NCBI GenBank assembly: GCA_964618695.1
Contig: CAZUDX010000004.1
Location: 162,736 to 226,735 of the forward strand
Direction: 5' to 3'
Source: an uncultured Candidatus Bathyarchaeia archaeon
GTDB lineage: Archaea; Thermoproteota; Bathyarchaeia; Bathyarchaeales; Bathyarchaeaceae
DNA length: 64,000 nucleotides
Numbering within the stretch: position 1 is the stretch's first letter; every line of letters starts with the position of its first letter. Below are positions 1 to 64,000 of this stretch, piece by piece. Below the pieces are notes generated by a model that was not told the DNA's origin, searched no databases, and worked only from the letters and a program-made list of their open reading frames with translations. A program made the position numbers and the translations under genes.

Positions 1-331
1 CGAACAGGTGGTTAAGCAACTGAACAAGTTGATAGACGTCATCAAAGTGACCCGACTGGACCCAGACAACATTGTAACAAGGGAACTGGCACTCATCAAA
101 GTAAACGCGCTTAACACTAAGGCTCGATCAGACCTCATCAACTACGCTGAAATATTTAGGGCTCGTGTGGTCGATGTTTCTTCTGAGTCTTTGATGGTTG
201 AGATTACAGGAACATCAGATAAGATAGATGCGTTCATCGACATTATGAAACCTTTTGGAGTCAGAGAGGTGGCTAGAACTGGGATAACTGCCCTCTCCAG
301 AGGAGCAAAATCCGTTAGAGTGGAAGAATAA
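1..331 (+). CDS. ilvH: Acetolactate synthase small (regulatory) subunit, 5'-truncated by window edge
   Basis: [11 protein letters not shown]...RELALIKV...EITG...KIDAF...[10 protein letters not shown] motifs; directly upstream of ilvC. Confidence 0.93.
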
Positions 332-385
332 AAAGAATTTATTATTAACTCCAATATACGTATTAGACCTGTGTAGTGAGTCATT

Positions 386-1438
386 ATGGTTGAATTAGAC
401 TTTGGCGGCGTAAAAGAAACTGTAACAACAAGGAATGAATTCCCTGTAGAAAAAGCAAGAAAAATTCTGAAGAACGAAACAATTGCCACCCTAGGATATG
501 GTATTCAAGGGCGGGCTCAATCCTTAAACATGAGAGATAATGGCATTAACGTCATCATAGGACAAAGCAAGAAGTTTCCCAAGAATTACCAATGGGCACT
601 CGACGATGGCTGGATTCCAGGAGAGAATCTATTTTCGCTGGAGGAAGCTGCACAAAGAGGAACAATCAAACTATATCTGCTGACTGATGCTGCCCAGAAA
701 CTATTATGGCCAACAATCAAACCAACCTTCAAAGAGGGTGACGCGTTATATTTCTCACATGGATTTTCGATAGTTTACCGAAAACTTACAGGCGTTGTTC
801 CTCCAGAAAACATTGATGTGATTTTGGTTGCGCCAAAAGGATCTGGAACTTCTGTGAGACGGAATTTTCTGGCAGGTAGTGGAATAAACAGCAGTTTCGC
901 GGTGCATCAAGACTTCACAGGTAACGCTGAAAACCGAGTGAAAGCCATTGGAATCGCTATTGGATCTGGTTACTTGTTCCCAACTACGTTTGAGAAGGAA
1001 GTATATAGTGACCTAACTGGAGAAAGGGGAGTTCTGATGGGGGCGCTTGCTGGAATAATGGAAGCCCAGTATAATTGTTTAAGGGAAAACGGTCATAGTC
1101 CCAGCGAAGCCTTCAATGAAACTGTAGAAGAGTTAACTCAGAGTTTAATCAGGTTAGTTGACCAGAACGGGATGGATTGGATGTACAACAATTGCAGCGA
1201 GACCGCGAGAATAGGAGCTCTCAGGTGGAAAGAACGTTTCAGGGATGCTGTGAAACCTCTGTTTGATTCTCTTTACGAATTGGTGGCTTCAGGCGAAGAA
1301 GTGAAGATTGTTCTTGAAAAGAGTGCAGAATCCGATTATGCAAAGAAATTAGCCAAAGAATTGGAAGCCATGGGCAATTCTGAGATGTGGAGAGCTGGCA
1401 AAACAGTGAGGTCATTAAGACCTAAAGAACAACCTTAA
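386..1438 (+). CDS. ilvC: Ketol-acid reductoisomerase
   Basis: GYGIQGRAQSLNMRD nucleotide-binding motif, FSHGF, VAPKGSG, EVYSDLTGER. Confidence 0.96.
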   Translation: MVELDFGGVKETVTTRNEFPVEKARKILKNETIATLGYGIQGRAQSLNMRDNGINVIIGQSKKFPKNYQWALDDGWIPGENLFSLEEAAQRGTIKLYLLTDAAQKLLWPTIKPTFKEGDALYFSHGFSIVYRKLTGVVPPENIDVILVAPKGSGTSVRRNFLAGSGINSSFAVHQDFTGNAENRVKAIGIAIGSGYLFPTTFEKEVYSDLTGERGVLMGALAGIMEAQYNCLRENGHSPSEAFNETVEELTQSLIRLVDQNGMDWMYNNCSETARIGALRWKERFRDAVKPLFDSLYELVASGEEVKIVLEKSAESDYAKKLAKELEAMGNSEMWRAGKTVRSLRPKEQP

Positions 1439-1570
1439 GAAAACTGAAAAACATAGTGTTGTTGGGCTGGCGTTTCTGTGTTCTGCTTGTGATATATCGG
1501 ATGTCGTAATATATCGATGAGTAGAGGATGTTATTTATAGAAAAATGCCAATCCGTTTCTAGAGGTAAAA

Positions 1571-1840
1571 ATGCAATCCATAACACTTCCAAACTTTCCG
1601 CGGTTGCAGGGCAAAGAAGCCATAGAAGCCCTCAATAACTTCATACAAGAAGTTGAAGAAAAAAGAAACAAAGAATTGACAAAAAAGCAAACCAAGGTTT
1701 TGAAAAAGTTCGCTAAAGGATTAATAGCTTCTATAGAGGCAGAACAGAACAGCGAGTCGCAGAAGAAAGAATTGGGATTTGTTGGAAAGCTCAAGGCGTC
1801 AATTAAGCAACGCTCTCAAAACGCAGGTCGAGCCTCTTAA
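1571..1840 (+). CDS. Hypothetical protein (helical, charged)
   Basis: 89-aa ORF with GAGGT SD before ATG; no recognised motif. Confidence 0.6.
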   Translation: MQSITLPNFPRLQGKEAIEALNNFIQEVEEKRNKELTKKQTKVLKKFAKGLIASIEAEQNSESQKKELGFVGKLKASIKQRSQNAGRAS

Positions 1841-1864
1841 ACTTGGATTTTGGAAGGTGATATT

Positions 1865-2101
1865 ATGAGGAGTTCTTTTGAGATAATCGCTGAAATTTTA
1901 AAGACTGCGAAGGACGGCGCAAAAAAGACGCGGATTATGTATTCGTGTGGGCTCAGCTACAGGTTTATTCAGAAATATTTGAATCTCTTGACAGAAACGG
2001 GTCTTATTAAAACAGGAAATTGCTATCGCACAACCGATAAGGGCATGGGATTTCTGCGAAACTATCAAACTTTAGACTTGTTGATGAGCACAAGATGTTG
2101 A
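1865..2101 (+). CDS. Winged-helix DNA-binding protein (archaeal HTH_45-like)
   Basis: RSSFEIIAEIL...GAKKTRIMYSCGLSY...YL..L...GLI...YRTTDKG pattern; GGTGA SD before ATG 1865. Confidence 0.85.
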   Translation: MRSSFEIIAEILKTAKDGAKKTRIMYSCGLSYRFIQKYLNLLTETGLIKTGNCYRTTDKGMGFLRNYQTLDLLMSTRC

Positions 2102-2193
2102 CTGCACAAGCAGTGTCTTTTGTCATAAACCAACAATTTTTGACCTAAGATTCCCTTATTTCCGGGAAAAAGTTTTATGTTTTCCCGTAGAAA

Positions 2194-2376
2194 TTGGGCA
2201 GTATGAGAAATCACATATTTACGGATGAAGAGCGCCGCATCTTGGAAGCCTATCTCATCAATACAAATGTTGACAAAACCGCCCTATCCAAACTCCTCAA
2301 TCGAATCAAAACCAAAAAGGCTCTGTTCGAAGACGTTTTCCTCTACCTTCAAGTTAGGAAGACGATTACTGAATAG
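2194..2376 (+). CDS. Small hypothetical protein
   Basis: MRNHIFTDEERRILEAYL; TATA-like box flanked by an inverted repeat upstream. Confidence 0.5.
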   Translation: MGSMRNHIFTDEERRILEAYLINTNVDKTALSKLLNRIKTKKALFEDVFLYLQVRKTITE

Positions 2377-2470
2377 AAAAAGACTGTTTTTCAACAATCT
2401 TCTGTTATTAGACTACAAATATGAATGTTATTTGGCCTTTTTTGGATGTAAATCAGGTTTCGTGTGTTAT

Positions 2471-2632
2471 TTAGCGGACGACTTCTCGTTTCTTCCATCG
2501 CAGATTTTTGCTTCTGCATTTTCTGCACTTGGTTGCGCTGGAGGCGTTTCTTGCTCCACATTCTCGGCAGATTTTCATGTAGAGCCTGTGTTTCTGGGCA
2601 AGGGTTTTCTTGAAGGGATCCATTATAGGCAA
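2471..2632 (-). CDS. rpl40e: 50S ribosomal protein L40e (missed by the ORF track)
   Basis: Manual translation from TTG: MPIMDPFKKTLAQKHRLYMKICRECGARNASSATKCRKCRSKNLRWKKREVVR*; CxxC...CRKC zinc ribbon and LRxKK end. Confidence 0.95.
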   Translation of the reverse strand: MPIMDPFKKTLAQKHRLYMKICRECGARNASSATKCRKCRSKNLRWKKREVVR

Positions 2633-2880
2633 CTTGATGTTCTCCGTTAGTTGAGCTTAGTTACGATTCAAATCACCCCTTACCTAAATATGTTTTCCTT
2701 TCCCTCAGTCTTTCATGATTAACTGTCAGCTTTTGACAGAATTATTGCTTGAGTGTTTTTTGTGGCATAAAATTTTCGTAATCATATGAGATAATGGTTT
2801 TGAAGATTTACCGTAATGTATTTATTGGACTACCAAACAGCTTAGAAAGCTTACGAAGGAAAAAAACGAGGAGTGAGGCG

Positions 2881-3165
2881 GTGAAATTGGCAGAAAATAA
2901 TTCTGTGTTGATCGGAAGAAAGCCAGTAATGAATTACGTGCTGGCATGCATATCTCTCTTCCACGGCGGAGCAAGCGAAATATTGGTGAAGGCTAGAGGC
3001 AGAGCAATCAGCAGAGCAGTCGACGTTGCGGAAGTAACCAGACGTCGATTTATGCCAGACCTGAAAGTCAAAAAAATTGGAATAGGCACAGATCAATTGT
3101 CTCCCACGGAAGGCCGTGACGCACCATCGAACGTCAGCACCATCGAAATAACTTTAGCGAAGTAA
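2881..3165 (+). CDS. albA: DNA/RNA-binding chromatin protein Alba
   Basis: [12 protein letters not shown]...[16 protein letters not shown]...NVSTIEI; start trimmed to GTG 2881. Confidence 0.95.
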
Positions 3166-3232
3166 ACTAAAACATACAACTTTAAAAGGCTCCGCCGCCC
3201 CCTCCTTTATTTCAGGGAGGCCATAAAACGGA

Positions 3233-3739
3233 GTGAAAACAGCACTATGCAATTTCTGCTTGAAAAGCGGAATATTATGTTCAAAGTGTCAAGGAAAACT
3301 CAAGTCGGGAAAGGTCAGTGAAGTAGACTTCAAAATCGCCCGCTTACTCTTATCTCTGGAAGAACAATATCCTTCCCTTCAAGAAGTACATTTTCACAAG
3401 GCTGTAGAAGCAGACAGGATTCTCGCCATCTTGGTAAATAAGGGTGATGTGCCACGTCTTCTAAGTCATGGAGGAAAAATTGTCAGGGCTCTAGGCGAAA
3501 AGACGGGAAAAACTATTCGTGTTCTGGAACATGGAGTGACTGAGAGAAAGTTTTTGGAAGACCTGTTTGTGCCCTTGAGCATTCTGACAATAAACAAGAT
3601 TTGGTTGCCTGACGGAACCACCGAGACGAGAGTCATCTTGAAACGCGGAGGACGAAAAAGGCTTCCCTTAAATGTAAAATCTTCGAGGGAAATTGCCCAA
3701 GAACTTCGGGGAATGACCCTCAGAGTAGAATTCGCTTGA
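3233..3739 (+). CDS. NusA-like KH-domain protein with N-terminal zinc finger
   Basis: CNFCLKSGILCSKC; GGKIVRAL..K.GK.IRVLE; INKIWLPDGT; commonly found next to aspS in archaea. Confidence 0.8.
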   Translation: MKTALCNFCLKSGILCSKCQGKLKSGKVSEVDFKIARLLLSLEEQYPSLQEVHFHKAVEADRILAILVNKGDVPRLLSHGGKIVRALGEKTGKTIRVLEHGVTERKFLEDLFVPLSILTINKIWLPDGTTETRVILKRGGRKRLPLNVKSSREIAQELRGMTLRVEFA

Positions 3740-3756
3740 TTGTAGTTGGGGCTCCA

Positions 3757-5076
3757 ATGAAAACTGATAAAATGGGAGACTGGCGCAGAACCCATTATTC
3801 AGTTGACATAGGAGCGAACTTGGACGGGCAAGAAGTTACTGTTTTTGGCTGGGTTCAAGAGATTCGGGACTTGGGCGGATTGCGTTTTCTAATATTACAA
3901 GACAAAGATGGTAAAGTGCAGGTCACCATTCACCGAGACAAAGTTGACAGTAAAGTGGTGGCGAAGGCTGAATCGTTGCAGAGGCAATACAGCATCGGAG
4001 TTAAAGGGATAGTCAAGAAGATGGCGAAGGCTCCCGGAGGAGCTGAAATAATTCCCAGCGAAATGAGGATTTTTGGAGTGGCGAAGCAGCTTCTGCCTCT
4101 GGATATAACGGGCAGAACCCGAGCGGATATTGATGTGCGCCTTGACGCCCGTGTATTGGATTTGCGGCGAGAGAAAAATCAAGCTATCTTCAGGGTTCAA
4201 CATGCAGCTCTCGAAGCCGCCAGAACTTTCTTGTCAAAACAGGGCTTCATGGAAGTTTTCACACCAAGAATAATCGTTTCCGCAACTGAAGGAGGATCAG
4301 CCCTGTTTCCCGTGGCATACTTTAAACGAGAGGCATTTCTGGCTCAAAGCCCCCAGCTGTATAAAGAACAGTTGATTTTGGATTTTGAGAAAGTTTTCGA
4401 GATCGGACCCTTTTTCAGAGCCGAAGAATCTCACACCCGCCGTCACCTAAGCGAATTCATCTCCCTTGACATCGAGCAAGCTTTTGCCACGGCTGAAGAC
4501 GTCATGAAAGTTCTTGAAGAACTTATTCACAACGTGTGCAAAGATGTGGCAGAAAACTGTGAACGGGAACTGAAGCTTCTCAAGCACAGAATTGAGGTGC
4601 CGAAGACACCCTTCAAACGTTTCACTTATGATCAGGTTTTAGAGGAGTTGGAGGAGGAAAAAATTCACATTTCGTGGGGAGAGGACATTCCCACTCCAGC
4701 CTTCCGAACCCTCGGAAAGCTTCATCCATACTACTATTTCTTGACGGACTGGCCTACTGAAGCTAAGGCTTTTTACATTAAACCGCGGGACGACAAACCG
4801 GAACTTAGCGAAGGCTTTGATCTGATGTGGCATTGGGTCGAACTTTCTTCTGGAGGCACCCGTATCCACTCCAAAGACCTTCTTGTGAAGAGGTTGGGTG
4901 AACAGGGGCTCAGTCCTGAGTCTTTCAAGTTTCATCTGCAAGCCTTCGATTATGGTATGCCTCCCCACGCTGGATGGGGTTTAGGCTTGGCGAGACTGGT
5001 TATGGCACTCACTGGCATACGAAACATAAGAGAAGTCGTGCTCTTTCCAAGAGACCGCTTCAGACTCACACCCTAA
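3757..5076 (+). CDS. aspS: Aspartyl-tRNA synthetase, archaeal type, probably non-discriminating
   Basis: OB-fold GWVQEIRDLGG, motif 2 FRAEESHTRRHLSEF, motif 3 GMPPHAGWGLGLARL; Q and KAPGG in the anticodon domain suggest the non-discriminating type. Confidence 0.95.
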   Translation: MKTDKMGDWRRTHYSVDIGANLDGQEVTVFGWVQEIRDLGGLRFLILQDKDGKVQVTIHRDKVDSKVVAKAESLQRQYSIGVKGIVKKMAKAPGGAEIIPSEMRIFGVAKQLLPLDITGRTRADIDVRLDARVLDLRREKNQAIFRVQHAALEAARTFLSKQGFMEVFTPRIIVSATEGGSALFPVAYFKREAFLAQSPQLYKEQLILDFEKVFEIGPFFRAEESHTRRHLSEFISLDIEQAFATAEDVMKVLEELIHNVCKDVAENCERELKLLKHRIEVPKTPFKRFTYDQVLEELEEEKIHISWGEDIPTPAFRTLGKLHPYYYFLTDWPTEAKAFYIKPRDDKPELSEGFDLMWHWVELSSGGTRIHSKDLLVKRLGEQGLSPESFKFHLQAFDYGMPPHAGWGLGLARLVMALTGIRNIREVVLFPRDRFRLTP

Positions 5077-5081
5077 CCAAA

Positions 5082-6443
5082 CTAATATCCAGCTTCTATC
5101 AGGTTTTGGGGCTTCATGAATTCGCGCAGAAGAACGGTTGCGTAGGATCCCCGATTTAGGGTGAAACCAAGTTTCATCATCCGATTGCCCACGTTCAAGT
5201 CTTCGGATATCTCTTCCATAACCAGATTCCAGACAGGATTCAACATTGCGCGTACCCTGCCTTCTGCAGTTGCTTCAGGCATGAAAGAAAGCTGGAAGCT
5301 TTGAGGCTTCACCTTTTCGTTTTCAAGAATCTCCTGTTCTATCTCTCCTTGGAGCCCCTGAGACGGAGCTTGCTTAGTGCCCACAAGTGGAATAGCCACG
5401 CACATCTTTCCCTTTTTTACAGCATCTTCTATTGTCTGAAAATTCGTTGCAGTCGCCTGATCATATTCTTCTGTGGGAAGCCCATGTTCATCAAGCCTTA
5501 TCGTGTAGTCGCCAATCTGTGGTTCATTTAAGGGTATGCCTCTTCGGATTCGTTCACTGAGAAACCTGTTGAAAAGATAGGATTGGTAGGCTTGCACGAA
5601 GAGTTTACGTAGTCGCCGAGGCAACTCCCTGAATGCGCCCACAAAATCATTCGGATACTTTGCTAGGTGACCAAGCATGAAACGTTCATACCTCAGAAAT
5701 CTTGGAAAAAGTTTGAGAGCCTCCTGAAAATCCATAGTGTCTTCCAGTTGTTGTCTAGCTTCTCTAGCTTCAGGATGCTCGTGGTCAGTAGGTTTTGCTA
5801 GGAAGGCTAGAGCTGCCTTCTCAGGTTTCCCCATTGTTAGATATTTGCCTACTTTGTGGGTGTTGGGTCTAATGGTTCCAAAACGTTGATGTCCAAAAAA
5901 GTTCGGAACTCCTCCCATAGTCACTATTTCGGCTTGGATGCTTTTGACTCGCTCTTCAACAACTGAAAGGGGGTGATCTATTCCTCTTATTGTGATGTGG
6001 AACCTGTTTCCTTTAATGAGCTGAGAATACATTCTTTCTCTGGAAAACCGTTGAGGATAAACGGTTATGTCTTTGATTTTAACTTCAGAAACCCTGTCTG
6101 GCGACACGTTTTGAAGGCTTATATGCTGGGCAGTAAGGGCTTTTGTGTCCTTGATGCCCGCAAATCTAATTCGCTTCTGACTTATCCTCAGCTTTTCAGC
6201 GACCTTTCTCACCGCCAGAAAGGTGTCCCATCTCCGCTTAACCAAGACACAAATAAGATAACGTCCCTCCCCAACAGGCTCCCAACTCTCAACCGAAGGT
6301 GAAACTTCAGCAAGTGAGCCGTCAACCAAAAGTTCCTCAACTACAAAATCGTCTAATAATTGACGGATTTTTCCTCCGATGCCCGGAGATTGTGTAGCAT
6401 AAATTTCGATTCCAATTTCCTTCTCGATTGGTGGAATCTGCAC
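5082..6443 (-). CDS. truD: tRNA pseudouridine(13) synthase
   Basis: DDFVVEE, FAGIKDTKALTAQ, GNRFHI, PNFFGHQRFG, GSYATVLLRE. Confidence 0.96.
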   Translation of the reverse strand: MQIPPIEKEIGIEIYATQSPGIGGKIRQLLDDFVVEELLVDGSLAEVSPSVESWEPVGEGRYLICVLVKRRWDTFLAVRKVAEKLRISQKRIRFAGIKDTKALTAQHISLQNVSPDRVSEVKIKDITVYPQRFSRERMYSQLIKGNRFHITIRGIDHPLSVVEERVKSIQAEIVTMGGVPNFFGHQRFGTIRPNTHKVGKYLTMGKPEKAALAFLAKPTDHEHPEAREARQQLEDTMDFQEALKLFPRFLRYERFMLGHLAKYPNDFVGAFRELPRRLRKLFVQAYQSYLFNRFLSERIRRGIPLNEPQIGDYTIRLDEHGLPTEEYDQATATNFQTIEDAVKKGKMCVAIPLVGTKQAPSQGLQGEIEQEILENEKVKPQSFQLSFMPEATAEGRVRAMLNPVWNLVMEEISEDLNVGNRMMKLGFTLNRGSYATVLLREFMKPQNLIEAGY

Positions 6444-6453
6444 AGAATCAGCC

Positions 6454-6840
6454 TCAGAGAAGAGGTAGGTTTCCCGTTATGACGTCCACTTTGTTGGAGG
6501 GCGCTGGACCTATCCCCAAACAAGTTGTGGTTTCTGGCGGTAGCTCGGTTAAGCCTCTGTCAACAATCAAGGCTACAGGTAATCCTTCATTTCTTGCTTT
6601 TCTTTCAATTTCCAGAAGCTCCTGCTCGCTAGCTACCTTTACTGCGATTTTGCACTGTCCCTCCCTAATCCATGGATTCCACCATTCAGGACGATTCTTT
6701 CGTGCATACTCAGCAGCGGAAACTGCAGCATGCCCAGCCTGAGCAGCCATCTTCCCTTTACTCATCTTAATGTCAGTTCTCAAAACAATAACCTGCTTAT
6801 ACTCAAAATCCGATGAATCAACAGATATTTTTCCAGTCAT
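6454..6840 (-). CDS. pth2: Peptidyl-tRNA hydrolase Pth2
   Basis: KQVIVLRTDIKMSKGKMAAQAGHAA...DRGLTE...TCLGIGP. Confidence 0.96.
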   Translation of the reverse strand: MTGKISVDSSDFEYKQVIVLRTDIKMSKGKMAAQAGHAAVSAAEYARKNRPEWWNPWIREGQCKIAVKVASEQELLEIERKARNEGLPVALIVDRGLTELPPETTTCLGIGPAPSNKVDVITGNLPLL

Positions 6841-6904
6841 TCCCGTAGCCTCAACAGTATCTATTGTGTACCTTTACCTCTAAAACGCTTTCATACAAGC
6901 CTGA

Positions 6905-8125
6905 TTAATTCTTTCCGGACGAAGTCAACCACGAAAACGTGAAGTAAAACAATACTGCCAGTGTCCCCGGATACCTTAACATGGGAATAAGGGATCTGCC
7001 CTGAAAGTCGAGGTCAGCAACCTCGTCAAGAACCTTGTCAACCCCCAATTTACTTGCTAAATTGATTAATCCGTCTGTTCTGGCGTCAGATAGATTGTTG
7101 AGCATTCTCCTTAATCTAAGCATAGCATCTAAGTCAAAACCAACCAATTTTTTCCAGCGAGACTGATAACGGGAAAGAAAGGTTTCCGAATAATCCTTAT
7201 TCTTCACAGCTTCATACGCAACTTCCCCCGCTACTCTAGAACACGTTAAACCAAAGACTACGCCTCCCCCAGTTGTTGGTTTCACTTGAGAAGCCGCGTC
7301 TCCCACAACAAGAAAGCCGTTAGAATACGTTTTGGGTACTGGACCTCCCAATGGTATAGGATGTAACGAAAGGCTGGTGACTCTGGTTTTCTTCAGTTTC
7401 TCAGAAGCCACAGGATGTTTCTCCATGAACTTCTGCAGATACTTTCGTGGATCACCAATCATTGTGGCTAAACCAACCTTTGCTTTGGCATCTTTTGTGG
7501 GAATTATCCAAGCGAAAAAGCCGGGGGCAACTTTTCTTCCAAGATACATCTCAACCATGTCTTTGGTTACCCCTTCCACCCCATCAACTTCCGCTTGGAT
7601 TCCCCTCACAACCATAGAGTTCTTCAATCCTTTGAGACCCGTCTTCTTCAGAAGCGCTGATGAACAGCCTTCAGCGTCTATAACAACGTTCGCCTCCACG
7701 CTCTCTCCGCTTCTTTCGAGGGCAACTCCCTTGACAATACCTGAATCTGTGAGTAGTGACTTTACCTTCGACTTCATCAGGTATTGGGCTCCAGCTTTCG
7801 TGGCTAGGTCGGCGAGGTGTTTGTCGAAGAGTTCTCTGTTGACAACGTAAGTTACGGGCGCTCGGCATCTCAATGTGAACTTTTTGCCTGAGGGAGAGTG
7901 GAAGACGGCTCCTCTGACTTCGTTTTCGATTGCGGTTTGGGGTATTTTTAGTCCTAATCGTCTTAAACTGGTGATGTTTAGGTGGCCTGAGCAGTGTTTA
8001 GGAGCGCCTATTGTGTCGTGTTCTTCGCAGACTACTACTTTGGCTCCTAGTTTGGCGGCTGTGTATGCTGAGTATGAGCCGCAGGGTCCTCCTCCGACTA
8101 CGACGATGTCAGGTTTTTCTTTCAC
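6905..8125 (-). CDS. Geranylgeranyl reductase family FAD oxidoreductase
   Basis: VVVGGGPCG, R..FD..L, FAWIIP, VGDAASQVKPTTGGG. Confidence 0.9.
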   Translation of the reverse strand: MKEKPDIVVVGGGPCGSYSAYTAAKLGAKVVVCEEHDTIGAPKHCSGHLNITSLRRLGLKIPQTAIENEVRGAVFHSPSGKKFTLRCRAPVTYVVNRELFDKHLADLATKAGAQYLMKSKVKSLLTDSGIVKGVALERSGESVEANVVIDAEGCSSALLKKTGLKGLKNSMVVRGIQAEVDGVEGVTKDMVEMYLGRKVAPGFFAWIIPTKDAKAKVGLATMIGDPRKYLQKFMEKHPVASEKLKKTRVTSLSLHPIPLGGPVPKTYSNGFLVVGDAASQVKPTTGGGVVFGLTCSRVAGEVAYEAVKNKDYSETFLSRYQSRWKKLVGFDLDAMLRLRRMLNNLSDARTDGLINLASKLGVDKVLDEVADLDFQGRSLIPMLRYPGTLAVLFYFTFSWLTSSGKN

Positions 8126-8243
8126 TTCTCTTCCCTTTTTTTTGGTTCAATCCGTGATTTTGTTTATTGGTTCTGGAGAAGAATTAAAAGATAGCATATA
8201 TAAGAGGGCAGTGGTTATATCCCACTTTCTTTGAGGTGTTGCT

Positions 8244-8429
8244 GTGAGCGAGAGAATGAGCGTCGTTATGCCCAAGTGCATGTCATGCAACCGAACTATT
8301 CCTCCGGGAGAAGAGGCAACAAAATCGAATTGCCCCAACTGCGGAGAAATACTTATCTGGCGTTGCGCAAAATGCCGAAAGTTCGGACGAACCTACCGCT
8401 GCCCAAAATGCGGATTTACGGGACCGTAG
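8244..8429 (+). CDS. Small double zinc-ribbon protein (DUF1610/HVO_2753-like); integration target of the island
   Basis: CMSC...CPNCGE..IWRCAKCRK.G..YRCPKCGFTGP. Confidence 0.92.
   Translation: MSERMSVVMPKCMSCNRTIPPGEEATKSNCPNCGEILIWRCAKCRKFGRTYRCPKCGFTGP
8406..8429 (+). repeat. attL-like direct repeat (3' end of zinc-finger gene)
   Basis: AAATGCGGATTTACGGGACCGTAG; 21/24 identical to 14452-14475. Confidence 0.85.
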
Positions 8430-8475
8430 GGGATATTTACCAGACCTTTTTTATTTGTCTCCAAATATGCCCCAA

Positions 8476-8703
8476 TCATTTGCGTTTTCTAAAGAGCATT
8501 ACGTCTTGTGGCGTTGTGCAGATGTATTCAAATCCAGCTTCTAAAACTTGACTGGCTTCTTTCGTTGTTTTTGCTGTCGCTGAATTATATTCATCGCTTT
8601 CGAAGGTTACTAGTTGAGTGTAGATTAAGGTTGTTTTGATATCTCGGTGACCAAGCATCTCTATGATGTGTAGAATGTCTTTGGTTTTGTGAGAAATACC
8701 CAA
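8476..8703 (-). pseudogene. Tyrosine recombinase/integrase C-terminal remnant
   Basis: HKTKDILHIIEMLGHRDIKTTLIYTQL contains the LGH...T..Y box; the N-terminal portion is missing and the remnant abuts the PadR stop. Confidence 0.85.
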
Positions 8704-8707
8704 TCTT

Positions 8708-9091
8708 TTAAAGACTGTGTTTTTGGATGAAGAGCTCTGCTATCCAGTCTAGAATTTTTGGTTTTGCTCCTAAGATTGTTTCGATCTTATTCTCACCTTT
8801 ATCGGTCAATAAGTACACTCTTTTTCTTTTTTTAAATTGGTGTTCTAGTAGCCCATCCCTTTCCAAAAAATAAAGAGTAGAATAGATTGTGCCCGAACTT
8901 ATCTGGATGCCAAATTTCTCTCGAATAAATGAAATAACATCATAACCCCCCATTGGTGCACTTCCATCTTTTAACTTGGCTAAAACAATGATGTCAAAAA
9001 AGTTCTTCACAATTCTTTCACGCATTTCTTTTAAAACTCTCTTCTTCACAATTTTTCCTTCCGGGTTTTTGTTAGGTTTATATCTTCTCAA
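8708..9091 (-). CDS. PadR family transcriptional regulator
   Basis: MGGYDVI......ISSGTIYSTLYFLERDGLL...KRVYLLTDKG. Confidence 0.9.
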   Translation of the reverse strand: MRRYKPNKNPEGKIVKKRVLKEMRERIVKNFFDIIVLAKLKDGSAPMGGYDVISFIREKFGIQISSGTIYSTLYFLERDGLLEHQFKKRKRVYLLTDKGENKIETILGAKPKILDWIAELFIQKHSL

Positions 9092-9893
9092 GTTTCTTCG
9101 TCACTTCCTGCAAGTCTTTTAAGAAGGGATGACTTGGATTTTCAAACACGAGAAAGGATTCCCTCTTTGCTTCAAGCACGTCACAATAGCAGGGAATTAC
9201 TCCAATTATAGAACGTCTAAAGGCTTTCTCCATTTTGATTAATTCACTCCGTTCAATCTCCGACCACATTCGCGTCTCTGGAAAGACCTTATTCAACAAA
9301 ATCACGCTCTTTTTTTCAAATTCATCATAAAACTCTACGAGCATATTTCTCACACCTTCTACGTCTACTGAATCCAAAGTTGTCACAATAACCGTCATGT
9401 CAGAGCTAACTACACCATTAATGGATGAGTATTGGATACCTGGGCTAGTGTCAATAATACAGCAATCCATGTCCATCACATCAAAAATTGAAGTTCGCAA
9501 CGAGAAGAGTTTCTTGGCGGCAGCTACCTCCCAAGCTCTACTCCTTCCCATCATATTGCGGATTGCTCCGATAGCGGGATTTGCCAAGCCTAAAAGAAGT
9601 TTTCCATCTAACTCGTATTCTTCTGAGACATCAATTAAAACCTGCCCAATCCCACATTGTCCAAGCATGAAATCATTAAGCCAAAATTCTACAGGCTTTT
9701 GGATTCCCTTTGAAAACACATTATATAGACTCGGAGCACGAAAATCAAGATCCAAAAGTGCAATACTAAATCCTTTACGTGCATAAGTTACCGCTAAATT
9801 CGTTGCTATTGTGGTTTTTCCCGTCCCGCCTCGGGAAGAATGTATAGCGATAATCTTATTTTTTATTCTTATATCCCCCAAGCCATCATTCAA
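9078..9893 (-). CDS. MinD/ParA family ATPase
   Basis: Deviant Walker A SSRGGTGKTT (R in place of signature K), LLDLD, IIDTSPG, LNKV. Confidence 0.9.
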   Translation of the reverse strand: MNDGLGDIRIKNKIIAIHSSRGGTGKTTIATNLAVTYARKGFSIALLDLDFRAPSLYNVFSKGIQKPVEFWLNDFMLGQCGIGQVLIDVSEEYELDGKLLLGLANPAIGAIRNMMGRSRAWEVAAAKKLFSLRTSIFDVMDMDCCIIDTSPGIQYSSINGVVSSDMTVIVTTLDSVDVEGVRNMLVEFYDEFEKKSVILLNKVFPETRMWSEIERSELIKMEKAFRRSIIGVIPCYCDVLEAKRESFLVFENPSHPFLKDLQEVTKKLEKI

Positions 9894-10299
9894 TATAAAA
9901 ATACACTCTTCTTCCTTCGCGCCTTTTAGCGAGAAATCCCATCCTGACTAATTGATTTGCAGCCGAACTTTCTACTGCTCTCAATCTATTTGTTTCTCGT
10001 GCCAATTCTTCAGCAGTGGCTTCTCCTAATTTGTACAAGGTAATTACTGTCTTTCTCAATGCACTGGGAAGTGAAAACAATGTCACCATATCGGGTTCAA
10101 GTTTGAAGGTTTTATCTGTAAGTTTTTGTTTGGTGGCTCTTTGAAGAAACTCTTTCTGAGCTGTTAACATCTTCCCGCCAAACTCAACCACTGTGTCAAA
10201 TTTCTGGTTTAACTCATGGACTTGGTTAATTAACTCTTTCAATAGAGCTTTAGTGTCTAGTTCGTCCAATGACCTTTCATTTTCAATTCCATCCGACAC
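9886..10299 (-). CDS. Coiled-coil plus winged-helix DNA-binding protein
   Basis: C-terminal LPSALRKTVITLYKLGEATAEELA...RAVESSAANQLVRMG...REGRRVYFY; start trimmed to GTG 10299; overlaps the MinD start. Confidence 0.8.
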   Translation of the reverse strand: MSDGIENERSLDELDTKALLKELINQVHELNQKFDTVVEFGGKMLTAQKEFLQRATKQKLTDKTFKLEPDMVTLFSLPSALRKTVITLYKLGEATAEELARETNRLRAVESSAANQLVRMGFLAKRREGRRVYFYIE

Positions 10300-10439
10300 C
10301 GATAATCCCCGAAAAGTGTATTTTTGTGTCTTCAATAATACAACATATAATCTGTTAATCATATAAGATTTTCTACAATCAGAATCTGACATCACCAAAG
10401 ATTTTAACGCAGATTCGGATAACAAACACATGAGATACT

Positions 10440-11459
10440 ATGAAAACGGAATCAAATCTTAAAGAGCGTTGCCAAAGAATTCTTGAGGAAAATGGAGGAA
10501 ATGTTGCTGATCAAGCTAGCAGGATATTGCTTGAAGATCCGGGGTTGAAGGACCTACGATCTCCTCTAGAGTTCTTATCAAAAAACTGGCGTGAGCCTCT
10601 CACTCCATCAATGATAAGTCTTGCTTGTGAGGCGGTTGGAGGACAGCCAGAAGTTACTCGTGAGGCATCTTTGGCTATGAGTCTAATACATCTGAGTTTC
10701 TACGTATGGGACGATATAATAGATAAGGCACGTTCTAAGTTATTCAAGTTGACGCTTTTTGGGAAATTTGGTGAAGGCACAGCCTTAATGATTGGTGGAC
10801 TTGCATCAGCTAAAGCCTTTTCAATTCTTAATCAAATGCCTGTGAATAGAAAAAAGCATCAAACTGTTGCCACGCTGATATGGGAACTTTGTGCAAGGAT
10901 GGCAAAGGCTGAAACAATTAATCTCAGAATACGAAACCAAGGAAGTATTTCTTCCAGAAAGAAATTCTCCGTGATAAAAATGGAAGCCACCGACTTGGAA
11001 ACGTGTCTAAAAATTGGAGCCGTTTTAGGTAACGGTTCTGAAGAGGAGGTCAAACATCTTGGTAAGTATGGGCTGTATCTGGGCATAATTTTAGAATTAT
11101 GGAAGGATTTTCATGTATCCGTTAATTGGACATTAGAGTTGGACGAAAAAATTGGAAGCGGCGCACTGCCTTACTTATTACTCTGGGCAAGTGAACGTTC
11201 CGAAAAACTTCAAAAGAAACTTGAAGGTTTGGTGAAAAGAGATTCAATAGAACCAACCGATATAAAAGAAGTTGTAAAATATACGTTGGAAACAAAAGCA
11301 TTAAACAAAACCAAGAAAACAATCAAAAAATTTGCAGATAAGGCGATTGAGGAGCTCTTTCAGTTGAGGATGAACAACACTACTCAAGCACTGAAATTCT
11401 TTATTGAAGCGCAATCCCAACTCTTTATCGAAAGCCTATCGACATGGCAAGATGCATAG
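10440..11459 (+). CDS. Polyprenyl-synthetase-fold protein with degenerate second Asp-rich motif (ComQ-like candidate prenyltransferase)
   Basis: ACEAVGG, first motif DDIID intact; RRG loop absent (KARSKLF); second motif reads LELWKDF instead of QIxDD. Confidence 0.8.
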   Translation: MKTESNLKERCQRILEENGGNVADQASRILLEDPGLKDLRSPLEFLSKNWREPLTPSMISLACEAVGGQPEVTREASLAMSLIHLSFYVWDDIIDKARSKLFKLTLFGKFGEGTALMIGGLASAKAFSILNQMPVNRKKHQTVATLIWELCARMAKAETINLRIRNQGSISSRKKFSVIKMEATDLETCLKIGAVLGNGSEEEVKHLGKYGLYLGIILELWKDFHVSVNWTLELDEKIGSGALPYLLLWASERSEKLQKKLEGLVKRDSIEPTDIKEVVKYTLETKALNKTKKTIKKFADKAIEELFQLRMNNTTQALKFFIEAQSQLFIESLSTWQDA

Positions 11460-11461
11460 GG

Positions 11462-11683
11462 CTAAATGGAAGATGGCCATTTCTGGTTTGGGCTAATGGC
11501 AAGCAACACTGACACAACAATACCTAAGTAAATATCTGGAACTTTAGCCTTCCTGCACACTTTGATTAATAAGTTCTTATCCTTTCGCTCAACAGCATCT
11601 TGAACTTTCGGAAAGATGTCAGGCGCATTCAAAGATTGTAGATGTGAAGCTACATCCGTTATTTTCACGTTGAGACTTTTCAT
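11462..11683 (-). CDS. 73-aa peptide with Trp five residues from the C-terminus (candidate ComX-like precursor)
   Basis: GGTGG SD-like motif then ATG 11683; MKSLNVKITDVASHLQSLNAPDIFPKVQ...LLAISPNQKWPSSI*; single Trp. Confidence 0.7.
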   Translation of the reverse strand: MKSLNVKITDVASHLQSLNAPDIFPKVQDAVERKDKNLLIKVCRKAKVPDIYLGIVVSVLLAISPNQKWPSSI

Positions 11684-11778
11684 TATTCCACCGTATATCA
11701 ACATTGTTCCGATTCCTTTTTAAATGTTCTATATAGTTTGATATCTGAATCTAGACTAAGATCAAAGGTTCATGTGAT

Positions 11779-13005
11779 ATGAGCGGCATGATTACCGGTG
11801 TCCAACTTACCAAACGTGGCTTTCTGGTAACGTTGACTCTTTTTTTTACTTTTTTTATATGGTATTTTGTTTTTGCTCCTTTGGCTCTGCAGCATGTCGT
11901 TGGTTCAATTGATGGAATCTATCCAATAGTTTATGGAGCTTTCAATTTTGTCATTGGTATCAGTTTGATATTAAGCGGTTTTTTCATTCATCAATTCAAT
12001 AAAATACGTTTAATCTATAGATGTTCAATAACCATTTCAATAGTGACTATTGTTCTTCTTTTTGTTTCAAATATTATTCTTAAATTAGCAATGATTTTTA
12101 TAGGGGGAATATTTTTTGGTATAGGTCAGTTAGTTTTCCTTACGTTTTTCTGGAGCTTAACCGTGCCTGAAGAAAGAGGTCGTATATCTGGTATCGCTGG
12201 TTTTTCCATTCTACCCTTTTTTCACATCATATGGCTAACAGCTGAAAACTTAGATTTTTTTGGGATAATATTTTTAGGTCTTATTCTTAATTTAGGAATG
12301 CTCGGGATTAGATTATTAAGACCTGAACAAAAAATTTTATTGACGAGAAAGAGGGAAGAAAAAGGATATATTCCTGAGAAAAAAACTGTCCTTTTTTACG
12401 CTATTCCGTGGATAATCTTTTCCTTAATTAATGCAACACTTGCAAGCAACATATCACTAAATGTTTTTCTTCGTCTTCCATCTTACCTATACGTGATTCT
12501 CCTAGTTTTGCAAATGATTGCATCTGGTGTCGGAGCGTTAGGTGGAGGAATAATTGCAGATCTCTTTGGACGAAAGCTTTCACTAATTTTCAGCCTTACT
12601 TTATATGGAATTAGTTCGGCTCTCGGGGGATTTGTCGAAGACTATGCAGTATTCTATTTCATATACGTAGTAAATGGCTTGAATTGGGGGATCCTTTGGG
12701 TATTATATGGTTCCGTAGTTTGGGGTGATCTAGCCAACCAAGAAAGTTACGCCAAGAGATACGCGCTGGGATTAACAGTCTTTCATTTGTCTATGGGCAC
12801 AGGAAATCTTCTTTCTTTTCAAATATCTCAGATATCAATACTAGTTAGTGCCCTAATGAGTTGCGTTTTTATTTTCCTTTCAAATATACCTCTAATTTTA
12901 GCTCCAGAACTATTAACCTCAGATTTCCAGGAAAAGATAAAATTAAAAGTACATATTAATGTCATCAAGAAAATCAGGAAAAAACAATCGAAAGATTATG
13001 GGTAA
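11779..13005 (+). CDS. MFS transporter
   Basis: About 12 hydrophobic segments; PEERGRISG and GGIIADLFGRK (MFS motif A). Confidence 0.88.
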   Translation: MSGMITGVQLTKRGFLVTLTLFFTFFIWYFVFAPLALQHVVGSIDGIYPIVYGAFNFVIGISLILSGFFIHQFNKIRLIYRCSITISIVTIVLLFVSNIILKLAMIFIGGIFFGIGQLVFLTFFWSLTVPEERGRISGIAGFSILPFFHIIWLTAENLDFFGIIFLGLILNLGMLGIRLLRPEQKILLTRKREEKGYIPEKKTVLFYAIPWIIFSLINATLASNISLNVFLRLPSYLYVILLVLQMIASGVGALGGGIIADLFGRKLSLIFSLTLYGISSALGGFVEDYAVFYFIYVVNGLNWGILWVLYGSVVWGDLANQESYAKRYALGLTVFHLSMGTGNLLSFQISQISILVSALMSCVFIFLSNIPLILAPELLTSDFQEKIKLKVHINVIKKIRKKQSKDYG

Positions 13006-13937
13006 ATACTATTGAACGTTCTAGGGAATGTGGAAGCATCTCTGATTTCATTTAGTTTGCAGATCCACTGAATCAACCTTTCAACACCTATCACAAATCC
13101 CGAGTGGGGAACAAGACAATTTTGCTTTAGATCCATATACCACCGTTGATCAACAGGTTCTATCTTTTCATCCGCCATCTTTTTGAGCAACACCTTTTTT
13201 TCGTCTATCATTTTTCCCCCACCTGCAATCTCACCATATCCCTCTGGGGCGAGCAAGTCAACAGATAATGTTAACTCTGACCTTTGGGCATTAGATTTGT
13301 AGAAAAATGTCTGAATACTAACTGGAAAATCCGTAATAAAGAAGGGTTGATCAAATTGAAGACTGATTTTTTTCTCCAATTCCCAAGTTAGTTCTTCCCC
13401 CCAAAGGATGTTAATTCCATTCTTTTGCAACAATTCGATAGCCTCATCGTAGGTTAACCGTGGAAAAGGAGCTCTCACTTTTTCCATATTTTCAAAATTA
13501 CGTTGCAATAATTTCAACTCCTTTTGCGCTCCTTTTAATAAACTTTGGCAAATGTAAGCCACCAACTCCTCCTGAACCCGCATTATACCTTTAAAACTAC
13601 ACTTAGCCGCCGCTTCAATCCGCCAGTATTCTGTTAAATGTCGCCTTGTTCTCACTTTTTCAGCTCTGAAGGCAGGGGCTATTGTATAGACTTTTCCCAA
13701 ACTAGCAACAAAAGTGTCCGTGTAAGGTTGAAGTCCTTGTGTAAGGTAAGCTTTCTTATCGAAATATTTGACCTCGAAATGACCGGGCCACTCTCCAACT
13801 GCGGGAATTAATATTGGTCCTTGAACTTCTGTATAACCTTGTTGGTTAAACCATTTCCTAGTTGCATTCAGCACTTTTGCTCTTACTTTCATTATTGCCT
13901 GTTTTCTTTTACTCCGTAAGTCGTGATTGCCAAACAT
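12996..13937 (-). CDS. AsnRS-like class II ligase catalytic domain lacking the anticodon-binding domain
   Basis: Starts at LRSKRKQAIMKVR (the catalytic-domain boundary); FRAEKVRTRRHLTEYW, DLLAPEGYGEI, VPHSGFVIGVERL. Confidence 0.88.
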   Translation of the reverse strand: MFGNHDLRSKRKQAIMKVRAKVLNATRKWFNQQGYTEVQGPILIPAVGEWPGHFEVKYFDKKAYLTQGLQPYTDTFVASLGKVYTIAPAFRAEKVRTRRHLTEYWRIEAAAKCSFKGIMRVQEELVAYICQSLLKGAQKELKLLQRNFENMEKVRAPFPRLTYDEAIELLQKNGINILWGEELTWELEKKISLQFDQPFFITDFPVSIQTFFYKSNAQRSELTLSVDLLAPEGYGEIAGGGKMIDEKKVLLKKMADEKIEPVDQRWYMDLKQNCLVPHSGFVIGVERLIQWICKLNEIRDASTFPRTFNSIYP

Positions 13938-14082
13938 GAGTTATTTGGGAAGAAACTTACTAAAGTAAGTTTGCTCAAAAGGTTTTATGAACCCGAAACA
14001 CGTGCAAACAACAATAATAAAATGGAAAGCAATACGAGCCGACCACATGCTTTTCAAGATTTGGGCACTGACCATTGGGCTT

Positions 14083-14241
14083 TTAGTCATCTGTTACTTT
14101 GACCATCAGAACTTTTTTTGCCCATGGAATTACAACCGGGTATTTTTGAAGCTCCCTAGAAATTTCATTCTCAATTTCTTCATTCGACAATTCGTTGCTT
14201 TCCTTCACAAGTGAAATTAAAAGCATAACTTTCTTATTCAT
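14083..14241 (-). CDS. Small hypothetical protein, 52 aa (missed by the ORF track)
   Basis: GGAGGAG SD; MNKKVMLLISLVKESNELSNEEIENEISRELQKYPVVIPWAKKVLMVKVTDD*. Confidence 0.7.
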   Translation of the reverse strand: MNKKVMLLISLVKESNELSNEEIENEISRELQKYPVVIPWAKKVLMVKVTDD

Positions 14242-14451
14242 AAAGAACTCCTCCATGCCATCTCAATTGTCATAATAAGAGATTTTGGTTTAAACTTCAC
14301 TATCAATGCATTATCCCAGTCTGAGCCTCTTCTATCTCAATATAACCAATCTTTTTATGTTATATAATTGTTGCTTAACAAACAAAATAAGGTCATGCAT
14401 ATTTTGTCAAAAAAAGGGGGATTTGCGGGGGATGTCTCCAGTTCTTCTGAC

Positions 14452-14475
14452 AAATGCGGATTCACTGGACCATAG
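14452..14475 (+). repeat. attR-like direct repeat (displaced 3' end of zinc-finger gene)
   Basis: AAATGCGGATTCACTGGACCATAG = KCGFTGP*; differs from 8406-8429 only at three wobble positions. Confidence 0.85.
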
Positions 14476-14580
14476 CGAGAGTTTAGCGGAACAAGGTTTT
14501 TTCTGTTTCTGGAAGGAAATGGCATAGTCTTGCTGGTCTAATCTAAACGCTTTTATGTATTAATCATCAATCACAGTAGC

Positions 14581-14648
14581 AGCAGCGGGTAGGTGGAGCC
14601 TCCCACCCGTTCCGCAATACAAATCCCGGAGTAGGGAGGTGAAAATGA
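14581..14648 (+). promoter_or_regulatory. Structured 5' leader of queT; candidate translational riboswitch (pseudoknot)
   Basis: TATA-like TTTTATGT at 14551; stem 14584-90/14605-11; loop GCCTCCC complementary to SD GGGAGGT (14634-40); small helix at ~14611-14/14627-30. Confidence 0.5.
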
Positions 14649-15176
14649 GTGAAAACTAGTGAACTAAGCTTAGCAATAGTCTTCTCCAGTTTATACGCGG
14701 TTCTCGTCGTTGTTTTAGCTCCCATATCTTATGGTCCTGTTCAACTTCGTGTCGCCGATTGTCTAATTCCATTAGCGGCTCTGTTCGGTTGGCCAGTGAT
14801 TGCTGGCGTAACAGTTGGCTGCTTCATAGGCAACACATACTTCTGGCTTGGCCCTCAAGATGTTTTCTTGGGAACAATCGCAAATCTGATCGCGGCAACA
14901 ATCATTTTTGTGCTCAGAAACAGACAATTCGTAGCTTGCGTTTTAGGTTCTTTACCAATCGGAATCATCGTAGGCGGCTACCTTTGGATTTTCTTTCCCC
15001 CACCAGACATCTTCGGATTACAGTTGCCAATGTGGAGCGCCATGATCGTAAGCATAACAATTAGCACTTTGATAGCGGTTGCAGGAATAGGCTATGCTCT
15101 ACTTAAAACATTAAGCAGTCCTAGCGTTACCACTGCGTTCAAATCACGGGGAATAAAAATCTACATTAAAGAATGA
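14649..15176 (+). CDS. queT: QueT family transporter (7-deazaguanine precursor uptake, ECF S-component-like)
   Basis: LYAVLVVVLAPISYGPVQLRVADCL...GVTVGCFIGN...DVFLGTIA. Confidence 0.9.
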   Translation: MKTSELSLAIVFSSLYAVLVVVLAPISYGPVQLRVADCLIPLAALFGWPVIAGVTVGCFIGNTYFWLGPQDVFLGTIANLIAATIIFVLRNRQFVACVLGSLPIGIIVGGYLWIFFPPPDIFGLQLPMWSAMIVSITISTLIAVAGIGYALLKTLSSPSVTTAFKSRGIKIYIKE

Positions 15177-15287
15177 AACATCAAGCACCCATGTGCTTCG
15201 AGACAGAAATAAGAGTGGAAACAAGCGCATTAATAGTGTGATCAAACAGAATATACTGGTCAATTCGAAATTGGAGTTGGGAATTCG

Positions 15288-15776
15288 ATGGATATTGTAA
15301 GAGTGTTTGAGTTAGCAGAACCATACTTGAAAAAGAACGATTTTGGAATGCCGCACACACGAAGAGTCTTCGAGATTGCTAAAAAAAATTTTGAGATTCC
15401 ACCAAACTTGGAAGAATTAGTCTTCTGTTCTATAGTCTTGCATGATATTGGAGGAAGCAGCATCCAAAAGCAATACGAAGATGGACCGAAAATAGCAGCC
15501 GCCATCCTAAAGCAACTAGGCTATGACGAAGAGTTTGTAAGGGAAGTCTGCGAAATAGTTCGTACACATCATGACCATCCGGAACATCCGTCTCAGGCGT
15601 TTAGGATTTTGTACGATTCAGACAAGCTTGTCATGTTTTCGCCTCAAGAATTTCCTCATTACAATTCGAAACCGAATTTTGACTGGAACAAAATTGTTGA
15701 CCTGATATACTCTGAGCATGCTAGAAAGTTGGCTAAGGAACTTTTGCGGCAAAGAAGAAGTGAAGAGACAAATTAG
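15288..15776 (+). CDS. HD domain protein
   Basis: PHTRRV...LHDIG...HH...DSDKL. Confidence 0.85.
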   Translation: MDIVRVFELAEPYLKKNDFGMPHTRRVFEIAKKNFEIPPNLEELVFCSIVLHDIGGSSIQKQYEDGPKIAAAILKQLGYDEEFVREVCEIVRTHHDHPEHPSQAFRILYDSDKLVMFSPQEFPHYNSKPNFDWNKIVDLIYSEHARKLAKELLRQRRSEETN

Positions 15777-15921
15777 AAACAAGGTTTTGATGAAAAAGGC
15801 AATTACTCTGATGCTACCATGTTATTCCCAAAAACCTGTTCGAGGAGATTTGGTTTTCCTGAATAAGTTATTTTAGGGCTAGACATAAAATAGGTATATT
15901 CAGTGTCTCACGATCAAATAT

Positions 15922-16560
15922 GTGTCAAGTTGGGGAATGGGAATGCGTAGGAAAATAATGTCCAAACTTTTAGTTGCGCTCATTATGGCATTTATGGTTT
16001 CAGCAATTATTGCTTCATCAAATGTGTTAACAGTGGTTGCTCAAGAACCCGTCACTCTTGAAGAAATCATGGCGGCGATAGACGCGCTTGACGAAAGGCT
16101 GGACGACATAGAAGCAGACACAACCGCTTTGAATTCAGCCCTGATTTCGTTAATCGCCGCAGTTGATAACTTGCAAGGCCAGTTGGATTCTGTCAGCGCC
16201 ACCACCGCAACTACTGTGGAAATTGCCGCCTTGGATTCAGCTTTGGACGAACTAAGGGACGTGGTTGATGCTATACAGACAGACTTGGATTCTCTCAGCG
16301 GCACTGCGGCAAGCAAATCGGATGTAAGTGATTTAAGTTCAGACGTGGAAGAACTGAGAATAACCATTGACGAAGTTAAAGCGAGTTTGTCTGCCCTTAG
16401 CGACGCAACTGTGTCCCCAGCCGACCTAGACATTGCAAAAACTGACCTGTCTGAGGACATCGAAACTCTGAACACACTGGTAACAATAGCCATCGTGTTG
16501 GCTCTGATAGCCGCAGTAACCTCAACAGTGGCAGTCTACCTTATGCTGAAAAAGAAATAG
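15922..16560 (+). CDS. Secreted coiled-coil protein with C-terminal membrane anchor
   Basis: Signal peptide, acidic heptad repeats, C-terminal TM segment plus KKK. Confidence 0.75.
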   Translation: MSSWGMGMRRKIMSKLLVALIMAFMVSAIIASSNVLTVVAQEPVTLEEIMAAIDALDERLDDIEADTTALNSALISLIAAVDNLQGQLDSVSATTATTVEIAALDSALDELRDVVDAIQTDLDSLSGTAASKSDVSDLSSDVEELRITIDEVKASLSALSDATVSPADLDIAKTDLSEDIETLNTLVTIAIVLALIAAVTSTVAVYLMLKKK

Positions 16561-16673
16561 CTGGATAGAACCCTGCTGAATAGGGGCGAAATCTCCTTTT
16601 TTCGGGTTCGCGCTTGGTTGTAAGTGTAACAGTTATATAACATGACGTATGTCATAATTAATAGGTCCTTAAC

Positions 16674-17492
16674 ATGCAACATAAGACACCATCGGTTCTA
16701 ACGCTTTTTTTGGTTGGATTATTAATTTCAGTTGCCTTTATTGTAACAATAGAAACATCGAATGGAACAACAGATGAAACAGAATCGCTTGGAAGCGTAG
16801 AAATCAGAGAATACGAAGGCATAGACCTCTCTTCAATCGATGATTTCAGAGAAAATTCGATTAAAGGACCACAATATGTCGATCTGGAAAACTACACACT
16901 CACTATCACGGGACTTGTAAATAACGAATTACAATTCAGCTACGATGATGTTCTTAACAATTTTCAGAATTACGAAAAAGTCGTCACCTTATATTGTGTT
17001 GAAGGGTGGAGTGTAACCCTACTCTGGGAAGGCGTGCTAATCGAGGATTTGATCGAAGAAGCAGGAGTTGACCCAAACGCAACCACAGTAATATTTTACG
17101 CATACGACGGCTATACCACCTCAGTACCACTGGACTACATAATCGATAACAACATAATAATGGCTTACAAAATGAACAACGTAACCCTTCCACCCGAAAG
17201 AGGCTTTCCATTCCAGCTTGTGGCAGAGAGCAAGTATGGTTACAAGTGGATAAAATGGATAACAGCAATTGTACTATCAGACAACGATAACTTCTTGGGA
17301 TACTGGGAAAGCAGAGGCTTCTCTAATGACGCAGACCTGAATAGCGGCGGATACGGCCCACCACAATTTCCTGGAATTCCTGAATTTCCGTCTTGGGTTT
17401 TTCTGCCATTATTCGTGGCAGCAACTTTGGTAGTCATAATCTACGGAAAGAGACTGAGAAGAAATCGTGCTTTAGTTCAGACTCAACCCTAG
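16674..17492 (+). CDS. Molybdopterin-dependent oxidoreductase (sulfite oxidase/MsrP-like), surface-anchored
   Basis: LYCVEGWS..WEGV, DGYTTS, GFPFQLV...YGYKWIKW, GYWESRG; C-terminal IPEFP-TM-KRLRR. Confidence 0.88.
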   Translation: MQHKTPSVLTLFLVGLLISVAFIVTIETSNGTTDETESLGSVEIREYEGIDLSSIDDFRENSIKGPQYVDLENYTLTITGLVNNELQFSYDDVLNNFQNYEKVVTLYCVEGWSVTLLWEGVLIEDLIEEAGVDPNATTVIFYAYDGYTTSVPLDYIIDNNIIMAYKMNNVTLPPERGFPFQLVAESKYGYKWIKWITAIVLSDNDNFLGYWESRGFSNDADLNSGGYGPPQFPGIPEFPSWVFLPLFVAATLVVIIYGKRLRRNRALVQTQP

Positions 17493-17551
17493 CATTTTAC
17501 TCTTGTCTCTCATTTCTAAGATGCTTGATGACTAGTCGGTTGTTTGTGCGG

Positions 17552-19312
17552 TCATTTGGTTCTAGCCGTTTTTCTGCATCGAATCTTTGTTAATGCGACA
17601 GCAATAAGAGCCGCGAATGTGAATATCAGCAAGATTGTGGCTGATGACAATTCTGGGATAACTGTGGAGCCTATGATTTCTATTGAGGTTGTACATTGTG
17701 AGTACGTGAAGGCAAGCGATGAATGTGTATCATTCTCCGACAAAACTACCCCACTCAACGGTTGCCCATCAGATTCAATTTCATAGGGACCCCCCAGCAA
17801 CTCGTTTGGTATTGTGACCGTGCAAAATCCGTAACACCCTGAAGTTTCTGCAACATCGAATAGGAGTTTTTTGTTTTCTATGACGAGTTGGCAATTTGAC
17901 ATTTCAGAGGTACTTTCAGTTGTAACCTGAAAATCTGTCCCGCCATCACTTATTACATGATTAATGTTTGTACCATCAGGTTCTGTGCCCACAACAGCCC
18001 TAATCATAAAATCGCTACTAGTTTCTTCTCGCCAATCTGTTCCATTCCAATACCAACTCCGGTCAGAAGGATCGGTAGTATCTTCTCCAAGATCAGGGTT
18101 GTAGTCAGTTATCCACTCTATGCCAATGTAGAAGTCTACTCCTTCGTTTACGTTAATGCCGTAAGATGAAAGATCCACGTTAAACCAGCCTTCAGTAGTC
18201 GGTGTTTGCTCAAAAGGCGTAACCAGATCGCCCCGATTTTCATCCATAATATGAACCTTAAATGTATTCGACTGAGAAGAAGAAACGTAATCCATATAGT
18301 AGCAAGCAATCAAAAGTTGATCTGTAAACAACGGAGTAAATCTAACAGCATCAATATCTCCAGTCGGACGTGAGTCACCCCATCGAGAATTGTCGTAATC
18401 ATAGGCGTATTCTAGTTGGTTCACGTTTCCTACAGCCCTAAGAGTTCCAGCGCCTGAAACCGTTACGCTTGTGGTTACCGCATATGTATCGGATACACTT
18501 ACGCCACCAGTAGTTTCCCACCTCATGAACGTATAGCCGCCGCTAAACGACACTTGATAATTTCCAGCAACAACCTCAATGTCTGTTGGAAGAGAAAATG
18601 TTGAGTCTGCAAAGGTTACACGCCCCAGATTGTCATTGCCTCCGCCATCCTGAATAGATTCAAGATTAACCGTGAAAACAGGTTCCATAGAATATTCAAT
18701 TTCCAACTTTGGTTCGTTGCTGGCTTCTTTTGACTGAAAAATCGCGTATCCATCAGATGTTTTGCTTTCAAATTTTAGAGTTTCCGTTAGAGTTCCTGAT
18801 GGAACCGCCGTCTCCACGTCTGCAGTTACATCCCATGACTTGTATATATTATATGTATAAAACATGCTAAAGGACCAGATGCCTGTGGGTTCAGTATTGA
18901 AACTTGGCTTGTTGTTCCATGTGATTCCCTGTTCCGTCCATAGATTATCTGAGCAATAATAGGCTCCAATTTTGTCTGCAGGGCTACCGTATATGTCTCC
19001 GCCTGTTGAAGAAAGGTACATTTTGAGTTGGGCGGATATGATGTTGGCTGTAGTTGGTATGCTAGACAAGTCAAACATAACATAGATGAAATCTTGTTCC
19101 GAATGGGCGCTTACATACATAGAACCGCTACTTCCATAGTTTGCGCTTGGATTAGAGGAGTTTACATGCGCATCTGCAATTGCCTCTATCGTTACGGTGG
19201 TAGAGCCAATAGCTGGTGAAGCATCAACAACAAAGGATTGTAGATTTAATAGCGGTGATGTCAGGAGTATACTAATCAGAAGGAAGAAGACAAGTAGAGA
19301 TGTTTTTTTCGT
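17552..19312 (-). CDS. DNRLRE/CBM96-like domain surface protein with PEF-CTERM-like anchor; apparent ACG start
   Basis: Frame stays open 64 codons upstream of the track ATG and encodes a signal peptide (xKKTSLLVFFLLISILL) and IADAHV...NYGS...FDLSSIP; GGAGGTGA SD before ACG 19312; C-terminal VIPEL-TM-basic tail. Confidence 0.75.
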   Translation of the reverse strand, partial: TKKTSLLVFFLLISILLTSPLLNLQSFVVDASPAIGSTTVTIEAIADAHVNSSNPSANYGSSGSMYVSAHSEQDFIYVMFDLSSIPTTANIISAQLKMYLSSTGGDIYGSPADKIGAYYCSDNLWTEQGITWNNKPSFNTEPTGIWSFSMFYTYNIYKSWDVTADVETAVPSGTLTETLKFESKTSDGYAIFQSKEASNEPKLEIEYSMEPVFTVNLESIQDGGGNDNLGRVTFADSTFSLPTDIEVVAGNYQVSFSGGYTFMRWETTGGVSVSDTYAVTTSVTVSGAGTLRAVGNVNQLEYAYDYDNSRWGDSRPTGDIDAVRFTPLFTDQLLIACYYMDYVSSSQSNTFKVHIMDENRGDLVTPFEQTPTTEGWFNVDLSSYGINVNEGVDFYIGIEWITDYNPDLGEDTTDPSDRSWYWNGTDWREETSSDFMIRAVVGTEPDGTNINHVISDGGTDFQVTTESTSEMSNCQLVIENKKLLFDVAETSGCYGFCTVTIPNELLGGPYEIESDGQPLSGVVLSENDTHSSLAFTYSQCTTSIEIIGSTVIPELSSATILLIFTFAALIAVALTKIRCRKTARTK

Positions 19313-19616
19313 TTTTTCACCTCCCTTTTACCTTAATCTGAGAAAGAATAATCCGTTAACGGGATAATTATATCCCAACATTTTATTCCCAATAATATTT
19401 TTCTGCTCACATTTAATTAAAGACTTGTGGAAGATTCTTCCATCTAAAAACTTGTTTTCGAGTTTTTCCCGAAAAAAGGAAAATGAGACTTTCTTAAATG
19501 TTTTTTAGATGTTTCAACATTTTTATTGTTAAATTTCATCGTGCGCGCAAGTTAAATTATGACTTGATTTAGCAATATAATCGACAAAAAGACGCCAATT
19601 ACCTTCTTGAGGGGAA

Positions 19617-20372
19617 TCAATTTTTCTTCGATTCCTTGGCGAGCATGGTTTCATGCTTCTTTATTGTCTCAGCTACTGCTATCTTTGTTGTAGCCCCTAT
19701 TAACTCGCCCATCTTTGTGTGTCCACCAGTGGTTCTCACCTTCTTGTCAGGGTCTGTTCCAGAAACAACAATCATGTTATCCGTTCCCGTGCCTGTAGCT
19801 AGGCTTTCCGGCGAAACCGAGCTTCGGGCATCCATGTCCTGAAGGGCAGCAGTCTTTGCTTCTGTAGCGGTTATAATCGTTTTTGCCAGTGCTCCATCGG
19901 TTAAAGTGACATTAGTCAGAAGAAGGATGTTGATTGTTCCAAGTATTTTTGCATAAGCTCCATCCTGTTCAATCCAACTTGCCTCGTCGACTCCAGACCG
20001 CAGAGCGTTGCCTACTCCTCCAGTAGCCAAACAGCAGACTATGCGGTTCTGATAGGATTTTTCGCAGACTGCAAGGTTGTTCATGTTAGCTCCTGTGCTC
20101 AAAAAAGAGAGGTCATTACTAGGGATTCCCAACACCTTGGGGAATTCTTCTTCGAACGCCTCATAATTCATCATGGTAATCTCCGCCAATTCGAGGGGCT
20201 GATAGGCATTAGCGACAAAACGTACTTCATCGTAGCCGTTCAAAGTGGAGATAACTCGACGTTTTTCATTAAAGGAAACAAGCAGGGTGTTCACGTCAAC
20301 GTTTCGATACTTATGGTAAAGAATCTCTGCTTTCACATCTTTTAGGTTCAATTTAACTTCTTTTTTCTCCAT
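19617..20372 (-). CDS. cbiZ: Adenosylcobinamide amidohydrolase
   Basis: LSTGANMNN, ATGGVGNA, GTINI, TATEAKTAAL, ATGTGTD, GGHTKMGELI. Confidence 0.9.
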   Translation of the reverse strand: MEKKEVKLNLKDVKAEILYHKYRNVDVNTLLVSFNEKRRVISTLNGYDEVRFVANAYQPLELAEITMMNYEAFEEEFPKVLGIPSNDLSFLSTGANMNNLAVCEKSYQNRIVCCLATGGVGNALRSGVDEASWIEQDGAYAKILGTINILLLTNVTLTDGALAKTIITATEAKTAALQDMDARSSVSPESLATGTGTDNMIVVSGTDPDKKVRTTGGHTKMGELIGATTKIAVAETIKKHETMLAKESKKN

Positions 20373-20397
20373 TTTGGAACCTCTGTAGTTATTTACT

Positions 20398-20580
20398 TTA
20401 TTCTCCCACGCCTTCAAGTAACCCTTCAATGTTCAAGTAAAGTTACTGTAGTTGCTTCTTCATATTTTCTGTGGCATCCCACAGCCCTCTCTCAATAGCT
20501 TCCAGAAACCTTTCAACTATATTCTGTAGAGCGAAAGGGTTCATTTCCTTGAACTACTTTTGTATCTCTGCATCTAGGAC
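20398..20580 (-). pseudogene. Cobaltochelatase CobN/Mg-chelatase H family C-terminal remnant with two in-frame stops
   Basis: Manual translation VLDAEIQK*FKEMNPFALQNIVERFLEAIERGLWDATENMKKQLQ*LYLNIEGLLEGVGE* matches the CobN/ChlH C-terminus pattern NP.AL....RLLEA..RGLW...Y..IEG. Confidence 0.8.
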
Positions 20581-20659
20581 AATCGTTACTTTTTTGGTGT
20601 AAAAATTTTTGTGCCTACATTAAACGTAGTTTACGCCAAATTGAAATGCGCGCGCAGTG

Positions 20660-21013
20660 TTACTTCACGTAGAATATATCTTGTCCTTCTTGCGGTTTCT
20701 TTCGAATCTCTTTCTTTAGTTTCTTCTCTATCTTTCTTTCTTGGCTTCCAGTTATCTTTGCATCATAGTCCACAAAAGCACACACAAGCTCGGCAAGATT
20801 CCCGTTAATTTCCTTCAGCTCATCTAAGGAGAACTGAGCCATGATGTCAGGATTGTCAGCCCACTGCATCCACCCTGTCACACTTCGTTGCAAGGCAAGA
20901 ATGGTGAACCTTATCGTTCGTACCATATCTAGGCGGTCCTGTCCCTCAGCTTTCGCTGCCTTCTTTATCTTATCCGAAATCCTCTGGCAGTCGTTAACCC
21001 ATCTTCTTTCCAT
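20660..21013 (-). CDS. DUF2153 family protein
   Basis: DRLDMV...LQRSVTGWMQWADNPDIM..F..DEL. Confidence 0.8.
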   Translation of the reverse strand: MERRWVNDCQRISDKIKKAAKAEGQDRLDMVRTIRFTILALQRSVTGWMQWADNPDIMAQFSLDELKEINGNLAELVCAFVDYDAKITGSQERKIEKKLKKEIRKKPQEGQDIFYVK

Positions 21014-21113
21014 GAATAATACCCCAAACTGGCAATAGGAATGCCCCGAATAAAAGGTTTCTTAATTTTAAATACTATTCATAAAAGAATATAAGAATCG
21101 ATAAAATCTTCTT

Positions 21114-22025
21114 TTGGATATGGGACTAACTAATAAAGGGAAGAAAGAGCCGTCGTTGGCTTTTGGCGGACAAGCGGTTATGGAAGGGGTGATGATTCGC
21201 TCCAAAAAGCACATGGTAGTATGTGTGCGGCAACCCAACGACGAAATACTGACGAAGACCGAAGAAATACATTCCCTCGCTGATAGATTTCGAGTCCTGA
21301 AACTTCCCTTTTTAAGGGGCATCCTAGCTCTGTTTGAAACCTTATTCGTGGGAATCAAGGGCATCTATTATTCTGCAAACGCAGCTTTGTATGATGAAGA
21401 GAACGAAGAGGAGAGCCTTAACCCTAAAGAAATCGCCATTGTCGTTGCTGTGGCTCTGGCATTATCGGTACTTTTGTTCAGTGTCACGCCATTCTTTTTA
21501 ACGTCCCTCCTCAATCTCGGGGGAGGAGTTGTCTTCAATATCGCAGAAGGAGTGGTCCGCCTCAGCTTCCTCTTGGTTTACCTTGCTGCTATTTCTTTGG
21601 TTGGAGATTTCAAACGAATTTTTCAGTATCACGGTGCAGAACATACAGCCATAAACGCGTATGAAGCTGGAGTTGAGTTGAACGTTGAAAACGCAAGAAA
21701 ATACTCTCGTTTTCACGCTCGGTGTGGAACATCCTTCCTTCTTATAGTCACGGTGCTTAGCATTTTGTTGTTCTCTCTTATGCCGAGTGCTGATTATTGG
21801 TGGAGGTTAGCCTACAGGATTCTTCTCATTCCCGTCATCAGCTCTATTTCCTACGAGCTTTTGAGGCTCAGCGACAGGTTCAAAGACTCTACAATCATGA
21901 AAGTTTTAACAGCACCAGGTTTAGCCCTTCAGCATTTAACGACGAGACAGCCCGACGACAAGATGATCGCTGTAGCCATAAAAGCTGTGAAAGAAGTTGA
22001 CAACCTCCAAAGAACATATGAGTGA
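21114..22025 (+). CDS. DUF1385 family membrane protein
   Basis: GGQAVMEGVMIR, PFLRG, FQYHGAEH, HARCGTSF, PGLALQHLTTRQP. Confidence 0.92.
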   Translation: MDMGLTNKGKKEPSLAFGGQAVMEGVMIRSKKHMVVCVRQPNDEILTKTEEIHSLADRFRVLKLPFLRGILALFETLFVGIKGIYYSANAALYDEENEEESLNPKEIAIVVAVALALSVLLFSVTPFFLTSLLNLGGGVVFNIAEGVVRLSFLLVYLAAISLVGDFKRIFQYHGAEHTAINAYEAGVELNVENARKYSRFHARCGTSFLLIVTVLSILLFSLMPSADYWWRLAYRILLIPVISSISYELLRLSDRFKDSTIMKVLTAPGLALQHLTTRQPDDKMIAVAIKAVKEVDNLQRTYE

Positions 22026-22229
22026 CATTGGGGGTTCGAGTTGCTTGTTGTTCTGATTTCTTGCTTGAGCTTTTGGCATATAACAGTCATTAGTATAGCT
22101 TTGCAAGCATTAATAGCTTTCAAGTTTCCAAGCACAAAACGGATGGGTTTGTAGAGTAGACACTAACTTTGGTCATGAGACCGCTCTATTAGTGTCAATA
22201 TCCCCCTTTCAGGAGTTAACTTGTTTTGT

Positions 22230-22412
22230 CTAAGTTTTTGTTGCCCTTGTGTATTCAAGAAAGATTTTCAGCCTTTTGCATTCGTCGAAGTTTTCTGTTT
22301 TACAGTATTTTTTGATCGTTTGCTCTGCGTCAGGTTTCCATGCGCTCGTACCGACTTTAGCTTGGCAAGTGTTATCGTCTTTTTCAAAACATACACATTG
22401 CACATAAATCAC
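22230..22412 (-). CDS. Small Cys-rich hypothetical protein
   Basis: 60 aa with C..C...C...YC...F..C spacing; GGTGA upstream. Confidence 0.55.
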   Translation of the reverse strand: MIYVQCVCFEKDDNTCQAKVGTSAWKPDAEQTIKKYCKTENFDECKRLKIFLEYTRATKT

Positions 22413-22599
22413 CTTGCATTAGTAATTCTATTCAAAGCTTAAAATAATTTCTAGACACAATCATAGCTCAAATCGACGTCTAAGACTTCGTTGATGTTTC
22501 ACTTAATTGAGAAATGTATTGTGTGACTGTCTAGAACTTGTTTGATGAAAAATTTTAAATATTTACTGCATAGAACTTGTATATGAAGTGCTTTTTTAA

Positions 22600-23817
22600 T
22601 TGGGAAATCCCAGCAACTCCTCTGGTAATTCAAAGAATGAATCAACGAAAATTACGTTGGAAGCTAAAATCTCAATCGGAGTTTTTATACTTGTTGTTAT
22701 AGGATGTTTAGTGCTACTCTGGGAAAACCGGTCTTACGATGTGTACTCGAAAACCCAGACAGAAATTAAGACTGATAATGGGATTACGATAACTAATTTG
22801 ACATCTACAGTCTTCATTCAAAACTATTTTCCCTTTTATCAAACCCGGATCAAGTCAAAAATATTGAATATAACGGATGGGAAAATAGTAGATTCTATAG
22901 AGAATGACCAAGAGAGACTAGAAGAAGCGAATATCAAAATCTATTCCTATTCTTTTAAAATGGAATATGGCGGCAAAGAGCTTATTCCGCTATACAAAAG
23001 AAATGACCCTACACAGTTTCCAAGTTTACGCTCGTTTAGTATGAGTAACACCACCGTGATTGTCAAGTGGAGTTATAACATGAGTGAACCTAGTCCGGGT
23101 CAGGATCCGTACCATGTCATATTAATGTTGGAAGCAGGAAAAGGTTGGTTGCCCTCAGGGATCCACCCACTTCTTTGGTCAATTTTGTTCTATCTGATCT
23201 TCGTTGTTTCAGGTTTAATTGTTTCTCGGATTGTTTTTGAAAAGGGAAAAGTCAGTGAAGATTACGGAATTCTAACGAAATTCACCAATAAAGGATGGGA
23301 GGATGCTAGGGATGAAAAGACCGAAAAAAGTTATCGAGAGGGGTTGCAAAGAATAATAGATTTTCCCAGTAAAAAGAATAGTTTCCCGAAAGCGATATTC
23401 GGACTGGGTATTTTCATTTTCAAGAGCATTATTAATAGCACATGTAAAAAACATCATGAAAACCTCAATTCTTATAAGATTACTCCTTACAAAAAAGAAG
23501 CACTAAAGAAGATTTTTGCCAAGTATTCAAAACAATCATTCAAAGAAATTAAGGACATGTTACCTGAACTTAAGGCAATAATTGTCGGTGTATTGTTTCT
23601 TGTTTCAGTCGGAATTTCATTTAATTGGAAATTAGGTGCAGCAGCACCCCTTGTAGCCAGCGTCGGAATAGCCTACTTTTTCGTCAATATTGGTTCACTC
23701 TTCTATTTTGTTAAAAAGTCAACAAAAGATGCCATTTGGATAACTCTAGCATTTTTTGCGGGCATTCTCGTTGTATCTTTTCCAAGCCTTATTGAAATTT
23801 TAAGATATCTTGGTTGA
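22600..23817 (+). CDS. Hypothetical multi-pass membrane protein (AT-rich)
   Basis: 405-aa ORF with N-terminal TM, extracellular region and several C-terminal TMs. Confidence 0.7.
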   Translation: MGNPSNSSGNSKNESTKITLEAKISIGVFILVVIGCLVLLWENRSYDVYSKTQTEIKTDNGITITNLTSTVFIQNYFPFYQTRIKSKILNITDGKIVDSIENDQERLEEANIKIYSYSFKMEYGGKELIPLYKRNDPTQFPSLRSFSMSNTTVIVKWSYNMSEPSPGQDPYHVILMLEAGKGWLPSGIHPLLWSILFYLIFVVSGLIVSRIVFEKGKVSEDYGILTKFTNKGWEDARDEKTEKSYREGLQRIIDFPSKKNSFPKAIFGLGIFIFKSIINSTCKKHHENLNSYKITPYKKEALKKIFAKYSKQSFKEIKDMLPELKAIIVGVLFLVSVGISFNWKLGAAAPLVASVGIAYFFVNIGSLFYFVKKSTKDAIWITLAFFAGILVVSFPSLIEILRYLG

Positions 23818-23999
23818 AACACTTGTCCAAGTGCGAACACTGAAAACTCTATTCTCTGTCCAGCATCTTGGCTTAATGAGCCGCAATTACTATATCCTCA
23901 CCATGCAGACAGAAAGTACTGTGGCACAGCTGTCAGTTAACTAAAAATACAAAAGACGTTAATAGGCAGTTTGTCTTTCCTCAAAACTAGGCGATTATC

Positions 24000-24701
24000 G
24001 TGGATTCATTGAATCTTGACTTGAAGGCTTGGAAGCTCTTTTTCACTCTCTACAAGTTAGCAGAGTTGGGCGCCTCCAGCCGAACTGTTAAGGTCTCCAC
24101 GGAATATCTTGCCGAAAAGATAGGGGCTTCACAGCAGACAGCCTCCAGACACCTAATCAACTTGGAAAAGATGGGATGGATCAAACGAACCATAACCCCA
24201 GAAGGCTGCTTGACGAAAATCACCAGCCAAGGAGTTTCCGAACTGAAAAAACTGTACTCGGAGTTGCGGTTGATATTTGAATCAGAATATCCTCCCTCAA
24301 TGACTTTGGAGGGAACTCTCTTCAGTGGATTGGGAGAGGGAGCCTACTACGTAACCAAAGAGGGCTATCGGAAGCAGTTTATAGAAAAACTTGGTTTTGA
24401 CCCGTATCCTGGAACCCTTAATCTCAGGGTGACAACTGAATATGACCTGAAGTCCCTGTCAGAACTTGAAACCTATCCTGCAGTAGAACTTGAAGGATTC
24501 AAAAATGAAACCAGAACTTATGGTCCAGTCAAATGCTATCCCGCCATAATAAACAACAAGGTGAAGGGCGCAGTCCTTTTCGCATTAAGAAGCCATTACG
24601 ACACGTCTGTACTGGAGATTATTTCCTCCACGTATCTTCGAAGCCGCCTCAAACTGAAAGACGGACACAAAGTGAAAGTGGAGATTCTAATTTTACCCTA
24701 A
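24000..24701 (+). CDS. ribK: CTP-dependent riboflavin kinase with N-terminal winged helix (RbkR-type)
   Basis: SQQTASRHL HTH; SGLGEGAYY, LGFDPYPGTLN, LEIIS..LR..L.LKDG. Confidence 0.93.
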   Translation: MDSLNLDLKAWKLFFTLYKLAELGASSRTVKVSTEYLAEKIGASQQTASRHLINLEKMGWIKRTITPEGCLTKITSQGVSELKKLYSELRLIFESEYPPSMTLEGTLFSGLGEGAYYVTKEGYRKQFIEKLGFDPYPGTLNLRVTTEYDLKSLSELETYPAVELEGFKNETRTYGPVKCYPAIINNKVKGAVLFALRSHYDTSVLEIISSTYLRSRLKLKDGHKVKVEILILP

Positions 24702-24719
24702 ACTCCACTTTTCGTCTTT

Positions 24720-25181
24720 TCACCCGTTGAAGTATTCCATGATTTTTCTCATGATTTTTGAGGAACTGTCCAGTTCTCTCTTTCCGAATCTTCCAATCTT
24801 CGCAACTTGAATGTTTACGTTTTTTTCTTCAACTGCTTTGTTCACTTCCCTTTCTATGCCATCTTGATCGTGACCCACGGCTATCACGTCCGGTTTTATC
24901 TTTTCAATTACTTTTTCTATGCTGAAATCTTCTAAACCCAAGATCGCTTCGTCCACCACCTTCAGGGACTCAACGAGCGCTCTCCGTTGGTCTTCCGGCA
25001 TGACAGGCTTTTTCCCTTTCCTCGCTTTGACGGTGCTGTCTCTAGCCACTATAACAATCAACTCGGCGTTTTTGCCGCCAGCTTTTTTTGCTTCTTCCAA
25101 AAATCTCACATGACCTAAGTGGAGGAGGTCAAAGGTTCCCGAAGCCAGCACAACTCTTTTTTTCTTCTTTTTTTCTACCAT
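24720..25181 (-). CDS. ribL: FAD synthase (cytidylyltransferase family)
   Basis: GTFDLLHLGH, VARD, VDEA, IKPDVIAVGHDQ; adjacent to ribK. Confidence 0.85.
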   Translation of the reverse strand: MVEKKKKKRVVLASGTFDLLHLGHVRFLEEAKKAGGKNAELIVIVARDSTVKARKGKKPVMPEDQRRALVESLKVVDEAILGLEDFSIEKVIEKIKPDVIAVGHDQDGIEREVNKAVEEKNVNIQVAKIGRFGKRELDSSSKIMRKIMEYFNG

Positions 25182-25432
25182 GAGAACTCCACAGCCCCTA
25201 ACAGTCGCAGGGCATCTAGCAGTCCCTCACAATAGGCAACGGAAGCTAGGCTTGTTTCCAGTTTGCCTTTCTCCTGATAATATTTCGCGTCTTCCAAATA
25301 ACGTTTAGCCGACTCGAATAGCTTTTTTGCTCCCTCTTCATTAAGGTGCACGGCACCAGCGACATCACCTATCTCCCCAACGACACGTTCAGCGCCTCGA
25401 ATATAGTTGGAAACTAGTTCTTCCAGAGTCAT
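25175..25432 (-). CDS. DUF357 family protein
   Basis: AKRYLEDAKYY..KG...SLASVAYCEGLLDALRLLG. Confidence 0.9.
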   Translation of the reverse strand: MTLEELVSNYIRGAERVVGEIGDVAGAVHLNEEGAKKLFESAKRYLEDAKYYQEKGKLETSLASVAYCEGLLDALRLLGAVEFSW

Positions 25433-26232
25433 TCAGCCATCCTCCTAATCTCTTCTGGAGCATCTGCCAAGGTGATAAGAGCTTCGGCTTCCATGAAATG
25501 CAGTTTACCTGGAAAAATGAGCGTGTGTGGAGGAGCACCAAAATCGTGGTTTATCACTTCTTCCAAATATCCTGCCTTAACCGCAGGCTCGTGTGAACCT
25601 GCTCTTGCCACTCCTATGACCAAGGTTTTTGATGTGATAAGTTGCTGTTTTTTCAGTTTTTCTATTTCTAGAAGCGTCTGTAGTGCTTCCTTGATGGTTA
25701 AGTATCGTTGTTCCTCAGCTTTTATGTCCAAATAGCAAATAGTGTGGAGTCCCCTCTCTTTGTTTTCTGAGATGACATTGTAAGGGGCTTCAGAGGCGAA
25801 ATTTTTTTCAGGAAACGGTATTGTGACGCTTCTTCCGTACTTGTAGTTTTGCAATCCTGAAAGTCCAATGACGGCTGAAACAACAGAAGCACCATATATA
25901 ATTCGGGTTTTGATTCCTTGCTTTTCTGCGCGGATTCGCAGGTCTACATGTGTTGTGGCGATCATGGGGTCTCCTGGAACCAATAAAGCCGCTTTTCCCT
26001 TCTTTGCCTCTTGTAGAATTGGTTTTCCCTCTTCTTCTTCTAAGACTCTTCGCGCCACAATCGTAACCGCTTTTCCAACCTTCTCTTCAAGTTTTCGAAT
26101 AGAAAGTCCAGGCATTATGCTTGTGTAAAATTCAGCAAAAACAGCATCAGCCGTTCTGACCTCTTCCAGTCCCCTGAGGGATACGTCCTTTTCATCGAAT
26201 AAACCTAATCCCACGAAGACGAGTTCACCCAA
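25429..26232 (-). CDS. dph5: Diphthine synthase
   Basis: VGLGLFDEKDVS, EFYTS, VPGDPMIATTH, GLQNYKYG, GLHT..LDI; start trimmed to TTG 26232. Confidence 0.95.
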   Translation of the reverse strand: MGELVFVGLGLFDEKDVSLRGLEEVRTADAVFAEFYTSIMPGLSIRKLEEKVGKAVTIVARRVLEEEEGKPILQEAKKGKAALLVPGDPMIATTHVDLRIRAEKQGIKTRIIYGASVVSAVIGLSGLQNYKYGRSVTIPFPEKNFASEAPYNVISENKERGLHTICYLDIKAEEQRYLTIKEALQTLLEIEKLKKQQLITSKTLVIGVARAGSHEPAVKAGYLEEVINHDFGAPPHTLIFPGKLHFMEAEALITLADAPEEIRRMAE

Positions 26233-26317
26233 AGCTTTCACATCCAGTATCCTACAGTCTTTCGGCAACAAAAAATATTAGGGTAACTGCTTCCACATTA
26301 GGAGATGCCTTGTGGGT

Positions 26318-26419
26318 GGGCCCGTAGCTCAGCAAGGCAGAGCGGCGGACTGGTCCTACGGGACTAGGTTGAGGCTCTTAACCCGTAGGTCAGGGGTTCA
26401 ATTCCCCTCGGGCCCGCCA
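26318..26419 (+). tRNA. tRNA-Lys(CTT) with a 25-nt intron (26349-26373) at non-canonical position 30/31; CCA encoded
   Basis: GGGCCCG/CGGGCCC acceptor stem, GGTTCAATTCC T-arm, spliced anticodon arm GCGGG-CTCTTAA-CCCGT; bulge-helix-bulge motif around the intron. Confidence 0.93.
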
Positions 26420-26532
26420 ACCCTATTCGGGGGGCATTTAGTTGTCTATTCTTTGGATGCTGGAGAGGGAAAAGTTAAAACATGCTCGATTACAGTAGTA
26501 TGTTTTATTCACCGATGAGGTGATCAGGCTAA

Positions 26533-26670
26533 TTGAAAGTAACACATAAGCAGATTCTTCTCCTGAACCTTTTCGTTGGATTGTTGGCTGTTGGAATTTT
26601 AGAATCTGAATATGGAATCGTAAGAGCTTTTGTTAGATTCATTTGCACTTCTTGCATTGGATTGGGGTAA
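26533..26670 (+). CDS. CD1871A-like small CxxC membrane protein (missed by the ORF track)
   Basis: GAGGTGA SD; MKVTHKQILLLNLFVGLLAVGILESEYGIVRAFVRFICTSCIGLG*; CxxCIGxG C-terminus directly upstream of a 4Fe-4S membrane protein. Confidence 0.8.
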   Translation: MKVTHKQILLLNLFVGLLAVGILESEYGIVRAFVRFICTSCIGLG

Positions 26671-26679
26671 CAGACCAGT

Positions 26680-27459
26680 ATGAATCTAAGTCGGCTACGT
26701 CACATAACACAGACAATCACCTTTGTTATATCTAATCTAGGCTTTATTCCAGCATTGAAAACCGGACTTATCTGCCCATTCTTCTACTGTTACGGATGTC
26801 CCCTCGCATCTGCTGGCTGTCCCATAGGAGTCTTACAGCACTTTATGATTATTCCAGCGATTCCTTTCTATCTTCTAGGTACCCTAGGCATTTACGGAAC
26901 AATTTTTGGCAGGGCATTTTGTGGCTGGGCTTGTCCCTTTGGGGCATTTCAAGACATATTAGCGGTTTTCAAGAAAAGAAAAAGGAAACTGCAGCCTTTC
27001 ACTTATTCCAAGTTCGCCATGTTGTTAGTGGTTATTGTTTTAGCATGGATTACTTTGGATACTTTCTTCTGCAAATTTTGTCCTGCTGGAAGCCTATTCG
27101 CAGCCCTCCCAACTCCCTTCTTTTATTCATCTCTGAACTTGGGTATCTTTTTTTATGTTCACATAGCAACCTTGATCTTGACCGTTGTTCTGGTGCTGCT
27201 TTTCTCAAGATTCTGGTGCCGCTATTTATGCCCATTAGGTTCTATAGGCGTCCTCAACAAACTGTCCCTTCTCACAGTCTCCCTTGACTCAACCAAATGT
27301 ACGAAATGCTTAGACTGCTTAGATGTGTGCCCCATGGGGATAGACAAACTGTCGGATATCGGTTTGTCAAGCGATTGCATCCTGTGCGGGAAATGCGTTG
27401 AAGCCTGCCAAATAGACGCCTTGAAAATGAATCTAAGGAAACGAAACAAGACTTATTAG
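26680..27459 (+). CDS. 4Fe-4S-binding membrane protein (NapH/CcoG-like)
   Basis: GRAFCGWACPFG, FCKFCPAG, RFWCRYLCPLG and two CxxCxxCxxxC motifs. Confidence 0.9.
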   Translation: MNLSRLRHITQTITFVISNLGFIPALKTGLICPFFYCYGCPLASAGCPIGVLQHFMIIPAIPFYLLGTLGIYGTIFGRAFCGWACPFGAFQDILAVFKKRKRKLQPFTYSKFAMLLVVIVLAWITLDTFFCKFCPAGSLFAALPTPFFYSSLNLGIFFYVHIATLILTVVLVLLFSRFWCRYLCPLGSIGVLNKLSLLTVSLDSTKCTKCLDCLDVCPMGIDKLSDIGLSSDCILCGKCVEACQIDALKMNLRKRNKTY

Positions 27460-27481
27460 CTGTCTTTCGCCAACAATTTGT

Positions 27482-28165
27482 TTGATACCAATGCGAGCCA
27501 AACACGCTGTCATTTTTTTGTTGTTAACGATTATATTTGCTCTCGGCGCTGATCCTGTGGTTGGAAAAGAGAAAGCACCGAATTTCTCGTTATTTAGCAT
27601 TAATGGAGAACAATTCAGTCTATCTGATTATCGGGGGAAGGTTGTTATCTTAGACTTCTTCGCCACATGGTGCGGTCCGTGCATACTCGAAATCGAACAT
27701 CTTAAAGGTCTCTACGATGAGTATTCACCAGACCAACTTGTCATCTTGTCCATAAGTGTAGATCCATACAGTGATACCGTTCAAGACCTCAAAAATTTCG
27801 CTCAACAAAATGAGATGACATGGACAGTAGCTCTTGATACAAACGACGTTGCCTACAAATATGAGGTGTCACCTATACCGCATTTAGTCATAGTTGACGC
27901 TGAAGGTTACAAAAGGCACAGTCACATTGGGCTAACGGGAGAGTCAAAGTTAAGCTCAGAAATAGATTCTCTACTTTCGGAAAACGTAAACAGTGACCCC
28001 AACAGTAATCCTGACACAAAGCAAACCGAACCACCCTACACTCTAATAGCTGCCATAGGCGTAGGCGCCATAGTATTCCTAGTTGTTGGCATAGTCGTAG
28101 CAAGAAAACGGTTAGGGCGGTCAAAACCTGCTAAAAGCCGTCACTCCCGAAAGCGCAAGCGCTAA
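27482..28165 (+). CDS. TlpA/ResA-like thiol-disulfide oxidoreductase, membrane anchored
   Basis: SLSDYRGKVVILDFFATWCGPC; signal peptide and C-terminal TM. Confidence 0.9.
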   Translation: MIPMRAKHAVIFLLLTIIFALGADPVVGKEKAPNFSLFSINGEQFSLSDYRGKVVILDFFATWCGPCILEIEHLKGLYDEYSPDQLVILSISVDPYSDTVQDLKNFAQQNEMTWTVALDTNDVAYKYEVSPIPHLVIVDAEGYKRHSHIGLTGESKLSSEIDSLLSENVNSDPNSNPDTKQTEPPYTLIAAIGVGAIVFLVVGIVVARKRLGRSKPAKSRHSRKRKR

Positions 28166-28204
28166 AAACGCCTTCTACCCTATATTATTCATCTGTTCTG
28201 TGAG

Positions 28205-28690
28205 GTGTTTATTGTGACTGTTTTCAAGTTGCCGAAAATGACTAAACAGGAAATGTGGAAGCTGATTCGGAGGCAGCGGCTGTGCCGTATCGCCTTCAAG
28301 GGAGACGATTACCCGTACATGGCTCCATTCCAGTATATTGTATTGGATGATACGTTGTATTTTCACTTCACGGATTACGGCACGAAAATGAAGCTGATAG
28401 AAAACGACAAACGTGTCTGCGTCGAAATCGAAGAATACAGGGAAGACCTGAGCGAATACAGCTTCATCGTCCTACGGGGCACCCTAAAAGTCGTCACCGA
28501 CCCCCAGGAAAGAGCCAAGGCACTGCAGAAACTTGCAGAAGAGGGAGAACAGAAGCTATCCCCGAACTTTCTTCCCGCACACGGCTTCCGAAAAGAAGAC
28601 GGCTGGAACTCACTAACTCCAGAAAACCCTTCCCTAGTAGCCATCAAACTCGAGAACATAACCCAAGAAATCGGACTGAAATCTCCGTGA
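28205..28690 (+). CDS. Pyridoxamine 5'-phosphate oxidase family (NimA-like) flavin-binding protein
   Basis: CRIAF....PYMAP..Y....LYFH...G.KM..I....RVCVEI. Confidence 0.85.
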   Translation: MFIVTVFKLPKMTKQEMWKLIRRQRLCRIAFKGDDYPYMAPFQYIVLDDTLYFHFTDYGTKMKLIENDKRVCVEIEEYREDLSEYSFIVLRGTLKVVTDPQERAKALQKLAEEGEQKLSPNFLPAHGFRKEDGWNSLTPENPSLVAIKLENITQEIGLKSP

Positions 28691-28753
28691 ATTGCTGGAG
28701 CTGTGGACAAAAAAAGAAAGAGGTTGCTTCAGTTTCCTGAAGCTTGTTTATTG

Positions 28754-29578
28754 TTAGAATGGCGCAAATACTCCGATGAACACTAGCCATGCTAGGATTG
28801 ATTTTGCCACGAAGCTGAGTATGATGTAGACTCTTTCGCCGTACAGGTAGTCTCTCCAGCGTCCAACGCCCTTGTACTGTAGAACCATGTTGACTGCGAA
28901 GATGTTGAACATGAAGAAGTAGATGAGCAATATCATGTAAACAAACGTCGGTACTTCAGAGTTAACAGAGTTGATAGCTGCTATGAAGTATGCGTAGAGC
29001 ACAACCCATGGTGTGAATCCAGAGATGCTTCCTAGAATGAAGGCTGACCAGCTTGTTTTCTCCGTTTTCTGGTTTATGACTTCCATGAGGTAACCGAACA
29101 TTATCATCATTGCATTCAACACGAAAATCATGACCAGCGACCAGAAATCCCAGACGCTCAAGAACAAGGCAATCAGCACAATCATTATGGAGCTAGAGAA
29201 AACATATTCGTACCATCGGTATGGATTCATGCCTTTTTTCAGATACTCGTTATACTGTTTATTCTTAACGAATGCAATAATGAAATGAGCTAATGCAGAA
29301 ATCAGCGGGAAAGATGCCACAATAATTCCCAAGTATCCTATTGTGAACAAGATCTGTGGGTCTGGATTTATTTCTATTTGAAATGGTGGGCCTTCAATTA
29401 TTGTGAATTTTGGATAGAAAGTGTAAATGCTACGTTCCCACTCAAGTTGAGTTCCCAACACCAACATCAATAATCCTTGGATAAGATGCAAAACACCAGC
29501 AGCAATGTTGAAGCGTTTCAGGTAGCTGAAAGAAATCGGCGACTCTGCTATAATCCTTTTTCTTTCTTCAGAATTCAT
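28754..29578 (-). CDS. Heliorhodopsin
   Basis: N-terminal LKRFN..AGVLHLIQG, NPYRWYEY..SSSIM, and GERVYIILSFVAKSILAW with the retinal-binding Lys (SxxxK). Confidence 0.93.
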   Translation of the reverse strand: MNSEERKRIIAESPISFSYLKRFNIAAGVLHLIQGLLMLVLGTQLEWERSIYTFYPKFTIIEGPPFQIEINPDPQILFTIGYLGIIVASFPLISALAHFIIAFVKNKQYNEYLKKGMNPYRWYEYVFSSSIMIVLIALFLSVWDFWSLVMIFVLNAMMIMFGYLMEVINQKTEKTSWSAFILGSISGFTPWVVLYAYFIAAINSVNSEVPTFVYMILLIYFFMFNIFAVNMVLQYKGVGRWRDYLYGERVYIILSFVAKSILAWLVFIGVFAPF

Positions 29579-29675
29579 GATATATAGTACAGCGGAGAAA
29601 ATTTAAGGTTTCCGTGCCTTCAAAAATCAATCAACATTACTGAAGAATCATAAAAAAGGGGGAGAAAAAAGTCTC

Positions 29676-30107
29676 CTATTTTGGCATTAACACTGAATCG
29701 ATTGCGTGAATTACTCCATTGGTGGCTTCAATGTCGGTTTTTACGGTTTTGGCGTTGTTCACTTTCACGTATTTGCTAATGTGCCACATCAATCCGTCAA
29801 TTTTGATTTCTTGACCCTGAACGGTCTTAACTGTCTTGGTTCTCTTGAAGTCAACAATCATCAGTTTTCCAGGTACCACATGATACGTGAGAATTGAAGT
29901 CAGTTTCTTCTTATCTTTTAGCAAGGCATCAATTGTTCCAGCTGGCAGCTTGGCGAAAGCTTCATTGGTTGGAGCAAAAACAGTGAACGGTCCTTTACCC
30001 CTTAGTGTTTTCACAAGACCTGCTGCTGTAACGGCTTTGCAAAGGGTTGTGAAAGAATCCGATGCTAGTGCAGTGTCAACAATATCTTTAATCTTAATCA
30101 CCTCCAA
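29676..30107 (-). CDS. Fasciclin (FAS1) domain protein without signal peptide
   Basis: [39 protein letters not shown]. Confidence 0.93.
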
Positions 30108-30315
30108 GTTTTTCTAAAAGAGAGGCATAATTTGGATGATTTCCTGAGCCTCTGTTTGCCTCTTAACGAATTAAATATTTATGTTCACGGTTTACACGTG
30201 AACACACTGTCTTGCATGGTACACAAGCAGGAGTTTCCTTTTTTATCGCAACAACAAATCTGATTAAAGGTCTTTTCATTACTCAACTAACTTAAATGCT
30301 ATTTTACCCATTATT

Positions 30316-31395
30316 TTGGGGGCGACATTGCCAGAAGCACCCTGCTTAAAGGTTCAAAAGAACTTAGGTGAAAAAGCCATTCGTCTAGTCAACGAGCTTA
30401 ACCTTTTTAACCGCGAATTGAAGGTCCAACAAGTTGACGACCACCTATGCATACCTTTACCCAGTGAACCACTCCCAGTCGTTCTCAAGGAATTTACGAA
30501 TAAACTAAAAAATTTCGAAATCTCAGTCCATGACTTTCCTAAGCGGACTAAACCCCCTCCCAAACTTCTTGATTTCCTCGCAGACAAACTGCCTCCTCAT
30601 CTCTTAGAGAGTGTTCCCCGAGCCATCGATTTCGTAGGCGACATCGCCATCATCGAGATTCCCTCAGAACTTGCAGACCACAAAAAGACAGTTGGCAAAG
30701 CTATACTGAGGGCTCATAAGCAGACACGCACGGTCTTGGCGAAGTCAGGGGCTGTTGAAGGAGTTTACCGTGTAAGAGACTTTGAAGTGATAGCAGGAGT
30801 TGAAAAGACGGCTACTGTCCACAGGGAATACGGTTGCGCATACCACGTGGACGTTGCCAAAGCCTACTTCTCCCCCAGACTCTCCAGTGAACACAACCGA
30901 GTTGCCTCACAGGTGCAAGAAGGAGAAACTGTGGTTGACTTGTTCGCCGGAGTCGGTCCCTTCGCAATTCAGATCGCAAAGAAGCATGAAAACGTGAAGA
31001 TTTACGCTGTTGATGTTAATCCAGACGCCATAGCACTGCTGAAAAGAAATGTTGCTTTGAACCGTGTCGAAACACAGGTTGTGCCGACTCTTGGCAACGC
31101 TAGAAAAGTTGTGAATGATCAGTTGATGGGTGTCGCAGATCGTGTAATCATGAACCTGCCAGAAACGGCGATAGAATACGTTGATGTGGCTTGTGATGCC
31201 CTCAGGATGGAAGGCGGTATTATGCATTATTATGAGTTCACAAGAGTTTCAGATTCACTGGAAACAGCTAAAGTTCGGTTGACCGAAGCCGTGAGCCGCA
31301 ACAACCGAAAATTAAAGAAAATCCTCTTGGCGAAGACTGTTCGAGAGGTTGCCCCTTACACTTGGCAGGTGGTTGTGGACGCTGAAATTCAATAA
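30316..31395 (+). CDS. trm5: tRNA (guanine-37-N1) methyltransferase Trm5 family
   Basis: VGDIAI, VEGVYRVR, AYFSPRL, DLFAGVGPF, VIMNLP. Confidence 0.88.
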   Translation: MGATLPEAPCLKVQKNLGEKAIRLVNELNLFNRELKVQQVDDHLCIPLPSEPLPVVLKEFTNKLKNFEISVHDFPKRTKPPPKLLDFLADKLPPHLLESVPRAIDFVGDIAIIEIPSELADHKKTVGKAILRAHKQTRTVLAKSGAVEGVYRVRDFEVIAGVEKTATVHREYGCAYHVDVAKAYFSPRLSSEHNRVASQVQEGETVVDLFAGVGPFAIQIAKKHENVKIYAVDVNPDAIALLKRNVALNRVETQVVPTLGNARKVVNDQLMGVADRVIMNLPETAIEYVDVACDALRMEGGIMHYYEFTRVSDSLETAKVRLTEAVSRNNRKLKKILLAKTVREVAPYTWQVVVDAEIQ

Positions 31396-31820
31396 TTCTC
31401 CACGACAAGCGTGACCGTAACAGCTTGATTAGAATCTTTCAGTTTTTCAACAAATTTTCTTGAAAAGTCGCTGGCAGCCTTGTCAGCTGATATTGCCAAC
31501 GTTCGACCACATACGTAACTGCTCTTTCTAACAACCAGATCCGTTGGATGAACAAATGTTAACTGAGGGCTTCCTTTAGCCTTCACAACCTCTTTCAGTT
31601 CGTCTGCTGCGATTGTTATGGTTATTCGTGCACTTTCTTTTCTTGCGGCTTCTTTGAAGTCAGTTGGCAAGTCGGCTGCACCTTTTGTTGCTTTCACGGC
31701 TATTATACAGTCTCCTTGCTTGGTGAGAGTTGCTTCCTTTGTGAACTCGAAGGTTGTCTTGTGGGTTCCAAGTACGTTTTCGTGCCCGTGTGCAGAAAAG
31801 ACAACAGTTAAAGATGCCAT
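31389..31820 (-). CDS. DUF371 family protein
   Basis: GHENVLGTHKTTFEFTKE..LT..GDCII, DLVVRKS, ADKAA.D. Confidence 0.9.
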   Translation of the reverse strand: MASLTVVFSAHGHENVLGTHKTTFEFTKEATLTKQGDCIIAVKATKGAADLPTDFKEAARKESARITITIAADELKEVVKAKGSPQLTFVHPTDLVVRKSSYVCGRTLAISADKAASDFSRKFVEKLKDSNQAVTVTLVVENY

Positions 31821-31879
31821 ACTATGACAAAATGCCGTATCCTTCAGATATTACTTTAGCCTTCATAATATCATGTATG

Positions 31880-32839
31880 TTATTCGAGAACTTCTATGGA
31901 GTCAACCTTTCCATCGCCGTCCAAGTCAAATCCCTGAATCACAGCAGCGAATTTTTCTTCGCTGAACTTCTTTAAGGTCTTCTCCCAGAATTTCGTGAGG
32001 GCCAATACACAAGCTTTTGTTCCCACTGCCTTGTTGCCGGCGAGAACGATAACCCTCTTTTCTTTGTTCCAAGGGTTAGGTATTCTCGCTATTAGCCCTA
32101 TGTTGTCAGCGGTGTAGACTTTTTTGGTTTTTTCTGAGACTAAGCCTCCCAAAAGGAACCCGTGTTCAGAGGGCATCATGTTAAAACGTATAGGCAAAAA
32201 TTCGTTGAACTCTTGGGTAATCAAGTTGGTCCCAGGTCCACCTACCAAGATCAAGTTGTTGCTTTCCTCCTTCTCAGCCTTCACGTCAACATCCAGCTTG
32301 ATCAAAAAATCTTCCGGTAAATCCACGAACTGGCCCAGAAACAGGGTTAAATATGCAACATAATGTCCGTCTCTGGCTTTGGCTTTGAATGGTCCGTGAG
32401 GGTCGGGGCTTCCAACTACGATTTTTCCGTCAAAAATGCCGTCTTTGATTAGAGGAGATAGGAAATGTTTCATTTTTTCATTTATGTTGGTGGCTGGGAA
32501 ACTGTTGATCTTTTGGTAACCGTAGGGGAGTTCTACTCCCATTGCTGGAAAAACGGCTTTATAGTATTTTGCAACTGCTCCCTTCTTTTCTTCTTCTCTA
32601 ACGACTTTTACTACGCCAGCTTTGGTCAGCTTTCTGATGTGATAGTAGACTTTCTGCTCGTGCATTTCCAGTTTCCTAGCGACCTCCATGGGGTACATTT
32701 CTTTTTCGCTCAGGAGTTGCAGAATCTTCCAGCTGAGTTTGTTCAATATAGATTTGAGTCTCTCGGGGTCCTCAAAAACCGCTATGTCCTTAGCCATTAG
32801 TTGTCTTTTTTCACCGCTGAGTAAGCGTTTCTTTTTCAT
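31880..32839 (-). CDS. ArsR-like HTH transcriptional regulator with C-terminal domain
   Basis: YPMEVARKL..HEQKVYYHIRKL HTH; IVVGSPDPHG, NLILVGGPGTN; start trimmed to ATG 32839. Confidence 0.82.
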   Translation of the reverse strand: MKKKRLLSGEKRQLMAKDIAVFEDPERLKSILNKLSWKILQLLSEKEMYPMEVARKLEMHEQKVYYHIRKLTKAGVVKVVREEEKKGAVAKYYKAVFPAMGVELPYGYQKINSFPATNINEKMKHFLSPLIKDGIFDGKIVVGSPDPHGPFKAKARDGHYVAYLTLFLGQFVDLPEDFLIKLDVDVKAEKEESNNLILVGGPGTNLITQEFNEFLPIRFNMMPSEHGFLLGGLVSEKTKKVYTADNIGLIARIPNPWNKEKRVIVLAGNKAVGTKACVLALTKFWEKTLKKFSEEKFAAVIQGFDLDGDGKVDSIEVLE

Positions 32840-33077
32840 GCTTGCAACTATAACAGGTTCTCTTATAAATATTATTTTAATGGTTGGTGACTGCGACGTC
32901 TCATGGTGCGCTGAAATATAAATCCATACAATAGCCTCATATTTTTTGTTTGTGAGTTTTAAAGAACTTATTTGTATTCCAAATTCATGAACGTGTAACT
33001 CAGACAAATTGCTATGATTTGCTTAGAGGTTAATTTTATTAGACACCTCTATTGTAGAAAAAAATGGAAGGATAAAT

Positions 33078-33389
33078 CTGGCACTCAGCGAGTCAATTAC
33101 ACCAATCCTTTTTCAGATATGCATAGGCGGAATCGGCGGATTTTTCATAGGGTACGCTATTAGGAAATTCTTCAAAATAGCCTTGATTCTCGTGGCTATT
33201 GTCTTCCTTCTGATAGTTATGGCATATACAAACGTAATCAACGTAAATTACGGGGAGCTATCCGATATGACGACAGGATTTGTTAGCACCATTAACCCGG
33301 CGTTAAGCCTTCTCGCTCCTCTCTTAGCTCACATTCCTTTCATAGTCAGTCTTATCTTCGGCTTTATTATTGGGTTCAAAAGGGATTAA
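33078..33389 (+). CDS. FUN14 family membrane protein (apparent CTG start)
   Basis: In-frame upstream extension gives PILFQICIGGIGGFFIGYAIRK...INVNY...GFIIGFKR. Confidence 0.8.
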   Translation: MALSESITPILFQICIGGIGGFFIGYAIRKFFKIALILVAIVFLLIVMAYTNVINVNYGELSDMTTGFVSTINPALSLLAPLLAHIPFIVSLIFGFIIGFKRD

Positions 33390-33445
33390 CTGCTATCCCG
33401 GTGTTTGATACACCTAGCCCAGAATTCACAACTGTTTTGTAGCCG

Positions 33446-33784
33446 CTAAATTGGCAGGTCTTTTCTGATGTATTTCTGCATCTCTTGCCAGATGGCTTTA
33501 ATGTCTGAAACTTTTCCAACTATGGGCTCCATCTTCTTGCTTAAAGTTTCGATGCGCAAAACACCCTTTTTTCTCATGGTGCCTCTTTCACTATACTGCA
33601 TTGTCCGAATATCTTCTAGTCTCTCCGCGATGATTCTGTCTTTTTTGAATAGAACTCCCCGTCGTCTATAAAGCAGAATCCTCTGGTCGGTTATGTAGAA
33701 GAAAAATTGATCGTTGAGAGTTCTAACTTTGCCGCTCTGGAACACCACTGCTTCTCCGGGGTAAAGGAAGTCTGTAAGAACCAA
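33446..33784 (-). CDS. Bacterial-type PH-domain-like protein
   Basis: L.PGE......FYITDQRILLY...GVLF......L.DI..M. Confidence 0.7.
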   Translation of the reverse strand: MVLTDFLYPGEAVVFQSGKVRTLNDQFFFYITDQRILLYRRRGVLFKKDRIIAERLEDIRTMQYSERGTMRKKGVLRIETLSKKMEPIVGKVSDIKAIWQEMQKYIRKDLPI

Positions 33785-34069
33785 TCTGCTCTCCGTCTTC
33801 TTGTTGAGTTTCTATATTCATATTTTTTGCGGTATAAATATGCGACAAAGTCGGGTGTGTGAAACCACATAAACCACTATAAACAATTTTTTAATAGTCC
33901 ATCTTCATTGCAACCAAAGCTTCATGGAAACCATTCCGATTTCCCTTTTAATTCTAAAACAAGATTCCTAAAAATGCTTATAGACGCCTTTCTAATCTAC
34001 TTAAGCCCTCATAGACTGAGGTTACAGTCTACACTGTTAACTTAAAACCAAAAAAATGAGGGATAAAAG

Positions 34070-35893
34070 ATGTGTGGCATATTTGGATGCATCCTAAAAA
34101 GAGGCAAGGTTGCACCGACAATTCGCGGAGGCTTAAAGAAACTTGAGTATCGAGGCTACGATTCAGTCGGAATCGCAACACTTGAAGGAAAACACCTTTT
34201 CGTAACAAAGGATAGCGGAAAAATTGACGAGGTTCATGAAGTACATAACCTTGACGCTCTTCCTGGCAGATTGGGGATAGGTCATACGCGGTGGGCGACA
34301 CACGGTGCCCCCTACCAGGAGAACGCCCATCCCCATACAGACTGTAAAAACCAGATTGCTGTGGTTCACAATGGAATTATAGAAAATTTTGCAGAAATCA
34401 AGACTGAACTTGAAGAGCTTGGGCATAAGTTCAGTTCAAAAACTGACACTGAGGTTATTCCACACCTGATTGAAGAAAAGTTGAAAGGAGGCGTGTCTCT
34501 CGTCGAGGCTGTTCGCGAGACTGTGAAACGGTTAGACGGCTCTTATGCCATCGCTGTCATCTCTGTTGAAGAACCTGACAAGCTTGTTTGCGCCAGAAAA
34601 GAAAGTCCACTTGTTCTCGGAGTAGCCAAAGACAGCTTCTACGTTGCATCAGACATTCCCGCTTTTCTCTCCAAAACAAACAAGTCTGTCATCGTTGAGG
34701 ACGGAGAGCTTGTTGTTTTAAGTGATGCAGGATACGAAATCCGAAACATCCTTGATTGGAAACAGGTCCCTAGAGAGCCTGAGGTTATAGATTGGGCTCC
34801 TGAGATGGCTGAGAAACAGGGTTATCCACACTTCATGCTGAAGGAGATTCACGAACAACCTTTGCGTTTGAGAAACACCCTCAGATTACAGGACCAATAC
34901 TTGGAGTTGATGACCACCTTCTTAGATCGAGCAGGAGAAGTTTTCTTGGTGGCTTGCGGCACCTCCTACCACGCCTGCTTGGCAGCGTCTTATATGTTCT
35001 CGAAAGTGGCTTTCTTGGCAACTCATCCTGTTGTGGCTTCAGAGTTCGTTGAACAACATGGCAAATCAGTGAATATCGACAGCACCCTTCTGGTTGTCAG
35101 CCAATCCGGAGAGACCGCTGACACCTTAGCAGCAGTTGAAAGCGCTAGGCTACGCGCAGCCACGGTTCTGGGGCTCACAAATCTTGTCGGCTCCACTTTG
35201 ACCCGTGTTGCCCGAGTTTACATATCTCAGCAGTCGGGTCCAGAGATTGGAGTTGCAGCCACGAAAACCTTTACTTCTCAGCTTTCTGTGCTCTCTCAAC
35301 TCGCTTTAAGGCTTGCTAAGAAGCGGGGAAAGATTTCTCATGTTGAAATCGAGGATCTTGAGGAGAAGCTTGAGCAAATGCCAGATATTGTCGAGAAAGT
35401 TATCCAAAGTCAAGAAGAGAAGGTAAAACAGTTAGCCTCGAAATATCGTGGTAAGAAGTGTTTCTTCTTTTTGGGACGCGGAATAAGTTCAGCTGTGGCT
35501 CTTGAGGGTAGACTGAAACTCATGGAAATCTCTTATCTTCCTTCCATAGCTTATCCTGCAGGAGAAAGCAAGCATGGTCCTATCAGTTTAATCGAACCGG
35601 GATTTCCTGTGATTTTCATATGTCCAAAGGATGGCACGCATAGAACAATAATTGGGAACATTATGGAGATGAAGGCTCGCGGCGCCTCCATAATCGTTGT
35701 TGTTGAAAAGGGAGATGAGGAGATAAAAAAGTTGGCTGACGATTACATCGAGATTGACACTGGCTTGCCTGAAGTTCTGTCTCCAATACCTTTTGTTATT
35801 CCGTTGCAACTCTTCGCCTACTACATGGCAATCGAGCGAGACTGCGATCCTGACATGCCCCGAAACCTAGCTAAATCCGTTACTGTGAAGTAA
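34070..35893 (+). CDS. glmS: Glutamine-fructose-6-phosphate aminotransferase
   Basis: MCGIFG, LEYRGYDS, GHTRWATHG, SQSGETADT, PRNLAKSVTV. Confidence 0.97.
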   Translation: MCGIFGCILKRGKVAPTIRGGLKKLEYRGYDSVGIATLEGKHLFVTKDSGKIDEVHEVHNLDALPGRLGIGHTRWATHGAPYQENAHPHTDCKNQIAVVHNGIIENFAEIKTELEELGHKFSSKTDTEVIPHLIEEKLKGGVSLVEAVRETVKRLDGSYAIAVISVEEPDKLVCARKESPLVLGVAKDSFYVASDIPAFLSKTNKSVIVEDGELVVLSDAGYEIRNILDWKQVPREPEVIDWAPEMAEKQGYPHFMLKEIHEQPLRLRNTLRLQDQYLELMTTFLDRAGEVFLVACGTSYHACLAASYMFSKVAFLATHPVVASEFVEQHGKSVNIDSTLLVVSQSGETADTLAAVESARLRAATVLGLTNLVGSTLTRVARVYISQQSGPEIGVAATKTFTSQLSVLSQLALRLAKKRGKISHVEIEDLEEKLEQMPDIVEKVIQSQEEKVKQLASKYRGKKCFFFLGRGISSAVALEGRLKLMEISYLPSIAYPAGESKHGPISLIEPGFPVIFICPKDGTHRTIIGNIMEMKARGASIIVVVEKGDEEIKKLADDYIEIDTGLPEVLSPIPFVIPLQLFAYYMAIERDCDPDMPRNLAKSVTVK

Positions 35894-35987
35894 GTAACCC
35901 GATCAGAAAAGACTAACTTACCGATTTAGCGGGTCAAAAGACTTAACAGAATCGATAATTCAAAGGTCATTGGAGGATGTTGGATAA

Positions 35988-36620
35988 ATGAAGGCCGCTG
36001 GCCTCTTTTCTGGTGGCAAAGATTCCCTCTATGCCGTATATCTCGCTGAAAGGCAAGGTGTCAATGTTGAGTATCTGGTAAGTTTGGTTCCCAGTCTTCC
36101 TACCCCCTCTCCTCATGGGGAGAATATGGAAGCTTTAAAGATATTAGCGAAATCCATTGGCAAAGATCACATAATCATAGATTTCAAAAGAGAAGGAGCA
36201 TTTGTTGAGGCCCTCAAAAGCCTTGAAGTTGATGCTTTGGTGGCGGGCGACATCCATGTTGAAGCCCACCTTAAAGGTCTTGAGGATGTCTGTGCCAAAG
36301 TTGGCTTGAAGCTGCTTGAACCCATTTACGGAAGAGATACGACAGAGCTTTTTCATGAAATATTTGATTTAGGGTTCAAGGCTTTGATTACGGGAGTGAA
36401 TTTGAAATTTTTGGGGGAAGAGTGGCTGGGATTCACAATCAGTAAAGAGACGGGTGAGACTTTTCTGTCGAAGATTGGAAGTGCTGATCCGTTGGGTGAG
36501 AACGGGGAGTTTCATACGCTGGTTCTTGAATGTCCACTTTATTCAAAATCCTTTAGGGTGCAGTCTGCGGAGAGGAAGGCTGCGAAGGGTATGGCTTATC
36601 TCAATGTGTCAATTGTGTAA
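35988..36620 (+). CDS. Diphthine-ammonia ligase/DUF71 PP-loop ATPase family
   Basis: FSGGKDS PP-loop, AGDI, DPLGENGEFHTLV. Confidence 0.85.
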   Translation: MKAAGLFSGGKDSLYAVYLAERQGVNVEYLVSLVPSLPTPSPHGENMEALKILAKSIGKDHIIIDFKREGAFVEALKSLEVDALVAGDIHVEAHLKGLEDVCAKVGLKLLEPIYGRDTTELFHEIFDLGFKALITGVNLKFLGEEWLGFTISKETGETFLSKIGSADPLGENGEFHTLVLECPLYSKSFRVQSAERKAAKGMAYLNVSIV

Positions 36621-36704
36621 ACTTCTTTCTGGCTGGATTAATTATCTGTGAATTTTTTCTGGTATGCATGGTTGCCTTTTTTTCGGAAGTTTTATATATT
36701 TGAT

Positions 36705-36721
36705 GGATGGATTATCCATCC
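36705..36721. promoter_or_regulatory. Palindromic operator candidate for the cobalamin uptake operon
   Basis: GGATGGAT-T-ATCCATCC immediately downstream of TTTATATA (36691-98) and 18 nt before the btuF start. Confidence 0.55.
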
Positions 36722-36739
36722 TAGAAAGGTGTTGATCGA

Positions 36740-37699
36740 TTGAAAAAAACTACAACATACATCTTAGTAATATTGGTTGGTGTTGCCTTAGTTGCTGCAG
36801 CTTACGGTTATACCACATATTTTGCAGAAACTGACGAATTCCAAGGAGGAGACCTTGTTGACGACATGGGCTACTCGTTGAATTTAACTTCGCCTCCCGA
36901 ACGAATAGTGTCATTGGCACCCAGCAACACTGAGATTCTGTTTGCTATAGGAGCTGGCGACAAAGTTGTCGGAGTTACAAATTTCTGTAGTTATCCTTAT
37001 AATTTTACGGCATGGATAGAAGCAGGCAATATGAGTAGCATAGGAAGTTATAATAATCCATCGGTAGAACCAATCGTTGCACTTAGCCCTGACCTCGTTT
37101 TTGCCACCCAAAGAAGCTTGGAAGCCACTGACAGCCTACGAAACCTCGGATATAATGTCCTAGTGTTAGAGCCAGGGACCATGGAAGAGGTTCTTCAGGA
37201 CATACTCTTAGTGGGAAGAGCAACTGATCGATATAATGAAGCCGTTGCACTCGAAAGTGAACTCAGACAGAGAATGGACGAGGTATCCAACCAAGCAGCA
37301 ACTGCAACTTCCAAGCCGAAAGTATACAATGAGATTTGGGCTGAACCTCTCATGAGCGCGGGTCCAGACACATTTATCGATGAACTGATAACGTTGGCAG
37401 GTGGAGAAAACGTTTTTCACGACGCAACTACACGGTGGGCAGCTGTAAGCTCCGAGTCTGTTATAGAAAAGAATCCTGACGTTATGGTGTTTCCTGACAA
37501 GTATATGGGTAGAGCACACTTCACCGAAACTATGGAGGATGTAACGAACAGACCAGGATGGGACTTAATTAGCGCGGTTCAGAACGGTGCAATTTACGAG
37601 ATCGATTCAGACATTATCTCCAGAGCTGGTCCAAGACTTGCCGACGCATTAGAAATTCTAGCGAAGATGATTCATCCAGAAATCTTTGGACAACCCTAA
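36740..37699 (+). CDS. btuF: Cobalamin ABC transporter substrate-binding protein
   Basis: PERIVSLAPSNTEILFAIG, PDLV, FIDELI..AGG.N, SRAGPRL; corrinoid genes nearby. Confidence 0.82.
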   Translation: MKKTTTYILVILVGVALVAAAYGYTTYFAETDEFQGGDLVDDMGYSLNLTSPPERIVSLAPSNTEILFAIGAGDKVVGVTNFCSYPYNFTAWIEAGNMSSIGSYNNPSVEPIVALSPDLVFATQRSLEATDSLRNLGYNVLVLEPGTMEEVLQDILLVGRATDRYNEAVALESELRQRMDEVSNQAATATSKPKVYNEIWAEPLMSAGPDTFIDELITLAGGENVFHDATTRWAAVSSESVIEKNPDVMVFPDKYMGRAHFTETMEDVTNRPGWDLISAVQNGAIYEIDSDIISRAGPRLADALEILAKMIHPEIFGQP

Positions 37700-37747
37700 A
37701 ATACCCCTCCTTTTTTTATAACCTAAAAACAACTTGTGAAATGACAA

Positions 37748-38827
37748 ATGAAAACCGAAAGTGAACAAGCCCACTTGAGACGTGTATCCCACTGGAAGCT
37801 GTATATTCTAGTACTGGTAATTGCATTTGGAATCGTTCTTGTTGTTTCACTCAACATAGGTTACGCCCCTATACCATTCGACGATATTCTGAAGATACTC
37901 GGCAAACAAGTTCCTGTAATAGGAAATCTAGTTGATTCTTCAGGTATCACTCCGACTGCTGAAGTTATAATAACACAAATCAGACTTCCCAGAGTATTAT
38001 GTGGAGCTTTGGTTGGTGCAGCTCTGGCAACAGCGGGCGTAACATATCAGGGAATCTTCAGAAATCCCATGGCTGACCCCTACGTCATAGGGGCTCAAAC
38101 AGGCGCCTCGTTAGGTGCAGCCCTCGTAATAGTTCTAGGCGTAGGAATCTCACTTCTAGGTATAAACACTCTACAAGTTTTAGCTTTTGTTGGCTCCATA
38201 ACAACCGTTCTTGTTGTCTATAATATTTCACGAGTTGGCTCTAGGGTACCAGTTACTACTTTGCTCCTAACCGGGATCGCAATAAGTCTCTTCCAAAATG
38301 CCATAGTCACCTTTCTGAAAGTAATCGCTGAAGAAAGGCTTCTCCACGGCCTAACTTTCTGGATTATCGGAAGCCTTGCACCTACAGAAAATTGGAATGA
38401 CGTCTGGGCTATCCTTCCATTTATAATAATCGGCGTCGCCGTTTCTTACTTCTTTGCACGCGACTTGAACCTCCTTGCTCTAGGAGAAGATCAAGCTCAA
38501 CACTTAGGCGTAGAAATAGAAAGGGTGAAATGGATATTACTTGTTTCGGGAGCACTCATAACTGCAGCCGCAGTCTCTATCAGCGGAATAATAGCTTTTG
38601 TTGGCTTAATAATTCCACACTTGACAAGAGTCGTGATAGGTCCTGACCACCGAGTTCTTCTCCCCACCTCTGCTATCGTAGGTGCTTCTTTTCTAATGAT
38701 ATGCGACGCAGTAGCAAGGGTGGTGATGGGTTCAGGCGAAGCACCTGTCGGCGTAATAACAGCACTCTCTGGAGCTCCGTTTTTCATATATCTTCTACGT
38801 CGGAAAAGGAAAGGATACATGTCATGA
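37748..38827 (+). CDS. btuC: FecCD/BtuC family permease
   Basis: IRLPRV, QGIFRNPMADPY, GIIAFVGLIIPH, PVGVITA. Confidence 0.85.
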   Translation: MKTESEQAHLRRVSHWKLYILVLVIAFGIVLVVSLNIGYAPIPFDDILKILGKQVPVIGNLVDSSGITPTAEVIITQIRLPRVLCGALVGAALATAGVTYQGIFRNPMADPYVIGAQTGASLGAALVIVLGVGISLLGINTLQVLAFVGSITTVLVVYNISRVGSRVPVTTLLLTGIAISLFQNAIVTFLKVIAEERLLHGLTFWIIGSLAPTENWNDVWAILPFIIIGVAVSYFFARDLNLLALGEDQAQHLGVEIERVKWILLVSGALITAAAVSISGIIAFVGLIIPHLTRVVIGPDHRVLLPTSAIVGASFLMICDAVARVVMGSGEAPVGVITALSGAPFFIYLLRRKRKGYMS

Positions 38828-38839
38828 GGTGATGAGCGA

Positions 38840-40123
38840 GTGGTGGTTTTAACAATTGATGGCATTGACTGTTCTTATGGGTCCGTTAAGGTCCTAGAAG
38901 ACATTCAGTTTGCAGTTAAGAGCGGTGAATTCTTGGGTCTTCTTGGTCCGAATGGCTCAGGAAAAACTACGTTACTTAAAAGTATCAGCAGGGTCCTCAA
39001 GCCACAGAAAGGAGTGATCCTAATAGACGACAAGGACATATACAATCTAAAGACGTTAGAGGTTGCGAGACAGTTGGCGGTAGTCCCTCAGGACACGCCA
39101 GTAACGTTTGATTTCACTTCTTTGGAAATTGTTCTTATGGGTCGTAACCCCCACATCCCCCGATTTAAAATGGAAAGCAAAGAAGACTTAGCCATAGCAA
39201 AGAATTCCATGAAACTCACAGGAACTTGGCAGTTTGCCGACAGACCAGTAACCGAACTTAGCGGCGGAGAAAAGCAACGCGTGATAATTGCACGTGCCCT
39301 AACCCAAGAACCCAAAATTCTTTTGCTGGATGAACCAACAACCCATTTGGACATCTGCAACCAACTGGAAATAATGGATCTCCTCCAAGAACTGTGCAAG
39401 ACGAAGAAGATACTGATAATTGCAGTTTTCCACGACTTCAATCTAGCCGCCCGCTACTGCGACTCCGTCATCCTCTTGAAAGAAGGAAAAATCGTTGCCG
39501 TCGGAGAATCAAACAAGACTCTGACAAGCGAAAACGTCAAAAAAGTTTTCAACGTTGACACAATCGTGAAAAAGCACCCTATCACAGGCTCCCTTCATGT
39601 CATCCCCATTTCAAGACCCCAAAATCCTCAACAAAAGAGCATCATTGTACACCTTATTTGCGGAGGCGGAACAGGCAGTCCCTTGATGAAGATTTTGACT
39701 GATCTAGGCTATTTCGTAACTGCTGGGGTCCTTAATCTATTAGACACGGATCAAGAGACAGCCCAGTTGCTGGGTGTACCAACAGCGAAGGAAGCGCCAT
39801 TCTCTCCAATAACCGAAGAAGCACACAAAGCAAACTTGCGAATATTAAGTAAAGCCCATGTTCTAGTCGTAGCACCGACTCAGTTTGGTGCTGGTAACCT
39901 AAGAAACCTCAAAGCTGCAGAAACGGCTATGGAAAAGGGAATACCAATAATCCTCTTAGAAGACGGACCTATGGACGAGAGGGACTTCACTAATGGCAAA
40001 GCCACCAAATACCTGACGAAACTTAAAAACAATGGCGCCAAAACCGTGAAGAACGTCTGTGAACTCTTACAGTTTCTAGACAAAATAGAAAACAAAAATT
40101 CCCATAATAAAAAGCAGTCTTAA
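38840..40123 (+). CDS. btuD: ABC ATPase (BtuD/FepC-like) with archaeal C-terminal extension
   Basis: GPNGSGKT, LSGGEKQR, LLDEPT; C-terminal VHLICGGGTG domain. Confidence 0.85.
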   Translation: MVVLTIDGIDCSYGSVKVLEDIQFAVKSGEFLGLLGPNGSGKTTLLKSISRVLKPQKGVILIDDKDIYNLKTLEVARQLAVVPQDTPVTFDFTSLEIVLMGRNPHIPRFKMESKEDLAIAKNSMKLTGTWQFADRPVTELSGGEKQRVIIARALTQEPKILLLDEPTTHLDICNQLEIMDLLQELCKTKKILIIAVFHDFNLAARYCDSVILLKEGKIVAVGESNKTLTSENVKKVFNVDTIVKKHPITGSLHVIPISRPQNPQQKSIIVHLICGGGTGSPLMKILTDLGYFVTAGVLNLLDTDQETAQLLGVPTAKEAPFSPITEEAHKANLRILSKAHVLVVAPTQFGAGNLRNLKAAETAMEKGIPIILLEDGPMDERDFTNGKATKYLTKLKNNGAKTVKNVCELLQFLDKIENKNSHNKKQS

Positions 40124-40259
40124 TTATTGCAGTAAGTGTGGATTTTGTAAAAATGGAAAAGATAAACCGACCAACCCTCTCACAGATTTCCTTTTTGGAA
40201 AAAATTAAATACGTTTTTATTTACTCGTTAGCTTCTTAATTACCGTTCATGGTGATAAT

Positions 40260-41330
40260 TTGAACCGTAAAGGACCCCTATTCATTCTGCCTTGGAGATG
40301 CACACAAGCCTGCACCAGCAGTTGCCTACACTGCGGCTTCGCATCGAATCCCCCAGCCCCAGACGCCCTAGGAACCGAAGAAACCAAGCATATTGTAGAC
40401 GAAATTTACGATTTTGGGGCAACCTACTTCGGAATAAGTGGTGGAGAACCGCTTCTGCGAAAAGACCTCCCCGAAATAATAAGCTACGCCAAAAACACCG
40501 GTATGAACGTTAGCTTAATAACTAACGGCTGTTTTCTTGACGGCAAAATCTTCGATAATCTAGTTAGACACGAGGTTCGCGTCTCATTAAGTGTTGATGG
40601 AACAGAAAAGGTCAACGATGCTATCAGAGGGAAAGGTGCATACGCAAAAGCAGTTTCAGCTATGGAGAAAACTTCGAAAGCAGGACTGCTAGACTGCCTT
40701 GTGACCACCCTCGCCAATGTTGACTCAAACCTTACCAACGTCACCTCCCAAGAAATCGAGCATGTCATCAAACTTGCTGAACAGTATGGCGCCAGATGGG
40801 TAGTCATCCATGGCTTTATTCCATTCAACAACACAAAAGAGCACCTAGCCAAAGCTCCCACTCCAAAACAATACGAGCAGATTTGGAATCAAGTCTATGA
40901 CCTGCGCGAAAAATACAAAGGAAAACCTGAAGTCAACGTCTATTGTCCCTTCTTCGCCAGAATTGCCAAACAGCGGGATATGCCAAACTTTGACGCCTGG
41001 TTCAACAACTTTTTCCTCGGCAAATGCTCCATCGCCGGCAAATACATGAGCGTAATCGAAAACGGAGATGCCATACCCTGCAGCTTCAACGACCGCCTCA
41101 GACTAGGAAACGCTCAAGACAAGACGCTGAAACAAATCTGGGAAGAACTGCAAACATCAGAATTAACCCTAAAACTCAGAGACAGAGGAAACTTGAGGGG
41201 CAAATGTGGCGTGTGCGAGTACCGCGAAATTTGTGGTGGTTGCCGAACCCGTGCAGAAATCTATACTGGAGACCTCTTTGCGTCTGATCCAGCGTGTGCT
41301 TACGTGCCTAAACTCTTGCGTGAAAAATAA
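40260..41330 (+). CDS. Radical SAM/SPASM protein (AhbC/AhbD/NirJ-like)
   Basis: CTQACTSSCLHC, SGGEPL, SPASM C...PC...GKCGVCEYREICGGCR...DPAC. Confidence 0.9.
   Translation: MNRKGPLFILPWRCTQACTSSCLHCGFASNPPAPDALGTEETKHIVDEIYDFGATYFGISGGEPLLRKDLPEIISYAKNTGMNVSLITNGCFLDGKIFDNLVRHEVRVSLSVDGTEKVNDAIRGKGAYAKAVSAMEKTSKAGLLDCLVTTLANVDSNLTNVTSQEIEHVIKLAEQYGARWVVIHGFIPFNNTKEHLAKAPTPKQYEQIWNQVYDLREKYKGKPEVNVYCPFFARIAKQRDMPNFDAWFNNFFLGKCSIAGKYMSVIENGDAIPCSFNDRLRLGNAQDKTLKQIWEELQTSELTLKLRDRGNLRGKCGVCEYREICGGCRTRAEIYTGDLFASDPACAYVPKLLREK
41198..41320 (+). repeat. 123-bp near-identical repeat, copy 1 (SPASM 3' end)
   Basis: 122/123 identical to 42649-42771. Confidence 0.92.
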
Positions 41331-41409
41331 GTAATCGAATGTTTCTTTTTTTAAAAATAGACAAATGTTGGCAACAAAATGTTTTATTTAGAAATTTTCT
41401 GACTAAATC

Positions 41410-41479
41410 TTTAGTCAAGAAATCTTGACTAAACCACTTTTTACATAGGTCAAGAAACCTTTACAAAAATGCTTTTATC
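41410..41479 (+). promoter_or_regulatory. Repeated promoter/operator module, copy 1
   Basis: Palindrome TTTAGTCAAGA-AA-TCTTGACTAAA followed by GGTCAAGAAACCTTTACAAAAATGCTTTTATC (30/32 identical to 48230-48261). Confidence 0.65.
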
Positions 41480-41629
41480 CGCTATCAATCCTAAAATATC
41501 TTGTTGGAGCCTACAAAATGAAGAAAACTGCATCAGTATGGGTTCTCTTACCCTTTTCTTCCACAAAACGTTATTGTCACAAAACCGACGCACAGGACCT
41601 TTTTTCTTCTGTGCCGACAAACAAATGCA

Positions 41630-42781
41630 GTGACTGGATGTCAAATGGCTAACAAAACGCGGCTCCAACATTCAAGATTGCTCCCACCGATACATAAAAG
41701 GAATATTGCGAAAACGAGCAAGAGCGCCACCGCGACAAATAGACCTCTTTTATACATGATGACGTGGAGATGCACACGAGCCTGCAACTATAACTGTTTA
41801 TACTGCAGCTTTGGTTCCAACCCTTATGCCGTGAATGAGATCGACACTGAAGGGGGAAAACGAATAGTTGACGATCTCTATGAGATGGGAGCGAAATGGT
41901 TCGGGCTGAGCGGCGGGGAGCCTCTTATACGCAAAGACATATTCGAAATTATAGGTCACGCTAAAAGTCTCGGTATGAACGTGAGTCTTATAACAAATGG
42001 TTACTATGTTAAGGGAGATATCCTCGACAAACTAATCAAAAACGAAGTAATGACTGCAGTAAGCATTGATGGAACAGAAGCAACAAACGACCTTACACGA
42101 GGAAAAGGCTCTTACGCTACAGCTCTTAAAGCCATAGAGAAACTGTCCAAGGGGGGAATTTTTGACTGCATCGTAACGACCCTCAACAGACTCAATTACA
42201 AAGAGGTAGATCACATAGCTCAACTTGGGTATGAATACAATGCTACCCGCGTGGTTTATCACAATTATATTCCAGTTGGTAGAGCACAAGAACATCTGGA
42301 GTTGGCTCCTACACCCCAACAGTATGAGTGGGTTTGGAACAGAATCTACGACCTAATTCAGGAATACAAGGGGAAACTCGGCATAAACGTTTACTGCCCC
42401 TTCTTCGCTCGAATCGCAAAAGAACGAGGAATGCCTGATTTTGACCACTGGTTCAACAACGTTTTCCTTGGTCAATGCTTCATGGGCGGCAGATACATGG
42501 GGCTTCTAGAAAACGGGGACATCAGACCCTGCGGTTTCAACGAAGGCTACAGACTTGGGAACATCCGGAACAAATCCATGAGAGAAATCTGGACCGAAAT
42601 GCAGAACAATGAATTACATCGCAAAATCAGGGACAGAAGGAATTTGAAGGGCAAATGTGGCGTGTGCGAGTACCGCGAAATTTGTGGTGGTTGCCGAACC
42701 CGTGCAGAAATCTATACTGGAGACCTCTTTGCGTCTGATCCAGCGTGTGCTTACGTGCCCAAACTCTTGCGCAAAGAATAA
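41630..42781 (+). CDS. Radical SAM/SPASM protein, paralog of 40260-41330 (start uncertain)
   Basis: CTRACNYNCLYC, SGGEPL, SPASM cysteines. Confidence 0.9.
   Translation: MTGCQMANKTRLQHSRLLPPIHKRNIAKTSKSATATNRPLLYMMTWRCTRACNYNCLYCSFGSNPYAVNEIDTEGGKRIVDDLYEMGAKWFGLSGGEPLIRKDIFEIIGHAKSLGMNVSLITNGYYVKGDILDKLIKNEVMTAVSIDGTEATNDLTRGKGSYATALKAIEKLSKGGIFDCIVTTLNRLNYKEVDHIAQLGYEYNATRVVYHNYIPVGRAQEHLELAPTPQQYEWVWNRIYDLIQEYKGKLGINVYCPFFARIAKERGMPDFDHWFNNVFLGQCFMGGRYMGLLENGDIRPCGFNEGYRLGNIRNKSMREIWTEMQNNELHRKIRDRRNLKGKCGVCEYREICGGCRTRAEIYTGDLFASDPACAYVPKLLRKE
42649..42771 (+). repeat. 123-bp near-identical repeat, copy 2
   Basis: 122/123 identical to 41198-41320. Confidence 0.92.
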
Positions 42782-42806
42782 AGAAAACAACATTAAAAAC
42801 TGGGAA

Positions 42807-45110
42807 TTATCTTTTTGTTGTGTAGACGACGGATCGTCCGTTGTCATAGATTCTATCTAAGGCAGGAGAGACTGGGTCGTTCGATAATACTTGTTGAGTG
42901 TCAACAACTACGAGTTTTATGTTGTAGTCCTTAATGTATGTTTGAAAGTCTCTTTCGTAAACTGGCAAATTTTCCTGTAAATCAAATTGTTGCTTCAATT
43001 CTGACACGGTCCAGTGTTCAGCATCATCGAACTCGAAGGCATGCACAAGAATTGAAAATGAAATTTGTCTTTCGTCGCCTTCAGCCAAGTCACCTAGTTC
43101 AAATCGGAGTCTCAGGGCGTCTACGAATAAGTTGTCTAAGGCACCGAGGACGAACCAGTCTGGCCGGTTATCGAACTCCAAAGCTGTCAGGATACCGTTT
43201 TTTGTATCTAGCACCGCTACAATGCCTTCGGTCAAAGCGTCTGAAGAGCCTTCTACTACCGCCCAATCTTCATAAGCATTCACAAATGAAGGGTTGTCCC
43301 AAGGGTTTTGCCATTCAAGAATTCCGGGAACAAGCGCTTCTTTATAATCAAGGGAAGGTTCCATGAAATTAACTATCGACAGTTTGGCTATTGGCAGGTC
43401 TTCATGTGCCTCAATCTTCCAATCCATTCTGATTACTGAGCTTTGACTTGAGAATGTAACCACTTTTCTGACAGTAAATAGCTCGTGGATGTATTCAGCA
43501 ATCATTTGAGACTCGTCAGCTGTTTTTTTTGTCCAGTAGAGACGTTGAGTAGTTTCAGAGAGGGGTACAACCAAATCTCCACTAAAAGGTTCAGCGTAGA
43601 TTACACTCACGTAGTTGTTGGGAATTTTAAGGGCTCTTGTCCAAATGTTATAACGTGAAACAAATATTTCCTGACCAGAGGTTGAGCTTTCCAGAGCATA
43701 CTCTCGCGTGAGACTACGAGTGTTTTCCATCTCATAAAAACTGTACAACACTGCTTCAGCAACTGCGTTTCTTGAGTAAACAGGATCCGTCTCTTCCATG
43801 GTGTAGTGGTCAGAAAAAATGTAAAACCACGACCCCGGGCTTCTCGGCACAACAACCGTGCCGTCCGGAACTGAATGCTGCTTTACCCAAATGCCAGATT
43901 TGTAACTGGGAATTGATGCCCTCTCATAGAATTGTGGGTAGCTTTCTACTCTTTGGATGAAAATAAAAGCTTGTGTAAAGATTAGGGTAAAGCCTATGGC
44001 TAGAGCAAAAATTTTTGCAGAATTTAACCAACTACGTTTTTTTGTGATTTCTGGAATAAGTTTTGATTCTATAAAGTTGTGGACTGTTGCGAGGCTGTAG
44101 TAAACAACCATTCCAGAAAGAATGGCTATTGGGGTGGCAAAGAAGTAGATGAAGCGGTGGAAGGGTAAGTAAAGTCCGAAGATATGTGACTGAGCTAAAA
44201 GGAAAGGAACAGCGACCCAGAAGATAATTAATATTGAGGATTTCAAGGCTTTTTTCTTCTTGAGTAAAATGAAAGTTAGGGGAATGCCTGCTAAAGCTAA
44301 GAAGAGGGATGGTCCAAGATTTTTGAGTAGAGCATTGTAACCAACTGCGGGAATGTGGTAAACATTTTCTTCCATCATAAAGAAGATGTGTTCAATGACG
44401 ATGTTGGCATACTCGATAAAAATTCTAGCGTACCAAGCCAGCAGAGCTAAACCGCCTCCCACAACCACGGCGAAAAAAATTATGAACTTTCTCCTTGAGC
44501 CAATGGTGCTGACTAAGAAAGCGGGAAAGAACATTAGAACGAAAACGAAAGTAGAAAGTTGATGTCCCATCACAAGGGTGAAAGTTCCCAGAAATAAGAG
44601 GAAGGTTTTAACCGAAACTGCAAACTCTCTGTTCATTATGTAAAAGATGAAGGCGATGTAAGCTAAACCTAGAAAGTTTGCATATCCTCCCCAAAAGATC
44701 ATCTCAAAAAGTGGAACTGACAGAATTGTGAAGACAACTGAAGCGACGGCAACGCCTTTTCCGAAAAATTTTCGACAAAGCAAGTATGTGGACAGCAGGA
44801 TTAGCACGTTGAGGGTTGCGATAATCAGTTTTAGGATGAAAGCTGCGACCATGACGTCAAGGGTTCCTGCAAAAATTTGGAGCATAGCTAAGATTGCGTG
44901 GAAGAGGGGTGGATACCAAGCTACTTCGCTATAGGTGACTTGCTCGTCCATAACTATGGTCTTTGCTTTTCCCAAGTGTACCGCGGGATCGTTTCCGGGT
45001 AGAACTCCATCTGTGGACATCTGGTGGACTGTAACAACGAAGATGGTGAAGACGGCGAATAGGATGAAAACCTGTTCGAGGGTGAGGTTGGGCAGTTTTA
45101 GCTTTTGCAC
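42807..45110 (-). CDS. Large GT-C-fold (PMT/ArnT-like) membrane glycosyltransferase candidate
   Basis: PGNDPAVH...YPPLFH, WGGYAN, many TMs, RFIYF, and a large C-terminal extracellular domain. Confidence 0.7.
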   Translation of the reverse strand: MQKLKLPNLTLEQVFILFAVFTIFVVTVHQMSTDGVLPGNDPAVHLGKAKTIVMDEQVTYSEVAWYPPLFHAILAMLQIFAGTLDVMVAAFILKLIIATLNVLILLSTYLLCRKFFGKGVAVASVVFTILSVPLFEMIFWGGYANFLGLAYIAFIFYIMNREFAVSVKTFLLFLGTFTLVMGHQLSTFVFVLMFFPAFLVSTIGSRRKFIIFFAVVVGGGLALLAWYARIFIEYANIVIEHIFFMMEENVYHIPAVGYNALLKNLGPSLFLALAGIPLTFILLKKKKALKSSILIIFWVAVPFLLAQSHIFGLYLPFHRFIYFFATPIAILSGMVVYYSLATVHNFIESKLIPEITKKRSWLNSAKIFALAIGFTLIFTQAFIFIQRVESYPQFYERASIPSYKSGIWVKQHSVPDGTVVVPRSPGSWFYIFSDHYTMEETDPVYSRNAVAEAVLYSFYEMENTRSLTREYALESSTSGQEIFVSRYNIWTRALKIPNNYVSVIYAEPFSGDLVVPLSETTQRLYWTKKTADESQMIAEYIHELFTVRKVVTFSSQSSVIRMDWKIEAHEDLPIAKLSIVNFMEPSLDYKEALVPGILEWQNPWDNPSFVNAYEDWAVVEGSSDALTEGIVAVLDTKNGILTALEFDNRPDWFVLGALDNLFVDALRLRFELGDLAEGDERQISFSILVHAFEFDDAEHWTVSELKQQFDLQENLPVYERDFQTYIKDYNIKLVVVDTQQVLSNDPVSPALDRIYDNGRSVVYTTKR

Positions 45111-45344
45111 CAGTTGTCCTCCATGTTGCTGGGAGTCGAGAGTATATGATTAGTGCGGCTGTCCTAATTAAAAATATCAGTTTTAATTGAAGCTTTCCCA
45201 ATTACCTGAAACTGCGATGTTTTCCGCTTTTTATTTTTTTCGTAATATATCCGTATTCGCAAATACATCAGATTTCCAAACATTTTTGCGCAAGAAACTT
45301 TCCTTTTAAGCTTTTGGCATCTCTTGTCTCTTAAGGTTAAAGTC

Positions 45345-45539
45345 ATGAATCATCTGTTCTGTGACTGTTGCGGGGACTCCGTTAAGGTCGTATACCCATG
45401 CAAATTTGTTTTTCATGACAATTTAACCTGCGACTTCAACATATGCCTAGATTGCATGGAAACCGGAATCCTGAACATAAACCTCAAACGAAAAAGGCTA
45501 GTTTCTCAAATTCTTCTCAGGTTATCAAAGAAACAATGA
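45345..45539 (+). CDS. Small zinc-finger-like protein
   Basis: CDCCG....NICLDC pair. Confidence 0.45.
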   Translation: MNHLFCDCCGDSVKVVYPCKFVFHDNLTCDFNICLDCMETGILNINLKRKRLVSQILLRLSKKQ

Positions 45540-45764
45540 TTTTTCATCAAAAAAGGGCTTGTGCAACAGATGTTCACGAATGAGAACACTCTGTTCTAAT
45601 ACATGGAACTAAATTGCGCCTCAACTTAGAGGTATGTGTTAGTGGGGTAAACGAGTTGCTTCAGTCGATAAAGCATATGACTGCTAAAGAGTTAACGGAG
45701 CTAGTGGAAGCAATTGCTAGTGTCAATCCGAAACCCTCTTGCTCGTAGAATCTGATTCCGGTTT

Positions 45765-48014
45765 TCATTTTGCTACCTGAAAAAGAACAATGTTTCCGCC
45801 TTTGAACACTAACCTAAATTTTGGGTCTCCGGAAAATTTCGGAATGATTCTGTAATCTCTGCAGGCAACAAAAGAGATATCATATTCTTCCACCATTTCA
45901 AGGTAATTCCAAGTAACGATGGGATCGAAGGAAACGGTTTCCAGCGGAGCCTCAGCGTTTTCATAATAGGCACTATTAACTTCCTCAGGGTTTAGGTCTT
46001 CAGCGTCAAAAACGCCCACAAGAAATTTGATTTTCATGTAGCGGTTCCACTGGAATCTATACAACATTTCGACACGACTTGGGTTTGGTCTAGGAGTGAT
46101 GTCGTCGGGGTTATTTTCCTCGAAGAGCACTTGTCCACAAACTTTCTGGTTTGGGTCGTAAACTCCAAACATCGGAACCCATGGATCCCTTGTCACGTTG
46201 CCTTCTCTTGTGAAGAACGGGAACAAAATTTCGTAAACATTAGTTTGAACATTTTTAGGTTGTATTTCATAGTACAGTTCAGCGAATCTCACTCCCCGAT
46301 GAGCAGTCAATGTTTTTTTAACTGTAAACAAATCGTTTTCACGTGTCATCGTCAAGATTGCCGAGTTTTCGTTTTCAGTGACTGCAGGAGTTCCAACCGT
46401 TTTCATTTTTAACAAAGTTGTGTTTCCGTAGTCTCTTTTGCCGTATTTGTTAATCCGGTAGTAATAAAATACAGTCTCGCTATCTTGGACCTTCAGTAGT
46501 TCGTAAGGCTCTCCGGTCCAAGTTTTTATGCTGAAAACAGGGTTTCGATGTGAAATGTATTGACCGTCTTCTCTAACTTGAATCAAACCGTTGTCAATGT
46601 AGTAGTCAGTGTCGAGAAGAAGTTGCGCTGATTGGGCGACTTGCATCTCATGGGAATACAAGAGAAACTCTAGACTGGCTGCACTGAGGGTGGTTCTTTC
46701 GGCAACTCCAGAGAGCCACCAGCCGTAGAGGTGGTCAGCGACGAGAACTGAATTTTCTGGAGTTCTGGTTTGAATCCACTCCATTGCAGTGGCTTCAGGT
46801 TTCTGTATGGTTGTATAGAAGTCCACACGTTCAAAGGCTTCGCTTGGAAAAATGGACCAAGGCGAAAGAATGATGAAGATAAAGAGGCTTGCAGTAAAAA
46901 CTAGCATGGGAACTGTTTTTTTGATCCAGCTCCATTTGATTTTTGAGAGTTTATTTGCGCCTATTGATGTGGTGCGTGCGAGGTAGAATAGACTTCCGGA
47001 TATCAACAAGATTCCGGGAAAGTCTATGAAATACAGGAACCTTGAGTAGTCAACGAATATGCCAAAAAGGTGGGATTGCGTCATTACCACTGGCACAATA
47101 AACCATACTACCGCCAGCAAGCTCCAATTGTCGATGTATTTTTTTCTGGATGCTCTAAACATGAAAAACATTGGGATTAACACGATGAGCAGAACCAAAA
47201 TTATGTTGGGTATGGAGCGGTTTGCGACGATTATGTTTTTGTTTGTTTCGATTCCTCCCAATAGGGCTCCTTCGGATGAGGCGCCCATGTAGAAGTTGAG
47301 GACTCTCATTAGCCATGGGGACACAATTAAGATTCCTAACGCTGCTGAGACGGTGAAGAAACGGATTGTGCCCCAGATTTTTATTTGTTTAAGTTTTCGA
47401 GCTTTTCCGATGAGTAGGGATATGAAGTAGAGTGCTATGATTGGGAAGAAGACGAATAGGCTGAATGTGTGTGTGATTATGATGCTGCCGAAAAGCATTG
47501 CTCCCATCAGTAGGTTGAAGTGGGTTGGGTGGTCTAGGTCTCTTAGGAATAGATAGAGGAGTATGACGATTAGGGCGAGGGATATGACGTTGGTGTAGCC
47601 TCCCCAACTTATCATTTCAAGGCTTAAGGCTGAAATTGCTGCGAAAAATGCTGCTAGGATTCCTGCGCTGTGGCTTTTCCATATTTTTTTTGATATGAGG
47701 TATGCGGGAAAAACTATGAGTGAACTGAAGAAGGCGGCTGTGATTAGTTGTGCTAAGAGTAATGGCATTCCTGTGAAGAGAATCATGATTGATACGAAGA
47801 AGTGGAATCCTGGGGGTGTTGCTAGTGGTTCTCCTCCCATGTGGTATGGGTTCCATGTGGGTAGTTTTCCTTCGTCAAGAATCAGGTTTAGTATGCTGCT
47901 GTGTAGTCCAATGTCTGAGCTTGGGGGGTATTCGTTGTGGAATATGATGGCTACTCTGAAGAGGAATGCAATGATGAATATGGTTAGGATTAGTAGTGTT
48001 CTTTTGTGTCTCGT
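45765..48014 (-). CDS. GT-C-fold membrane glycosyltransferase candidate, paralog of 42807-45110; apparent non-canonical start
   Basis: Frame open 58 codons upstream of the track ATG and encoding TM1 and PSSDIGLH (paralog PGNDPAVH); PPGFH, WGGYTN, THTFS, SRFLYF. Confidence 0.7.
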   Translation of the reverse strand, partial: TRHKRTLLILTIFIIAFLFRVAIIFHNEYPPSSDIGLHSSILNLILDEGKLPTWNPYHMGGEPLATPPGFHFFVSIMILFTGMPLLLAQLITAAFFSSLIVFPAYLISKKIWKSHSAGILAAFFAAISALSLEMISWGGYTNVISLALIVILLYLFLRDLDHPTHFNLLMGAMLFGSIIITHTFSLFVFFPIIALYFISLLIGKARKLKQIKIWGTIRFFTVSAALGILIVSPWLMRVLNFYMGASSEGALLGGIETNKNIIVANRSIPNIILVLLIVLIPMFFMFRASRKKYIDNWSLLAVVWFIVPVVMTQSHLFGIFVDYSRFLYFIDFPGILLISGSLFYLARTTSIGANKLSKIKWSWIKKTVPMLVFTASLFIFIILSPWSIFPSEAFERVDFYTTIQKPEATAMEWIQTRTPENSVLVADHLYGWWLSGVAERTTLSAASLEFLLYSHEMQVAQSAQLLLDTDYYIDNGLIQVREDGQYISHRNPVFSIKTWTGEPYELLKVQDSETVFYYYRINKYGKRDYGNTTLLKMKTVGTPAVTENENSAILTMTRENDLFTVKKTLTAHRGVRFAELYYEIQPKNVQTNVYEILFPFFTREGNVTRDPWVPMFGVYDPNQKVCGQVLFEENNPDDITPRPNPSRVEMLYRFQWNRYMKIKFLVGVFDAEDLNPEEVNSAYYENAEAPLETVSFDPIVTWNYLEMVEEYDISFVACRDYRIIPKFSGDPKFRLVFKGGNIVLFQVAK

Positions 48015-48180
48015 TTTTGACCACCGTTGGAACGAATATGACTACCATTTCAGTTGGAAGAGATTTATTGCTTTCTCAAAAAGACGCAGTCTGCTTAATG
48101 TCTACGTTTTTTGAAGTAGAACAGAAAACCTGCGCCTATAACGGCACCAAATACGCCTTTTGGGTAACGAAAGAAAGGCG

Positions 48181-48261
48181 TTTTTGTCAAGAAACGTTGA
48201 CTAAAAAGGCGAGAGTGAATCATTTCAATGGTCAAGAAACCTTTACAGAAATACTTTTATC
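48181..48261 (+). promoter_or_regulatory. Repeated promoter/operator module, copy 2
   Basis: GTCAA-GAAACG-TTGAC then GGTCAAGAAACCTTTACAGAAATACTTTTATC upstream of the kelch gene. Confidence 0.65.
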
Positions 48262-48303
48262 ACAAAATAAACCCAACTTTATAATGGGGGAAATAAAGGC
48301 TTC

Positions 48304-49407
48304 ATGAAGAAAAAAACAGTATCAATTAAAGTTTTGTTGCTGGTTTTCACTCTTTTTTCATCAACTTTTTCTATAGCGATAGTTGGGGCAACTGACGATT
48401 CTTGGACAACGATGGAGCCGATGCCTACTGCTAGAAGTTCCTTTGGTGTTGCTGTTGTAGCTGGCAAGATATATGCAATTGGAGGTTACAATGGCAGCCT
48501 TCTAGGTACTAATGAAATGTACGACATAGAAACAGACACATGGACCACCAAGACGCCGATGCCAACTGCACGCCATAGTTTTGCAATAGCTGTTTATCAG
48601 AACAAAATCTATGTTATAGGTGGAATTTTCGACGAAAGCAGTGCCGTTTTCTCGGGATATACTGGAGTAAATGAAGTTTACAACCCTTCAACCGATACTT
48701 GGGAGACCAAAGAGCCGATGCCCACAGCCAGAGCAGATCTAGATGCAAACGTTGTGGGGGATAAAATCTACCTCATAGGCGGCACAAAACACGACAGTGT
48801 CTGGCCCTTTGATCAGGATACCGGCGGCGTGAACGAGGTTTACGATCCCTCAACTGATTCTTGGTTCACAAAGACACCAGTACCGATGATGTATTCCTAT
48901 TCACCCTCAGCAGTAGTTACCAATAAAATTTATTTATTGGGAAGTAGGTTCGATACCAACATCCCCACTCAAATATACAATCCCGAAACTGACACGTGGA
49001 TCAGCGGAAAAGCGAAATCAACCCCGGTTCTTTCAGCAGCTGCAGGCGCAACTACTGGTGTGTTGGCATCAAAGAGAATCTATGTTTTTGGTGGAGAAGT
49101 GGATGCTGACGTTGTTACTAACCTCACTCAGGTTTATGACCCAGAGACTGATGCTTGGACTACCGGCGCTCCGATGCTAACTCCTCGCCGCGCATTGGCA
49201 GTTGCTGTCGTAAACGATGAGCTTTACGCAATTGGAGGCTACAACGGTGAAACCCGCTTGGCAGTAAACGAAAAGTATACGCCAGCTGATTATATTCCAG
49301 AGTTTCCGTCATGGACCGTTTTGCCATTGCTCATTATCGTATTGTTGGCGATTATAATCTACAAAAAGAGACTATCCAAAACACCAAACCATCAATCATA
49401 TTTGTAA
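48304..49407 (+). CDS. Secreted kelch-repeat beta-propeller with PEF-CTERM-like anchor
   Basis: Repeated W....PMPTAR....KIY.IGG...NEVYDP; C-terminal IPEFPSW-TM-KKR. Confidence 0.93.
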   Translation: MKKKTVSIKVLLLVFTLFSSTFSIAIVGATDDSWTTMEPMPTARSSFGVAVVAGKIYAIGGYNGSLLGTNEMYDIETDTWTTKTPMPTARHSFAIAVYQNKIYVIGGIFDESSAVFSGYTGVNEVYNPSTDTWETKEPMPTARADLDANVVGDKIYLIGGTKHDSVWPFDQDTGGVNEVYDPSTDSWFTKTPVPMMYSYSPSAVVTNKIYLLGSRFDTNIPTQIYNPETDTWISGKAKSTPVLSAAAGATTGVLASKRIYVFGGEVDADVVTNLTQVYDPETDAWTTGAPMLTPRRALAVAVVNDELYAIGGYNGETRLAVNEKYTPADYIPEFPSWTVLPLLIIVLLAIIIYKKRLSKTPNHQSYL

Positions 49408-49564
49408 TCTAATAAAACTTCATTGTTAAAAACAGCCTTTTTTCCGATTTCCCAAGCAACAAAAACATTTGCTCTCTAAAACAGTTCTACAAGCATATTT
49501 GAAAACTAATAACAGCAGATTGTTGAAAACAAAATTTTTTCAGAAAAACCTAGCACCAACCATC

Positions 49565-50356
49565 CTAAGCTACAACCGCAAGTACGACAAGCAGAGCTAT
49601 CATCCTGTTTATTTCGTTGGTGGCTCCCATAACGTCACCGGTTACGCATCCCAAAGTCTTGTTAGCGTAATAACTCACAACCACCACAGCGACCTCCATT
49701 GCAATAAAAACAAAAACAAAAAACGCACCAACCAAAAACAAACCTACAGCCGCCACCAAAACTATAGAAAAAAGCGCTTTCAGATGCTTGTTCTTCATAG
49801 ACTCAACAACATAATATCCCATACCCTTGTAATCCGGCGTCTTCCCAAAATAGGCAGTCAAAACCATACTCTCCTTAGCCATAACCTCAGCAACCACCGC
49901 CGCCTTCACAATTTCCAAACCCGAAAAATGCCCAAAAGCCAAACCCGTTACAGCCAGAACAATAAAACTAGACGCAACAGCCGCCGCACCAGTATACATA
50001 TCATGCATAACCTCCAACCTCCGTTTAGCATCACCCCTAGCCATCGCCGCGTCACTCAAATCCAAAAGACCATCCAAATGATGAAAACCAGTCACAAGTT
50101 GCACACTAACTAAGACAAGAAAACCAGAAATCAACTCGGGCAGAAAAAAATTAGAAGCAAAACCCACTGCCCCAGCAACTACACCTATCACCAACCCCAC
50201 TATCGGACAGAGAAAAAAATACTTGGACACAGCCTCTATCGACTCCATCCCAACAGGCACAACCGTTAAGAAACTGAACAACGCCTTCAAACCTTTGAAT
50301 ACCAACCCGACACCTTCACCGAAGCTTTCTGTCCTGAAGAAGATATGTCCTACCAT
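49565..50356 (-). CDS. cobS: Adenosylcobinamide-GDP ribazoletransferase (cobalamin synthase)
   Basis: SFLTVVP, TGFHHLDGLLDLSDA, RLEVMHD..TGA, GCVTGDVMGATNE. Confidence 0.93.
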   Translation of the reverse strand: MVGHIFFRTESFGEGVGLVFKGLKALFSFLTVVPVGMESIEAVSKYFFLCPIVGLVIGVVAGAVGFASNFFLPELISGFLVLVSVQLVTGFHHLDGLLDLSDAAMARGDAKRRLEVMHDMYTGAAAVASSFIVLAVTGLAFGHFSGLEIVKAAVVAEVMAKESMVLTAYFGKTPDYKGMGYYVVESMKNKHLKALFSIVLVAAVGLFLVGAFFVFVFIAMEVAVVVVSYYANKTLGCVTGDVMGATNEINRMIALLVVLAVVA

Positions 50357-50483
50357 TAGTCTTTAAGGTTTGTTCAAGATTCAACACCAAGCCATTCTTT
50401 GTATATACTGTAACAACACAAAGCTTATACGATGGTGCAAGCATAAAACCCAACTTGCTCTATATAAAAAGAAGGTATCTTTA

Positions 50484-50912
50484 ATGTCTTGGCTAAAATC
50501 CATGATGGAAAAAGAACCGCCTGAACCAGAAAACCCAATCGGAGTCGTAGTAATCGGAACCCTTGAACCCGACATGCACCTAACCCCCAAAGAAATGGTA
50601 CGAAAATCTCTCAAAAAAGCCCTATTCAAATGCGTTGACGTCGGAAAAAAGGCTCCAGCCGCTTCCTTCGCCTCAAAAGCCAAAGAAGTTAACGCAGACA
50701 TCATAGCTGTCTCAATAAACACTGCCCCTGCAAAAAACAACATACCAGCCCTGATGACAGCAATTGAAGCTGCAGGGCTCAAAGGAAAAGTCACCATAAT
50801 GATTGGTGGCGCTGCAGTAGACATGGACGACGCAGTCAAAGTAGGCGCACTATACGGTGAAACCAGAGAAGAAGCTGTTGCCCTCGCGAAGAAAGCTATG
50901 CAAGCAAAATGA
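50484..50912 (+). CDS. Stand-alone cobalamin-binding (corrinoid) protein, cap-less
   Basis: GTLEPDMHLTPK (variant of DxHxxG), VDVG, DIIAVS, IMIGGA; start trimmed to ATG 50484. Confidence 0.85.
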   Translation: MSWLKSMMEKEPPEPENPIGVVVIGTLEPDMHLTPKEMVRKSLKKALFKCVDVGKKAPAASFASKAKEVNADIIAVSINTAPAKNNIPALMTAIEAAGLKGKVTIMIGGAAVDMDDAVKVGALYGETREEAVALAKKAMQAK

Positions 50913-50963
50913 GTTCAAGGCGGCAAAGTTTCCGCATACAAAAGAATGAAAAAGTGAGACAGA

Positions 50964-51881
50964 ATGTTTAGATTTGAAAAGGAACAGAAAATTATTGACG
51001 CAGGTGGAATCAAGGTTGGAGGCCAACCTGGAGAGCTCCCCACCGCTCTAACTGCCACAATCTTTTACATCGGCCACAAAATTGTACAGGACAAGAAACA
51101 AGGAATCTTCGACAAGGCAAAAGCCGAAGCTCTGATCAACAGGATGGAAGAGCTTTCGGATATGACAACCAACCCATTCATTTTGGACGTCGTCGGAACT
51201 TCAGTGGAGGCTTTCCAAAGCTACATCGACTTTATCGCCAACATAACCGAAGCACCAATACAGATAGACGCTATCAGCCCAAAACTCAGAATGGAAGCCA
51301 TAAAATGGGCAGCCGAAGCAGGACTATCCAATAGGCTAATCAACAACTCAATCTACAAAGGCGTCAAAGAAAAAGAACTACAAAACCTGAAAGACTGTGG
51401 TGTAAAAGCCTCAATCATCCTCTGTGACAACCCACAAGATGACTCTGTTGACGGAAAACTCGGTGTTTTGCCTGAAATCCTAGAACTGGGTGACCAAGCA
51501 GGAATAGAAGGCGCGCTCATCGACACTGCCATGCCCTCATGGGGTATAGGCGTAGGCGCAGGCCTCAGATCCATATACGTAATCAAACAAATGTATGGTG
51601 ACCGAGGAGCCGTTGGAACAGGCATCGGAAACGTGTCCGACACACTAGGATGGGTAAAAGGCAACTTCTCGAAAGAGATCAAAAAAGCAACCGACGCAGC
51701 ACAGAACGCCATGCTGCCAATGATCGGATGTGACTGGATCATGTTTGGTCCAATCGAATTTTCAGAATTCGTCTTCCCATCTGTTGCGGTAATAGACACC
51801 TACATATTAACAGCAACTGCAGAACTTGGCACCCGACCCGCAATCGAAGGCATGCACCCACTCTTCAAACTCGTCGGCTAA
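50964..51881 (+). CDS. MtrH-family corrinoid:tetrahydropterin methyltransferase
   Basis: MFRFEKEQK..GGQPGELPT...IFY.GH, INNSI, LIDTA, G.GIGNV, GCDWIMFGPIE, HPL.KL. Confidence 0.9.
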   Translation: MFRFEKEQKIIDAGGIKVGGQPGELPTALTATIFYIGHKIVQDKKQGIFDKAKAEALINRMEELSDMTTNPFILDVVGTSVEAFQSYIDFIANITEAPIQIDAISPKLRMEAIKWAAEAGLSNRLINNSIYKGVKEKELQNLKDCGVKASIILCDNPQDDSVDGKLGVLPEILELGDQAGIEGALIDTAMPSWGIGVGAGLRSIYVIKQMYGDRGAVGTGIGNVSDTLGWVKGNFSKEIKKATDAAQNAMLPMIGCDWIMFGPIEFSEFVFPSVAVIDTYILTATAELGTRPAIEGMHPLFKLVG

Positions 51882-52067
51882 ACTAAACAACCCCAAAATT
51901 TTTCCACGGGCTTCACGCCCATTTTTCTTTTTTTAGAAGCGCAACCTTAACGCTCTTCAAGTTTACACAGTTATATTCTATAATTATCGGAGTTTCTCGT
52001 AGCCCTTAATTAGTTGACTTAGAATTACGCTTTTATGTAAATCTGCCAATAAGATGGTTGGTGCACC

Positions 52068-52637
52068 ATGAAATCCCTAGAAGAACTCATCTTAGATGTC
52101 TTGGATACAAAACAACCGGAGAATGTGAAAGAACTAATCCAATTAGTCCAAGAACAAGTTGACGCCACACCAAAAGACATCGAGAAAGAAATAAAGCGTC
52201 TTCACCAAAAGGGGCTGGTGTCACTTGAGGAACCAACACTCCAAAAAGAAGACTTCAGCAGCTTTCTGGCTCCGAAAAGAAGCCGCTGGTTCTGGATTGT
52301 GATAAGCATAACTCTTCTCGCGTTCGGTTCAATCCTAGTTATTCCCGAGACCGGAACACCATTGTCCTATGTGCGGTACATATTTGCCTTCGTTCTAGTA
52401 GCTTTCTTGCCGGGCTATTGTCTAAACGAAACTTTGTTTCCAAAAGAGGATGCTATGGACGTAATTGAGAGAGTGACTTTTTCTATCGGATTAAGTTTCG
52501 CAGTTACAGCCCTAGTAGCGTTCTTCTTGAGTTTCACGCCGTTCGGCTTAACTCTCGCAACAGCGCTGCCGACTTTAGGCTCTGTAGTGATTGTTTTGGA
52601 TGTAGTGGCTTTAATTCGAAAATACAGAGCGCAGTAA
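52068..52637 (+). CDS. HTH plus DUF1616-like membrane protein
   Basis: FLPGY....LFP......ER..FSIGLS. Confidence 0.7.
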   Translation: MKSLEELILDVLDTKQPENVKELIQLVQEQVDATPKDIEKEIKRLHQKGLVSLEEPTLQKEDFSSFLAPKRSRWFWIVISITLLAFGSILVIPETGTPLSYVRYIFAFVLVAFLPGYCLNETLFPKEDAMDVIERVTFSIGLSFAVTALVAFFLSFTPFGLTLATALPTLGSVVIVLDVVALIRKYRAQ

Positions 52638-52739
52638 ATCTTCTCTTGAATTGCAAAGTCGAGAAAAAAGTCTATCTTATTTTAGGTTAAAAAAGAAATA
52701 AAGAGGCTGAAGCCTAGTTGTTGAAGAGCTGAATTGTTA

Positions 52740-53651
52740 CTAGAACAGTTTGTCCCATCTGTTAAACAAGTCGAGCGCTGGTTGACCGCCGTAGTCGCTT
52801 AGTGAATCCCTATATTCGCCTTTTTGAGTTACTGCCTTCTGGAACTTCACCATATTGTCTGCAACATCTGCTAGGTAAATGATGCCATCAATTCCTGTTC
52901 TCATCACCCGAACCGAAACTCGGATCAGCTGGTCAACTGGCGGACAGTTGGCGGGGTCATCTCCTGGACCACAAACGTAAATGTTTGAATACACTGGCTT
53001 CTCTGGAAAGATTCTCCTGAAAGCACGCGCAAGCATTTCCCAATACCACGAAGTTGCATAGTTCTGAGAGAACATCACAATGTTGAATGCGTCACATATC
53101 TTGTAGAGTTCTTTGAAGTCCATACCGAAACGTTGGTCTGCGTTTGCTGGGTCGGGCAACACTGCTAATACGAGTTTGGTCTTAACGCGGTCTTTTACGT
53201 CTTTAATGAATTGTGTGATGGTTTGGTTGCGCCATGTAAACCAGTCCAGTCCACTCTTTTTCCATAGCTTATTGCAGCGTTCGCATGTGCAGTGTCCGTG
53301 GTCAGCGAAGTGCCAACTGTTCAAGAAGATTGGTTGACCTGTTGCTTCAACGGTTTTCTCAATGTAATCCAATTGCTCTGCTCTGAACTCCGGAACCGTG
53401 GGACAGAGAACGTCCCAGTGAAGATTATACTGGTTGTTTCCTCTTACTGCTCTACCACGCTTTGACTCAGAAACCCATTCGGGATGCGCACGTCCAGACA
53501 CGTTGTCTCCGAAGACTGCGATGTTGTTCCACATGTCGCTTTGAGGAGTTCCACGTCTTCCTGTCTCTGGTTTCAGTCGGTACACGTCAAAGTCGAATCC
53601 TTCAACCTTCTTTGGTTCATACAAGTAATTGCCGAATTCCATCCTTCTCAT
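52740..53651 (-). CDS. Uncharacterised glycoside-hydrolase-like TIM-barrel protein, paralog 1
   Basis: YEP..VEGFD, FGD....HPEWV, WDVLC, HFADHGHCTCERC, SGLDW..WR, PDP.NA..RFG.DF. Confidence 0.75.
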   Translation of the reverse strand: MRRMEFGNYLYEPKKVEGFDFDVYRLKPETGRRGTPQSDMWNNIAVFGDNVSGRAHPEWVSESKRGRAVRGNNQYNLHWDVLCPTVPEFRAEQLDYIEKTVEATGQPIFLNSWHFADHGHCTCERCNKLWKKSGLDWFTWRNQTITQFIKDVKDRVKTKLVLAVLPDPANADQRFGMDFKELYKICDAFNIVMFSQNYATSWYWEMLARAFRRIFPEKPVYSNIYVCGPGDDPANCPPVDQLIRVSVRVMRTGIDGIIYLADVADNMVKFQKAVTQKGEYRDSLSDYGGQPALDLFNRWDKLF

Positions 53652-53863
53652 CTCGTCTTAAAGATGCAAAATACTTCGATGCATGTTATATAAGCTTTGC
53701 TTAGATAGCCTCGAATTTTGTTGCATAAATTTTTTACTTAAATTTGAAGTCAATTTCCAAAAAGGGTAATAAAAACCGCGAAAGATAACGAGTCCTCTTC
53801 GTAACTGTTAGGATTGAGTTAACAAAATAGAAGAGAGGATGAGCAAAAAGATTGGTTTAATAG

Positions 53864-54766
53864 TTATTCGAGTATGCTCTCCCATTTGTCTATGAGGTCT
53901 AGGACAGGTTTGCCCCCGTAGCCTTCCAAGTCTTCGCGGAGTTTCACGTCTGCGACACAAGCTTTCTGGAAATCCTTCATGAACGTAGCGTTTGCAGCTA
54001 GGAAAATGATTCCGTCAACTCCAGTTCTTGCTATACGGCATGCTGTCTTCAGTATCTGTGTATGACTCTCAAGTTCGTTTGGGTCATCTCCCGGTCCACG
54101 TATGTAGAGACCTGGATACACTGGCTTCTTCAGCAGTTTTTTGAATGCACGAGACAGGGACTCAAAATACCATGGAGTTGCATAAGTTTTAGACCAATGC
54201 GGAACAACAAACGCGGTTGCATATTCAGCTAGGGCATCGAAGTCCATTCCGAACCTTTCATACGCATTAACGGGGTCAGGAAGTAATCCAACATAGAATG
54301 GTTTGTTTTTCACTCGTTCCTTTGCTGCTCCGATAAAGTCTGTTACCGTTTGCGCTCTAAATTCCAGCCACTCTAGCCCGCTTTTTTTGTATGCTTCTTT
54401 GCATCTGTGGCATTGGCAGAATCCGTGGTCTGCGACGTGCATGCTGCTAACGGTTATTCCTTTGGTTTTTTCTGCAGTGTCTTCGATCAAGTCGAGCATG
54501 TAGTCTACCATCTGTTTTTCGTTGTTGCAGACAATGTCCCATCGCAAATTGTATTTCTTGTTTGTTCTCAGTGCAGGTCCGTCTTTGGAGATTTGAACCC
54601 AGTCAGGGTGTTTTGCTGCCATGTTGTTGTCGCCGAAGCAAGCGATATTTGTTGTCATTTCAGGGTTTGGGGTTCCAACGATTCCTCGTTCTGATTTAAG
54701 ACGATAAACCTGCAGGTCAAATCCTTCAACAGGTGTAGGCTCATAAATGAACATTCCGAACTTCAA
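53864..54766 (-). CDS. Uncharacterised glycoside-hydrolase-like TIM-barrel protein, paralog 2
   Basis: Same motif set: YEP..VEGFD, FGD...HPDWV, WDIVC, HVADHGFCQCHRC, PDPVNA.ERFGMDF. Confidence 0.75.
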   Translation of the reverse strand: MKFGMFIYEPTPVEGFDLQVYRLKSERGIVGTPNPEMTTNIACFGDNNMAAKHPDWVQISKDGPALRTNKKYNLRWDIVCNNEKQMVDYMLDLIEDTAEKTKGITVSSMHVADHGFCQCHRCKEAYKKSGLEWLEFRAQTVTDFIGAAKERVKNKPFYVGLLPDPVNAYERFGMDFDALAEYATAFVVPHWSKTYATPWYFESLSRAFKKLLKKPVYPGLYIRGPGDDPNELESHTQILKTACRIARTGVDGIIFLAANATFMKDFQKACVADVKLREDLEGYGGKPVLDLIDKWESILE

Positions 54767-54867
54767 ATTTAGTTCCTCTTCAGGAGCGAGAACTAACCTT
54801 TAAGATGCTATTTAAGGATTGCTGAAGCTGGAAAAATGAATCGCTTTGCAGGTAGTTGTTAACTTTT

Positions 54868-56028
54868 CTATTCTTTCTTTTCTTTCGACTGGTCTGCAAC
54901 ACTATTTGAATAAACAGAATACATAACAGCGGAAAGAACGCTTCGAGTAAACCATCCCAGTTTGTCAGCAAACGTTGAACTCAGATAGTCAGGTCTCACA
55001 AATCTGGACGGTGCTTTTTCCTTTGTCATGTAGTCTGTCACGGCTTTCTGAAGAATTTTGCTTAGCACAAAATTCCGACCATACTCGTTGGCTGGATTCT
55101 CAGGAATCAAACCTGAATTCGCATCTTCATCCAGTCGCAGTCCCATAATAACTAATGCTGCTATGTTCTGGTCAGACAAAGCTCGTTCAAGCTCTTTGGT
55201 GAACTTCTTCCGCTTTTCAGGGTTCCCGCGAAGAATTGGATGAATTTGTGAAAAAAGAGTTGTCATTTTTTCAACGGTTATTCCTCTCTCTTCAAGTCTC
55301 CTTGTAAGAGGTCTGTTGGAAACTATGTTCTCTTGATTGCGGAGAGCCTTTTTCACTGCTTCCCTAACAGTTTTGCCAATTAATTCTCCTATCGGCGTGC
55401 CAATTCCAGAGTATTTAATTTGGTTTCCCCTTTTTGTGCAAGCTATCACGTTGCTGTCGGTAACAGTTCCGGTGGCTAATTCGCCAGAAAAACGGCTTCT
55501 CACGTCCAATTCTCTTAATGCAACTGCTTTAGCTTCTGTGATGGTGCTCACTGCGTTGACCATGCAACTTTCGGTCAGATTTCCGTCAACTAGAACGACG
55601 ATGTTAATGGTACCCACCTTTTTGTAGGGAAAAGCTCTTTGTTTTGAGGCAATTTCGTCGCCAGCCGTGGCTGCGAAATGAACGCCCCCAGTAGCAAGTG
55701 TGGTGAGGGTGATGTCTTCAAATTTTTCTGTTGTCACTTCTATTTTTTTCATGTTGGCTGCGGTCATTATTCCTACAACTTGGTCTTGAGGAAGACCCAT
55801 TTTTGATGTTTCTTCTTTCAAGAAGTCGTCTGCTTTTCTGTGAACTTCATCGTCTATATCGCTGCCTGCGTCTTCTGGTACCTGTACGCTCACTATGTAG
55901 TTTGCTTCCTGCAGTCCGCCGTTCAAAACGGCAGAGCTTAATATCTTCATGGGCGTTTTTGACTTTACGACAAGTTTGTTTCCTTGTACTTCAGCTTCAA
56001 CTGATTCGATTTTGGTTTCCAGCTTCAT
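54868..56028 (-). CDS. cbiZ: CbiZ amidohydrolase fused to a degenerate CobZ-like (alpha-ribazole phosphatase) domain
   Basis: LSSAVLNGG, MTAANM, GTINI, TEAKA.AL, ATGTVTD; C-terminal RRLEERGIT...ALSDQNIAAL...RLDED..GLIP. Confidence 0.82.
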   Translation of the reverse strand: MKLETKIESVEAEVQGNKLVVKSKTPMKILSSAVLNGGLQEANYIVSVQVPEDAGSDIDDEVHRKADDFLKEETSKMGLPQDQVVGIMTAANMKKIEVTTEKFEDITLTTLATGGVHFAATAGDEIASKQRAFPYKKVGTINIVVLVDGNLTESCMVNAVSTITEAKAVALRELDVRSRFSGELATGTVTDSNVIACTKRGNQIKYSGIGTPIGELIGKTVREAVKKALRNQENIVSNRPLTRRLEERGITVEKMTTLFSQIHPILRGNPEKRKKFTKELERALSDQNIAALVIMGLRLDEDANSGLIPENPANEYGRNFVLSKILQKAVTDYMTKEKAPSRFVRPDYLSSTFADKLGWFTRSVLSAVMYSVYSNSVADQSKEKKE

Positions 56029-56198
56029 TTGTTACTTTCCTTCTCTTAGGTTTGCCAAAAATGGATGGTGAATTTTATGATTTTGGGTTACCATTTCCCT
56101 AATCACGGAGAGATTCCTACCACAAACTCCCTTTTCTTCTTTATGCCTAAAATGAAACATTAACATCATAGTTTTAATCAAAAAGCCTTTCTGACAGT

Positions 56199-56384
56199 TT
56201 ATTTTTCGATGGTTATTGCCTTCTTTGGGCACAGGTCTTCGCAGATTCCACATAGAGTGCATGAATCCAAATCAACTATGACTGGTTTGTTTTCCCTGAG
56301 AACGTAGACAGCCATGGCACAACAGTCAACACAAGTATACGAGCGGCAATCTTTACATTTGCTGTAATCGATTTCAATCTTCAT
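56199..56384 (-). CDS. 4Fe-4S ferredoxin
   Basis: CKDCRSYTCVDCC and CTLCGICEDLCP. Confidence 0.9.
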   Translation of the reverse strand: MKIEIDYSKCKDCRSYTCVDCCAMAVYVLRENKPVIVDLDSCTLCGICEDLCPKKAITIEK

Positions 56385-56457
56385 CGCTGGCCACCAGAAT
56401 CACTTAACGTCAAGACTAATTAGCCTCATTAGATTTAAAGTTAAAGTAAAACGCCAA

Positions 56458-57357
56458 ATGAGGTCAAAAGCTATGAAGATTGGAACAGTAATCTACGAGC
56501 CAGTTATCGTTGATGGCTTCGACATTTCCGTCTACTACTCAAAACGTGTCGACGGTGTTATTGGAAAACCTGCAAAAGACATGTACAATGATATCACATG
56601 TTTTGTCGATGCTAAATCCATACGAGAAAGACCAGAGTTGGTAGCGCTTTCGGAAAACGGACCCGCCACAAGAACAAACAAAGCATTCACTCTCCCATGG
56701 GACTTTGTGTGCCCCACCAATCTAGAATACCAAGCCGACATTCTCCGCTTCATAGAAGACACCGCAAAAGAAGATGTGGAAGGCGTAATTCTAAATCTCT
56801 ATCACTTTCCAGAAGAAAGCTTCTGCACCTGTGACCGCTGCTCAAGACAGCAGAGGGAAAGCGGGTTGGACTGGTTGGAGTGGAGGGCACAGACAGTCAC
56901 AGACTTCGTTGGACAAGCCAAGAAACTGGTTAAGCAACCTTTTGGGATAGAAATATGGCCAGACCCTATCTTAGCTAAAGAAAGGTTTGGCTTGGACTTT
57001 GAAGCTCTCGCGAAGCATGTAGATTTCTTCCATGTGCCCCTTTCCGCCCATAATTATGTGACTATGTATTGGGTGGACACGTTAACGCGGGACTTCAAGA
57101 AGTTGCTTAAGAAACCAATCTTCATAGAGTTAAGCGCTGAGATTGCTGGAAAAATCGAAACCAAATCTCTTCTCAGAACCGTTGCTTATGTCTCCAGCCA
57201 TGATGTGGAGGCGATTCTCCTTCTTGTTCATACTGCAGACCGTGCCAAAGAGATATGCAGAACCGCAGTGCAAGACAAGAATTACCGAGGCTGGCTGGAG
57301 AAGTTCGGATTCAAAAACATGATAGAAATAATTGAGAGATGGGAAAAAATTTACTAA
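56458..57357 (+). CDS. Uncharacterised glycoside-hydrolase-like TIM-barrel protein, paralog 3
   Basis: YEP..VDGFD, CFVD...RPELV, WDFVC, HFPEESFCTCDRC, SGLDWLEWR, PDP..A.ERFGLDF. Confidence 0.75.
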   Translation: MRSKAMKIGTVIYEPVIVDGFDISVYYSKRVDGVIGKPAKDMYNDITCFVDAKSIRERPELVALSENGPATRTNKAFTLPWDFVCPTNLEYQADILRFIEDTAKEDVEGVILNLYHFPEESFCTCDRCSRQQRESGLDWLEWRAQTVTDFVGQAKKLVKQPFGIEIWPDPILAKERFGLDFEALAKHVDFFHVPLSAHNYVTMYWVDTLTRDFKKLLKKPIFIELSAEIAGKIETKSLLRTVAYVSSHDVEAILLLVHTADRAKEICRTAVQDKNYRGWLEKFGFKNMIEIIERWEKIY

Positions 57358-58124
57358 GCGGCACTTCTTCGGTAATCTCTCAACTTCTGTATGTCCAAAT
57401 CAGCAGAGATAATCTTGGTATTTATTTCATCCTTAGCTTGGTTCAGGATTCCCCATGGAGAGATTATTGCGCTGTTGCCGCCTCTAGAGTTTGATCTGGT
57501 GTTGCCGTTCTTCAAGATGAAAACCTTGTTGTCCTTCGCTCTCTTTGTGGTGAGAGGGTGCCCCTGAACATGTGGATGAGTCCTCGACGCCGACACGGGC
57601 AAAAAAATAAGTTCAGCACCGAGAGATGCCAATCTTTTAACGGTTCGTGGGTAAAAAACGTCAGCGCATATCAGAATTCCAGCCTTGCAAAGTTCGGTTT
57701 CAAAGACTCGAAAAGTACGTCCAACGTTAAGTCCTGCCTTTTTCTCCCATTCTGTGAGATGCATCTTCCGGTATTTCCCCAGTATTTTTCCGTCTTTGAG
57801 AAAGAGACAGGTGTTGTAAATTTTTCCCCTGAACTTCTGGAAGAGGGTGCCTCCAACGATGTAGGCGTTAACTTCTTTTGAAACTCGCTTCAGAAGCTGC
57901 ACAGTGAGGTCGTGGGTCTCTTTAACTATCTTGTCAATGTGCTTGTTGTCGTCTAGGCTAGCTGGCATAGAAAAGTACTCTGGGAGACAGATGAATTGGG
58001 AGCCAGCATCAGCCGCCTTATACAGCATTTGTTCTGCAGTCTCCAGGTTCTTCTGCGATGAGTCGCTGATTTGCATGTGTATCAAACTGACTTTCATAGG
58101 TTTCCACTGTTCGGCTTTTGTCAT
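57354..58124 (-). CDS. Carbon-nitrogen hydrolase (nitrilase/amidase family)
   Basis: E-K-C triad in LPEYF, YRKMHL and ICAD. Confidence 0.9.
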   Translation of the reverse strand: MTKAEQWKPMKVSLIHMQISDSSQKNLETAEQMLYKAADAGSQFICLPEYFSMPASLDDNKHIDKIVKETHDLTVQLLKRVSKEVNAYIVGGTLFQKFRGKIYNTCLFLKDGKILGKYRKMHLTEWEKKAGLNVGRTFRVFETELCKAGILICADVFYPRTVKRLASLGAELIFLPVSASRTHPHVQGHPLTTKRAKDNKVFILKNGNTRSNSRGGNSAIISPWGILNQAKDEINTKIISADLDIQKLRDYRRSAA

Positions 58125-58352
58125 ATTGCCCTGTTGAGGTTGCTAATAAACCTTAACGAGTTGAAAATAGTTTCAAATCAAATTAAGGCGATCTATACGA
58201 AAATTACTATTTTTGGTTTAACGTTTTTTCGCCAAAAATCTGGAAGCATCTTACTCTGCCACGACAAGTTGTTCGCCAAATGCGCTTTGCCATCGTTAGT
58301 GATGCAAAATTTTTTAACCACTAACGAACGATTAGGCTAGAGAGGTTTTGTT

Positions 58353-59036
58353 ATGTCGTCGAAATCGACTGAAGCCTTGTCGAATGGTGTTGATACTTCA
58401 ACAAAAAATCCACTATTGTTTGTTCCAGCGCTTGTACCCATTCTTATTCAGCTAGTATTCCTGTTCTTAGCATATGTAGTCTTTCCAACTCGATACGGTT
58501 TTGTCCCATTCGGTATTGCAGTGGTAGGTCCAAATGTATTGCTGATCTGGGGAGGTTATTTCATAGCAGCCTTACTTGGATTCATTGCTAGCTGCATGAT
58601 TGTTGATATGGCTAATGACAAAATCAACGGTAACCCAATGGACTTGAACAAAAGTCTGAATGTTGTAACTAGCAGATTGGAAAGTTTGATTCTAGCCGCA
58701 ATCATTTCTGCCGTGTGCTTCATCACATTTTTCCTAATTCCCATTGCATTATTTCTCATCACAATTGCCATAATAGAAAAAACTGATGCTATCGAAAGCA
58801 CAAGAAGATCGTTTGACTTTGTTCTCAAAAACTTGGAAGAAGTCATCATTTTCATGGTTATCGTGATTGTTGCTTGGATCGTTCTGAACATCGGTTTCTC
58901 ATTTATTCCAATCATCGGCGCATACACTGGCGCAGTAATCAGCTGGCTACTAAACGTTGTTCTAACCGTCTCATCAGTGCACTTCTATCTCTCTCTGAAA
59001 CCATCAACGCCTCCGCCCCCACCCCAAAGCGCGTAA
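58353..59036 (+). CDS. Hypothetical multi-pass membrane protein
   Basis: Five to six TMs, AIES..RSF motif, Pro-rich tail. Confidence 0.75.
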   Translation: MSSKSTEALSNGVDTSTKNPLLFVPALVPILIQLVFLFLAYVVFPTRYGFVPFGIAVVGPNVLLIWGGYFIAALLGFIASCMIVDMANDKINGNPMDLNKSLNVVTSRLESLILAAIISAVCFITFFLIPIALFLITIAIIEKTDAIESTRRSFDFVLKNLEEVIIFMVIVIVAWIVLNIGFSFIPIIGAYTGAVISWLLNVVLTVSSVHFYLSLKPSTPPPPPQSA

Positions 59037-59343
59037 TCTATTGCGCGCTATCGATTTTTTTCACGTCATACTCGTAGAACTAAACTCACAAACCCCAACA
59101 GTTTTTGCCTTTTCTCAAGTTTGCTACAGGGATTGGATTTTCAAAACTATTTAAATTGCTGTTTGAAGATCGCTCGTCGCCTTCAACCAGCTTCTTAGCT
59201 TCTTTTACTGAGGATGCTGTTTCACATACGCAATTTCCGGTTTAAAAATCCCATAGATTTAAGTTTAAACGTAAAGGTCAATTTAGGTTATTCCACAACT
59301 AATTTTGGCAAATGAGATTTGTCCACCCAGTTAATCAGTCACA

Positions 59344-60384
59344 TTATTTGGTTTCAATATTCTGACCGTTTGCACTTGTAGCTTCAGCTCGGTCAATGGC
59401 GACCTCTGCAATTTCGGCAGAATGTTGATTTATCCGTTTTAGACAGTCAATAAGCAAGTAAGCGTGTGATAGAACAAGACTGGAAATTTTTGATCTTTCT
59501 GCCTCTCTACAAAATTTCCATAATTCTTCAAGGTTTAGGTCACTAGCGGGCATATTGTCCAATGTTTTGTTTGCTAAGTGTATATCCTTGGATAAAAGTG
59601 CTTGAACTGAATTGTTGAATGAGCGTTTTATTGTAACACTTACTTGATAAAGGGGCTCTGAAATCTGCTTCGGAAGGTCCTGTTTATTCAGTGCCATAAC
59701 ACTTTCTGCGATGTTATTCACGTTGCAAGAGACTTCAGAGATTATGTGAAGAATCTGAAGATAGTCGACGCAATCGATCAAAGTTAGTTTCTCATGGTTT
59801 TCTGGTGTTGGGAATAGCAGAAAGCTCCGAAGTAAGCGATTGGTAACTAGTGAAAGTCGTCTAATGTCGTGCATTCTTCTAGAGAGACCCGGGATAAGAT
59901 CTGCATTTTGTTCTCTTAGTGCAGAAACAGTTTCTTTGAACAATGATGATATCACGTTATGAATCCGCTGGATTGTTTTGTCTACTTCTAAGGTTCGTTT
60001 TAGCAAACACTGTATCGTCATAGCGTCTCCGGAAATCTCGATGATTTCCAAACCGAACAGATGATTAACTGTGTCTCTAATGCTTTCTTGTTGTTCCTCA
60101 GAGATTCTTTCTTTTGCTTTCAGTTTTATTATGTCAAAACCGTCCACGTATGCAGCTACAATTTCCCGTTTGAGGGAATGAATTGAATCTTTGTTTTTGA
60201 TTGTTAGGGTGATTTCTCTTGGCTTTTCTTTTGTGTTGGCTAGGCAGATGCACAAAGAATTGTCTGGTTGTGGAATTAATATGACTTTGTCGCCTTGTTT
60301 CATCTTCATGGTGGTTGTCCAAGATTTGGGAATAGAAACGTAAATGGTGTTGCCGATTTTTTGGAGCTTTCGTGTTTCGGACAT
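59344..60384 (-). CDS. AbrB-PhoU family regulator
   Basis: ETRKLQKIG....VSIPKSW (AbrB), AAYVDGFD, GLEIIE, and two PhoU-like helical repeats. Confidence 0.88.
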   Translation of the reverse strand: MSETRKLQKIGNTIYVSIPKSWTTTMKMKQGDKVILIPQPDNSLCICLANTKEKPREITLTIKNKDSIHSLKREIVAAYVDGFDIIKLKAKERISEEQQESIRDTVNHLFGLEIIEISGDAMTIQCLLKRTLEVDKTIQRIHNVISSLFKETVSALREQNADLIPGLSRRMHDIRRLSLVTNRLLRSFLLFPTPENHEKLTLIDCVDYLQILHIISEVSCNVNNIAESVMALNKQDLPKQISEPLYQVSVTIKRSFNNSVQALLSKDIHLANKTLDNMPASDLNLEELWKFCREAERSKISSLVLSHAYLLIDCLKRINQHSAEIAEVAIDRAEATSANGQNIETK

Positions 60385-60801
60385 GATAACATCACCAAGA
60401 TTAAACTTATTTAACCAGATTTAATTATTTATGTTGAATATAAAAAATTATGGGAAAACTTTATACATATCGGGTTAGCGCTTCATCCCAAAGAGGAATA
60501 GTGAATATGGATGCTGGAAAACTGTTTGTTGCTTTGCCAATTGCCTTTTTTTGGGTATTTATCAGGCATCTAAAACGTGAATCTGGATTCTGGGCTAACA
60601 ACCTGAGCATAAATTTAAAACCTGTAAAAAAGAAAGCAGAAGTGGTAAAACAGATATGAATGCGAGTCCATTCTCGAACGCTTCAATAATGGCTATGCAA
60701 CTTCTTGTGCCGTCGGCTTTACTTTATGCTACATCAGGAACTTTCGGACTTACTGACTTGTGTGCGTTCTGTCATCTTCGCGGAATCGTTTTTGAGGGAC
60801 A

Positions 60802-61143
60802 GTGGGAAGGTGGATACGCTTGCTGATTGAGTCCATTATCGCCTTTGTGCTTATCCTATTTATCTCAGTAGTGATTTACGTTGTAACCAAACGTTTAGTC
60901 CCCAAAACTCTGTCTAGTGAAGCAAAAAGTTCAATGTATGCATGTGGAGAAAAAGTGGTCTCAAAAAGGCTACTAGTCAATGTTACTCTCTACAAATATC
61001 TGATATTTTTCGTCATAATAGACTCTCCTGCATTGATACTGGCATTTGCGGCTTTAGCCCTACACATGATAAACCCCCTCACTTTGCTAATCTATTTGGG
61101 CATCATTCTAGCAGCAGACATGTTGCTTCTGGGAGGTCTCTAA
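60802..61143 (+). CDS. NuoA-like membrane subunit of energy-converting hydrogenase
   Basis: K.SMYACGE...Y.YLIFFVIID; first gene of the operon. Confidence 0.78.
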   Translation: MGRWIRLLIESIIAFVLILFISVVIYVVTKRLVPKTLSSEAKSSMYACGEKVVSKRLLVNVTLYKYLIFFVIIDSPALILAFAALALHMINPLTLLIYLGIILAADMLLLGGL

Positions 61144-61145
61144 AG

Positions 61146-61574
61146 ATGCCCGACCTAGGTTTGCTGAAATGGGCTAGAACAAAATCGCCTTGGCTGCTTC
61201 ACTTCAACACAGGAGCATGCAACGGATGCGACATCGAAGTTGTTGCTCTCCTGACGCCCCGATATGATGTGGAACGTTTCGGCATGAAACTTGAGCCCTC
61301 GCCTAGGCACGCGGATGTTCTTGTTGTAACTGGAGTTGTTACTAAGCAGTGTGCACCACGGCTTAAGATGATATATCAGCAGATGCCCTCACCAAAATTT
61401 GTCGTAGCCGTAGGAGCCTGCGCATGTTCTGGCGGAATATTTCAGGGATGTTACGGCTTGAGTAAGCGGCTTGATGAAATAATTCCGGTAGACGTATATA
61501 TTCCTGGTTGCTCTCCAAAACCAGAAGCGATAGTGCAGGGTGTTGCGAAATTACTTGGAAAACTGAAGGGATAA
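61146..61574 (+). CDS. Group 4 [NiFe]-hydrogenase small subunit (NuoB-like)
   Basis: GACNGCDIE, SPRHADVL, VGACA.SGG, IPGC.PKP; start at ATG 61146. Confidence 0.92.
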   Translation: MPDLGLLKWARTKSPWLLHFNTGACNGCDIEVVALLTPRYDVERFGMKLEPSPRHADVLVVTGVVTKQCAPRLKMIYQQMPSPKFVVAVGACACSGGIFQGCYGLSKRLDEIIPVDVYIPGCSPKPEAIVQGVAKLLGKLKG

Positions 61575-61580
61575 CATACT

Positions 61581-63254
61581 ATGAACAAGTTCGAAAATGC
61601 TGTAGAAGTTCTCAAAAATAACTTGGCTGACGCAATTGTAGAGCTAAAGGTACCTAGAGCAAGGAAAGCCTACATTCTTCTTAAGCCTGAACGTCACAGA
61701 GACGCAATCTCTTTGCTCCTGAAACAGGTTGAGGACATCGAGCTTACGACAATATCTGGAGTGGATTTGGGAAACGAGATAGAGCTAAATTATCATATGG
61801 CTTGTGAGGGAACAGTAACCCTCAAGAATCGGGTTTCCCGAGAAAAACCTGTTACTCAAACGATTACTGACATCTTGCCCGGCGCGAATTTATATGAGAG
61901 GGAGGTCTTCGACCTTTTAGGAGTTGCTTTTAAGGGGCATCCTAACCTAGAAAGGTTGTTGCTTCCCGACAACTGGCCTCAAGGCAGCTTTCCTCTTAGA
62001 AAGGATTGGAAGCCTCCTGTTAATCAAGAAATCGGTTTCAGTTCTGAGGAACCTTTGCAAACTGAGACAGCGGAAGGTGATGCTGGGTCGATAGTTAATG
62101 TTGTTGTGGGTCCTCAGCATCCGGTTTTGCATGAGCCCGAAAGGTTCTCTTTCAAGGTTGATGGGGAGACCGTTGTGGATGTTAAGCCGCGTCTTGGGTA
62201 TGTTCATAGGGGTATTGAGAAAGCGGCTGAGCGTATGATGTATTTCCAAGACGTGTTTCTGGTGGAGAGAATCTGCGGTATCTGTAATGCTGCGCACACA
62301 ACCGTTTTCTGTCAAGCTGTTGAAGACATAGGAGACATTGAGACTCCGCCCCGTGCTCTATACTTGCGCACCATAATACATGAACTAAACAGGATTCACA
62401 GTCACCTCTTGCTTCTTGGAGTTGGCGGTCACCTGCTTGGTTTTGAAGCATTATTTCAGCATGTGTGGCGTGACCGGGAGCCAGTAATGGATATAGTTGA
62501 ACGAATCACGGGCAACAGGTTGATGAGCGGTTTTAACACAATTGGCGGAGTAAGACGTGATATAGACCCAAGCACAGTCGAGAAGACCCTGAAGACTGTT
62601 AAAGCGGTTAGGAAACGGGTTGTTTTCTACAAGAATGTGTTCGAGGAAGACGCCACATTGAGGCTTAGAACCGAAGGGATCGGCGTGTTAAGCAGGGCTG
62701 ACGCTTTGAAGTTATGTGTTGTCGGTCCGGTTTTGAGGGGTTCAGGGGTTGCTTCTGATGTCCGAAAAGATGACCCTTACGCGGCGTATGAAGAAATTCC
62801 GTTCAATGTTATAAGCTATAGTGAGTGTGACACGTGGGCTCGGCTGATGGTCAGAGCTGAAGAAGTGCTAGAAAGCTTAGACATAATAGACTATGCGCTC
62901 AGTCACCTTCCCGGTGGACGTTTGCGGGTTAGGGTTCAACGAAAAATACCTGAAGGCGAAGCCGTTAGCCGCGTTGAGGCTCCGAGAGGCGAGCTTATAC
63001 ATTATGCCAAAAGTGATGGAACAGCGTATCCTTACCGAGTTAAGGTCAGATCTCCCACACTAGCGAACCTTATGGCTTTTCCAGACATCATCCGAGGCGC
63101 ATACATCGCTGACATTCCCTCAGTGCTGGGAAGCCTAGACCCCTGCTTCTCTTGCACTGACCGCATGGCATTCATTGACACCAAAAATGGTCAGAACTGG
63201 CACTGGAGCCTTGACGACATAAACAATTACAAAAACAGGAAGGCGCTGATCTAG
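61581..63254 (+). CDS. Group 4 [NiFe]-hydrogenase large subunit with fused NuoC-like domain
   Basis: ERE..DL.G..F.GHP..PLRKD (NuoC-like); GPQHP, HRGIEK, L1 ERICGIC and L2 DPCFSCTDR. Confidence 0.92.
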   Translation: MNKFENAVEVLKNNLADAIVELKVPRARKAYILLKPERHRDAISLLLKQVEDIELTTISGVDLGNEIELNYHMACEGTVTLKNRVSREKPVTQTITDILPGANLYEREVFDLLGVAFKGHPNLERLLLPDNWPQGSFPLRKDWKPPVNQEIGFSSEEPLQTETAEGDAGSIVNVVVGPQHPVLHEPERFSFKVDGETVVDVKPRLGYVHRGIEKAAERMMYFQDVFLVERICGICNAAHTTVFCQAVEDIGDIETPPRALYLRTIIHELNRIHSHLLLLGVGGHLLGFEALFQHVWRDREPVMDIVERITGNRLMSGFNTIGGVRRDIDPSTVEKTLKTVKAVRKRVVFYKNVFEEDATLRLRTEGIGVLSRADALKLCVVGPVLRGSGVASDVRKDDPYAAYEEIPFNVISYSECDTWARLMVRAEEVLESLDIIDYALSHLPGGRLRVRVQRKIPEGEAVSRVEAPRGELIHYAKSDGTAYPYRVKVRSPTLANLMAFPDIIRGAYIADIPSVLGSLDPCFSCTDRMAFIDTKNGQNWHWSLDDINNYKNRKALI

Positions 63255-63255
63255 G

Positions 63256-64000
63256 ATGGCTATTGATTTACTCTTTTTTGTAAGGACGCTGGTGTTTCCG
63301 GGTTTCCTCTTTCTTTTGGCACTTGTTCTCTTTTTTGACTGGTTTGAAAGAAAAGTTGCCGCCAGATTTCAGAACCGTATGGGTCCCTCCTATGCGGGTC
63401 CTTTTGGCATTCTGCAACCCATCGCCGATTACATAAAACTGTTTTCAAAAGAAGACATCACCCCAAAGCAGACCAACAAGCTGCTGTTTGTGGCTGCTCC
63501 ACTTCTTGCGTTTTCGCTTTTTGTTTTCGCTCTTTTCTATCTCCCGATTGATGGCTCAAACGTGATTTTGGGTTCAAGTTTCGAGGGGGATTTGCTTCTG
63601 GTTTTGCTTCTGGTGACTCTTGCCAACTTTGGCATTTTTCTTTCTGGCTGGGCTTCTTTGAATCCATACAGCGGGATCGGTGCAACCCGAGTTCTAACCC
63701 AGTTTCTTGGATATGATATTCCTCTTATTCTTCTTGCAATTGGTCCCGCTTTTCTTGCAAGAAGCTTGTCTATTGTGAATATTACGGCGAGCCAAACTAT
63801 TCCGTTTATTCTTCTGATTCCTTGGTCTTGTGCCTTGTTTGTTCTGGTTCTGCAGGCTGAATTAGAGAAAGACCCCTTTGACATTCCCCATGCGGAAACC
63901 GAAATTGTAGGCGGCTACGAAACAGAGTACAGCGGAAGAAAATTGGCTTTCATAAAGCTTTCAGAAGATTTCCAGTTCTTGATTGGCGCTGCCCTTGTAA
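63256..64000 (+). CDS. NuoH-like membrane subunit, 3'-truncated by window edge
   Basis: Manual translation: ERKVAARFQNRMGP...GILQPIADYIKLFSKE...AELEKDPFDIPHAETEIVGGYETEYSG. Confidence 0.92.
   Translation, partial: MAIDLLFFVRTLVFPGFLFLLALVLFFDWFERKVAARFQNRMGPSYAGPFGILQPIADYIKLFSKEDITPKQTNKLLFVAAPLLAFSLFVFALFYLPIDGSNVILGSSFEGDLLLVLLLVTLANFGIFLSGWASLNPYSGIGATRVLTQFLGYDIPLILLAIGPAFLARSLSIVNITASQTIPFILLIPWSCALFVLVLQAELEKDPFDIPHAETEIVGGYETEYSGRKLAFIKLSEDFQFLIGAALV

Follow-up and report, generated by a model that had tools for sequence, protein, structure and literature searches.

The three known classes of preQ1 riboswitches (I to III) have been described from bacteria, and class II from Bacillota only (PMC11625349). 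The same paper portrays preQ1-I as a small H-type pseudoknot with an A-rich tract 3' of its first stem and with part of the Shine-Dalgarno (SD) sequence drawn into the fold, found before queC/D/E/F operons and transporters. In preQ1-II the whole SD lies in a 3' tail, to which the loop of a hairpin pairs (an HLout-type pseudoknot), a translational OFF design (PMC11625349). There too, the signature of a riboswitch is given as one RNA motif placed before both transport and biosynthesis genes of one metabolite. A preliminary description of the DNA studied here had placed a candidate preQ0/preQ1 riboswitch of preQ1-II-like topology before an archaeal queT gene. Scanning the window (the whole stretch of Bathyarchaeia DNA analysed, 64,000 nucleotides) against Rfam at the gathering threshold gave no match to RF01054, RF00522 or RF02680. 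A search with 4227 Rfam families at E<=10 and with permissive filters returned nothing in 13900-14750 or in 20 diverse variant loci, the models of preQ1-I, II and III included. Full-text searching of the openly accessible literature found no description of an archaeal preQ0/preQ1 riboswitch or of a 'preQ1-IV'. We think it likely, from comparative sequence analysis, that the queT leader represents an undescribed archaeal class of translational OFF riboswitch, which would sense preQ0, the base 7-cyano-7-deazaguanine, or a related 7-deazaguanine, the ligand being predicted from gene context.

The queT locus and its leader

The features of the locus are the following (window coordinates):
14543..14558, + strand: promoter, with a BRE-like A-rich element CTAAACGC (14543-50) and a TATA box TTTTATGT (14551-58); from upstream alignment
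14582..14588, + strand: P1 5' strand, core GCGG 14585-88; from covariation and RNAalifold
14589..14596, + strand: 5' strand of the inner helix (P1b and P2), near-invariant consensus GU RR GUGG
14598..14604, + strand: anti-SD GCCUCCC, carried by the apical loop and forming the pseudoknot's 5' strand; from complementarity and covariation
14603..14611, + strand: P2/P1b 3' strand CCACCCGU with bulged U14611; block AYCCGUU near-invariant
14612..14618, + strand: P1 3' strand, core CCGC 14612-15; from covariation
14616..14629, + strand: linker, an A-rich tract with conserved AAA (14621-23) followed by near-invariant CCCGG (14625-29); from column conservation
14634..14641, + strand: 3' strand of the pseudoknot, GGGAGGU (14634-40), overlapping the SD GGAGGUG (14635-41); from covariation, duplex estimate -14.3 kcal/mol
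14649..15176, + strand: queT coding sequence, 175 aa, GTG start; PF06177, E 8e-26

The downstream gene had been named correctly: the ORF at 14649-15176 belongs to PF06177, and its GTG start at 14649 follows the SD, which ends 7 nt before it. Its product serves as S component in an ECF-type transporter that handles queuosine/archaeosine precursors, and QueT orthologues are present in 50 of 61 related genomes. The TATA-like box of the preliminary description was likewise found at 14551-58. When 122 distinct upstream regions are anchored on GCGGG, a signal rich in A occupies -41..-37 and one of T and A only -36..-29; this fixed TATA/BRE spacing would place the element at the 5' end of the mRNA. 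From the TATA-to-start distance usual for archaea, transcription of queT is predicted to start at about 14578-14583. The leader (about 14581-14648) would then be a 5' untranslated region and the window's instance of the element.

The motif, ca. 60 nt long and directly 5' of a start codon, was found in 177 distinct instances, mostly from Bathyarchaeia. The downstream ORFs, assigned to families with Pfam and NCBIfam, are QueT-like in 170 instances, QueE-like radical SAM proteins in three and QueC in one; one ORF is unidentified and two are cut by a contig end. The upstream neighbours vary from locus to locus, and no conserved regulator gene accompanies the motif. A pattern scan of contigs gave at least 117 loci: among the matches listed, 103 carry the full motif, and 14 bacterial ones (e.g. 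L038, L050, L056, L095) lack its 3' half and were rejected as chance matches in GC-rich DNA. In two samples of 151 genomes each, covariance model R1 matched 91 from the class (71 of the 95 of high quality) and 28 from the phylum. Carriers are Bathyarchaeia, Methanomethylicota-labelled MAGs and other MAGs, in at least two classes of the phylum; the source genome has a single copy. One genome (G205) encodes two QueT genes and gave no R1 match even with filters off, so the motif does not precede every QueT gene in the phylum; four other motif-less genomes are also without QueT.

The leader is better conserved than the QueT protein. By eye, the motif was recognised in 28 of 30 orthologous loci, among which QueT identity is only 55-87%. 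In the remaining two (L015 and L022) it lies ca. 1.2 kb upstream, before a QueT paralogue with only 32-33% identity to the window QueT, and about 7 of the 56 bases in the L015 leader are different (counted by eye).

Conserved pairing in the leader

The outermost helix, P1, has the consensus NNGCGG/CCGCNN, and RNAalifold predicts it independently. The window copy has four core pairs, its only Watson-Crick pairs in P1, and G14582.U14618; A14584/A14616 and C14583/A14617 are mismatched. The pair next to the core (columns 8-44 of 98 sequences) is GC in 62 sequences, AU in 16, UA in 6, GU in 6 and CG in 3, and is unpaired in 5. Inside P1 lie P1b (G14589.U14610, U14590.G14609, A14591xC14608, G14592-C14607) and P2 (G14593-C14606, U14594-A14605, G14595-C14604, G14596-C14603). 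In this register 85% of cells are paired, as against 41-59% in shifted registers. The invariant core helices (GCGG/CCGC, most of P1b and P2) carry no covariation, and their invariance is partly a matter of ascertainment because the scan pattern fixed those positions. There is some covariation behind P2: its pair U14594-A14605 becomes C-G, G-C or A-U in 8 divergent variants. These represent few lineages, and the position is unpaired in 9 of 98 sequences.

The pseudoknot proposed in the preliminary description, with GCCTCCC and GGGAGGT (14634-40) forming seven pairs (one of them G.U) that overlap the SD, is confirmed by covariation. Since the loop/SD register of the MAFFT alignment differs by one base according to whether a sequence is of the GGGAGG or the GGAGG type, the pairing was also checked separately and alignment-free: at least five contiguous pairs are possible between the anti-SD and the SD region in all 177 distinct instances (mean 6.7, against 4.9 with shuffled tails). 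Compensatory variants include GUCUCCC/GGGAGGC, UCCUCCC/GGGAGGA, UUCCGAC/GUCGGAA, GUCUCUU/GAGAGAC and GCCCUCCU/AGGAGGGC, and the flanking pairs occur as five to six pair types; some of the 'double changes' at columns 29/78 and 30/77 are a coordinated one-base indel between the GGGAGG and GGAGG types. Taking P1 and the pseudoknot together (123 sequences), 90.8% of cells are paired against 78.8% after shuffling, and the covariation score is 0.312 against 0.132 (none of 500 shuffles reaches 0.312; slid controls give 0.06-0.07), shuffle statistics that overstate significance in that related sequences are non-independent. A set of 98 sequences that includes divergent ones scores 0.289 against 0.141. 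The orthologous leaders are evidently conserved, and both P1 and the pseudoknot covary in them. As a general matter, pairing between an anti-SD and the SD is the complementarity likeliest to arise in any SD-bearing leader.

Other helices had been suggested, and they fared less well. The stem AGCGGGT 14584-90 / ACCCGTT 14605-11 can indeed form seven pairs, one of them G.U, around a 14-nt loop (14591-14604) that holds GCCTCCC at 14598-14604. Scored on its six inner pairs (G9-T14 with 33-38, the outer A8-U39 left out), it is formable in 61 of 83 distinct inserts, but it shows no double substitutions, competes with P1 for GCGG, and cannot form its closing U-A pair in sequences whose alternative partner covaries. 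At -7.8 kcal/mol, against -16.1 for the P1+P2 hairpin with which it is incompatible, it was rejected as the main fold; it is conceivable as an alternative conformer. The two strands of the short helix TCCG 14611-14 / CGGA 14627-30 are both present, but the helix lacks covariation, needs the P1 3' strand, and does not keep its fourth pair: the T is invariant while its partner column reads A 59, T 37, G 16, C 10 and gap 1 (of 123). It too was dropped. For the conserved AAA and CCCGG of the linker no covarying partner was found; those sought by eye for CCCGG (the GUGG(G) block, GCGGG, CCGUU and the local CCC/GGG hairpin of RNAfold) were neither consistent nor covarying. One subfamily has CCCCAAAA in place of CCCGG.

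Folded alone, the window's copy of the leader gives z = -1.64, with 14 of 200 shuffles folding equally well; what raises the fold above chance is its conservation and covariation over the 177 distinct instances. In the window the hairpin is estimated at -16.1 kcal/mol, freeing the anti-SD costs 6.5, and the anti-SD:SD duplex returns -14.3. Because C14603 and C14604 belong both to the anti-SD and to the top two pairs of P2, the helix and the pseudoknot are mutually exclusive there, and on these energies a small amount of stabilisation by a ligand could be enough to shift the equilibrium.

Proposed mechanism and alternative explanations

Transcription would start a few bases 5' of a long hairpin consisting of P1 (GCGG/CCGC and variable outer pairs), an imperfect P1b (GU RR opposite CCGUU) and P2 (GUGG/CCAC), whose apical anti-SD GCCUCCC would pair with the SD 30 nt downstream to give the pseudoknot. 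The leader could then adopt alternative states, one with full P2 and a free SD and one with the pseudoknot and a hidden SD, the SD and the 5' strand of the hairpin competing for the same two cytidines. The linker would line the long hairpin and help to build the ligand pocket. We infer that a ligand, held in the invariant core formed by P1b and the AAA-CCCGG linker, would stabilise the pseudoknot state; with the base plentiful, synthesis of QueT would be turned off here, and that of QueC or QueE in some relatives.

The choice of ligand follows the genes. preQ0 is the probable candidate because the QueT importer, QueE and QueC all serve its supply. TgtA, an enzyme whose substrate is preQ0 (PMC5372724), is encoded by the source genome (95% complete), where it scores 576 bits against a cut-off of 350. 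In this same genome we found no convincing QueC, no QueD and no QueE (its best QueE-like ORF is NrdG2), a gene content which, with TgtA present, points to salvage or import of preQ0 and favours preQ0 as the ligand.

That the leader is cis-acting RNA tied to 7-deazaguanine genes, as first proposed, is borne out by its deep conservation and by the queT, queC and queE genes downstream. It might be read instead as the site of a protein regulator that controls access to the SD, be it an RNA-binding protein that senses preQ0 or TgtA/ArcS binding by way of a tRNA-like feature, an explanation that we consider unlikely. The invariant single-stranded or imperfect blocks GU RR GUGG, AYCCGUU and AAAYCCCGG could well be protein contacts, and AGUGG and GUUC bear what we take to be a loose resemblance to the D-loop and T-loop signatures of tRNA. 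Two observations nevertheless contradict a tRNA mimic: the AG-type variants carry G at the would-be invariant A14, and compensatory changes place the U of GUGG in a base pair. The motif is not accompanied by any conserved regulator gene, only queT, queC or queE being found downstream and the upstream neighbours differing, and this gene pattern is the classical signature of a riboswitch (PMC11625349).

Still less probable, to our mind, is a structure acting independently of any ligand, which would damp or set the rate of translation, respond to temperature as an RNA thermometer, or lend stability to the mRNA 5' end. SD-sequestering structures do function without ligand in many mRNAs, and the pseudoknot by itself is predicted to be stable, judging from its duplex estimate. 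Occlusion, however, needs complementarity only, and would leave unexplained some 35 positions that take no part in pairing with the SD and are near-invariant across at least two classes of the phylum, the confinement of the motif to a single pathway's three gene families, and the competition between P2 and the pseudoknot.

We see very little chance that the element is a highly divergent member of preQ1 class I, II or III. It shares with them the pathway, queT itself (as in preQ1-II), an SD-burying pseudoknot and, as in preQ1-I (PMC11625349), a tract rich in A that follows the first stem on its 3' side. Against this stand the missing matches to RF00522, RF01054 and RF02680 under permissive searching, helix lengths and conserved blocks of another kind with no P4-like hairpin, and the bacterial origin of the known classes (class II from Bacillota only; PMC11625349). 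A riboswitch for guanine, another purine, archaeosine base or CDG is equally hard to credit: the identity of the ligand rests on gene context, and QueE and QueC act before preQ0, making CDG or another intermediate conceivable, but QueT, QueE and QueC share the supply of preQ0, the TgtA of the source genome uses it, and no purine-metabolism gene was found downstream in the 177 instances.

Comparison with known systems

A riboswitch sensing preQ0 or a related base therefore remains our preferred reading of the leader, a conserved and covarying 5' UTR RNA standing, as riboswitches generally do, before several gene families (queT, queC, queE) of one metabolite. On balance we lean towards regarding it as a class of 7-deazaguanine riboswitch that would be the fourth and distinct in structure, the first native to Archaea, tuned to the archaeosine precursor preQ0 rather than to preQ1, and operating through competition of P2 and the SD for cytidines; it is widespread among Bathyarchaeia, with further occurrences in other lineages of the phylum. 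To our knowledge, only a few riboswitch classes (TPP, fluoride) have been documented in Archaea. If our reading is true, the preQ riboswitch family would extend to a second domain of life with a new small pseudoknot fold for 7-deazaguanine recognition. It would also provide a regulatory handle in uncultured Bathyarchaeia and possibly an inducible element for archaeal genetics, and the motif would mark sediment archaea that depend on scavenged preQ0.

In SAM-II and guanidine-III riboswitches a ligand-stabilised H-type pseudoknot buries the ribosome-binding site. This general mechanism is like the one proposed here; sequence, ligand and gene context are unrelated, with no Rfam match. preQ1-I (RF00522, types 1-3) resembles the archaeal element in its position at the mRNA 5' end (predicted here), in the A-rich tract (here with a conserved AAA) after P1, in the use of the SD in a pseudoknot and in standing before both biosynthesis and transporter genes. 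At ca. 60 nt, however, the archaeal element is about twice the size of preQ1-I (ca. 34 nt), its conserved nucleotides are others, and what enters the pseudoknot is the loop at the top of a 15-pair hairpin. There is likeness also to preQ1-II (the COG4708/queT RNA motif, RF01054): both lie in queT 5' leaders, both belong with 7-deazaguanine ligands (putatively so here), and in both a loop pairs with the SD-bearing tail. To this extent the preQ1-II-like topology of the preliminary description holds: a hairpin loop in a queT leader does pair with the 3' tail that carries the SD. The closing stem, however, is another one, and a P4 hairpin between the stems is missing, with the linker otherwise unstructured. 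The loop-bearing stem of the archaeal element is a long three-part hairpin with invariant blocks of its own, and its anti-SD overlaps the hairpin's own top pairs. Finally, the element belongs to Archaea and not to Bacillota, and its likely ligand, judging by the genes that it precedes, would be preQ0 rather than preQ1.

Conservation and distribution of the queT leader

The leader of queT in the window is a real, strongly conserved RNA of the 5'-UTR. Inspection of the window sequence from 14541 to 14660 located every element of the preliminary description, which had proposed a preQ1-II-like riboswitch at this site, in its expected place.

Elements of the queT leader and gene (window coordinates)
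14551-58 (+), TATA-like TTTTATGT, from sequence
14584-90 (+), AGCGGGT, pairable with ACCCGTT at 14605-11, from sequence
14598-14604 (+), GCCTCCC, within the 14-nt loop between AGCGGGT and ACCCGTT, from sequence
14634-40 (+), GGGAGGT, complement of GCCTCCC, overlapping the Shine-Dalgarno (SD) sequence GGAGGTG, from sequence
14611-14 and 14627-30 (+), TCCG and CGGA, from sequence
14649-15176 (+), queT ORF of 175 aa, start GTG 14649 (PF06177, E 8e-26)

On its own, the window leader has a fold no more stable than chance would give (MFE -26.1 kcal/mol, z = -1.64; 14 of 200 shuffles as good). The preliminary description had staked its proposal on conservation among orthologous leaders, and their comparison bears this out. 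A protein search found QueT in 50 of 61 related genomes and retrieved 30 loci, 28 of which carry directly before the start codon a block of about 60 nt with the consensus GCGGGU-RR-GUGG-(loop with CCUCC)-AYCCGUUCCGC-(A-rich)-AAAYCCCGG-N3-5-GGAGGU. The block is nearly base-for-base identical across these 28 loci, the QueT proteins of which are only 55-87% identical. In the two exceptions (loci L015 and L022) it sits some 1.2 kb further upstream, in front of an additional QueT paralogue; this paralogue precedes queT and has only 32-33% identity to the QueT of the window; counted by eye, the L015 leader differs from that of the window at about 7 of 56 bases. Both genomes, which belong to the same genus, have one motif copy before two tandem QueT paralogues (L015, genome G006, 276-346; L022, genome G017, 3180-3248).

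Scanning one genome for each prokaryotic species with the exact pattern gave at least 117 loci, at least 103 of them with the full motif. Among the full-motif matches listed, the titles are mostly those of Bathyarchaeia or Bathyarchaeota MAGs, the others being Methanomethylicota/Methanomethylicus (L043, L075, L109), 'Nitrososphaerota'-labelled MAGs and one Promethearchaeati-labelled MAG (L103); 14 bacterial GC-rich matches among those listed comprised the 5' half only and were set aside as chance matches. R1, a covariance model built from the motif, finds a single copy in the window's own genome. In samples of 151 genomes each, it matches 91 from the class (71 of the 95 high-quality ones) and 28 from the phylum, four families outside the class being represented among the 28. 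The RNA is not universal for archaeal queT, since the two QueT genes (L234, L235) of G205, a genome from another family of the phylum, have short leaders with no trace of the motif.

In 122 distinct upstream regions, anchored on the G of GCGGG, an A-rich signal (-41..-37) and one that is almost wholly A/T (-36..-29) match what is expected of an archaeal BRE and TATA box. The usual archaeal spacing would put transcription start some 4-8 nt ahead of GCGG; for the window this predicts a queT transcript beginning near 14578-14583, which would place the element at the extreme 5' end of a leader of about 68 nt. Between the queT promoter and the divergent upstream gene lies an unusually long AT-rich spacer (13938-14542, about 600 nt) with a 57-aa minus-strand ORF (14083-14256) without Pfam match. 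The 313-aa protein encoded at 12996-13937 (-) has the catalytic core of a class II aminoacyl-tRNA synthetase only (PF00152, E 7e-60), without an anticodon-binding domain, and may be a synthetase paralogue or an asparagine synthetase of the AsnA type.

Stem P1, the inner helix and the pseudoknot

Unguided, RNAalifold predicts exactly stem P1 (GCGG/CCGC; 14582-88 with 14612-18). The pair adjoining its core is, in 98 sequences, G-C (62), A-U (16), U-A (6), G-U (6) or C-G (3), and unpaired in 5; the next pair outward covaries too (U-A 33, A-U 16, C-G 4, plus wobbles; 39 unpaired). For P1 together with the loop-SD pseudoknot (GCCUCCC of the apical loop with GGGAGGU), 90.8% of cells are paired versus 78.8% in shuffles (123 sequences), and the covariation score on the same sequences is 0.312 against 0.132 shuffled, a value reached in none of 500 shuffles. 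Slid controls score 0.06-0.07; on 98 sequences, divergent ones included, the score is 0.289 against 0.141. The pseudoknot, already part of the preliminary description, thereby gains covariation support: counted alignment-free, at least five contiguous pairs form in 177 of 177 instances (mean 6.7 versus 4.9 with shuffled tails), in flanking combinations such as GCCUCC/GGAGGU, ACCUCC/GGAGGU, GUCUCCC/GGGAGGC, UCCUCCC/GGGAGGA, CACCUCC/GGAGGUG, UUCCGAC/GUCGGAA, GUCUCUU/GAGAGAC and GCCCUCCU/AGGAGGGC. For both predicted pairings, P1 and the SD pseudoknot, we consider this comparative support firm.

Inside P1 the hairpin runs on via an imperfect helix, P1b, into P2 (GUGG/CCAC). P1b consists of G.U, U.G, then one G-C and one A x C mismatch, the paired position being set by RR = GA or AG. 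In this register 85% of cells are paired (83 distinct inserts) versus 41-59% when shifted. Divergent variants have C-G (L180, L184, L185), G-C (L181, L182, L190) or A-U (L192, L194) instead of the U-A pair of P2; a model-based alignment counts U-A 76, U-G 3, C-G 2, G-C 2 and 9 unpaired. In one divergent subfamily (L196-L198, L232, L233), CCCCAAAA replaces CCCCGG, which is near-invariant elsewhere; the P1b GG/CC is fully Watson-Crick, P2 is absent, and a compensated loop-SD pseudoknot is retained before QueT.

Two helices proposed earlier give way to this hairpin. The 7-bp stem takes GCGGGU as partner of the P1b/P2 3' strand and competes with P1 for GCGG; it shows zero double substitutions, its closing U stays unchanged where the partner becomes C or U, and in the window its stability (-7.8 kcal/mol) falls far short of that of the P1+P2 hairpin (-16.1 kcal/mol). 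The TCCG/CGGA helix requires the 3' strand of P1, and its T-A pair is not kept.

Downstream genes and preQ0 supply

A QueT-like ORF follows on the same strand after 170 of the 177 distinct instances of the motif (local tblastn, E<1e-4); for two, the downstream region is cut by the contig end. Three (L049, L102, L107) precede QueE-like radical-SAM ORFs whose top NCBIfam matches are the five models for QueE (E 1e-20 to 1e-26; N-terminal fragments, below full-length cut-offs), and one (L077) precedes QueC (PF06508, E 4e-26; TIGR00364). In the last, L065 (2-367, minus strand), the downstream ORF, of which the locus holds the first 122 aa only, has no Pfam or NCBIfam match. A single RNA motif therefore precedes an importer and two biosynthetic enzymes, all supplying preQ0 (7-cyano-7-deazaguanine), and its tie to preQ0 supply genes is firm. 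At L228-L231 about 130-150 nt separate the motif from the conserved N-terminus of the downstream QueT; translation either begins directly behind the pseudoknot, giving the ORF an N-terminal extension of about 45 aa, or uses a second start.

The window's own genome (G000; L199-L212), 95% complete, encodes the tRNA-guanine(15) transglycosylase TgtA (TIGR00432, 576 bits versus a cut-off of 350). In the same genome QueD/PTPS had no match, QueC had weak N-terminal PP-loop matches only, within much larger ORFs (277-515 aa), and the closest candidate for QueE is NrdG2, the activase of the anaerobic ribonucleotide reductase. With TgtA present and QueC, QueD and QueE not found, the organism appears to be a preQ0 auxotroph dependent on import. 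This fits a role of QueT as salvage transporter; that role and a preQ0 salvage route in Archaea are both given as predictions in the literature (PMC5372724).

Proposed switch and comparison with known riboswitches

The 5' strand of the pseudoknot (14598-14604) includes C14603 and C14604, which also form the top two P2 pairs (with G14596 and G14595). This overlap is family-wide; in the short-loop type, CC is common to the anti-SD CCUCC and to CCAC. Because of the shared bases, the full hairpin, which leaves the SD free, and the pseudoknot, which buries it, exclude each other. For the window copy, the hairpin gives up about 6.5 kcal/mol when the anti-SD is released, and pairing of the anti-SD with the SD is estimated at about -14.3 kcal/mol, loop penalties not included. 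We propose that a ligand in the invariant core, made up of the P1b mismatch (the C facing A), the U bulge and the AAA-CCCGG linker, would lock the pseudoknot and so repress translation; the linker would have to run along the hairpin. Variants with a single R for RR have an opposite strand that is also one base shorter, and in most of them the CCCGG-to-SD linker is shorter, a coupling that hints, only suggestively, that the three segments may meet in space. End-product repression makes sense for the importer, QueC and QueE alike. The best-supported explanation, and in our judgement probably the correct one, is that the leader belongs to a new class of OFF riboswitches, with preQ0 as the predicted ligand.

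At the gathering threshold, Rfam returned only a tRNA for the whole window and no family matching the leader; a permissive search (E<=10) of 13900-14750 gave two chance sRNA matches elsewhere in the stretch and none on the leader. The tRNA match (26318-26416, +; 52 bits) suggests an intron-containing archaeal tRNA, because it spans 99 nt against a 71-position model. The preQ1-I, -II and -III models, against which the preliminary description had proposed to check the leader, all fail, in the window as in 20 diverse variants, and we found no description of an archaeal preQ0/preQ1 riboswitch of such kind in the open-access full-text literature. As set out in a 2024 review, the preQ1 family comprises three classes (I to III) with five motifs, class II occurring in Bacillota only, before queT, as an HLout pseudoknot with helices P1-P4 and the SD buried in P3 (PMC11625349). 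The preQ1-II-like topology first suggested holds in part: the element shares with preQ1-II the queT gene, the ligand family (predicted here) and the SD-burying loop-tail pseudoknot, whereas it matches no preQ1 model, has no equivalent of P4, carries other conserved blocks and resides in archaeal hosts. By this analogy, it would act like a preQ1-type translational riboswitch while standing outside every described class.
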